Positions 1 through 26,286 of a stretch of DNA of 26,286 bases are shown here, in pieces. The translations under genes were made by a program, and so were the position numbers. Source of the DNA: Bacteroidaceae bacterium (GTDB lineage Bacteria > Bacteroidota > Bacteroidia > Bacteroidales > Bacteroidaceae). The notes beneath the pieces were generated by a model that was given only the letters and a program-made list of their open reading frames with translations, was not told where the DNA came from and searched no databases. Position 1 is the stretch's first letter. The number at the start of each line of letters is the position of its first letter. The stretch covers positions 1-26,286 of the forward strand of contig JAQWAN010000001.1 of the NCBI GenBank assembly GCA_028707655.1, written 5' to 3'.

Positions 1-1147
1 ATATTATTTGATTGTTGGGGAGGCCTCTGGCGATTTACATGCTTCTAATTTGATGCATGCTATAAAGCAGTTGGATAAAGCAGCCGACTTCCGTTTCTTT
101 GGGGGCGATTTAATGTTGCAAGAGGGCGGTACACGTGTGGCACATTATAGGGATATGGCTTATATGGGCTTAATTCCTGTGTTGCTTCACTTGCGCACTA
201 TCTTTGCTAATATGAAGCGCTGTAAACAGGATATCCTGACGTATCAACCCGACGTGTTATTATTGGTAGACTATCCGGGTTTTAATCTCTCCATCGCTAA
301 ATATATTAAGAAAAACAGTAATATCCCTGTTTTTTATTATATCTCTCCCAAGATATGGGCTTGGAAGGAGCATCGCATTAAAAACATCAAAAGAGATGTA
401 GACGAACTGTTCTCTATCCTTCCCTTTGAGGTTGATTTCTATAAGAAACACCAGTATCCTATTCATTATGTTGGCAATCCATGCGCAGATGCGGTACGCA
501 ATTTCTCTGCTGCTACACCTTTCTCTCGCGAGGAGTTTATAGCAAAGCATCAGCTCTCTAATCAACCGATTATTGCCCTTTTGGCGGGTAGTAGAAAGCA
601 GGAGATAGCTGGTAATCTCCAACTGATGTTGGAGACAACGGTTGTTTTTGAAGAATATCAAGTGGTTATTGCTGCGGCACCTGGGATAGACCTTTCTTTT
701 TATGACCCATTTATCCGTGACAAGCAGGTTAAGATTGTGGTGGATCAGACCTACGATTTACTGCGTTATAGTGCTGCGGCCTTGGTTACCTCTGGTACGG
801 CTACGTTGGAGACGGCTCTTTTTAGAGTTCCTCAAATAGTGTGTTACCACACCTCTGCTGCTAAGTTTGTGGCCTATATGCGTAAGCTCTTTCTCAAAGT
901 GAAGTATGTCTCTCTTGTCAATCTTATTGCTGGTAGAGAGGTGGTGCGCGAGTTAGTAGCAGATGAGATGACGGTAGAAAACTTGAAGGCTGAGTTGGAC
1001 CTTATTTTGTATGATAAGGTGCATCTGCAACAGATGTTAGATGGATACGATGGTATCATCTCTTTGTTAGGTCATGAGAGTGCCTCCCAGAAGGCTGCTA
1101 AGAAAATCTGTGCATTACTGCCCAATTATCTATCGAAAAAGGAGTAG
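1..1147 (+). CDS. lpxB: Lipid-A-disaccharide synthase (5' end just outside the window)
   Basis: The frame is open from base 2 (tat tat ttg att = Y-Y-L-I-VGEASGDLH, the typical LpxB N-terminus). It also has LLVDYPGFN, YYISPKIWAW, LLAGSRKQEI and SGTATLE motifs. The TTG at 8 is probably not the true start. Confidence 0.96.
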   Translation, partial: YYLIVGEASGDLHASNLMHAIKQLDKAADFRFFGGDLMLQEGGTRVAHYRDMAYMGLIPVLLHLRTIFANMKRCKQDILTYQPDVLLLVDYPGFNLSIAKYIKKNSNIPVFYYISPKIWAWKEHRIKNIKRDVDELFSILPFEVDFYKKHQYPIHYVGNPCADAVRNFSAATPFSREEFIAKHQLSNQPIIALLAGSRKQEIAGNLQLMLETTVVFEEYQVVIAAAPGIDLSFYDPFIRDKQVKIVVDQTYDLLRYSAAALVTSGTATLETALFRVPQIVCYHTSAAKFVAYMRKLFLKVKYVSLVNLIAGREVVRELVADEMTVENLKAELDLILYDKVHLQQMLDGYDGIISLLGHESASQKAAKKICALLPNYLSKKE

Positions 1148-1164
1148 TAGTGGGTTTATACCAT

Positions 1165-1209
1165 AAAAAAAAAGCGTCTATTGGTTAACTAACCAATAGA
1201 CGCTTTTTT
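1165..1209. terminator. Bidirectional intrinsic terminator between convergent lpxB and cdsA
   Basis: Perfect stem GCGTCTATTGGTT (1174-1186) / AACCAATAGACGC (1191-1203), with an A-run on the left and a T-run on the right. Confidence 0.9.
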
Positions 1210-1237
1210 GTTGTACTATTTGTTGCCATTGGGTTGG

Positions 1238-2101
1238 TTACCAAGTGATGCTATGTGTACCTTCTGTTATAATATTCAAGATATAGAGATAAACAAAAGC
1301 AGATGGGATAGCTAGTAGTGCGCTGTCAAAGCGATCTAATATACCACCATGCCCCGGCAAAATAGAACCAGAGTCTTTTACCTTTAGTGTTCGTTTTAAT
1401 AGCGACTCCATAAGGTCGCCCCATGTTCCAAAGAGCACCACTACCATTGCTAATCCTAGAAAGGGTAGTAGGTCTAGTTGTATAGCACCCACTAAATAGG
1501 GATGTGCAAAGAGGGCTACAAGCAGTGTTAATAGACCACCACCAATAGAACCTTCCCACGATTTCTTTGGAGAGATACGTTCAAAGAGTTTATTTTTACC
1601 CAGTAATGTTCCCACGCAATATGCACCCGTATCATTCAGCCAGATGAAGACAAAGATAGCTAGCGGCAAGGCATAGTTATAGGTGTCTACATAGATAGAG
1701 GAGAAGGATAAGATCCATAGTAGGCAAAAGGGTATTGCTATGTACAGCTGACTAAAGAGGGTATAGCTCCAGTTATTAATTGGGTTGCTCTTTTCTAGGT
1801 ATAACTCTCTGATAAATGCGTAAAGTACGATAACCAGATAGGGGATAAAGAGTGTATAGTCGTTCGTTAGTTGCGCCAACGCAGTTGCTAAGAAGAGATA
1901 GACACCACCTAAGGTGATGATGGGTTGGCTGATGGTTACTCCTTTTGAATGGTTCACTAATTTACCAAATTCCCATAAACCTAAGGCTGTTATCATTGCA
2001 AATAGACCGATAAACGTACTAGGTCCTAAAACAATAGCGGTAACAAGGATAACCACAAAAAGGAGACCTGTTATACTTCTAATTATTAAATTGTTTTTCA
2101 C
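1238..2101 (-). CDS. cdsA: Phosphatidate cytidylyltransferase
   Basis: Multi-TM protein with WLNDTGAY, ISPKKSWEG, GDLMESLLKR and KDSGSILPGHGGILDRFDS signatures. Confidence 0.96.
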   Translation of the reverse strand: MKNNLIIRSITGLLFVVILVTAIVLGPSTFIGLFAMITALGLWEFGKLVNHSKGVTISQPIITLGGVYLFLATALAQLTNDYTLFIPYLVIVLYAFIRELYLEKSNPINNWSYTLFSQLYIAIPFCLLWILSFSSIYVDTYNYALPLAIFVFIWLNDTGAYCVGTLLGKNKLFERISPKKSWEGSIGGGLLTLLVALFAHPYLVGAIQLDLLPFLGLAMVVVLFGTWGDLMESLLKRTLKVKDSGSILPGHGGILDRFDSALLAIPSAFVYLYILNIITEGTHSITW

Positions 2102-2134
2102 TTTTCTTTTTTTTATGCGTATTAGCGCTTTAAA

Positions 2135-4225
2135 CTATTTTTTATCTTCGCTTGCTGGTTTATCGGCAACAACAGTTGCCTTTTTCTGCTCTTTGGTTGG
2201 CTCCTCTTTTGCCTCCTCTTTCTGTTCCTCGTTTGTTGCTTGGATAACCGTATCTACTGCAGCTTCTATTTGATCTGTTGCAGCAGATATTTTAGCCTCT
2301 TTTTCTCCCTCTGCCAAAATCTCATCCGAACGAGAGGACCAGGTACGTTTACCAAAGATCTTCTCCATATCCTCTCTGAAAATAACCTCTTTATCAATAA
2401 GCAGTTGGGCAAGTACATTATGTCCCTCTTTATGTTCAGCTAGAATAGATTTAGCTCTTTCGTATTGACTAGCAATCATCACTTTCACCTCGTCGTCAAT
2501 CAACATGGCTGTTTGGTCGCTATAGGGCTTGTTAAACTGGTATTCTTGGTTGTTGTAATAACAGAGATTAGGCAATTTATCGCTCATACCTGCATAAGCA
2601 ACCATTCCGTAAGATTGTTTGGTAACACGCTCTAAGTCGTTCATAGCACCCGTGGAGATCTGCCCAACAAATAACTCTTCGGCAGCTCTACCGCCTAATG
2701 TAGCACACATCTCATCTAACATCTGTTCTTTAGTGGTAATCTGTCGCTCCTCTGGCATATACCAAGCAGCTCCTAAAGCCCTTCCGCGAGGAACGATGGT
2801 TACCTTAATTAGTGGATTGGCATGTTCTAAGAACCAAGATAAGGTGGCATGACCCGCTTCGTGAATCGCAATAGAGCGTTTCTCGCTTTTTGTCATCACT
2901 TTGGTTTTCTTTTCTAATCCGCCGATAATTCGATCTACCGCATCTAGAAAATCTTGTTTGCTTACCTCTTTTTTGCGATGACGTGCAGCAATTAAAGCTG
3001 CCTCATTACACACGTTGGCTATATCTGCTCCAGAAAAGCCGGGTGTCTGTCGTGCTAACAGGTCAATGTCTATGGTATTATCCATTTTGATTGGATTCAA
3101 ATGGACATTGAAAATAGCTTTACGTTCGTTCAAATCGGGTAGATCCACATTTATCTGTCGGTCAAATCGTCCGGCTCTAAGTAATGCCTTGTCTAAAATA
3201 TCTGCACGGTTGGTGGCGGCCAAAATAATGATACCACTATTTGTACCAAAGCCATCCATCTCTGTTAGTAACTGGTTGAGAGTGTTCTCTCTCTCATCGT
3301 TACCACCCATATTAGGGTTTTTCCCACGTGCGCGTCCCACGGCATCAATCTCATCAATAAAGATGATACAGGGGGATTTTTCTTTTGCTTGTTTGAAAAG
3401 GTCGCGAACACGAGAAGCACCTACACCCACAAACATCTCTACAAAGTCGGAACCCGATAGTGAGAAGAAGGGTACATCAGCTTCGCCTGCTACGGCTTTA
3501 GCTAACAATGTTTTTCCTGTTCCAGGAGGGCCTACAAGAAGTGCGCCTTTAGGAATTTTACCACCTAGTTCGGTATAGCGTTGTGGCTCTTTTAGAAACT
3601 CTACAATCTCCTCTACCTCTTGTTTTGCTTCTGCTAATCCAGCTACATCTTTAAAGGTTATTTTTGCTTTTCCGCCTTTGTCAAATAAGCGTGCTTTTGA
3701 TTTCCCTACGTTAAACATGCCACCAGCAGCACCGCCGCCATCTTTACCTACTCTTCTCATAAACAAGAAGAAGAGAGAGCCTAGCAGTAGGAGAGGGAAG
3801 ATGTTCCAAAAGACAACTCCAAAATAGTTGTTTTTCTTTTTATAGGTCACTTTACCTGTAAAGAGGTTATCGGTATGTTTCTTCTGAATATACTCATCAA
3901 AAGAATCCGTTGATCCAATGCGTGTATTAATCACTGGGTTTTTACCAATTCGTGCTGCTTGGTCTTTGAACACTTCTTTTACAGCCGATGGTTTTAGATA
4001 GAGCTCTACCGAGTTATCATCATAAGCTATGATTTTATCTGCATATCCCTTTTCGATATAGCTTTGAAATTCGGTATAAGAAACCTCTTTGCTTGTAATT
4101 CCTTTTTCGTTGGTAAAGTATAATCCAATAAGCATTATAGCTATAATAGCATATAACCAGTTTAAGTTAAACTGTGGCTTAAAAGCTTTTTTAATATCGT
4201 TTTTGTTATCCATATTTATTTTCAT
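2135..4225 (-). CDS. ftsH: ATP-dependent zinc metalloprotease FtsH (start may be the ATG at 4213)
   Basis: Two N-terminal TMs, Walker A GPPGTGKT, Walker [12 protein letters not shown] motif [20 protein letters not shown], and zinc motif HEAGH. Confidence 0.98.
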
Positions 4226-4584
4226 TAGTCAATAGCTGGCAAATGGGTTAGTTTAGCATCTGCCCAAAGTGTCTCTAAATTATAGAAGGTTCTACTTTCA
4301 GGAAGGAAAATATGAACGGTAATATCGCTGTAATCCATAGCCACCCATTCCGCATTCTCAACACCAGCCACATGAATAGGGCGTTCGTTGGCGTTTATGC
4401 GCAAAGAGTCGCCTACAGATTCTGCAACGGCTCTAACCTGATTGGGGGATGAACCTTCGCATATTACCATATATTCGCAAATGGTATCGTCAATAGTTGT
4501 TAAGTCTACAATAACAATATTTTGTCCCTTTTTCTCTTGTATTGCTTCTGTTATTAATGTAATCTGTTTTTTTGTTTCTATCAT
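4225..4584 (-). CDS. rsfS: Ribosome silencing factor
   Basis: Iojap/RsfS motifs (IQEKKGQNIVIVDL, WVAMDYSDITVHIF, RTFYNLETLW). Its stop overlaps the upstream ftsH start codon. Confidence 0.95.
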   Translation of the reverse strand: MIETKKQITLITEAIQEKKGQNIVIVDLTTIDDTICEYMVICEGSSPNQVRAVAESVGDSLRINANERPIHVAGVENAEWVAMDYSDITVHIFLPESRTFYNLETLWADAKLTHLPAID

Positions 4585-4643
4585 TGAAATTTATTTTTAT
4601 TGGGTGTGCATTAATTAATGTGGTGTACTTAAACTGTATTCTA

Positions 4644-4651
4644 CAAAGATA
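4644..4651 (-). promoter_or_regulatory. Putative -7 box of the rsfS-ftsH-cdsA promoter
   Basis: Minus-strand TATCTTTG matches the Bacteroidota TAnnTTTG consensus, about 60 nt upstream of rsfS. Confidence 0.55.
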
Positions 4652-4777
4652 CATTGAATTGATGTAGTGTTGAATTAAATACGCTCTAAATTACTTGCTT
4701 TTTTGTATTTTTAAGGTATTCCCTACAAAGTATCTATTAAAAAGTTGTCGCTTTCGTGTAATTATTTTTGATAATGA

Positions 4778-4807
4778 TTTGCAGATTATCTTTTTTTTGT
4801 ATCTTTG
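4778..4807 (+). promoter_or_regulatory. Promoter of tRNA-Gln
   Basis: TTTG (4778-4781), 18-nt spacer, TATCTTTG (4800-4807). Confidence 0.7.
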
Positions 4808-4821
4808 CGGCTGTAAATGAT

Positions 4822-4893
4822 TGGGCTATGGTGTAATTGGTAACACAACAGATTCTGGTTCTGTCGTTCCAAGTTCGAGTCTTGGTAGCCTAA
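4822..4893 (+). tRNA. tRNA-Gln (anticodon CTG)
   Basis: Cloverleaf with acceptor TGGGCTA/TAGCCTA, D-stem GTGT/ACAC, anticodon arm ACAGA-TTCTGGT-TCTGT and T-arm CCAAG-TTCGAGT-CTTGG. CCA is not encoded. Confidence 0.96.
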
Positions 4894-4930
4894 CAAAATG
4901 GCAAAGGGTAAATTCTTTTTATTCTTTTTT

Positions 4931-4962
4931 TTTGGAAGGAAAAAAACTTTTACGTACCTTTG
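4931..4962 (+). promoter_or_regulatory. Promoter of tRNA-Met
   Basis: TTTG (4931-4934), 20-nt spacer, TACCTTTG (4955-4962). Confidence 0.8.
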
Positions 4963-4980
4963 CAACCGCAAAATAAAGAT

Positions 4981-5057
4981 GGCGCGATAGCTCAGATGGT
5001 TAGAGCGCATGATTCATAATCATGAGGTCCCCAGTTCAATCCTGGGTCGCGCTACCA
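4981..5057 (+). tRNA. tRNA with CAT anticodon, most likely elongator tRNA-Met
   Basis: Acceptor GGCGCGA/TCGCGCT, anticodon arm CATGA-TTCATAA-TCATG, T-arm CCCAG-TTCAATC-CTGGG, encoded CCA. It lacks the initiator GGG/CCC anticodon-stem pairs. Ile2 is not formally excluded. Confidence 0.93.
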
Positions 5058-5079
5058 AGTCGAAAGACTTAAGATTAAG

Positions 5080-5116
5080 AACGTTCGGGAGGCTTCCACT
5101 TTCGGGCGTTTTTTTT
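5080..5116 (+). terminator. Intrinsic terminator after tRNA-Met
   Basis: G-U-rich stem AACGTTCGGG / TTCGGGCGTT followed by a T-run. Confidence 0.65.
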
Positions 5117-5250
5117 ATGCCTTTTTTGGGGGGATTATCTCCTCTATTCTACTGCAAACTCTATTTTAATGTAAAAACAAAGTAACTGCAAAAACCAACA
5201 AATGCAGCGTATCTCTACGCTCTTTTTGTGTAGCTAAGGCTTACGTGCTA

Positions 5251-5278
5251 TAAAGGAGCAGAAAAATCTGCTCCTTTA
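5251..5278 (-). terminator. Terminator hairpin downstream of the FKBP gene
   Basis: Perfect 12-bp stem TAAAGGAGCAGA / TCTGCTCCTTTA with a 4-nt loop, 15 nt after the stop. The U-tract is short. Confidence 0.7.
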
Positions 5279-5293
5279 GATACTGTAAGATTG

Positions 5294-5872
5294 TTATTTA
5301 TGTATGATCTTTACTAGGTCGATATCAAAAATTAGATTGGAATAGCCTGGTATCGTGCTTTCTGCACTTGAGCCATAGCCAAGAGACCAAGGGATATAGA
5401 TAAGCCATCTATCGCCCTCTTTCATATGTTGTAGTGCGGTAGCAAAGCCATTGATAGTGCTTGCAATCTGCATACCTACGGGTTGTACTAAATCTCTATC
5501 TGGTTCGTCGATAGAATAAGAGCTATCAAAAACAACATCGTTATAGAGTTTTCCTTTGTAGTTGATATTTACAGAATCACTGTAAAGTGCTAATTCCGTT
5601 CCAGTGCCCTCTTTTAATACCTTAACGTAAACATAATCTTGAAGGTCGCCATAAACGCCCTCTGTTGCATCGGGTACTAAGGTCCACGACTTGATTATTT
5701 TCCACTCTCCAGGTTTTGCTTTTGCTTCTTGTGCAATGGTGGTGAGAAATGTTTCATTCTTAGTAGCCCAATCTGCCAAAGCGTCTGCCGCTGTTTCTGT
5801 TTCTTCGCACGCTACAGTAGTTAGTAGAAGGCAAATGATGGTCATCCAATAACCAATTCTATTCTTTTTCAT
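5294..5872 (-). CDS. FKBP-type peptidyl-prolyl cis-trans isomerase, lipoprotein
   Basis: Lipobox LTTVAC. FKBP motifs VNINYKGKL..VFDSS, INGFATALQHMKEG and IPWSLGYG. Confidence 0.92.
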   Translation of the reverse strand: MKKNRIGYWMTIICLLLTTVACEETETAADALADWATKNETFLTTIAQEAKAKPGEWKIIKSWTLVPDATEGVYGDLQDYVYVKVLKEGTGTELALYSDSVNINYKGKLYNDVVFDSSYSIDEPDRDLVQPVGMQIASTINGFATALQHMKEGDRWLIYIPWSLGYGSSAESTIPGYSNLIFDIDLVKIIHK

Positions 5873-5888
5873 ATCTATTTAAATTTGT

Positions 5889-7430
5889 TTACATCAATTG
5901 TTTTAATAGAGAAGTGAGTGTGGTTTGTTTAGAAATAATCTGTTTCAAATCTTCTATGTTGACACGCTCTTGTAGCATGGTATCTCGGTGACGAATAGTT
6001 ACGCAGTTGTCTTCTAATGTTTGGTGGTCAATAGTGATACAGAAAGGTGTACCAATAGCATCTTGACGACGGTAACGTTTACCAATACTATCTTTCTCGT
6101 CGTATTGACAGTTGAGTTCAAACTTAAGGTCATTCATAATCTCTCGTGCTTTCTCAGGAAGGCCATCTTTTTTTGTTAAGGGAAGAACGGCCAATTTAAC
6201 AGGAGCCAAAGCTGCTGGTAGTTTCAAGACAACACGTGTCTCGCCGCCTTCAAGAGTCTCTTCGCAATAAGCTGAGCTCATGATACTAAGGAACATACGG
6301 TCTACACCAATAGAGGTTTCAATAACATAGGGTGTGTACGATTCGTTAATCTCTGGGTCAAAATATTTGATGCTTTTACCACTAAATTTCTCGTGTTGTT
6401 TCAAATCGAAATCGGTACGCGAGTGAATACCCTCTACCTCTTTGAAACCAAAAGGCATTAAGAATTCAATATCTGTTGCGGCATTTGCATAATGTGCCAA
6501 TTTTTCGTGGTCGTGGAATCGGTAGTGGTCATCTCCAAAGCCTAATGCTTTGTGCCATTTAATACGCAACTCTTTCCATTTCTTGAAATAGTCCATTTCT
6601 GTTCCAGGGCGTACAAAGAATTGCATCTCCATCTGCTCAAATTCGCGCATACGGAAAATAAACTGACGTGCTACAATCTCATTTCTAAAGGCTTTACCGA
6701 TTTGTGCTATTCCGAAAGGAATCTTCATACGGCCTGTCTTTTGTACATTTAAATAGTTTACAAAGATACCTTGTGCTGTTTCTGGGCGGAGATAAATTTT
6801 GTTTGCTCCCTCTGCTGTAGACCCCATTTCTGTAGAGAACATCAGATTGAACTGACGAACATCGGTCCAGTTTTTAGAGCCAGATATAGGACAAACAATC
6901 TCTTCGTCTAGAATGATTTGTCGTAGCTCCTCTAAATCGTTAGCATTGAGTGCTGCTGCAAAACGGGTATGTAGGGCTTGTTTTTTCTCTTCGTTGGCTA
7001 AAACACGAGGGTTAGTTGCTTTAAATTGGTCTGCATCGAAAGCCTCCCCAAATCGTTTGGCTGCCTTGGCAACCTCTTTGTTGATTTTTTCCTCATATTT
7101 AGCAATCTTGTCTTCGATAAGAACATCTGCGCGATAGCGTTTTTTGGAATCCTTGTTATCAATCAAAGGGTCATTAAAAGCGTCTACATGTCCAGATGCT
7201 TTCCAGATTGTGGGATGCATAAAAATGGCAGAATCAATTCCTACAATATTTTCGTGGAGTAAAACCATACTCTTCCACCAATATTGTTTAATATTATTCT
7301 TTAATTCAACACCCATTTGACCGTAGTCATATACTGCGCCTAATCCATCATAAATATCGCTTGAACGGAATACGAATCCATATTCTTTGCAGTGTGAAAC
7401 TATTTTCTTAAAAACATCTTCTTGTGCCAT
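5889..7430 (-). CDS. glyQS: Glycine--tRNA ligase, homodimeric (alpha2) type
   Basis: YLRPETAQGIF, FRNEI..RQFIFRMREFEQME and VIETSIGVDR motifs, plus the anticodon-binding domain IGKRYRRQDAIGTPFCITID. Confidence 0.97.
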   Translation of the reverse strand: MAQEDVFKKIVSHCKEYGFVFRSSDIYDGLGAVYDYGQMGVELKNNIKQYWWKSMVLLHENIVGIDSAIFMHPTIWKASGHVDAFNDPLIDNKDSKKRYRADVLIEDKIAKYEEKINKEVAKAAKRFGEAFDADQFKATNPRVLANEEKKQALHTRFAAALNANDLEELRQIILDEEIVCPISGSKNWTDVRQFNLMFSTEMGSTAEGANKIYLRPETAQGIFVNYLNVQKTGRMKIPFGIAQIGKAFRNEIVARQFIFRMREFEQMEMQFFVRPGTEMDYFKKWKELRIKWHKALGFGDDHYRFHDHEKLAHYANAATDIEFLMPFGFKEVEGIHSRTDFDLKQHEKFSGKSIKYFDPEINESYTPYVIETSIGVDRMFLSIMSSAYCEETLEGGETRVVLKLPAALAPVKLAVLPLTKKDGLPEKAREIMNDLKFELNCQYDEKDSIGKRYRRQDAIGTPFCITIDHQTLEDNCVTIRHRDTMLQERVNIEDLKQIISKQTTLTSLLKQLM

Positions 7431-7536
7431 GATTTACAAAATATCTTGATTAAATGTTAGAGTTATAGTAGTCTACAACTTCCCTGATTTTACTAAATAA
7501 AACTGCAAAGTAAATGATTTTTTTCAATTAAATTCG

Positions 7537-7544
7537 TATTTTTG
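7537..7544 (+). promoter_or_regulatory. Putative -7 box of the parC operon promoter
   Basis: TATTTTTG matches TAnnTTTG, about 75 nt upstream of parC. No clear -33 box. Confidence 0.5.
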
Positions 7545-7617
7545 CCTTCACATCTCTTTTTTTAGATGTAAAAAACATCATTTGTTGTTAAAAGACAACT
7601 TTAATCGAACAGAATAA

Positions 7618-10212
7618 ATGAACGACAAAATAAAAGAATCAGAACAGATCACTTCGTTACCCTCACAAGGTTCTTCGCGTAGAACTTTGACAGGGATGTA
7701 TCAAGACTGGTTTTTAGATTATGCTTCATACGTTATATTGGAGCGTGCTGTTCCAGATTTAGATGACGGGTTGAAACCTGTACAGCGACGTATACTACAT
7801 TCCATGAAACGCTTAGATGATGGGCGATACAATAAAGTGGCCAATATTGTGGGACATACCATGCAGCTTCATCCCCATGGAGATGCTTCTATTGGTGATG
7901 CTTTGGTGCAGTTAGGTCAAAAAGATTTATTGATAGATTGTCAAGGTAACTGGGGTAATATACTCACCGGTGATGGTGCAGCTGCTCCTCGTTATATAGA
8001 AGCTCGCTTATCCAAATTTGCATTGGATGTTGTTTTTAATCCAAAGACCACCGATTGGAAATTATCTTATGATGGTAGAAACAAGGAGCCTATTACGCTG
8101 CCTGTAAAATTTCCGCTATTGTTGATGCAGGGTGTGGAGGGTATTGCCGTAGGTTTATCTTCCAAAATATTGCCCCATAACTTTAATGAGATATGTGATG
8201 CCTCTATTGCTTTTCTTGAAGAGAAACCTTTTCAGATCTATCCCGATTTCCAAACGGGCGGTCTGTTAGATGTTTCTAAATATAATGATGGTGAACGTGG
8301 TGGAAGTGTAAAGATTCGTGCTAAAATTAATAAGCTGGATAATAAAACATTGGTTATCACGGAGATTCCTTATGGACGTACTACTACCTCTGTTATAGAA
8401 TCCATTTTAAAAGCCAATGATAAGGGTAAGATAAAGATTCGTAAAGTAGACGATAATACAGCAGCCGCTGTAGAAATCCAGGTACATCTTGCTCCAGGTG
8501 TCTCTTCCGATAAAACGATTGATGCGCTATATGCATTTACCGATTGCGAGATTAGTCTATCGCCCAATTGTTGTGTTATTGACCATAAGAAACCCTACTT
8601 CTTAACCGTTAGTGATGTCTTACGTAGGGCAACCGATAATGCAAAGAAACTTCTGCAGAAAGAGTTTTGTATCCGTAAAGAGGAGTTGTTCAATCAGTTA
8701 CATTTTGCCTCTTTAGAGAAAATCTTCATAGAGGAACGAATCTATAAGGATAAAGGATTTGAGCAAGCCCAATCAATGGAGGAAGCTTGTGCACATATCC
8801 GTACTCGTTTGGAACCCTATATTGCCTCTTTTGTTCGCCAAGTAACGCAAGACGATTTATTAAAACTCATGGAAATCAAGATGGGTAGAATATTGAAGTT
8901 CAATGCGGATAAAGCCAGTGCATTAATTGCACGCATCCAAGAGGAGATAGCAGAGATCGACGACCATCTAGCACATATCGTGGCCTATACCTGCGATTGG
9001 TTTAGACAACTAAAAAAGAAATATGGCGCCGCACATCCACGTTGCACGGAGCTCCGTAGTTTTGATACGATAGAAGCCTCTAAGGTGATTGAAGCCAATG
9101 AGAAGCTCTATATCAATCGAGAGGAGGGCTTTATAGGTACTTCTCTTAAAAAAGATGAGTTTATAGCCAATTGCTCCAGTATAGACGATGTTATTATCTT
9201 CTATAAAGATGGTACGTATAAGGTGGTACGTGTGCAAGATAAAATGTTTATCGGTAAAAATTGCATACATATGGCTATCTTTAAGAAAAACGACAAGCGC
9301 ACTATCTATAATGTGGTCTATAAAGATGGTAAAACAGGACCCTATTATGCAAAACGATTTGCGGTGACCTCTATCACGCGCGACCGGGATTACAACCTAA
9401 CACGTGGAAAACCAAATTCGCGTGTGCTCTATTTTACCGCCAATCCCAACGGCGAAGCAGAGGTCATTAAGGTGATGTTAAAGCCTACGCCTCGTATGAA
9501 GAAACTTGTTTTTGAAAAAGATTTTGGCGATTTACTGATAAAAGGAAGGCAGTCGATGGGTAATCTATTGACCAAAAACAGTGTCTATCGTATCTTGTTG
9601 AAACATCGTGGAGCTTCTACCTTAGGTGGACGTAAAGTTTGGTTTGACCATGATGTACTTCGTTTGAACTATGAAGAACGTGGTACTTATCTTGGTGAGT
9701 TTAAGGGGGACGACTCCATCTTAGTGGTGGCACAAGATGGTAGCTATTATACCTCTAATTTTGACCTTAACAATCACTATGAGTCCTCTATTTTACGTAT
9801 GGAGAAATTTGATGAGCATAAGATATGGACAGCTGTCTTGTTCGATGCCGACCAAAAAAACTTCCCTTATGTAAAACGATTTAAATTTGAAGCAACCTCT
9901 AAACGACTTCGCTTTATCGGTGATAATGAAGCCTCAAAATTGTTGATCTTAAGTGATACTGACTATCCGAGAATATCTGTCTCTTTTGGTGGCGCAGATA
10001 GCTTTAGAGATATGTTAGTTCTTGAGATAGCCGACTTTATTGGTGTGAAGAGTTATCGTGCAAAAGGTAAACGCCTCACCACTTATCAGGTGGAGCAGAT
10101 AACAGAGTTAGAACCTGTTCGTTTTTTACCAAAAGAGGAGTCTTCTAGCAATGAAGATGACTCTCCAGTAGAGGAGGATACAGATGAACAAATGAATCTA
10201 TTTAAAGAATGA
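7618..10212 (+). CDS. parC: DNA topoisomerase IV subunit A (Bacteroidota type)
   Basis: DGLKPVQRRILH, HPHGDASIG and the catalytic AAAPRYIE motif. The divergent C-terminus is of the Bacteroidota ParC type rather than GyrA. Confidence 0.93.
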   Translation: MNDKIKESEQITSLPSQGSSRRTLTGMYQDWFLDYASYVILERAVPDLDDGLKPVQRRILHSMKRLDDGRYNKVANIVGHTMQLHPHGDASIGDALVQLGQKDLLIDCQGNWGNILTGDGAAAPRYIEARLSKFALDVVFNPKTTDWKLSYDGRNKEPITLPVKFPLLLMQGVEGIAVGLSSKILPHNFNEICDASIAFLEEKPFQIYPDFQTGGLLDVSKYNDGERGGSVKIRAKINKLDNKTLVITEIPYGRTTTSVIESILKANDKGKIKIRKVDDNTAAAVEIQVHLAPGVSSDKTIDALYAFTDCEISLSPNCCVIDHKKPYFLTVSDVLRRATDNAKKLLQKEFCIRKEELFNQLHFASLEKIFIEERIYKDKGFEQAQSMEEACAHIRTRLEPYIASFVRQVTQDDLLKLMEIKMGRILKFNADKASALIARIQEEIAEIDDHLAHIVAYTCDWFRQLKKKYGAAHPRCTELRSFDTIEASKVIEANEKLYINREEGFIGTSLKKDEFIANCSSIDDVIIFYKDGTYKVVRVQDKMFIGKNCIHMAIFKKNDKRTIYNVVYKDGKTGPYYAKRFAVTSITRDRDYNLTRGKPNSRVLYFTANPNGEAEVIKVMLKPTPRMKKLVFEKDFGDLLIKGRQSMGNLLTKNSVYRILLKHRGASTLGGRKVWFDHDVLRLNYEERGTYLGEFKGDDSILVVAQDGSYYTSNFDLNNHYESSILRMEKFDEHKIWTAVLFDADQKNFPYVKRFKFEATSKRLRFIGDNEASKLLILSDTDYPRISVSFGGADSFRDMLVLEIADFIGVKSYRAKGKRLTTYQVEQITELEPVRFLPKEESSSNEDDSPVEEDTDEQMNLFKE

Positions 10213-11045
10213 AGAAAAAATGGTTATTGTTCTTTTTAGTAAGCTGTTCTCTCTCTTTAGCTGCACAGCAGTTAGATAGTTTACAGAAACATCGTTTCGT
10301 GACAAGCTCTCTACTCTTTGGTGTGGGGCTTTCCAATAATTATGACACCTATATCTCCCCTTTAGAATATACGGGTACAGAGATACGTGTGATGCACGAA
10401 CGAATGCGACTTACTAAATGGGGGCATAACCGAATATCTCTACAATCTCTTGTACAGGCGCATCTCTCTTATTGCTCTAATCCTGCGGATAATAATCATT
10501 TGCTAGGAGGATTACTGAATTGGAACTATGGGCTACATTATCATTTACCGCTCACCGCTTCTCTCAAACTATTGGTGGGTGCATTGGCAGATAGCAATTT
10601 AGGCTTTTCATATAATGCGCGTAACTCTAATAATCCTGCTTCACTGCGCGCCTATCTCAATTTGGACCTTTCCACCATGGCTATTTATCACTTTAAACTT
10701 TGGAACCATCCATATGTGCTACGCTACCAGTTAAATGTGCCCGTTGCGGGACTTCTGTTTTCGCCGGAATACCAAGAGAGCTATTATGAGCTTTTCCAAT
10801 TGGATAGCAAAGGAAACAATCTACGTTTTACCTCACTGCATAATCAACCCTCATTGCGTCAGCTACTCAGTTTAGACATACCGATTGGCTTGTCACAGTT
10901 GCGTGTAGCTTATGTCTGCGATATACAACAGTCGAAAGTGAATAATTTGCGAACCCATGCTTATTCTCACGCCTTTATGATTGGGTTTGTTCGTTCTATT
11001 TACCGCATCAAACAGCGCAAACCTTTGGCGATGCCTGCTTATTAA
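10209..11045 (+). CDS. Outer-membrane beta-barrel-like protein, DUF3316-like
   Basis: Signal peptide, DTYISPLEYTG motif and amphipathic beta-strand pattern. The start overlaps the parC stop (ATGA). The family call is from recollection. Confidence 0.7.
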   Translation: MKKKWLLFFLVSCSLSLAAQQLDSLQKHRFVTSSLLFGVGLSNNYDTYISPLEYTGTEIRVMHERMRLTKWGHNRISLQSLVQAHLSYCSNPADNNHLLGGLLNWNYGLHYHLPLTASLKLLVGALADSNLGFSYNARNSNNPASLRAYLNLDLSTMAIYHFKLWNHPYVLRYQLNVPVAGLLFSPEYQESYYELFQLDSKGNNLRFTSLHNQPSLRQLLSLDIPIGLSQLRVAYVCDIQQSKVNNLRTHAYSHAFMIGFVRSIYRIKQRKPLAMPAY

Positions 11046-11057
11046 TTAGACTTTGGT

Positions 11058-12119
11058 ATGAAAAAAAATAATCTATTGTATCCATATAAAAACCTTTTAC
11101 ATCTTTGCTGTATCCTTTTGCTAGTGCTGCCGGCATTTCTCTTTGGTAGCTGTGTACGAGAGGAATCGTATGAAGACAATGCCATGGGCAATTTTGAACA
11201 GCTCTGGACTATACTAGACCAACAGTATTGTTTTTTCGATTTGAAGCGCGACGAATATGGTTTAGATTGGGAGGAGGTACATAGTCGCTATCGCAATAAG
11301 ATAGTAGAAGGAATGCCAGAGAGCTCTCTGTTTGATGTGCTTGGTGAGATGTTAGCAGAGTTAAAAGATGGCCATGTTAATCTTATCAATAGTGGTAATG
11401 TATCGCATTATTGGAAATGGTATGAAGATTATCCCGATAATTTTAATGAACCTATCCAGCGTGCCTATTTAGGTACAGACTATCGTATAGCTGGTGGATT
11501 AAAATATAAAATGTTTCCCGATAATATTGGTTATATCTATTATGGTGATTTCTCATCGGGTATAGGAGCCTCTAACATAGATGATGCCCTACAATATCTT
11601 GCTGTTTGCGACGGTTTGATTTTTGATGTTCGCAATAATGGTGGTGGTTATGTAACCAACTCCTCTAAGCTAGCTGCTCGTTTTACCAATGAACGCGTGC
11701 TGACTGGTTATATACAGCATAAAACAGGCACAGGCCATTCCGATTTTTCCGACTTTGTGCCAATCTATCTCGACCCTTCTAATCGCATTCGTTGGCAAAA
11801 GAAGGTGGTAGTATTAACGAATCGTCGTTCGTTTAGTGCAACCAATGATTTTGTAAACAGTATGCGACTATTACCATTAGTAACTATAATGGGAGATAAA
11901 ACAGGCGGTGGTTCTGGTATGCCTTTTTCTTCGGAGCTACTTAATGGTTGGTCTGTTCGTTTTTCATCCTCCCCTATGGTGGGTGCCAACAAAGATGCTT
12001 TAGAGTTTGGTATTGACCCAGACGTCCATGTGGCCATGAAAAACACCGATATACTACGAGGAATAGACACCATAATTGAAGAAGCGCGATTATTTTTGAA
12101 AAATGATGAAAAAAAATAG
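11058..12119 (+). CDS. S41 family peptidase, lipoprotein
   Basis: Lipobox-like LFGSC, tricorn-C1-like region (LAELKDGHVNL), DVRNNGGG, catalytic SFSATNDF, GDKTGG and GIDPD. Confidence 0.9.
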   Translation: MKKNNLLYPYKNLLHLCCILLLVLPAFLFGSCVREESYEDNAMGNFEQLWTILDQQYCFFDLKRDEYGLDWEEVHSRYRNKIVEGMPESSLFDVLGEMLAELKDGHVNLINSGNVSHYWKWYEDYPDNFNEPIQRAYLGTDYRIAGGLKYKMFPDNIGYIYYGDFSSGIGASNIDDALQYLAVCDGLIFDVRNNGGGYVTNSSKLAARFTNERVLTGYIQHKTGTGHSDFSDFVPIYLDPSNRIRWQKKVVVLTNRRSFSATNDFVNSMRLLPLVTIMGDKTGGGSGMPFSSELLNGWSVRFSSSPMVGANKDALEFGIDPDVHVAMKNTDILRGIDTIIEEARLFLKNDEKK

Positions 12120-12126
12120 GATAACG

Positions 12127-12157
12127 TTTGGAGATTTTACAAAATAGTGTACCTTTG
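12127..12157 (+). promoter_or_regulatory. Promoter of tRNA-Leu
   Basis: TTTG (12127-12130), 19-nt spacer, TACCTTTG (12150-12157). Confidence 0.8.
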
Positions 12158-12177
12158 CAACCGCAATCGTATGAAAT

Positions 12178-12259
12178 GCGGCTGTGGCGTAATTGGTAGC
12201 CGCGCTAGACTTAGGATCTAGTGACGTGAGTCGTGGGGGTTCGAGTCCCTTCAGCCGTA
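12178..12259 (+). tRNA. tRNA-Leu (anticodon TAG)
   Basis: Acceptor GCGGCTG/CAGCCGT, anticodon arm CTAGA-CTTAGGA-TCTAG, long variable arm, T-arm GGGGG-TTCGAGT-CCCTT. CCA is not encoded. Confidence 0.96.
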
Positions 12260-12262
12260 CAT

Positions 12263-12301
12263 AATAGAGACAAGCTCTTATGAGTTTGTCTCTATTTTTT
12301 T
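12263..12301. terminator. Terminator between tRNA-Leu and the convergent gpmA
   Basis: Stem AATAGAGACAAGCTC / GAGTTTGTCTCTATT (one G-U pair), followed by a T-run on the + strand. Confidence 0.85.
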
Positions 12302-12344
12302 GTGCTGTTATTTTTAAATCTACTAGAAAAGACTATTTTCGTTT

Positions 12345-13013
12345 CTATTTTTCAAATATCCCATCCTTCATCGTATAAAAAAGAGGTTTCCCCGTTGGAA
12401 TTTCCAAATCGAGGACCTCCTCTTTGCTGAGCTGCTCTATATGCATCACAATGGAGCGCAAGCTATTGCCATGTGCTGAAATCAACACATTTTTGCCCTG
12501 CTCTAATAGAGGAATAATCTTTTCTTTAAAAAAAGGAATGGTACGTTCAGCCGTGTCTTGCAAGCATTCGCCCTTTGGTGGTGGTACATCATAACTCCTG
12601 CGCCACTGATGAATCTGTTCCTCTCCATATACCTTGGCCGTATCGGCTTTGTTTTTTCCTTGCAACTCACCATAATAGCGCTCGTTCAGATGCCAATCTC
12701 TATAAACAGGGATGATGTTATGTTGCATCTCTTCACTATAAATAGCTGTCCATTCTTTCATCTTACCTTCGGAATGAATAATTACCGGTGTCTTTTCACT
12801 TTTGTTTTGTGCCATAATCAGCATAGCTGTTTCCATAGCACGCACCAGTACCGAGGTAAAAACAACGTCGAACTTAATTGTTGAGAGTTGTTTTCCAGCT
12901 CGTGTGGCTTCGTTTACACCATTTGGTGAAAGAGGAACATCCACCCAACCCGTAAATACATTTTTTAGATTCCAAACGGATTGTCCGTGTCTAATCAATA
13001 TCAATTGTGCCAT
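12345..13013 (-). CDS. gpmA: 2,3-bisphosphoglycerate-dependent phosphoglycerate mutase
   Basis: LIRHGQSVWN, FTGWVDVPLS, LNERYYGELQG and SAHGNSLR motifs. Confidence 0.96.
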   Translation of the reverse strand: MAQLILIRHGQSVWNLKNVFTGWVDVPLSPNGVNEATRAGKQLSTIKFDVVFTSVLVRAMETAMLIMAQNKSEKTPVIIHSEGKMKEWTAIYSEEMQHNIIPVYRDWHLNERYYGELQGKNKADTAKVYGEEQIHQWRRSYDVPPPKGECLQDTAERTIPFFKEKIIPLLEQGKNVLISAHGNSLRSIVMHIEQLSKEEVLDLEIPTGKPLFYTMKDGIFEK

Positions 13014-13064
13014 ACTATTTGTTCTTTTCGGGTTCCCTATTCCTAACTACTTTTTTAAGAGCAA

Positions 13065-14135
13065 TTAAGCAATAGTAATCGTTTTGTCTAGGTAGACCGA
13101 TTGAACGGCTTCAATAATCTCTACACCCTCTTTAAATGGTTTCTGGAACGCTTTACGTCCAAGTATCAATCCACTACCACCCGCACGTTTGTTAATTACG
13201 GCCGTACGTACAGCAGCAGCTATGTCATTATCACCAGAAGCTCCACCCGAGTTAATTAGCGGAATACGTCCAGCATACTGGTTAATTAGTTGATAACGCG
13301 TTAAATCGATAGGATTTTCAGAGCATAATTCAGTATACATCCGTTCATCATACTTACCAAATTTATGACCATCTGCATTTAGCATTCTGTAGCCACCATT
13401 ATTCTCAGGTAGTTTTTGTTTGATAATATCCGCTTCAATTGTTACCCCAAGATGATTCGCTTGTCCAGTTAAGTCGGCAGCAGCATGATAATCTTCTCCT
13501 CCATTTTTGAAATCACTGTTTCGTAGGTAGCACCATAAGATGGTAAACATCCCTTTTTTATGTGCATATGCAAAGGTTTTACTTATTTCAATAATTTGTC
13601 GATCCGATTCGGCAGAGCCAAAATAGATAGTAGCCCCAACTCCAGCAGCCCCCATCTCATAGGCCTGGTCTACAGAGGCAAAAGGAATTTGGTCGAATGT
13701 ATTAGGAGAAGTAAGTAGTTCGTTATGATTAAGTTTTACGATAAATGGAATTTTGTGTGCATATTTACGAGACACGATTCCCAGTACACCAAGTGTGGAG
13801 GCCACCCCATTGCATCCCGCTTCGATAGCTAATTTTACAATATTCTCCGCATCAAAATAGAGTGGATTTTTTGCAAAAGAAGCGCCAGCTGAGTGTTCAA
13901 TGCCCTGGTCAACGGGCAAGATAGAGAGATAGCCTGTGCCAGAAAGATTGCCTGAATGATAGAGACGATTTAAATTTCCAAGTACACGATTATTTCTGTC
14001 GGAAGAGATAAAGACATTATCCACGATATCTTTTCCAGAAAGTACTAAACTGTTTTTACTGATTTTTGGCGAGGAAAATTCAAGTAATGTTGATTCTGCT
14101 CCCAATAGTTCCTGAATTTGTTTTGTTTGTAACAT
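13065..14135 (-). CDS. fbaB: Class I fructose-bisphosphate aldolase (DhnA/FbaB type)
   Basis: [18 protein letters not shown], Schiff-base region ADIIKQKLP and [10 protein letters not shown]. Confidence 0.96.
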
Positions 14136-14305
14136 ACTGTTTAATTTTTAAATTCGTAATAGGCATTTGTAATATCCGGGAGGGTATGTAAAGCGCTGTC
14201 TTTTTACTACATAGCTCACGTAAATATAAGATTTTTTTCCGATTAAAGCTTTAAAAAAACCTTTTTTGAATAAAGGTAGTGTTGCTAAAAGAATCCATCT
14301 TTAAT

Positions 14306-14344
14306 AAAAAAGGCTGTCCCAATAAAATGAGACAGCCTTTTTTT
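14306..14344. terminator. Intrinsic terminator downstream of tpx
   Basis: Stem AGGCTGTC / GACAGCCT flanked by A-run and T-run, about 15 nt after the tpx stop. Confidence 0.85.
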
Positions 14345-14358
14345 AAACTAATACATCT

Positions 14359-14868
14359 TTATAATGATTGAATCATCTCTAATGCTTTTTTGTAATCGGG
14401 TTCATCCGTAATTTCTGATACATATTCAATGTAACGAATAGTTCCCGTTTTGTCAATAATAACCGTACCTCTTGTTAAGAGTCTTAGCTCTTCCACCACA
14501 AAACCATATTTTTTACCAAAGTCTAAATCTTTATGGTCAGAGAGTGTTATAATATTTTCTAATCCCTCTGCTGCACAAAAACGAGATTGAGCAAAAGGTA
14601 GGTCGCAAGATATAGATAATACAACAGTATCGGTTAGTTTATTGGCTTCCGTATTGAAACGTCTATTTTGGGCTGCGCAAACACCTGTATCTACAGATGG
14701 ATAGATGGCAATAACCACATTCTTTCCTTTAAAATCAGATAGGTGAACAGGGTTAAGTGCATTGCCGAGACAAACGAAATCGGGTGCTTTATCTCCTATT
14801 TTTACAGTACCTCCTACTATGGTTACAGGATTTCCCTTCATGGTGATAGATAAGTCTGTTCTTTTCAT
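14359..14868 (-). CDS. tpx: Thiol peroxidase (atypical 2-Cys peroxiredoxin)
   Basis: GDKAPDF, PSVDTGVC (peroxidatic Cys) and SCDLPFAQSRFC. Confidence 0.96.
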   Translation of the reverse strand: MKRTDLSITMKGNPVTIVGGTVKIGDKAPDFVCLGNALNPVHLSDFKGKNVVIAIYPSVDTGVCAAQNRRFNTEANKLTDTVVLSISCDLPFAQSRFCAAEGLENIITLSDHKDLDFGKKYGFVVEELRLLTRGTVIIDKTGTIRYIEYVSEITDEPDYKKALEMIQSL

Positions 14869-14909
14869 ATTTGTATGTTTTAAAATGTAAACTACTAAAA
14901 CGATTTAGA

Positions 14910-14917
14910 CAAAGCTA
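14910..14917 (-). promoter_or_regulatory. Putative -7 box of the tpx promoter
   Basis: Minus-strand TAGCTTTG about 40 nt upstream of the ATG. Confidence 0.55.
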
Positions 14918-15015
14918 CAAAAAAAAATGATAGCTGCTGCTTGTTATGTGTGAAAAGAAGTATAAATATAGAAGGAGGAAAGTAGATGTTTTGTTTCTAG
15001 GTATACCTACTTTCG

Positions 15016-15651
15016 CTAAAGTGCCCTCTCTATTTTCTGTAAGCTGTTATGTATGTACACTTTTTCTCTCTTAAATTTTTCTACACAATCTAGCCAGTTG
15101 TTGATCAGTAATAAACCCTGTTCGGAGATAATTGATTCAGGATGGAACTGTACACCAAAAAGTGGTAGCGACTGGTGGGCAATAACCATACCGTTTCCCT
15201 CTTCGTCGGTAGCACAAACCTGTAAATCTGCTGGTAAGGATTGGCTTTCCACACGCCACGAATGATATCTGCCAATAGCGGTTTGGTTGGGTATCCCCTT
15301 TAAGAGTGCGCAGGGATGTGTTATCTGTAAAAAGCTTTGGTGTCCATGTTTTGGTTTTTCTAGTAGCTGTAATGAGGCTCCAAAGGCTACTGCTAACGCT
15401 TGATGCCCTAGGCATACCCCTAAGATAGGGTATTTGCGGTACGCATGCTCAATTAGGTGCATCATAGCGGGATAGTCGGTTGGTTGAGCTGCCCCGGGGG
15501 AGAGGAGTATACCATCAAATAAATAGAGCTCATCTAGCTGAATCTGTTCGGCTTGTTGAATTGTTATCTCTACGCGTTGTGTCGATCGTAACAGTTCCAC
15601 CAAATTATATACAAATGAATCTCTATTATCTATAATTAAAATACGTAACAT
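15016..15651 (-). CDS. pabA: Glutamine amidotransferase of aminodeoxychorismate/anthranilate synthase (component II), probably PabA
   Basis: IIDNRDSFVYNL, LSPG, GVCLGHQ, RYHS and GVQFHPES (class I GATase triad). The divergent pabBC genes support PabA over TrpG. Confidence 0.85.
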   Translation of the reverse strand: MLRILIIDNRDSFVYNLVELLRSTQRVEITIQQAEQIQLDELYLFDGILLSPGAAQPTDYPAMMHLIEHAYRKYPILGVCLGHQALAVAFGASLQLLEKPKHGHQSFLQITHPCALLKGIPNQTAIGRYHSWRVESQSLPADLQVCATDEEGNGMVIAHQSLPLFGVQFHPESIISEQGLLLINNWLDCVEKFKREKVYIHNSLQKIERAL

Positions 15652-15717
15652 TTCATTTTTCTATTTGCGCGCAAGATAATAAAAAACAAGATGTGTTTGT
15701 TGATTAAGTAGTAGAGC

Positions 15718-15749
15718 TTTCGTTTTCTTTATTGAAAAGTGTAAATTTG
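15718..15749 (+). promoter_or_regulatory. Putative pabB promoter
   Basis: TTTC (15718-15721), 20-nt spacer, TAAATTTG (15742-15749). The ATG follows only 4 nt later. Confidence 0.55.
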
Positions 15750-15753
15750 CAGC

Positions 15754-16731
15754 ATGATAACAGCAAAAGAAGTGCGGCTATTGATGAATCAAGCCGGCCG
15801 TTGTGCCCTGCCTTTTTTATTTGGCATCGATTATGAAATGGAACGTGGCTTTTTTATCCCGCATCCCCTAGAGCAACAGGCTGTTTTATGGCGCGTGCAC
15901 GCCCATACCAATATATCCCCTGCGCTATCCAAAAGCCCTTTGTTGGGGAGCCTTTTCAAATCGCATCCAGTAGACTATGCTACCTATTCGCAACGCTTCT
16001 CTTATGTGCAACAACAGCTGTTGCAGGGTAACTCTTTCTTGACGAATCTAACCCTAAAAACGCCTATTACCACCGATTACACCCTGCAAGAGATTCTTTT
16101 ACATAGTCAGTCGCCTTATGGAGTAGCTCTGCCCAATCGTTTTGTCTGTTTCTCGCCAGAAACGTTTGTCCGTATAAAAGGAACAACCATCTATTCCAAT
16201 CCCATGAAGGGAACAATTCGTTGTGATGTGCCGCATGCCGAGCAAGTAATTCTTGCTGATTATAAAGAGCAAGCAGAGCATAACACGATAGTTGATTTTA
16301 TCCGTAGCGATTTAAGTAGGGTGGCTACCCAAATCAAAGTGGACCGTTTTAGGTATATTGACAGGGTAGAGACCTCTAACGGAGCAATCTTGCAGGTCTC
16401 CTCCCAGATTAGTGGTGAACTGCCCGCAGACTATACTGCTTGTTTAGGGGATATCCTCTTTACATTACTTCCGGCAGGCTCCATTTCTGGTGCACCTAAA
16501 GTTTCTACTTGTAAGATTATAGCTGCCGCTGAGCAGGAAAAAAGAGGCTATTATTCGGGCGTTTTTGGTTATTATGATGGTATTGAATTAGATAGTGCGG
16601 TGATGATTCGTTATTTGGAGCAGGTGAATGATTCGTTTTACTTCAGAAGTGGAGGAGGAGTAACCATTAATAGTTCGATGAGAAGTGAGTATGAAGAAGT
16701 ATTAGAAAAAGTATATTTACCCTTTGTATGA
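15754..16731 (+). CDS. pabB: Aminodeoxychorismate synthase component I (short Bacteroidota form)
   Basis: FSPETF, SNPMKGTI, KEQAEHNTIVDFIRSDL, PAGSISGAPK, SAVMIRY and RSGGG chorismate-binding motifs. Confidence 0.92.
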   Translation: MITAKEVRLLMNQAGRCALPFLFGIDYEMERGFFIPHPLEQQAVLWRVHAHTNISPALSKSPLLGSLFKSHPVDYATYSQRFSYVQQQLLQGNSFLTNLTLKTPITTDYTLQEILLHSQSPYGVALPNRFVCFSPETFVRIKGTTIYSNPMKGTIRCDVPHAEQVILADYKEQAEHNTIVDFIRSDLSRVATQIKVDRFRYIDRVETSNGAILQVSSQISGELPADYTACLGDILFTLLPAGSISGAPKVSTCKIIAAAEQEKRGYYSGVFGYYDGIELDSAVMIRYLEQVNDSFYFRSGGGVTINSSMRSEYEEVLEKVYLPFV

Positions 16732-17309
16732 GATATATAGAAAGTATTAAGATAGTGAATGGCAGTTTATTGCGTTACGCCTTTCATATGCAGCGTATCG
16801 AGCGTACCCTTGGATTTCCCCTATCCATACCCACAACAGTGCCTCTCTCTTTTCAGCGCGGTGTTGTAAAATATCGTTTGGTATATAGTGCAGAACTAGG
16901 AATAGAAGAGGTGAGTTATTCCTTTTATACCCTACCTTGCATAGGTAGTTTGCAGTTGGTTGAGGCCGGTAATCTGGACTATCACTGTAAATTTGAAGAC
17001 CGCAGTTCACTACAGCACTTCATGACCCTACGTCATTATTCGGATGATATCCTTTTGCTTTCCAATGGAATGGTTTCAGATACCAGTTACTGTAATGTTG
17101 TCTTTGAAAATGAACAGGGGCTCTTTACGCCTCGTCACTCCTTGCTAAAGGGAACGCAGCAAGCCGCTTTGCTCGCGCAACAGATTATTTCATATGCTGA
17201 CATCTCTGTTTTCTCTATCTCCAATTATCAAAGGGTACATCTGATAAATGCGATGATAGAGTTAGGAGAGCTTACCCTCCCCGTAACGCATATAGCACCT
17301 ATTCTTTAA
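16728..17309 (+). CDS. pabC: 4-amino-4-deoxychorismate lyase (aminotransferase class IV)
   Basis: HMQRIERT, CKFEDRS, DTSYCNVVF, LLKGTQQ and LINAM. The start overlaps the pabB stop. Confidence 0.85.
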   Translation: MRYIESIKIVNGSLLRYAFHMQRIERTLGFPLSIPTTVPLSFQRGVVKYRLVYSAELGIEEVSYSFYTLPCIGSLQLVEAGNLDYHCKFEDRSSLQHFMTLRHYSDDILLLSNGMVSDTSYCNVVFENEQGLFTPRHSLLKGTQQAALLAQQIISYADISVFSISNYQRVHLINAMIELGELTLPVTHIAPIL

Positions 17310-17346
17310 AAAAAAGGCTACCACAGTGCAATACTGGGTAGCCTTT
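17308..17346. terminator. Terminator between pabC and the convergent secreted-protein gene
   Basis: Stem AAAGGCTACC-a-CAGT / ACTG-GGTAGCCTTT. The A-run at 17308-17315 gives a long U-tract on the minus strand. Confidence 0.8.
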
Positions 17347-17395
17347 CCAAAAAAAAAAGAATAAAATATAATCTACAAAAGTGTAGAAAATAAGA

Positions 17396-19075
17396 TTAGT
17401 GGATGCATTTAACAGATTTAGATGTTCCGTCTGTGTAAACAACACGTTTTACATAGATACCTTTTTGAGCAGGTTTAGCCATTTCTGTACCTGTTAAACT
17501 ATAATAAGATTCTGTTGCAATTTCTTTATCAGCCACCTCGTTTTCGATACCATCTGCACTGTCTACAACAGTAGCGTCAATAACGATTAGAGTACTTACA
17601 CTCTGGCCAAATAAGTCAGTTATAGCCATCCAAGCGCCATCATAGTTTGCATATAAAGAGTTTACTGCAGCAGGTCTGTCCCAGCATGTAGCAAAACCAA
17701 ATCCGTCAGTGGCAGTTGCAGTAAAGGTTGGGAAATCAAACTCAATGAAGAAAGAACCAGTAATTTGAAGAGGTTCTGGGAAAGTGAATGATCTTACTGA
17801 TCTATCTCCAGCAAAGAATTCGCCCAATGTGGTAGTATACGATTTAATGACTGTTCCTGGCATACCATCTACAGCTTGTTTAATGCTAACAGTTAATGGT
17901 TCTGTACCAATAGTAGCTCCTGCATAAACGGCAGAATGAACGAAACCATTCATAGAGATAGTTGCATTAGCAGGCATCTCGAATGATTCTGCAATTTGTG
18001 TAAAGTAGCTATTAGGACCAGCTAGATAAGAAAAACCATCTGCTGAAGCGGTTACCATTACAGCTGATTCAGCAGGAGATATATTCGATACAAACATAGT
18101 TGCATCTGCTGCATATTCTTTTGATGCGATAGTGATGGATGAATTATCACTGCTTTCATTATCACCAGCTACAGATAATGTAAAGGTGTTGTTTCCAGCG
18201 AATAGATTGTTAGCAACTAATGCACTAGTAGTAGCATCTCCAACAATATTGACACCAAGTGGAGCCATCCATGCAAATGAGGTAACATTTGAAGTGCTTG
18301 CATTTAAGTAAATGTTACTTGTACTACCAGCTAAAAATACATCATTACCGTGATCTGTGTCATAAGAGCAAAGACCGCCCGTATAAGCGATTTCAGCTAT
18401 TTTTGCTGTAGGGATAATAGGTGCATCGTGTACTTGGAATAGATCAAAAGCAACTGCATTTACATCTTTAGCAACTGTACAATGGTTTATTCCAAAGTTA
18501 TAAAGACCGCTTTCTGTTGGGGTAAATTCAGCTTTAAATTGTGTAAAACTTTGGATGGATTCAGCATTATCTCCTTTTTTGTTTATCAAAATAGTAGATT
18601 GTTTGATGGCTGTATCGCCTTGTCCAACCGTAATAGCAAATTCGTCGTTTACACCCTCATATCCAGGTACATATGCATATACAGAAACGTAGTAAGTTGT
18701 GCCAGCTTCTAGATAAGTACTAGGAGAAATAGCCCATGCATTTCTAGATGCTGCCCCATCGTACATGGATATAAGGTATGCATCGCCGTCTACAGCAGGA
18801 GTATCGGTAAGTCCAGCTCCAGAGCTCATTAAGTCAGCACCGTCAGTGATAGTCCAACCGTTATCTTCTGTTTCAAAGCTTTCATCAATAGGAGTAAATG
18901 AAGCTGTTATTTTTTGCATGCCTTTCACATTATTGATCAAGTCGCCCGCAGTTCCTAAGACCTGAGATTGTCTAACCGGTGTTTGTGCTTTAGCTTTTTT
19001 TACTTGTGTTGCTTTTTGTGCACCAACACTTACGCTCATAAAAAGCGCTAAAAATAAAAGAGTAAAATTCTTCAT
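17396..19075 (-). CDS. Secreted protein with a cleaved-adhesin-like (choice-of-anchor J-like) domain and a T9SS-like C-terminal domain
   Basis: Sec signal peptide. FETEDNGWT..DGDAYLIS..NAWAISP..LEAGTTYYVS resembles cleaved-adhesin domains. The C-terminal DGIENE..YYSLTG..KGIYVKR..DGTSKSVK resembles Bacteroidales CTD sorting signals. Confidence 0.65.
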   Translation of the reverse strand: MKNFTLLFLALFMSVSVGAQKATQVKKAKAQTPVRQSQVLGTAGDLINNVKGMQKITASFTPIDESFETEDNGWTITDGADLMSSGAGLTDTPAVDGDAYLISMYDGAASRNAWAISPSTYLEAGTTYYVSVYAYVPGYEGVNDEFAITVGQGDTAIKQSTILINKKGDNAESIQSFTQFKAEFTPTESGLYNFGINHCTVAKDVNAVAFDLFQVHDAPIIPTAKIAEIAYTGGLCSYDTDHGNDVFLAGSTSNIYLNASTSNVTSFAWMAPLGVNIVGDATTSALVANNLFAGNNTFTLSVAGDNESSDNSSITIASKEYAADATMFVSNISPAESAVMVTASADGFSYLAGPNSYFTQIAESFEMPANATISMNGFVHSAVYAGATIGTEPLTVSIKQAVDGMPGTVIKSYTTTLGEFFAGDRSVRSFTFPEPLQITGSFFIEFDFPTFTATATDGFGFATCWDRPAAVNSLYANYDGAWMAITDLFGQSVSTLIVIDATVVDSADGIENEVADKEIATESYYSLTGTEMAKPAQKGIYVKRVVYTDGTSKSVKCIH

Positions 19076-19117
19076 AATTTTTACGTTTAGTTAAAAATAA
19101 TAATAATTAATTGTGTG

Positions 19118-19125
19118 CAAATATA
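19118..19125 (-). promoter_or_regulatory. Putative -7 box for the 559-aa secreted protein gene
   Basis: Minus-strand TATATTTG(CAC) about 43 nt upstream of the ATG. Confidence 0.6.
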
Positions 19126-19345
19126 CTAATATATATTTAAACAAACAGTATTTCCCCCATTTTATTGATTTTTTGATATTAAAATCAGCTTTTTTGTGGG
19201 TAAATTATGTATATATATAAGATATACTGAAAAATTGCAACTCTTAAATATAGCTACAAAAATGTTGAATGTCACTTTTATTTTGTAAAAAATACAGATA
19301 ATAACAGGTTCTATTCCTCTCTATTTTTAATCGCGCATACGCTCT

Positions 19346-20446
19346 TTATTTAAACTGTAGGCAGACCGGTTTTCCTAGTTTTATAGATGTAGGAAGCAGG
19401 GTTAGTTCTCCTGTTTTTTTATTACGACGATAAATCTCTATTGCATTCTCGTCGCGACAAGCCACCAATAGTAATTCCCCGTTGGGCGTAATCGTAAAAT
19501 TGCGTGGATGTTTACCAGTAGGTTGATACCCTGTTTTTTCTAATGTTCCGTCTTTTTTAATTTTAAAGATAGAAAGTCCATCCGCTTGCAAGCGATGACT
19601 CGTATAGAGAAACTTGTTATCTGGGCTACAATGTATATCTCCACTTCCTCTGGCACCTACGCTATCCGCAACGAGCGTTTGCATCAGTTGTAGACTACCG
19701 TTTTTGTAGCGAAAAGTCATTACCTCTCCCGATAACTCACTGATTAGGTAAACCCGTTTTCCCGAGGTAGAGAAAATCAGATGTCTTGGTCCGGTACCTG
19801 CTGGCAATTGCGTGGTTTGTAGTGATTCTTTTTCCAGCTGCACCCTGTTTCCCTCTCGCTTCACCTGATAGCTATAGATGCAATCGCCTCCAAGGTCGGT
19901 AGCCAATAAGAAATCCTGTTGTGGCGAAAAGATGGCGCAATGTAGATGCGATGAAGCTTGTCGGATACTATCGGCTCCTGTTTTGGTAAAGGAGAGTGTG
20001 TTTGTAGCAGGTAAGATAGAGCCATCTTCCTTTAGAGGGAAGGTACTAATACTCCCACTGCTGTAATTAGCTGTTACAGCTAATCCCTCGATAGCCCGCA
20101 CATTACATGGATGGTCGCCAGCAATCGGTTGCGTATTAATGCGGTGTAGTTTGCCTGTTGCTGCCTCTAGTTGGTAGGCCGAGAGTTTAGCCGTTTCTCT
20201 TGTCATTTCGCTAACCGCATAGATATTTTCTCTTTTTGCTCCAAAAGTGAGAAAGGAGGGATTCTCAAGTGTTGCACTGTCTAATGCTGTAGCTTCTCCT
20301 GTTTCTTGATTAAACCGATAGGTGTAAATTCCATTACTAGTGCTTTGATCGGTGTAGGTTCCCACCACTAGGGTTAGTTCCTCCTTTTGTTTACAAGAAA
20401 CGGTGAGTAACGCTAGAAGTGATAACATGGTTGTAATTTTTTTCAT
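19346..20446 (-). CDS. Lactonase family beta-propeller lipoprotein (6-phosphogluconolactonase/YbhE-like)
   Basis: Lipobox LTVSC. Motifs VGTYT, NPSFL, ANYSSG, HLHCA, DLGGD, GTGPRH and GKHPRNF. Confidence 0.9.
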   Translation of the reverse strand: MKKITTMLSLLALLTVSCKQKEELTLVVGTYTDQSTSNGIYTYRFNQETGEATALDSATLENPSFLTFGAKRENIYAVSEMTRETAKLSAYQLEAATGKLHRINTQPIAGDHPCNVRAIEGLAVTANYSSGSISTFPLKEDGSILPATNTLSFTKTGADSIRQASSHLHCAIFSPQQDFLLATDLGGDCIYSYQVKREGNRVQLEKESLQTTQLPAGTGPRHLIFSTSGKRVYLISELSGEVMTFRYKNGSLQLMQTLVADSVGARGSGDIHCSPDNKFLYTSHRLQADGLSIFKIKKDGTLEKTGYQPTGKHPRNFTITPNGELLLVACRDENAIEIYRRNKKTGELTLLPTSIKLGKPVCLQFK

Positions 20447-20485
20447 CTGTAAGTTATTTGGTAGATGTAGTTAATAGTAAGTCAA

Positions 20486-20493
20486 CAAAAATA
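20486..20493 (-). promoter_or_regulatory. Putative -7 box of the lactonase promoter
   Basis: Minus-strand TATTTTTG about 40 nt upstream of the ATG. Confidence 0.5.
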
Positions 20494-20745
20494 GAAATAA
20501 TCTTGTAGAAAATTCTTGTTTGGCGCGAATTCCTTATTTTTTCTCCTATTCCCGGATACCATTCTTACTGTATAAGCACTACCTAATTGCTCTACTTACC
20601 GCTTAAATAGTACTGTTTTCTGTTTTTTTAAATTTAAAGAACGATTCCTTATTATTGGATAAAAAAAAGATGTATCTTTCGGGGAGGTGGTGTTTACTCC
20701 TCCTAGATGAATCTAGCATTACTAACCATAAAATGAGATACCTAG

Positions 20746-21603
20746 ATGAAGATAGCAATTAGTGGAGCGACAGGCTTTGTAGGGAAAAGTTTATCAACTT
20801 ATCTGCAGAAAAAAGGAGAACAGGTGATTCCGTTGGAACGTGGTCTTTTTGCGAAAAAAGAGATAAAGCAGATTGCCGAACGGATAAAATCTTGTGCGGT
20901 GATTATCAATTTATCGGGAGCTCCTATTCAAAAACGGTGGAGCGAGAGCTATAAAGCCGAATTGAGAAGAAGTAGAGTAGAGGTCACTCGCAAATTAGTA
21001 CAGGCCATCCGCCTATTGCCCGTTAAACCGAAACTTTTTATTTCCACTTCTGCCATAGGCTATTACTCCTCGGTAGGTTGTCACGATGCGTATAAAAACG
21101 CCCGTGGTGCTGGTTTTCTCTCCTCCTTGTGTGTCAATTGGGAGCGAGAAGCAATGCAGACCCCCTCCGAAACCCGTGTGGTGATTAATCGTTTTGGGTT
21201 AGTTTTAGACCCTTCAGGAGGCGCCTTAGCCCAGATGTCGCAAACCTTTCCCTTCGGCTTTGGTCTTACCATTGGTCGGGGTGATCAAGCTTTCTCTTGG
21301 ATCTCATTAGACGATTTGGTCCGTGCCCTCTATTTTGAAATCCAAACCCCTACGCTCTCCGGCATTTTCAATCTCGTAGCTCCGGAGACAATCTGTCAAC
21401 GTACGTTTATGCAGCAACTCGCTAAAAAACATAAACGGTTTCTGCTCTTGCCTGTTCCAAAGGTGCTCATTCGCTTGTTGATGGGTCAAGTGGGGCAGGT
21501 CTATTGTACCGGTCAGTGTGTGCGACCTACACGTTTATTAGAGAGTGGTTTTTCTTTTCGTCATACCACAACCGCTGCTTTTCTTGCCTCTTATACATTA
21601 TAA
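20746..21603 (+). CDS. TIGR01777 family NAD-dependent epimerase/oxidoreductase (YfcH-like)
   Basis: Rossmann motif ISGATGFVG, INLSGAPI..RWS, STSAIGYY, LCVNWE and FSWISLDD. Confidence 0.9.
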   Translation: MKIAISGATGFVGKSLSTYLQKKGEQVIPLERGLFAKKEIKQIAERIKSCAVIINLSGAPIQKRWSESYKAELRRSRVEVTRKLVQAIRLLPVKPKLFISTSAIGYYSSVGCHDAYKNARGAGFLSSLCVNWEREAMQTPSETRVVINRFGLVLDPSGGALAQMSQTFPFGFGLTIGRGDQAFSWISLDDLVRALYFEIQTPTLSGIFNLVAPETICQRTFMQQLAKKHKRFLLLPVPKVLIRLLMGQVGQVYCTGQCVRPTRLLESGFSFRHTTTAAFLASYTL

Positions 21604-21610
21604 AAAATAG

Positions 21611-22141
21611 ATGCTTATGAAATCCTCCTTATTACTACTTTCTTGTCTTCTTTTGGGATGTGGATCTGCTTCGCAGGTGTCCACCCATACCGTTAAAACA
21701 GTAGATTTGCCTCGCTATATGGGCAAATGGTATGAGATTGCTCGCTTTGACCACTCCTTTGAACGTCATATGCGCGAGGTAACGGCCGAATACACCCTGT
21801 TGCCCACCGGTAAAATACGCGTTGTCAATAGTGGCTATAATGTAAAAAAAGGTCGTTATACAAAAGCAATAGGAAAGGCCAAACAACCCAATGCCGAAGA
21901 GCCAGGCAGATTGAAAGTCTCTTTTTTCTTGTGGTTTTATGGTAGTTACAATATCTTAGAACTCGATGAAGAGGGATATAACTATGCGTTGATAGGTGGT
22001 GACAATGATAAATATTTATGGCTATTAAGTCGCACACCCCAACTCTCGGACCAGGTAAAGCAGCATCTCTTAGACAAAGCAACGGCTAGAGGATATGCTA
22101 TTAAAAAACTTATTTGGGTAGAACAAAAGAAGCAGCCATAA
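21611..22141 (+). CDS. blc: Bacterial lipocalin (Blc-like lipoprotein)
   Basis: Lipobox LLGC, VDLPRYMGKWYEIARF, LKVSFF and YLWLLSRTP. Confidence 0.88.
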   Translation: MLMKSSLLLLSCLLLGCGSASQVSTHTVKTVDLPRYMGKWYEIARFDHSFERHMREVTAEYTLLPTGKIRVVNSGYNVKKGRYTKAIGKAKQPNAEEPGRLKVSFFLWFYGSYNILELDEEGYNYALIGGDNDKYLWLLSRTPQLSDQVKQHLLDKATARGYAIKKLIWVEQKKQP

Positions 22142-22179
22142 AAAACGAGTGTTAGGGTGATTTATTGGTGTAAAATGTC

Positions 22180-22187
22180 TAGTTTTG
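22180..22187 (+). promoter_or_regulatory. Putative -7 box of the uracil permease promoter
   Basis: TAGTTTTG 40 nt upstream of the ATG. Confidence 0.5.
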
Positions 22188-22227
22188 TATTCCAATAATC
22201 AACGAACAATCTACTTTTAATTAACGT

Positions 22228-23415
22228 ATGAATTCTACCCTACGCTCCTCTGTTCGCAAAACCATTATTGGCGTTCAGTTTCTATTTGTAGCTTTTGGAG
22301 CTACCGTTCTTGTACCCCTTCTAGTTGGGCTTGACCCATCAATAGCCCTTTTTACAGCCGGAGTAGGTACACTGCTTTTTCATTTGGTAACCAAAGGTAA
22401 AGTGCCTATCTTTTTAGGTAGTAGTTTTGCCTTTATCGCGCCCATCATCGAAGCCACTAAACATTTTGGACTCCCTGGCACTCTTTTTGGTTTGTTAGGA
22501 GTCTCTTTGGTCTATTTTTTGATGAGTGCCCTCATCAAATGGCAGGCAGTAGCATTTATTCAGCGTCTTTTTCCCCCCGTTGTGATTGGTCCTGTTATTA
22601 TCCTTATTGGGTTAACCCTTGCTTCTTCTGGTGTAAATATGGCAAAGGAGAATTGGCCATTAGCACTGATCGCTTTATTTACTGCTGTAATAATCACCAT
22701 TTATGCTAAAGGATTACTTAAACTGGTTCCTGTTTTTGCCGGTATTGTAGTGGCTTATATCACGGCCTACTTTATGGGCGTACTCGATTTTACTGAGATA
22801 CACCAAGCCGCATGGTTCTCTTTACCCCATTTTGTTACCCCATCTGTATCTTGGAAAGCAGTTCTTTATATGATGCCCGTTGCCATTGCTCCAGTGATAG
22901 AGCATGTTGGTGATATCTATGTGGTGAATACCGTAGCCCAAAAAGATTTTGTTAAAGATCCAGGATTGCATCGAACCATGTTAGGCGATGGCTTAGCTTG
23001 TTTGGTATCTGCCTTTTTAGGAGGACCTCCCGTAACCACCTATAGCGAGGTGACAGGCGCTATGGCACTCACAAAGATGACCAATCCGGAGGTTATTCGT
23101 ATTGCCGCAGTAGCTGGTATCCTATTTTCTGTAATCGGAAAGGTCAGTGCTTTTTTAAGGTCTATCCCCTCCAGTATACTCGGAGGTATCATGTTGCTCC
23201 TTTTTGGCACCATTGCCTGTGCCGGTATCACCAACTTAGTAAAGAACCAAGTCGATTTTCAAGATACCCGTAACACCGTTATTGCCTCCCTCATCCTTAC
23301 CATAGGTATTGGTGGTGCACAGTTTAGTGTTGGCGGATTCTCAATGGCTGGCATCGGTTTAGCCTCACTTATAGGGGTGTTCTTAAACCTGATTATTCCT
23401 CCTACTAAGAAATAG
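22228..23415 (+). CDS. uraA: Uracil-xanthine permease (NCS2/NAT family, UraA-like)
   Basis: QFLFVAFGATVLVP, FLGSSFAF, EHVGD and the NAT signature PVTTYSEVTGAMALT. Confidence 0.9.
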   Translation: MNSTLRSSVRKTIIGVQFLFVAFGATVLVPLLVGLDPSIALFTAGVGTLLFHLVTKGKVPIFLGSSFAFIAPIIEATKHFGLPGTLFGLLGVSLVYFLMSALIKWQAVAFIQRLFPPVVIGPVIILIGLTLASSGVNMAKENWPLALIALFTAVIITIYAKGLLKLVPVFAGIVVAYITAYFMGVLDFTEIHQAAWFSLPHFVTPSVSWKAVLYMMPVAIAPVIEHVGDIYVVNTVAQKDFVKDPGLHRTMLGDGLACLVSAFLGGPPVTTYSEVTGAMALTKMTNPEVIRIAAVAGILFSVIGKVSAFLRSIPSSILGGIMLLLFGTIACAGITNLVKNQVDFQDTRNTVIASLILTIGIGGAQFSVGGFSMAGIGLASLIGVFLNLIIPPTKK

Positions 23416-23568
23416 TTTCTCTTTTCTTTTTATCTACTATTTATCTTTTCTCAAAAGTAAAATATATATTTATACAATAAAATGAATATGTTATTCAAAA
23501 AATAAATGGTAGTATTTTGATCAAAACATAGATGGTTTTGCTCCCAATAAACAGGTATATTTGTAACA

Positions 23569-23606
23569 AAACGGTGCTGTATTTTGTATAAAATACAGCA
23601 CCGTTT
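23569..23606. repeat. Perfect 17-bp inverted repeat (hairpin)
   Basis: AAACGGTGCTGTATTTT (23569-23585), loop GTAT, AAAATACAGCACCGTTT (23590-23606). Confidence 0.9.
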
Positions 23607-23762
23607 GAATGGAAAACTATCTCTATTTTGAAAAATCGAAAAAAGTGGTTAAAAAAGAGGTAAATATAGGTGTGTTTCTTGGCATTTTAACTTTTGCAGA
23701 AAAACGAAAATTGAATAAGGAGAGAGAACTATTTGCATGCTTATGCAGATGAGCTTACTTTT

Positions 23763-24171
23763 TTAGATAAAGAGCTTAAATACCGCTTACAATTCATTAA
23801 ATCTCCCAGCAAGATTAACTATAAATAACAGTAAAGGTTACGCACAAAATCACTACCTTTATAGTGCAGATGGAGCAAAACTACAAGTTAATAAAGTTTG
23901 GAGTAGTGCCATGAGAGAACAAACAGACTATGTAGGCAATATGATTTACGAAAACAATGCTTTGAAACGCATCCTTGTTGATGGTGGTTATATAGAAGAT
24001 GGAGCGTATTACTTCTATGAGACTTTTACGACTGCCACTCAAAGTTTAAAAAATGTAAGTGTAACAGTCTCCCGTAGTTTAGCTGCTCCTGTAAATGCAA
24101 CTCGTTTGCCTGCTTTTAACTTTTTTCTCAACGGAACAAGACGCAGTTTTTTCAATTCTTTTAATAAATAG
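23763..24171 (+). pseudogene. Rhs/YD-repeat toxin gene remnant: Rhs core fragment joined in frame to a 50-aa foreign C-terminal tail
   Basis: The frame from 23767 reads AYNSLNLPARL..YLYSADGAKL..TDYVGNMIYENNALKRILVDGGYI..YYFY, typical Bacteroidota Rhs core. It has no start, there is an upstream in-frame stop (23764) and frameshifted LDK, and the expected DH.G and DPxG motifs are missing. Confidence 0.8.
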
Positions 24172-24179
24172 TAATGATT

Positions 24180-24710
24180 ATGAAAAAAAAGTTGTTATTT
24201 GCAGCAATAATTGGTCTAGTCCTCCATTTCAATATGTTTGCCCAAAAAGGATATGCTGAAAAAATAAATCAGTTGAATGAAAAAGGGCAAAAGGTGGGTT
24301 TGTGGAAAGAAAATAGAAATAAGTATGAACGGACTGAAATATATTACCACAATGGAAAGAAAAATGGTTTGTATAGAGTGTTAAATATTACAAATGGTGA
24401 ACTTTATTTTTTTGGTGAATATAAAAACGATACGATTATTGGTACTTGTTATTTTTTCGGAGATTTTGGGCATTTATCAATGATTCAGAAAGATTTTAAG
24501 AAAAATAACAAGAGAATTCCTATTAAAGGAGTACAGGGTATTCTGCCATATCAATGTTATTGTATCACTTACCATCCAAATGGTATAAAAGAATCAGAGG
24601 GAATTTTGTTATGGAGCGAAGACTCCGACGGTGAATTTACTTTTGAATATGGCGAATGGAAATATTACACTGACACAGGAGTGTTGACAAAAACAAAAAT
24701 ATTCAAATAA
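24180..24710 (+). CDS. Exported MORN-variant/YwqK-like repeat protein, putative immunity protein (alternative start 24174)
   Basis: Signal peptide, INQLNEKGQKVGLW, YHNGKKNG, YHPNGIKESEG and GEWKYYTDTG repeats. It starts within 10 nt of the Rhs-remnant stop. Confidence 0.7.
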   Translation: MKKKLLFAAIIGLVLHFNMFAQKGYAEKINQLNEKGQKVGLWKENRNKYERTEIYYHNGKKNGLYRVLNITNGELYFFGEYKNDTIIGTCYFFGDFGHLSMIQKDFKKNNKRIPIKGVQGILPYQCYCITYHPNGIKESEGILLWSEDSDGEFTFEYGEWKYYTDTGVLTKTKIFK

Positions 24711-24714
24711 CCTA

Positions 24715-24752
24715 AACAGCCCCGTACAGAAAACTGTCGGGACTGTTCTTTT
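24715..24752 (+). terminator. Hairpin/terminator after the immunity-like gene
   Basis: Imperfect stem AACAGCCCCG-t-ACAG / CTGTCGGGACTGTT with loop AAAA, followed by CTTTT. Confidence 0.6.
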
Positions 24753-24785
24753 GTATTCCCCCGAGCAAGTACCCCTTTTCTTTCC

Positions 24786-24827
24786 AAAAAAAATCTCTAT
24801 AGCCAATTTTTAGAGTTATAGAGATTT
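24786..24827 (-). terminator. Intrinsic terminator of the integrase gene
   Basis: Stem AAATCTCTATA / TATAGAGATTT. On the minus strand it is followed by a run of 8 T, about 85 nt after the integrase stop. Confidence 0.7.
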
Positions 24828-24912
24828 CTATTTTCCATTGTGTAAAGTTATACTTTTTACACTTAACTCAATGTCCGGCTAAAGTTAGCTATTCCAAAGG
24901 AAAAATATAGTT

Positions 24913-25974
24913 TTACAAATTATCCAACGGACTTTTAATTTGAGATTTAGAAATATCGGTAATGTGGGTATAAACTTGGGTGGTTTTTATAGAATTATGA
25001 CCTAATAATTCTTTGATAAAACGAATGTCTGCACCACTTTCAATGAGGTGGGTGGCATAACTATGGCGTAAACTATGAATACCGATAGTTTTATTGATTT
25101 TTGCCTTTTTCATTGCGTTTTTGAATACAGCCTGAGCACTTCTAACAGAATACTGTCCGCCGTATTGTCCCTCAAAAAGCCACTCTTTGGGTTGGTAAAG
25201 TTTGTAATACGCTCGCATAGGCTCTAAAACAGATATTGGCAAATTTACATATCGGTCTTTTTTGCCTTTCGCTCCTCTGATAAGAACTCGCATATTATCG
25301 CTATCAATATCTTCTATTCGGATATTTACAATTTCGCTGACACGAAGCCCCATTCCATAGCATAATTGTAAAACCAAAAGATGTTTGGGGTTGGTAGTTG
25401 CTTTTAGCAATTTTCTTACTTCACTCTTGCTTAATACTTTAGGAAGCAAGAGTGCTTTTTTAGGACGAGGAATATCAAAAAACATTTTAGGCTGATGTAG
25501 CACTTGTTCAAAATAGAATTTTATAGCATTTATTTTGGAATTCATTGTGGCTTCTTTGGCTTTGTGTTGTTCAAGACAATACAGAAAATAATCTTTGAGT
25601 CTTTCAGGTGTTAGCGTATCAACAGGTATGTTTTTTAGTAATTTCAATAATTGCTCAAACTCGTTTACATAAAGCCTTATGGTATTTTTGCTATACGCTT
25701 TTAGGTTGAGTGTACTAATATAATTTTGTAGTGCAATTTGGTTTTGTGGACAAATGGCACTGGTGATTTTCTCCTTTTTGGGTGGAAGATGTAATGCTTT
25801 TCTGACAGCAGGTAAATCAGGTAAATACCACGCTTTATGAGTTTGACTCCATTTTGCAGAAGGAAAATGATTTTTTAGGGCATTTTTCAAGGCGACAGTG
25901 TAATAAAAACGTATCCAAATGACTTCTTTTTCGTAATATTCCCCAAATGAGAACTGATATAATGATAAATCCAT
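24913..25974 (-). CDS. Tyrosine recombinase, integron-integrase-like but lacking the IntI-specific insertion, with an extra N-terminal domain
   Basis: Intact catalytic set GLRVSE (R), AKGKKDR (K), HSLRHS (HxxR), LLGH (H) and TQVYTH (Y). It has IntI-like LPKVLS and terminal SPLDNL motifs, and a SAM-like N-domain (YSKNTIRLY). Confidence 0.92.
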   Translation of the reverse strand: MDLSLYQFSFGEYYEKEVIWIRFYYTVALKNALKNHFPSAKWSQTHKAWYLPDLPAVRKALHLPPKKEKITSAICPQNQIALQNYISTLNLKAYSKNTIRLYVNEFEQLLKLLKNIPVDTLTPERLKDYFLYCLEQHKAKEATMNSKINAIKFYFEQVLHQPKMFFDIPRPKKALLLPKVLSKSEVRKLLKATTNPKHLLVLQLCYGMGLRVSEIVNIRIEDIDSDNMRVLIRGAKGKKDRYVNLPISVLEPMRAYYKLYQPKEWLFEGQYGGQYSVRSAQAVFKNAMKKAKINKTIGIHSLRHSYATHLIESGADIRFIKELLGHNSIKTTQVYTHITDISKSQIKSPLDNL

Positions 25975-26126
25975 AAATTGCGTATTTTGTGTTATCTAAT
26001 TTACACAAAGGTGATATAATAACATATAATACGCAAGTGATTAATACAAAATGCGTAAGTAATATTTTTAAGCAACACGCTATTATATATACTTTTATCG
26101 CCTTATATATATTCTTTGAGGTAGAT

Positions 26127-26158
26127 TTTGATAATTTCAAAAAACTTGCGTATATTTG
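26127..26158 (+). promoter_or_regulatory. Consensus Bacteroidota promoter driving the downstream gene(s) (Pc-like)
   Basis: TTTG (26127-26130), 20-nt spacer, TATATTTG (26151-26158). Confidence 0.8.
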
Positions 26159-26168
26159 TGTGTTGTAC
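26150..26168 (+). other. Putative attI-like recombination site
   Basis: GTTGTAC (26162-26168), a relaxed GTTRRRY core, preceded by a 5-bp spacer and a degenerate inverted box GTATATT. It lies between the divergent integrase and aadS. The assignment is inferred from position. Confidence 0.45.
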
Positions 26169-26194
26169 GACATAGTAAAACCGAACCAAACAAA

Positions 26195-26286
26195 ATGAAA
26201 GTCAGAGAAGAAAAGTTAAGAACAATTATAGAATGGTCGGAGAAAAACGAAGATGTAAGAGTTCTTCTTCTGACAAGTTCACTTGT
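26195..26286 (+). CDS. aadS: Aminoglycoside 6-adenylyltransferase (streptomycin resistance), 3'-truncated by the window end
   Basis: The ATG at 26195 translates to MKVREEKLRTIIEWSEKNEDVRVLLLTSSL(V), which I recognise as the N-terminus of Bacteroides AadS (ANT(6) family). Not in the ORF track. Confidence 0.9.
   Translation, partial: MKVREEKLRTIIEWSEKNEDVRVLLLTSSL

Follow-up and report, generated by a model that had tools for sequence, protein, structure and literature searches.

The end of the window, which is the whole stretch of DNA analysed here (26,286 nucleotides, the entire contig), is likely to be the integrase end of a chromosomal integron that belongs to a class distributed across Bacteroidota, with a 353-aa recombinase as the cognate cassette integrase. 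The exact breakpoint, the cassette boundaries, the covarying attC sites, the arrays beside homologous integrases and the conserved attI/promoter motif were shown, while catalysis by the 353-aa integrase was inferred, with no experiment or read-level evidence of recombination. The aadS gene was truncated at the contig end because the window was the complete contig. The first-pass annotation, made from the sequence alone, had reported an integrase, a terminator, a spacer, a promoter, and a GTT with the aadS start. All five features were confirmed in position, and they are listed below with the other features of the region.

24781..24829, minus strand: terminator-like hairpin with a 13-bp AT-rich stem and U8, 84-132 nt past the integrase stop; function inferred
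24913..25974, minus strand: integrase gene, an intact ORF of 353 aa encoding an Xer/IntI-like tyrosine recombinase
~25780-25974, minus strand: part encoding an additional conserved N-terminal domain of ~65 aa, from the alignment of homologues
25981..25992, plus strand: box 1, CGTATTTTGTGT, adjoining the integrase start; a direct repeat of the attI core
26044..26055, plus strand: box 2, ATACAAAATGCG; repeats box 1 in inverted orientation, 63 nt further downstream
26127..26158, plus strand: predicted Pc-like cassette promoter with the Bacteroidota -33/-7 consensus TTTG-N20-TAnnTTTG, pointing into the cassettes
26127-26130 and 26151-26158, plus strand: promoter boxes, -33 TTTG and -7 TATATTTG, by pattern match
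26149..26164, plus strand: attI core, CGTATATTTGTGTGTT; shares bases with the -7 box and runs up to the crossover
26162..26164, plus strand: crossover triplet GTT (G/TT), 3 nt past the -7 box, common to the attI side and every cassette
26165..26286, plus strand: start of the aadS cassette, with a 30-nt leader and a CDS from 26195 that is cut after 30 codons

The integrase ORF matched Pfam Phage_integrase (3.5e-40) and Phage_int_SAM_4, and its top PDB match was IntI4. It aligned with VchIntIA across LRxxE, KxKxR, HxLRHxxATH and YTH, and the IntI-like C-terminal SPLD motif was kept (KSPLDNL at the integrase end, SPLSR in VchIntIA). The scores against TIGR02249 (IntI) and PRK15417 were 193.7 bits and 128, below the cut-offs of 265 and 435, respectively. 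Furthermore, positions 180-241 of the TIGR02249 model were without a match, and residues 214-248 of VchIntIA, the IntI-specific additional domain near patch III (I2 helix), had no counterpart. The earlier claim that the integrase lacks the IntI signature was thus upheld, both by the TIGR02249 score and by the missing insertion. The scores against the XerC and XerD equivalogs were 179.7 bits (cut-off 335) and 173.8 (cut-off 330), indicating that the enzyme is not a XerC/XerD dimer resolvase by equivalog score, and two further Xer-like genes (XerC/XerD-like paralogues) were present in the same MAG. For residues 1-60 of the additional N-terminal domain, AlphaFold predicted a beta-beta-alpha-beta-beta-alpha fold with a pLDDT of ~90. 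The domain had no Pfam match at E ≤ 10, and a HARP-like or other known fold was rejected, the best PDB match reaching only E = 0.23 and TM 0.39.

Downstream of the integrase lay a convergent 178-aa ORF. The folding of RNA from 24775-24915 on the minus strand gave z = -2.75, in support of the terminator-like hairpin, which was missed by the consensus terminator scan because it has too few G-C pairs. The scan for sigma-70 promoters and G-C-rich terminators was uninformative in this AT-rich organism. On the other side, the spacer measured from the integrase ATG (25974) was 187 nt to the GTT and 220 nt to the aadS ATG. The box CGTATTTTGTAT, with ≤2 substitutions, was found in 26 of 41 homologous upstream regions, compared with a background of ~1 per 7.9 kb, and box 1 is possibly a binding site for the integrase or a regulator, a function that is only inferred. 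The inverted box occurred in 24/41 of these regions, usually ~50 nt from box 1, and its function is likewise inferred. Moreover, the Bacteroidota promoter consensus had four matches in the window against 1.2 expected, and the -7 box belonged to a motif conserved family-wide. That the Pc-like promoter drives the first cassettes was inferred from this consensus match and family conservation, with no transcript data.

The attI motif CGTATATTTGNGNGTT (≤2 substitutions) was found 131-320 nt upstream of the integrase start in 32/41 homologues, far above chance, as the other 814 kb of the same loci held a single match. It always lay on the cassette-direction strand, and the sequences parted directly after the GTT; the motif was absent from the other 9/41 loci. 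The comparison within identical integrases gave the same boundary. Three metagenome contigs, L084, L085 and L086, carried an identical integrase and the same chromosomal flank as the window (178-aa protein, permease, lipocalin, epimerase and lactonase); their identity to the window was 99.4% as far as 26164, past which they were unrelated to it. A third variant, L087, also had the identical integrase, matched up to 26164 and differed after it, so the contexts of the identical integrase part after 26164 into three different cassettes. It had been predicted that conservation would run to about 26162 and break off there; the prediction held, with the match ending at 26164 and other cassettes following. 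The integron criterion of an attI site adjoining the integrase, with cassettes inserted at G/TT, was met, as shown from sequence comparison.

The ATG of aadS at 26195 was 33 nt past the G of the GTT, and the 30 visible codons matched NCBIfam ANT_6_aadS. Bases 26162-26286 were 100% identical to the aadS of six Bacteroidota plasmids, and the aadS block opened at GTTGTACGAC (26162) both here and in five plasmid contexts whose upstream DNA differs. The remainder of the gene was not found elsewhere in the MAG. In complete aadS copies, a 135-nt attC was located at the cassette end (L089:1990-2124): the stop was followed by GTCGTACAAC and then by an imperfect hairpin ending in ...CACG/TT, beyond which three records diverged. 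The first-pass annotation had predicted such a near-complement of the cassette start past the aadS stop, followed by a hairpin ending in a new GTT, and this held in the complete copies. No IS ends bounding aadS were found in the window, and in Myroides plasmids a unit of an IS91 transposase and a recombinase sat within the aadS attC rather than bounding aadS. The cassette evidence from the window itself is restricted to 125 nt of one cassette, and all attC evidence came from other records.

It might be objected that the aadS at the contig end is a chimera of metagenomic assembly and that the resemblance to attI is coincidental. In favour of this, only the last 125 nt belong to aadS, a gene common to many taxa, and the contig breaks off within it. 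Against it, the join falls at the exact base where independent assemblies switch cassettes, the same base is the start of the aadS cassette elsewhere, and the shared stretch of only 3 nt is too short to mislead an assembler. In addition, the sequence also breaks off 125-345 nt upstream of the integrase in 14 of 46 homologous loci, which is expected if the cassette content varies. A chimera was therefore considered very unlikely.

The integron reading was further supported by the array of sister strains that share the identical integrase and the chromosomal flank; it consisted of blaVEB-1, ermF (with an inserted IS3), an mscS-like gene and an orf, and ended at tRNA-Phe/tRNA-Pro. In L084, at least three attC sites were present. 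Each of three successive cassettes closed with a reverse-complement copy of its opening 9-10 nt, after which came a hairpin and the next GTT. The array of the MAG itself was split across contigs C174 and C110; C110 held the distal array end and departed from L084 exactly at an attC. The blaVEB-1 cassette was 99.7-99.9% identical in 50 proteobacterial plasmids, with the same G/TT boundaries as in class 1 integrons, for example between aadA1 and aadB in P. aeruginosa pBT2101. Its attC, which also serves in class 1 integrons, was most similar (73% identity) to Bacteroidota array sites, including one from the array of the MAG.

The consensus built from eight attC sites showed compensatory changes in 18/26 pairs. 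With 61 distinct sites, 91% of cells were paired compared with 36-44% in slid controls, and double changes were seen at 21/26 pairs. The bottom strand carried a near-invariant G.T wobble (57/60) and, with DNA parameters, always folded better than the top strand; the action of attC as a folded bottom strand was inferred. The VEB and ermF sites folded with one bulge, and such bulged sites were overlooked by simple stem detection, so that a covariance model was used instead. In these other records, the cassettes end in attC sites that are imperfect palindromes with R''/R' and L''/L' boxes and R' = GTT..., and this criterion was met.

With the covariance model, 67 attC sites were found. At the loci of integrase homologues, all of them lay upstream of the integrase in the orientation of cassettes reading away from it, and none lay downstream; three sites were additionally called, weakly, on the opposite strand. 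Loci L011, L023 and L024 each held 4-6 attC sites, all upstream and on one strand, with one same-direction ORF per cassette. The criterion of a one-orientation cassette array adjoining the integrase was met in the sister strain and in homologous loci. Same-strand ORFs between related imperfect inverted repeats had been anticipated in the first-pass annotation, and they were seen in the array of the sister strains as well as at many homologous loci. The first covariance model gave no attC match in 11 of the 27 loci having at least 1 kb upstream. An orthologue was present in ~3% of the Bacteroidota species sampled. At least 7,969 protein clusters matched at E ≤ 1e-30, a count that probably takes in more distant Xer-like recombinases, and the 120 best-matching clusters were never named integron integrase.

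A second alternative is that the sites form an attC cluster (CALIN) served in trans by a canonical IntI elsewhere, with the Xer-like gene as a bystander or with a different role, for instance in dimer resolution or inversion. This is supported by the absence of the IntI insertion from the enzyme and by the fact that IntI1-type integrons are known to process at least one of the cassettes, blaVEB-1. Against it, the integrase gene, the motif at a fixed distance and then the cassettes were linked in 32 of 41 diverse loci, attC sites were found on the upstream side only, and the MAG has separate XerC/XerD-like paralogues. Moreover, no canonical IntI (TIGR02249 above the cut-off) was found in six integrase-locus genomes (the MAG and five others, one of them a complete chromosome), and attC arrays were detected in five of the six. 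The MAG is 81% complete, and therefore a canonical IntI might have been missed in it. Taken together, service in trans appeared highly improbable.

According to a third alternative, a mobile element carrying the integrase, either integrative or IS91/ISCR-like, ends at the GTT, and the variable DNA merely reflects differing insertion targets. Three observations are in favour of it: a 33%-identical recombinase on Myroides plasmids travels with an IS91 transposase and adjoins resistance genes, in one case (L087) the identical integrase is accompanied by other downstream DNA, and the integrase region has a G+C of 29-33% compared with 39% genome-wide. Against it, the window and L084-L086 share the same chromosome on the integrase side for over 8 kb and vary on the other side. 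The variable side consists of cassette units with their own attC, and their boundaries are equal in unrelated integrons. Furthermore, no IS91 (HUH) transposase gene was found among the window ORFs or downstream of the integrase, and the IS91-recombinase units themselves lie inside attC sites. This alternative was also judged very unlikely.

The reading of the locus as an integron analogue was thus supported: repeated hairpins were found, the genes following the integrase vary, and no IS ends bound aadS here. One part of the earlier proposal needs qualifying. The suggestion that these sites would escape canonical attC models is doubtful because one of the cassettes, blaVEB-1, works in class 1 integrons; such arrays would be more likely to appear as attC clusters without an integrase.

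In the mechanism we propose, the integrase would recombine the double-stranded attI core CGTATATTTGTGTG/TT (26149-26164) with a folded-strand attC of ~135 nt on circular cassettes, and the cut would fall at G/TT, like in classical integrons. Since the -7 box is within attI, transcription would begin essentially at the junction, and each newly inserted gene would therefore be expressed with its own short leader. The first cassette of the MAG is aadS. For folded attC, the extra domain of IntI is regarded as necessary. As the integrase is without this domain, an unidentified helper or another form of the substrate remains possible.

A bolder reading, towards which the evidence tips only slightly when all its parts are taken jointly, is that these elements are overlooked phylum-wide integrons of Bacteroidota. 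Their integrase would be an IntI relative that lacks the I2 insertion, has a new N-terminal domain and recombines folded attC. They would be the native assembly platform for tet(X), aadS, ermF, lnu(H)-like genes and probably OXA-347, as well as the likely source of the class 1 cassette blaVEB-1, so that cassettes would pass between the Bacteroidota system and classical integrons. The blaVEB-1 gene is a clinically important class 1 integron cassette; its occurrence at identical boundaries in a Bacteroidota chromosomal integron, together with the closest attC, makes the origin of the cassette testable. The integron would challenge the view that folded-attC recombination depends on the IntI extra domain, and therefore bears on integron evolution. 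In surveys where an integron is recognised by its IntI domain, these elements would not be listed as complete integrons.

A description of this integron platform was not found in the open-access papers and preprints searched, and a description in a subscription journal is not excluded. In Flavobacteriia, 'xerD' genes beside tet(X), catB and aadS have been reported, and these recombinase genes, identical or related to the present one, point away from the resistance genes (PMC7473080, PMC11194056). In Riemerella, a unit of a short 5' leader, a gene and a ~140-nt 3' stem-loop integrates without homology (PMC13148043); the genes with such unexplained integration were aph(3')-IVb, lnu(H) and blaRATA. 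In our study, tet(X) and a Lnu(H)-like gene were cassettes of the Bacteroidota system. If true, the integron would explain both the 'xerD' genes beside tet(X), catB and aadS and the homology-free uptake of gene and stem-loop units in Riemerella. No integron is described in those papers, and the mechanism is left unexplained, whereas attI, attC and arrays were defined here and tied to the recombinase.

Compared with other systems, the IS91-linked recombinase units of Myroides and Chryseobacterium plasmids were similar in sequence (33% identity), in profile pattern and in having divergent cassettes from a GTT. However, the recombinase of these units has 300 aa, is without the N-terminal domain, is coupled to the IS91 transposase and is inserted inside attC. 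A truncated homologue linked to tet(X3) on Acinetobacter plasmids was co-directional with tet(X3) rather than divergent, and it was excluded from the evidence. The XerC/XerD-dif system and the pdif modules of Acinetobacter share the Xer-like catalytic core and the modular movement of resistance genes, but here there were no 28-bp dif-like sites, and the units were bounded by ~135-nt hairpins with cassette-specific complementary ends. Classical integrons (IntI1/VchIntIA, sedentary chromosomal integrons included) also have a divergent integrase, an adjoining attI, a promoter reading into the cassettes (inferred from sequence here) and a G/TT crossover. In both, a cassette consists of one ORF and an attC of R''-L''...L'-R' architecture, the arrays are in a single orientation, and the blaVEB-1 cassette is shared with class 1 integrons at identical boundaries. 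The window integrase differed from classical IntI in lacking the IntI-specific insertion (~35-60 residues) and in having the extra conserved N-terminal domain. Furthermore, the promoter here is of the Bacteroidota -33/-7 type with its -7 box as a part of attI, and the consensus L stem of attC carries the near-invariant G.T wobble in place of the extrahelical bases of classical sites.

The right end of the window held an intact integrase gene with its own terminator-like hairpin, a promoter consensus on the opposite strand, a GTT triplet and the start of aadS. The first-pass annotation had described these features, and its description held as written:

24781-24829: terminator-like AT-rich hairpin of 13 bp followed by U8, 3' of the integrase stop
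24913-25974, minus strand: intact tyrosine recombinase (integrase) gene, 353 aa, with Pfam Phage_integrase and Phage_int_SAM_4
26127-26158, plus strand: Bacteroidota promoter consensus TTTG-N20-TATATTTG, upstream of the integrase
26162-26164, plus strand: GTT triplet, 3' of the promoter
26195, plus strand: ATG start of aadS, whose 30 visible codons match NCBIfam ANT_6_aadS

The window was one complete contig (C174, 26,286 bp). Its end truncated the aadS gene, whose remainder was absent from the 281 contigs of the metagenome-assembled genome (MAG; 81% complete, 38.8% G+C). The G+C content of 24001-26286 was 33% and then 29%, compared with 38-42% elsewhere on the contig, and these low values suggest horizontal acquisition of the integrase region. 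In addition, adjacent plus-strand ORFs of 86 aa and 178 aa (23911-24710) were convergent with the integrase and were kept beside it in three sister-strain contigs (L084-L086); the 178-aa product had no Pfam or NCBIfam match.

The identical integrase protein was found on five other public contigs by exact-protein-sequence look-up. In L084, L085 and L086, the chromosome 3' of the integrase was that of the window (178-aa ORF, xanthine/uracil permease, lipocalin, epimerase and lactonase), and the identity of 99.4% spanned the integrase and the spacer and ended with the final T of the GTT (base 26164). The triplet was followed by GTACGAC in the window, by AGCGGTAA in the sister strains and by AGTGGCAA in L087, a further contig with the identical integrase. 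Furthermore, the stretch 26162-26286 recurred at 100% identity in the aadS regions of plasmids from six Bacteroidota records (one each from Riemerella and Empedobacter, two from Myroides and two from Bacteroides). This identity started at the G of the GTT, and the DNA 5' of the GTT was unrelated in five aadS junctions from four records, one of which carried two copies. The GTT was common to both partners and the surroundings were exchanged, which is therefore the footprint of site-specific recombination at this triplet. The aadS join could also be an assembly chimera, but this is unlikely, because other assemblies and aadS cassettes in other contexts independently define the one base on which the join fell. 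As a separate observation, L087 (1-2560) left the window sequence (24835) 78 nt past the integrase stop and continued with an IS3-family transposase; the integrase-attI module itself may have moved or been rearranged.

All the evidence on attC, the hairpin site at the cassette end, came from records outside the window. Complete aadS copies had GTCGTACAAC after the stop codon, a sequence exactly reverse-complementary to the cassette start, and then an imperfect hairpin about 120 nt long that terminated in ...GGCACG/TT. A near-complement, a hairpin and a new GTT after the aadS stop had been predicted from sequence alone, and this prediction held in these copies. Past the GTT of the aadS attC, three records diverged into different DNA. 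The DNA of L084 past the GTT was a chain of cassette units:

Unit 1: VEB-family class A beta-lactamase, ending TACCGCTAAC...hairpin...AAACCG/TT
Unit 2: ermF, inverted, with an IS3 element, ending GTGCATAAC...hairpin...AAACCG/TT
Unit 3: MscS-like channel, ending GCTTTATAAC...hairpin...CATCCG/TT
Unit 4: short ORF, then tRNA-Phe and tRNA-Pro

The first 9-10 nt of these units reappeared as the complement at the unit end, and classical integron cassettes likewise end in the complement of their own start. The far end of the MAG's array was on its contig C110, with the tRNAs, the last cassette common with L084, and then two attC sites with other cassettes (an isochorismatase-GrpB fusion, uppP and a corA-like gene); C110 diverged from L084 exactly at an attC. 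The GTT could alternatively be the end of a mobile element. This is improbable, since the integrase side was constant chromosome and the variable side consisted of cassette units. As to the C110 cassettes, the fusion (C110:6755-9310, L095) was a 372-aa isochorismatase-like and GrpB-like protein, with domains assigned by eye from the translation. The undecaprenyl-diphosphatase (uppP/bacA-like) gene after it lay 30 nt from the corA-like gene with no attC between, and the two could form a two-gene cassette.

Folded with DNA parameters, the four attC sites each had an R box, an asymmetric spacer and a ~19-bp L stem. In all four, the bottom strand was more stable than the top (-28.6/-24.7, -27.4/-23.7, -22.6/-17.2 and -18.5/-16.7 kcal/mol, bottom/top). 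In an eight-site alignment, 18 of 26 consensus pairs showed compensatory changes and one G.T wobble was invariant. For 61 distinct sites, 91% of cells were paired versus 36-44% in slid controls, double changes occurred in 21/26 pairs, and the G.T was retained in 57/60; this alignment was fitted to the model and is biased towards the structure. Moreover, the long-range R''/R' complementarity varied between cassettes and was always retained. Since a purely double-stranded site would have no use for such complementarity, this argues for a folded substrate. The conserved G.T wobble of the bottom strand corresponds to an A.C mismatch on the top strand; together with the energy bias, this wobble suggests that activity resides in the bottom strand.

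The best profiles for the integrase were XerA/'integron integrase' (208 bits) and TIGR02249 integron integrase (194 bits), both under cut-off; XerC (180 bits) and XerD (174 bits) were lower. The best solved-structure match was VchIntIA. The match to IntI was split, with VchIntIA residues 214-248 and model positions 180-241 unmatched. The missing segment corresponds to the insertion specific to IntI, through which IntI contacts extrahelical attC bases. Both the catalytic motifs and a C-terminal SPLD resembling that of IntI were present. The first ~65 residues formed a conserved domain, predicted with high confidence to adopt a beta-beta-alpha-beta-beta-alpha fold, with no relative in Pfam or PDB. 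This domain is a candidate attC reader in an enzyme without the I2 insertion, which is only a conjecture without evidence at present.

A scan of one genome per species gave 242 integrase relatives, from which 80 loci were kept and 46 examined, all with a match at 42-81% identity. With a covariance model derived from eight attC sites, 67 sites were detected in 643 kb. At the integrase loci, every site was upstream of the integrase and oriented as for cassettes reading away from it (three were additionally called, weakly, on the opposite strand), and the model found none on the downstream sides (~8 kb each). Arrays of six, five and four sites occurred in Zobellia laminariae, the Empedobacter stercoris type strain and locus L024, respectively, with one same-direction ORF per attC interval. 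The E. stercoris cassettes encoded an APH-like kinase, an ABC-F ribosomal protection protein and two Lnu(H)-like proteins, and the first cassette of L025 was tet(X), 127/127 identical to a Riemerella plasmid copy. The motif CGTATATTTGNGNGTT, which includes the -7 box TAnnTTTG, was present in 32/41 loci, ending 131-320 nt upstream of the integrase start (background, one match in 814 kb), and these loci diverged immediately past the GTT. The box CGTATTTTGTAT near the integrase start (26/41 loci) and its inverted copy ~50 nt off (24/41) were also enriched. In 14 of the 46 loci (L004, L006, L015, L025, L026, L028, L031, L032, L034, L036, L037, L045, L046 and L048), the contig broke 125-345 nt upstream of the integrase, just past the attI motif; two were type-strain isolate assemblies, Kaistella chaponensis DSM 23145 and Flavobacterium croceum DSM 17960. 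Such breaks would be expected if the DNA beyond attI is repeated or variable. Of the 400 other Bacteroidota species genomes sampled, 11 carried an orthologue (E <= 1e-80), and these came from several families and classes. The family is a large one: at least 7,969 clusters matched the integrase at E <= 1e-30, and the 120 best were named only 'tyrosine-type recombinase/integrase', 'XerD' or 'integrase'. Alternatively, the gene might be a bystander next to an attC cluster that a canonical IntI services. This is unlikely, because the linkage of integrase, motif and cassettes was conserved, and neither the MAG nor five further genomes with homologous integrase loci, four of them with detected attC arrays, yielded a canonical IntI.

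What is shown is the anatomy, together with the junctions, covariation and linkage; the reaction itself is inferred. The integrase would bind attI together with the folded attC carried by a free cassette, with strand exchange at G/TT. The -7 box ends 3 nt short of the GTT, so transcription is expected to start approximately at the junction, and the inserted gene would supply its own leader (30 nt for aadS, 33 nt for VEB).

The beta-lactamase of L084 was blaVEB (698.7 bits versus a cut-off of 670). The block from G/TTAGCGG to ...AAACCG/TT was found at 99.7-99.9% identity in 50 plasmid records (Klebsiella, Pseudomonas, Escherichia, Vibrio and others). In pBT2101 of P. aeruginosa, it was flanked by aadA1 and aadB cassettes, with both boundaries identical to those of L084. 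The same boundaries in class 1 integrons mean that this is the attC kind used by class 1 integrons, and the Bacteroidota platform and class 1 integrons cut at the same position. The nearest relatives of the VEB attC (73% identity) were three Bacteroidota-array sites, in L024, L042 and C110, and the loop motif CCTGTCAAACCG was common to the VEB and C110 sites. VEB belongs to subclass A2, and the other A2 families named in the table consulted were RATA, CGA/CIA, CME, CfxA and CepA, which are Bacteroidota enzymes. Because both the nearest attC sites and the A2 relatives are from Bacteroidota, the VEB cassette likely originated there, with the direction of transfer not proven.

In previous studies, IntegronFinder 2.0 detected no more than In0 elements and one complete integron (in Salinibacter) among Bacteroidetes (PMC9024848), and the additional domain was considered a defining feature of integron integrases (10.1101/2022.02.06.479319). 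In E. stercoris, a divergent 'xerD' was described upstream of tet(X14), and an integron was stated to be absent (PMC7473080). A truncated homologue of the integrase, 47% identical across residues 118-353, was observed in Acinetobacter indicus p80-1-2-tetX3 (L102:4052-6073) and about 50 other Acinetobacter plasmids, immediately upstream of tet(X3) and co-directional; the tet(X3) literature calls this gene 'xerD', and it may be a relic of such a platform carried along by ISVsa3/ISCR2. A tetX-catB11-IS91-XerD cluster was reported in Chryseobacterium (PMC11194056). Units of an IS91-family transposase and a 300-aa tyrosine recombinase (33% identity to the integrase) were noted inside attC sites in Myroides odoratimimus p63039 (L091:5543-8000 and L091:8898-11342) and in L093. 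The aadS attC in Myroides was broken directly after GTCGTACAA and resumed after ...TTAGTTCAAC, and aadS, catB and tet(X2) cassettes lay 3' of the unit recombinase; such a unit looks like an element that targets attC or mobilises cassettes. In Riemerella, homology-independent integration by a mechanism 'yet to be elucidated' was described for aph(3')-IVb together with its 27-bp leader and an attC-like stem-loop of 140 bp, and the same was reported for lnu(H) and blaRATA (PMC13148043). No account tying the recombinase, attI and attC arrays together was found in the open-access papers and preprints searched. Compared with these reports, the window adds a base-exact attI crossover from strain variants, a fused promoter and a tie to clinical cassettes.

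Follow-up and report, generated by a model that had tools for sequence, protein, structure and literature searches.

The window analyzed here is a stretch of 26,286 nt from a Bacteroidaceae bacterium (assembly GCA_028707655.1, contig JAQWAN010000001.1, forward strand). Near its end lies a gene for a tyrosine recombinase, hereafter the integrase, and divergent from it we found an attI-like site, an outward promoter-like sequence and the start of a cassette carrying the streptomycin-resistance gene aadS (Table 1). The window itself shows only attI and 124 nt of this one cassette; the genome bin contained no contig overlapping the window's end and no second attI. The cassette arrays and palindromic sites described below are those of relatives.

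Table 1. Features at the integrase end of the window, with strand and supporting observations.
Feature	Position	Strand	Description
Integrase gene (P0001)	24913..25974	minus	353-aa ORF with translation; IntI/XerA-like tyrosine recombinase without the IntI insertion
Catalytic domain	24958..25440	minus	Residues 179-339, Pfam PF00589; R211, K236, H300, R303, H326, Y335
Flagged segment L245-W265 and the two IntI insertion points	25168..25242	minus	Translation, IntI alignment, split 2a3v and TIGR02249 matches
Core-binding (SAM-like) domain	25492..25731	minus	Residues 82-161, Pfam PF13495; four helices in the model
Extra N-terminal domain	25759..25974	minus	Residues 1-72; predicted strand-strand-helix-strand-strand-helix; no known family
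Three TTGCGTAT-type boxes	25978..26058	.	Between attI and the integrase start; positions 25978(+), 26029(-), 26051(-)
Outward promoter-like site, Bacteroidota type	26127..26158	plus	TTTG, 20 nt, TATATTTG; read directly from the sequence
attI-like site	26145..26168	.	Conserved block ending ...TATATTTGTGT, then GTTGTAC; crossover placed between G26162 and T26163
First cassette, aadS start	26163..26286	plus	First 124 nt, ATG at 26195; contig ends inside

The architecture of the protein is shown directly. A Pfam search returned Phage_integrase (3.5e-40) and Phage_int_SAM_4, and all six catalytic residues listed in Table 1 are invariant or near-invariant in 67 homologues. Among NCBIfam models the top match was XerA_Arch (208.2 bits, cut-off 220), followed by TIGR02249 (193.7 bits, cut-off 265); the scores against the XerC (179.7, cut-off 335), XerD (173.8, cut-off 330) and NF011946 (128.1, cut-off 435) models were likewise below threshold. 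A fold search with Foldseek, based on an AF2 model with a pLDDT of 86.8, gave XerA (5hxy) as the closest match and VchIntIA (2a3v) as another of the best. By sequence, the top PDB match was the VchIntIA chain 2a3v (2.2e-38), to the end of which the integrase C-terminus aligns. The motif LPKVLS is found at residues 177-182 and SPLDNL at the C-terminus. The N-terminal domain was predicted with high confidence in an alignment-based model (pLDDT 92-97 for residues 1-72) and is kept across members of the clade described below, while being missing from shorter relatives that adjoin the same aadS cassette. It had no Pfam match, to HARP or any other family, at E<=10 and fell only into unnamed Bacteroidota clusters in the Atlas. 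A fold search with this domain gave nothing above Z 3.9, the query being a low-confidence single-sequence model (pLDDT 61).

The most conspicuous departure from canonical integron integrases lies within the catalytic domain. Positions 25180-25242 of the window, read on the minus strand, translate to LPISVLEPMRAYYKLYQPKEW, that is, residues L245-W265. In a MAFFT alignment, the interval between the arginine of the KDR motif and the histidine of HxLRH measures 58 residues in the integrase and 36 relatives versus 100 residues in 15 of 15 canonical IntI, a comparison set that took in IntI1 and 11 IntI encoded by other genomes within the phylum; the host genome's own two Xer proteins have 64-65. The 42 extra residues of canonical IntI fall in two blocks, of about 27 residues after the position of Q261 (25192-25194) and about 14 after that of E268 (25171-25173). 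Consistently, the match to VchIntIA 2a3v is split in two, leaving chain residues ~214-248 unmatched, and the TIGR02249 match covers only profile positions 4-179 and 242-315, with 180-241 unmatched. The segment of IntI that contains helix I2 is absent from the integrase, and because its absence is read directly from the sequence, the question of chance does not arise. A preliminary description of the locus had claimed that the IntI-specific insertion is lacking, that all catalytic residues are present and that LPKVLS and the C-terminal SPLDNL are IntI-like; all three claims held. The LF of the peptide it quoted is encoded at 25174-25179, just beyond the stretch 25180-25242 that it had named, and its estimate of roughly 35 residues for the IntI insertion held only in part, the alignment giving somewhat more. 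The profile scoring that it had proposed left the protein below the cut-off for IntI and for all Xer models.

We then placed the integrase among its homologues. In a tree rooted on the host genome's own Xer proteins, the insert-less family formed one clade (SH-aLRT 94) adjoining the canonical IntI clade (99). Canonical IntI were taken from a genome search with TIGR02249, as a search for homologues of IntI1 gave only IntI1-like proteins of >=74% identity, too narrow a set. The tree is the product of a quick search with an outgroup of only two long-branched sequences; it does not settle whether the family is sister to IntI, nor whether its members lost the insertion or never had it. Matches to the integrase were found in 9 of 401 sampled genomes of the phylum at E<=1e-90 and in 8 of 41 relatives at E<=1e-60. 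The plasmid collection held no close relative, the best match having 41% identity (Chryseobacterium oryzae). Public annotations name the relatives 'XerD' or 'site-specific integrase'. In 7 of 10 clade-member loci examined, no phage or conjugation genes surrounded the integrase; the exceptions were two F. columnare loci with insertion sequence (IS) and DUF772 genes and one Epilithonimonas locus with a CTnDOT-type integrase. Insertion sequences occur within some arrays, namely IS110 in locus L014 and IS3-type and DUF772 genes in L015. Around homologues of 51-57% identity (L031, L032, L033 and L035) we found no attI or attC-like sites, and we therefore do not extend the function proposed below to the whole superfamily.

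Upstream of the integrase, the attI block, which on the integrase strand reads nnnnAAC and then AC..AAATATACG, is located 84-191 nt from the integrase start in the measured loci (L013, L014, L015, L034 and L036) and is likewise present in L011, L016, L040, L055 and L058. Promoters of Bacteroidetes follow the consensus TTTG/TAnnTTTG. The -7 box of the promoter-like site forms part of the conserved attI block, and because of this overlap the conservation of the block may be partly transcriptional. Besides the three boxes of Table 1, another TTGCGTAT-type box is found within attI itself (26146-26153, plus strand), and similar boxes occur in L011 and L034. It is possible that they serve as accessory or autoregulatory binding sites for the integrase, a function that is inferred only.

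The 30 aadS codons present in the window match PF04439 positions 1-29, and full-length aadS from relatives scored 518.6 bits against the AadS model NF033387 (cut-off 450). The same 1030-bp cassette turned up in 67 places, where 40 different sequence contexts precede it and 28 follow it. It always starts with G|TTGTAC and ends with CACG|TT, and every copy diverges from its neighbors exactly at the position of the attI-like site, the GTTGTAC at its 5' end being matched by GTACAAC in its own attC-like site. In one copy TTGTAC is preceded by A rather than G, and the cut can accordingly be assigned to the step from G to TT. Hosts of the identical cassette include Segatella, Bacteroides, Phocaeicola, Parabacteroides, Riemerella, Myroides, Capnocytophaga, Empedobacter and Sphingobacterium, among others, and the cassette directly adjoins integrases of this superfamily in at least 5 different lineages. 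In Myroides loci with an interrupted aadS site, a group II intron was considered, and this remained unsupported as an Rfam search gave no family.

Natural variation was also observed at attI itself. A clean 795-bp cassette at attI, bordered by GCTAAC, is all that separates two F. columnare genomes. Similarly, metagenome contigs from three other studies carry a near-identical integrase and attI followed by different sequences, diverging at positions 26162-26167 of the window, with the foreign sequence starting at 26164-26167. In a Logan contig from what is probably the source run, another sequence follows this attI; the joint between attI and aadS in the window is therefore that of one subpopulation or, with less likelihood, a product of assembly.

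In eight loci from eight genomes, next to integrase homologues of 63-87% identity, we found series of co-oriented genes divergent from the integrase. These arrays consist of one- or two-gene cassettes separated by imperfect palindromes of 122-190 nt. Such attC-like sites were called by an arm-duplex scan; an earlier full-MFE scan (DNA parameters, -18 kcal/mol) had missed most of them, and a looser arm-duplex threshold (-10) introduced weak false sites that break chains. Across the 74.6 kb of array-side sequence in the eight loci, the scan yielded 43 sites (2-8 per locus), all 43 with the same polarity relative to the integrase. No site with that geometry was found on the opposite strand of the array side, and the 67.7 kb downstream contained none on the forward strand and one on the reverse strand. 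For 36 of the 41 adjacent pairs, reverse-complementing the 4 nt that follow GTT gives exactly the 4 nt preceding the next AAC or attI. The core GTTnnnn and the inverse core nnnnAAC are complementary within a cassette, although the bases do not strictly follow RRRY/RYYY.

Covariation was seen in 14 of 17 stem pairs, and 96% of stem cells were paired versus 77% in shuffles and 32-46% when partners were slid; these figures are drawn from related, non-independent sites. The arms of the bottom strand were more stable than those of the top strand in 27 of 28 sites, by a modest margin of about 2.7 kcal/mol on the arms. Where one strand has conserved G.T pairs, the other has A.C mismatches. In 18 of 20 aligned sites the first 17 pairs of the stem run without interruption, and no bulge or extrahelical base is conserved in the stems. 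The lack of a conserved extrahelical base matches the absence of I2, a correspondence inferred from sequence alone.

Taken together, these observations indicate that the product of the gene likely serves as the integrase of a gene-capture platform of integron-like type in Bacteroidota, a variant of the integron, although recombination is inferred here and not shown. The platform is likely widespread within the phylum, with a patchy distribution. The evidence is comparative only: no recombination, binding or circular intermediate has been observed. The preliminary description had left cassette mobilization conditional, and the context now strongly supports it through the arrays, the one-cassette difference between strains, the spread of aadS and the alternative cassettes at attI. 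It had further suggested that the integrase would have to rely on a different substrate recognition or on double-stranded sites; of these, the observations agree better with a folded strand that is recognized in a different way, because G.T wobbles are conserved on one strand, attI and attC-like sites share only about YAAC, and extrahelical bases are lacking. This mechanism is inferred without biochemistry.

The proposed mechanism, including catalysis by the integrase, exchange of a single strand and the roles of the spacer and N-terminal domain, is an inference from comparative sequence. The integrase, divergent from an attI that carries an outward promoter, would insert and excise promoterless cassettes, each ending in one of the attC-like palindromes. 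Its most likely partner would be the folded bottom strand of the palindrome, as in classical integrons. Read in order, this strand would present nnnnAAC, an unpaired spacer of 4-5 nt starting with G, a stem of 17-20 bp, a loop, the returning stem, 1-2 nt and GTTnnnn, and a single strand would be exchanged at G|TT. The predicted hairpins offer no extrahelical bases, and the integrase lacks the I2 helix that would read such bases. What sets the choice of strand may instead be the asymmetric spacer together with the G.T wobbles confined to one strand, with the ordinary core-binding and catalytic domains doing the reading. The N-terminal domain of this clade probably plays an accessory part and may bind the TTGCGTAT boxes close to attI; shorter relatives without this domain adjoin the same cassette.

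We considered three alternative explanations. The one that survives best, although we regard it as unlikely, is that the integrase moves cassettes by double-strand site-specific recombination, with two exchanges as in Xer or Cre, acting on duplex palindromes and needing no I2. In its favor, the core is Xer-sized, the XerA, XerC and XerD models score nearly as the IntI model does, and a long near-perfect palindrome without extrahelical bases could be bound as a duplex. Against it, attI and the attC-like sites have only about YAAC in common at the junction, the four bases beyond being cassette-specific, and there is therefore no shared overlap of 6-8 bp for two staggered exchanges. Moreover, G.T pairs conserved on one strand would be meaningless in a duplex, and neither the preference for the bottom strand in 27 of 28 sites nor the single polarity of all 43 sites relative to the integrase favors this reading.

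A second alternative, which we consider very unlikely, holds that the cassettes are, or once were, moved by another enzyme or that the platform is a frozen relic, the integrase being a bystander or serving another purpose, for example inverting DNA locally or integrating an element. The absence of activity data, the IS in the arrays of L014 and L015 and the CTnDOT-type integrase adjoining the Epilithonimonas locus speak for it. On the other hand, no canonical IntI above the TIGR02249 cut-off was found in four array-bearing genomes (the host genome, G000; G038; T. todarodis; P. aestuarii), in each of which the top IntI-like match is the array-adjacent gene. The integrase shows no disruption and retains 60-87% conservation between families, differences between strains and populations fall exactly at its attI, and the aadS cassette directly adjoins superfamily integrases in multiple lineages, as described above. 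Finally, an ordinary Xer of chromosome dimer resolution or a phage or ICE integrase with unrelated neighbors, as the 'XerD' and 'site-specific integrase' annotations and the substantial XerC and XerD model scores might suggest, is all but excluded by scores below every Xer cut-off, by the two separate Xer-type genes already present in the genome, by the patchy occurrence, by the lack of phage or conjugation genes in 7 of 10 clade-member loci examined, by the presence of arrays and attI, and by complete genomes that rule out the arrays as assembly artefacts. Grouping with ordinary XerD or ICE integrases lacking cassette-like neighbors, which the preliminary description had named as the outcome that would refute it, was thus not found; the phylogeny it had proposed gave a single insert-less clade next to canonical IntI.

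The reading as an integron-like platform can be set against known systems. Like integrons, such as that of the class 1 integrase IntI1 and the chromosomal integron of Vibrio cholerae (VchIntIA), it has a divergently oriented integrase, an outward promoter at attI, and cassettes that lack promoters and end in imperfect palindromes. Complementary GTTnnnn and nnnnAAC cores within a cassette, a crossover at G|TT and a bias toward the bottom strand are also shared, as are cassettes common to different integrase lineages and a cargo that includes resistance and defence genes. The SPLD-type C-terminus is that of IntI, and a G after AAC, noted for integron attC (PMC2727003), is present here too. Unlike IntI, the integrase lacks the 42-residue segment with helix I2 and bears an extra N-terminal domain of 72 residues; unlike integron attC, the sites lack conserved extrahelical bases and have an asymmetric unpaired spacer (4-5 vs 1-2 nt) and a long uninterrupted stem. 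The two-domain core of about 280 residues without insertion resembles archaeal XerA and bacterial XerC and XerD. In contrast to Xer proteins, the integrase is not universal in its lineage, has an N-terminal extension and adjoins attI and cassette arrays, a context from which action at a dif site seems improbable.

In the literature searched, we found no description of this platform. The IntI-specific insertion is cited as a hallmark in reviews and in a paper on archaeal integrons, and is used by IntegronFinder to call integrases (PMC9024848, PMC8138268, 10.1101/2022.02.06.479319), and IntegronFinder 2.0 reported only lone integrases and one Salinibacter integron in this phylum (PMC9024848). 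Loci of Flavobacteriaceae and Chryseobacterium have been reported with 'xerD' next to tet(X14), tet(X3)/tet(X5), catB and aadS (PMC7473080, PMC11194056). In Empedobacter and Chryseobacterium, a divergent 'xerD' lies directly upstream of the resistance gene; the authors recognized no known mobile element there and raised the question of mobilization by XerD, and attI, attC-like sites and cassettes are undescribed in both reports (PMC7473080, PMC11194056). These loci resemble ours in that aadS lies beside XerD-type recombinases, and it is no more than possible that the reported xerD genes belong to the clade described here.

A bolder reading, toward which we lean with reservation, is that Bacteroidota own a large integron lineage whose integrases recombine folded single-stranded attC hairpins without I2 or extrahelical bases. 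In this reading, the platform, invisible to IntI-based detection, would already be moving clinically relevant resistance genes (aadS and possibly the tet(X) and catB neighbors of 'xerD') among gut, animal-pathogen and environmental Bacteroidota. Integron biology treats the IntI insertion as defining and necessary, yet here an active-looking platform lacks both the insertion and the extrahelical bases, which makes the question of how a tyrosine recombinase chooses one folded strand testable. If true, the additional domain of IntI would be one among two or more ways of choosing a strand and not a requirement of integron chemistry. The finding further suggests that integron-like elements have gone unnoticed by surveys across an entire phylum, and it would explain the occurrence of aadS, and perhaps of other 'xerD'-adjacent resistance genes, in many unrelated Bacteroidota genomes without a recognized mobile element.

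The recombinase keeps all six catalytic residues (R211, K236, H300, R303, H326 and Y335, conserved among 67 homologues) and lacks the insertion typical of canonical integron integrases (IntI); both had been claimed in a preliminary description and both held. The closest solved structure by sequence, the Vibrio cholerae integron integrase 2a3v, was matched in two pieces with chain residues ~214-248 skipped, and the IntI profile TIGR02249 was matched at positions 4-179 and 242-315 only. In a joint alignment, the distance from the KDR arginine to the HxLRH histidine was 58 residues in the window's protein and 36 relatives (59 in two relatives), 100 residues in 15 canonical IntI (IntI1-like ones and 11 taken from further genomes of this phylum) and 64-65 residues in the two Xer proteins of the window's own genome. 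By alignment, the IntI insertion comprises 42 residues split over two blocks. The split matches and the shorter spacing therefore indicate that the insertion is truly absent.

Features of the integrase and its surroundings in the window
Feature	Position	Strand	Basis or remark
Integrase ORF, 353 aa	24913-25974	minus	translation
Segment L245-W265, LPISVLEPMRAYYKLYQPKEW	25180-25242	minus	translation
LF finishing the peptide quoted in the preliminary description	25174-25179		
SAM-like core-binding domain	residues 82-161		Pfam
Phage-integrase catalytic domain	residues 179-339		Pfam
Promoter-like boxes: TTTG, 20 nt, TATATTTG	26127-26158	plus	oriented into cassettes
GTTGTAC following attI	26162		
aadS start	26195		
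Segment between uracil-permease-like gene and integrase stop	23416-24912		31-36% GC
178-aa ORF within that segment	24174-24710	plus	convergent with integrase
Weak hairpin-scan match	~24099-24300		single; probably chance

The preliminary description had also proposed scoring the protein against IntI and other HMMs and building a phylogeny. All curated NCBIfam cut-offs were missed: XerA_Arch ranked first (208 bits, cut-off 220), followed by TIGR02249 (194 bits, cut-off 265), XerC (180 bits, cut-off 335) and XerD (174 bits, cut-off 330). The best fold matches of a predicted structure (alignment-based AlphaFold model, pLDDT 86.8) were XerA and VchIntIA. With a threshold of E<=1e-30, an exhaustive profile search returned 2981 cluster representatives. 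The top 150 were all collinear with the integrase core; the insertion was absent from all 27 aligned representatives and N-terminal extensions were variable. A quick maximum-likelihood tree, with the two Xer proteins as root, placed canonical IntI in one clade (SH-aLRT 99) and the insert-less proteins, the window's included, in a neighbouring one (SH-aLRT 94). Since the outgroup was small and long-branched, we claim no direction, i.e. whether the insertion was lost or never gained. The gene was detected in 8 of 41 relatives (E<=1e-60) and, in a phylum-wide sample of 401 genomes, in 9 (E<=1e-90), and copies from different families are 60-87% identical despite this patchy occurrence; in the genomes sampled, it is accessory. 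Full-length canonical IntI (TIGR02249 over cut-off, 100-residue KDR-HxLRH spacing) was observed in 113 of these 401 genomes, nearly all outside the window's class.

In complete or long assemblies, homologues 63-87% identical to the window's protein have upstream of them, in divergent orientation, a run of mostly unannotated genes that all point the same way. Such arrays were found in Tenacibaculum todarodis, Paenimyroides aestuarii, Flavobacterium columnare, Psychroserpens, Empedobacter brevis, Chryseobacterium sp. FH1, a Flavobacteriaceae MAG (87% identity) and one further relative (G038), and in most of them the 3' end of the integrase is followed by a housekeeping gene. Nothing exceeded the TIGR02249 cut-off in the window's genome, G038, T. 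todarodis or P. aestuarii, and the best IntI-like match in each was the array-adjacent gene. Cassette cargo included defence-type genes (SMODS+SLATT, Shedu SduA_C, AAA_21+DUF4435, a methyltransferase cassette and HEPN) and immunity-type proteins (Imm33-like and SMI1_KNR4). The integrases of two Epilithonimonas loci (L038 and L039) and of Chryseobacterium sp. FH1 (L058) front the same glycogen gene cluster, a shared position that suggests, no more than that, a sedentary and vertically kept platform; on the array side, Epilithonimonas carries a CTnDOT-type integrase and a same-strand block of small genes instead of cassettes. Homologues below about 57% identity lie in other contexts. Two of them (L032 and L035, 56% identity) had no attI or attC-like sites, so the protein family is put to another use at these loci; there, a co-oriented ORF resembling a single-strand-binding protein lies upstream and overlaps the integrase start.

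Array genes are separated by imperfect palindromes of 122-190 nt; in the arrays of loci L013-L058 these come in two sizes, 122-127 nt and 175-190 nt. On the integrase-sense strand, the bottom one with respect to the cassette genes, each site runs nnnnAAC, G plus 3-4 unpaired bases, a 17-20-bp stem, a variable loop, the second stem half, 1-2 unpaired bases and GTTnnnn. A scan for such arm duplexes detected 43 sites over 74.6 kb of array side and no site of this geometry on the arrays' opposite strand; the 67.7 kb lying downstream of the integrases contained none either, apart from one on the reverse strand. For 36 of the 41 pairs of adjacent sites, the four bases that follow GTT are exactly reverse-complementary to the four that precede the next AAC or attI (chance expectation 1/256 per pair), as would be the case if every cassette had once been circular, with a complete site. 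Insertion sequences (IS110 family or IS3-type) inside two arrays (L014 3603-4658; L015 384-1564) break this chain. Folding is supported by an alignment of 20 sites drawn from six genomes: compensatory changes occur at 14 of the 17 stem pairs, and 96.3% of cells are paired, versus 77.2% in shuffles (0/500 reach it) and 32-46% with slid partners. At three positions the bottom strand has a conserved G.T pair that would be an A.C mismatch on the top strand, and in 27 of 28 sites the arms are more stable on the bottom strand (-15.7 vs -13.0 kcal/mol). No conserved single-base bulge was found in the stems of the sites examined.

A conserved attI (nnnnAAC, then AC..AAATATACG) is present in the window and ten relatives' loci; where measured, it precedes the integrase start by 84-191 nt. 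At the junction it has only about YAAC in common with the attC-like sites, the flanking four bases being cassette-specific; there is therefore no shared overlap of 6-8 bp for two staggered exchanges, which argues, by inference, for single-strand exchange as in integrons. The promoter-like boxes closely resemble the Bacteroidota consensus, and the conserved part of attI is their -7 box, which would place the start of transcription at about the crossover point. Any function of the TTGCGTAT boxes is inference only.

Evidence of movement came from two F. columnare genomes that differ at attI by a single clean unit of 795 bp (a pentapeptide-repeat gene together with its site) with GCTAAC at its bounds; they are identical over 5916 nt to one side of it and, to the other, through the integrase. 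The window's own first cassette begins with the start of aadS, and the full gene in relatives is assigned to AadS (NCBIfam, 518.6 bits, cut-off 450). Among species-representative genomes, an exact 42-nt probe from it matched 66 stretches from Flavobacteriales, Bacteroidales, Sphingobacteriales, Chitinophagales and Cytophagales, including human-gut Bacteroidales and animal pathogens. All 67 copies therein are the same from TTGTAC on and unrelated before (40 distinct upstream contexts among 63); one copy has A, not G, before TTGTAC, placing the exchange between G and TT. The cassette, whose own site starts GTACAAC, measures 1030 bp in 41 of 42 measurable copies and ends CACG/TT (the slash marking the boundary), with 28 distinct downstream contexts among 39. 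It directly adjoins members of the integrase's own clade in Epilithonimonas bovis and Amniculibacterium, and also shorter insert-less integrases (283-311 aa) without the N-terminal domain; this extra domain is therefore not needed for this site. In three Myroides loci (L080, L108 and L110) and in L109, the aadS site breaks off right after GTACAA; the unrelated sequence beyond is common to the three Myroides loci and matches no Rfam family.

Near-identical integrase sequences occur in landfill, anaerobic-digester and wastewater metagenomes. Integrase-bearing contigs of three studies follow the window to 26164-26167 and then continue into three different sequences, while aadS-bearing contigs begin at 26162 with three other upstream sequences and 2.6- to 14-fold higher depth. 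Variant joints and the depth jump explain why the window's contig ends 124 nt into aadS. The attI-aadS joint is thus one of several population variants in assembled contigs, each joint being only as good as its assembly.

The literature treats the IntI insertion as essential (PMC8138268; 10.1101/2022.02.06.479319), and almost no integrons have been reported in Bacteroidetes (PMC9024848). Resistance papers record a divergent 'xerD' next to tet(X14), aadS and catB with the mechanism unrecognised (PMC7473080, PMC11194056), and no description of this platform was found in the literature searched. In canonical attC sites, strand choice is directed by two or three extrahelical bases of the R''-L'' arm (PMC2727003). 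The VchIntIA structure shows helix I2 touching such bases. The platform described here lacks the bases and the helix together. The preliminary description had reasoned that the integrase, if it mobilises cassettes without the insertion, would need another substrate-recognition route or double-stranded sites; the joint absence of extrahelical bases and helix I2 offers the most economical reading of that puzzle, inferred as it is from sequence alone. A single-strand mechanism, roles for the spacer and wobble pairs, and the function of the N-terminal domain are all inferences; no catalysis has been shown. In every feature testable here the platform resembles an integron, except that it does not pass two defining tests, those for the IntI insertion and for extrahelical bases. 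With that reservation about catalysis, it is likely to be an integron variant whose integrase lies outside the IntI family.
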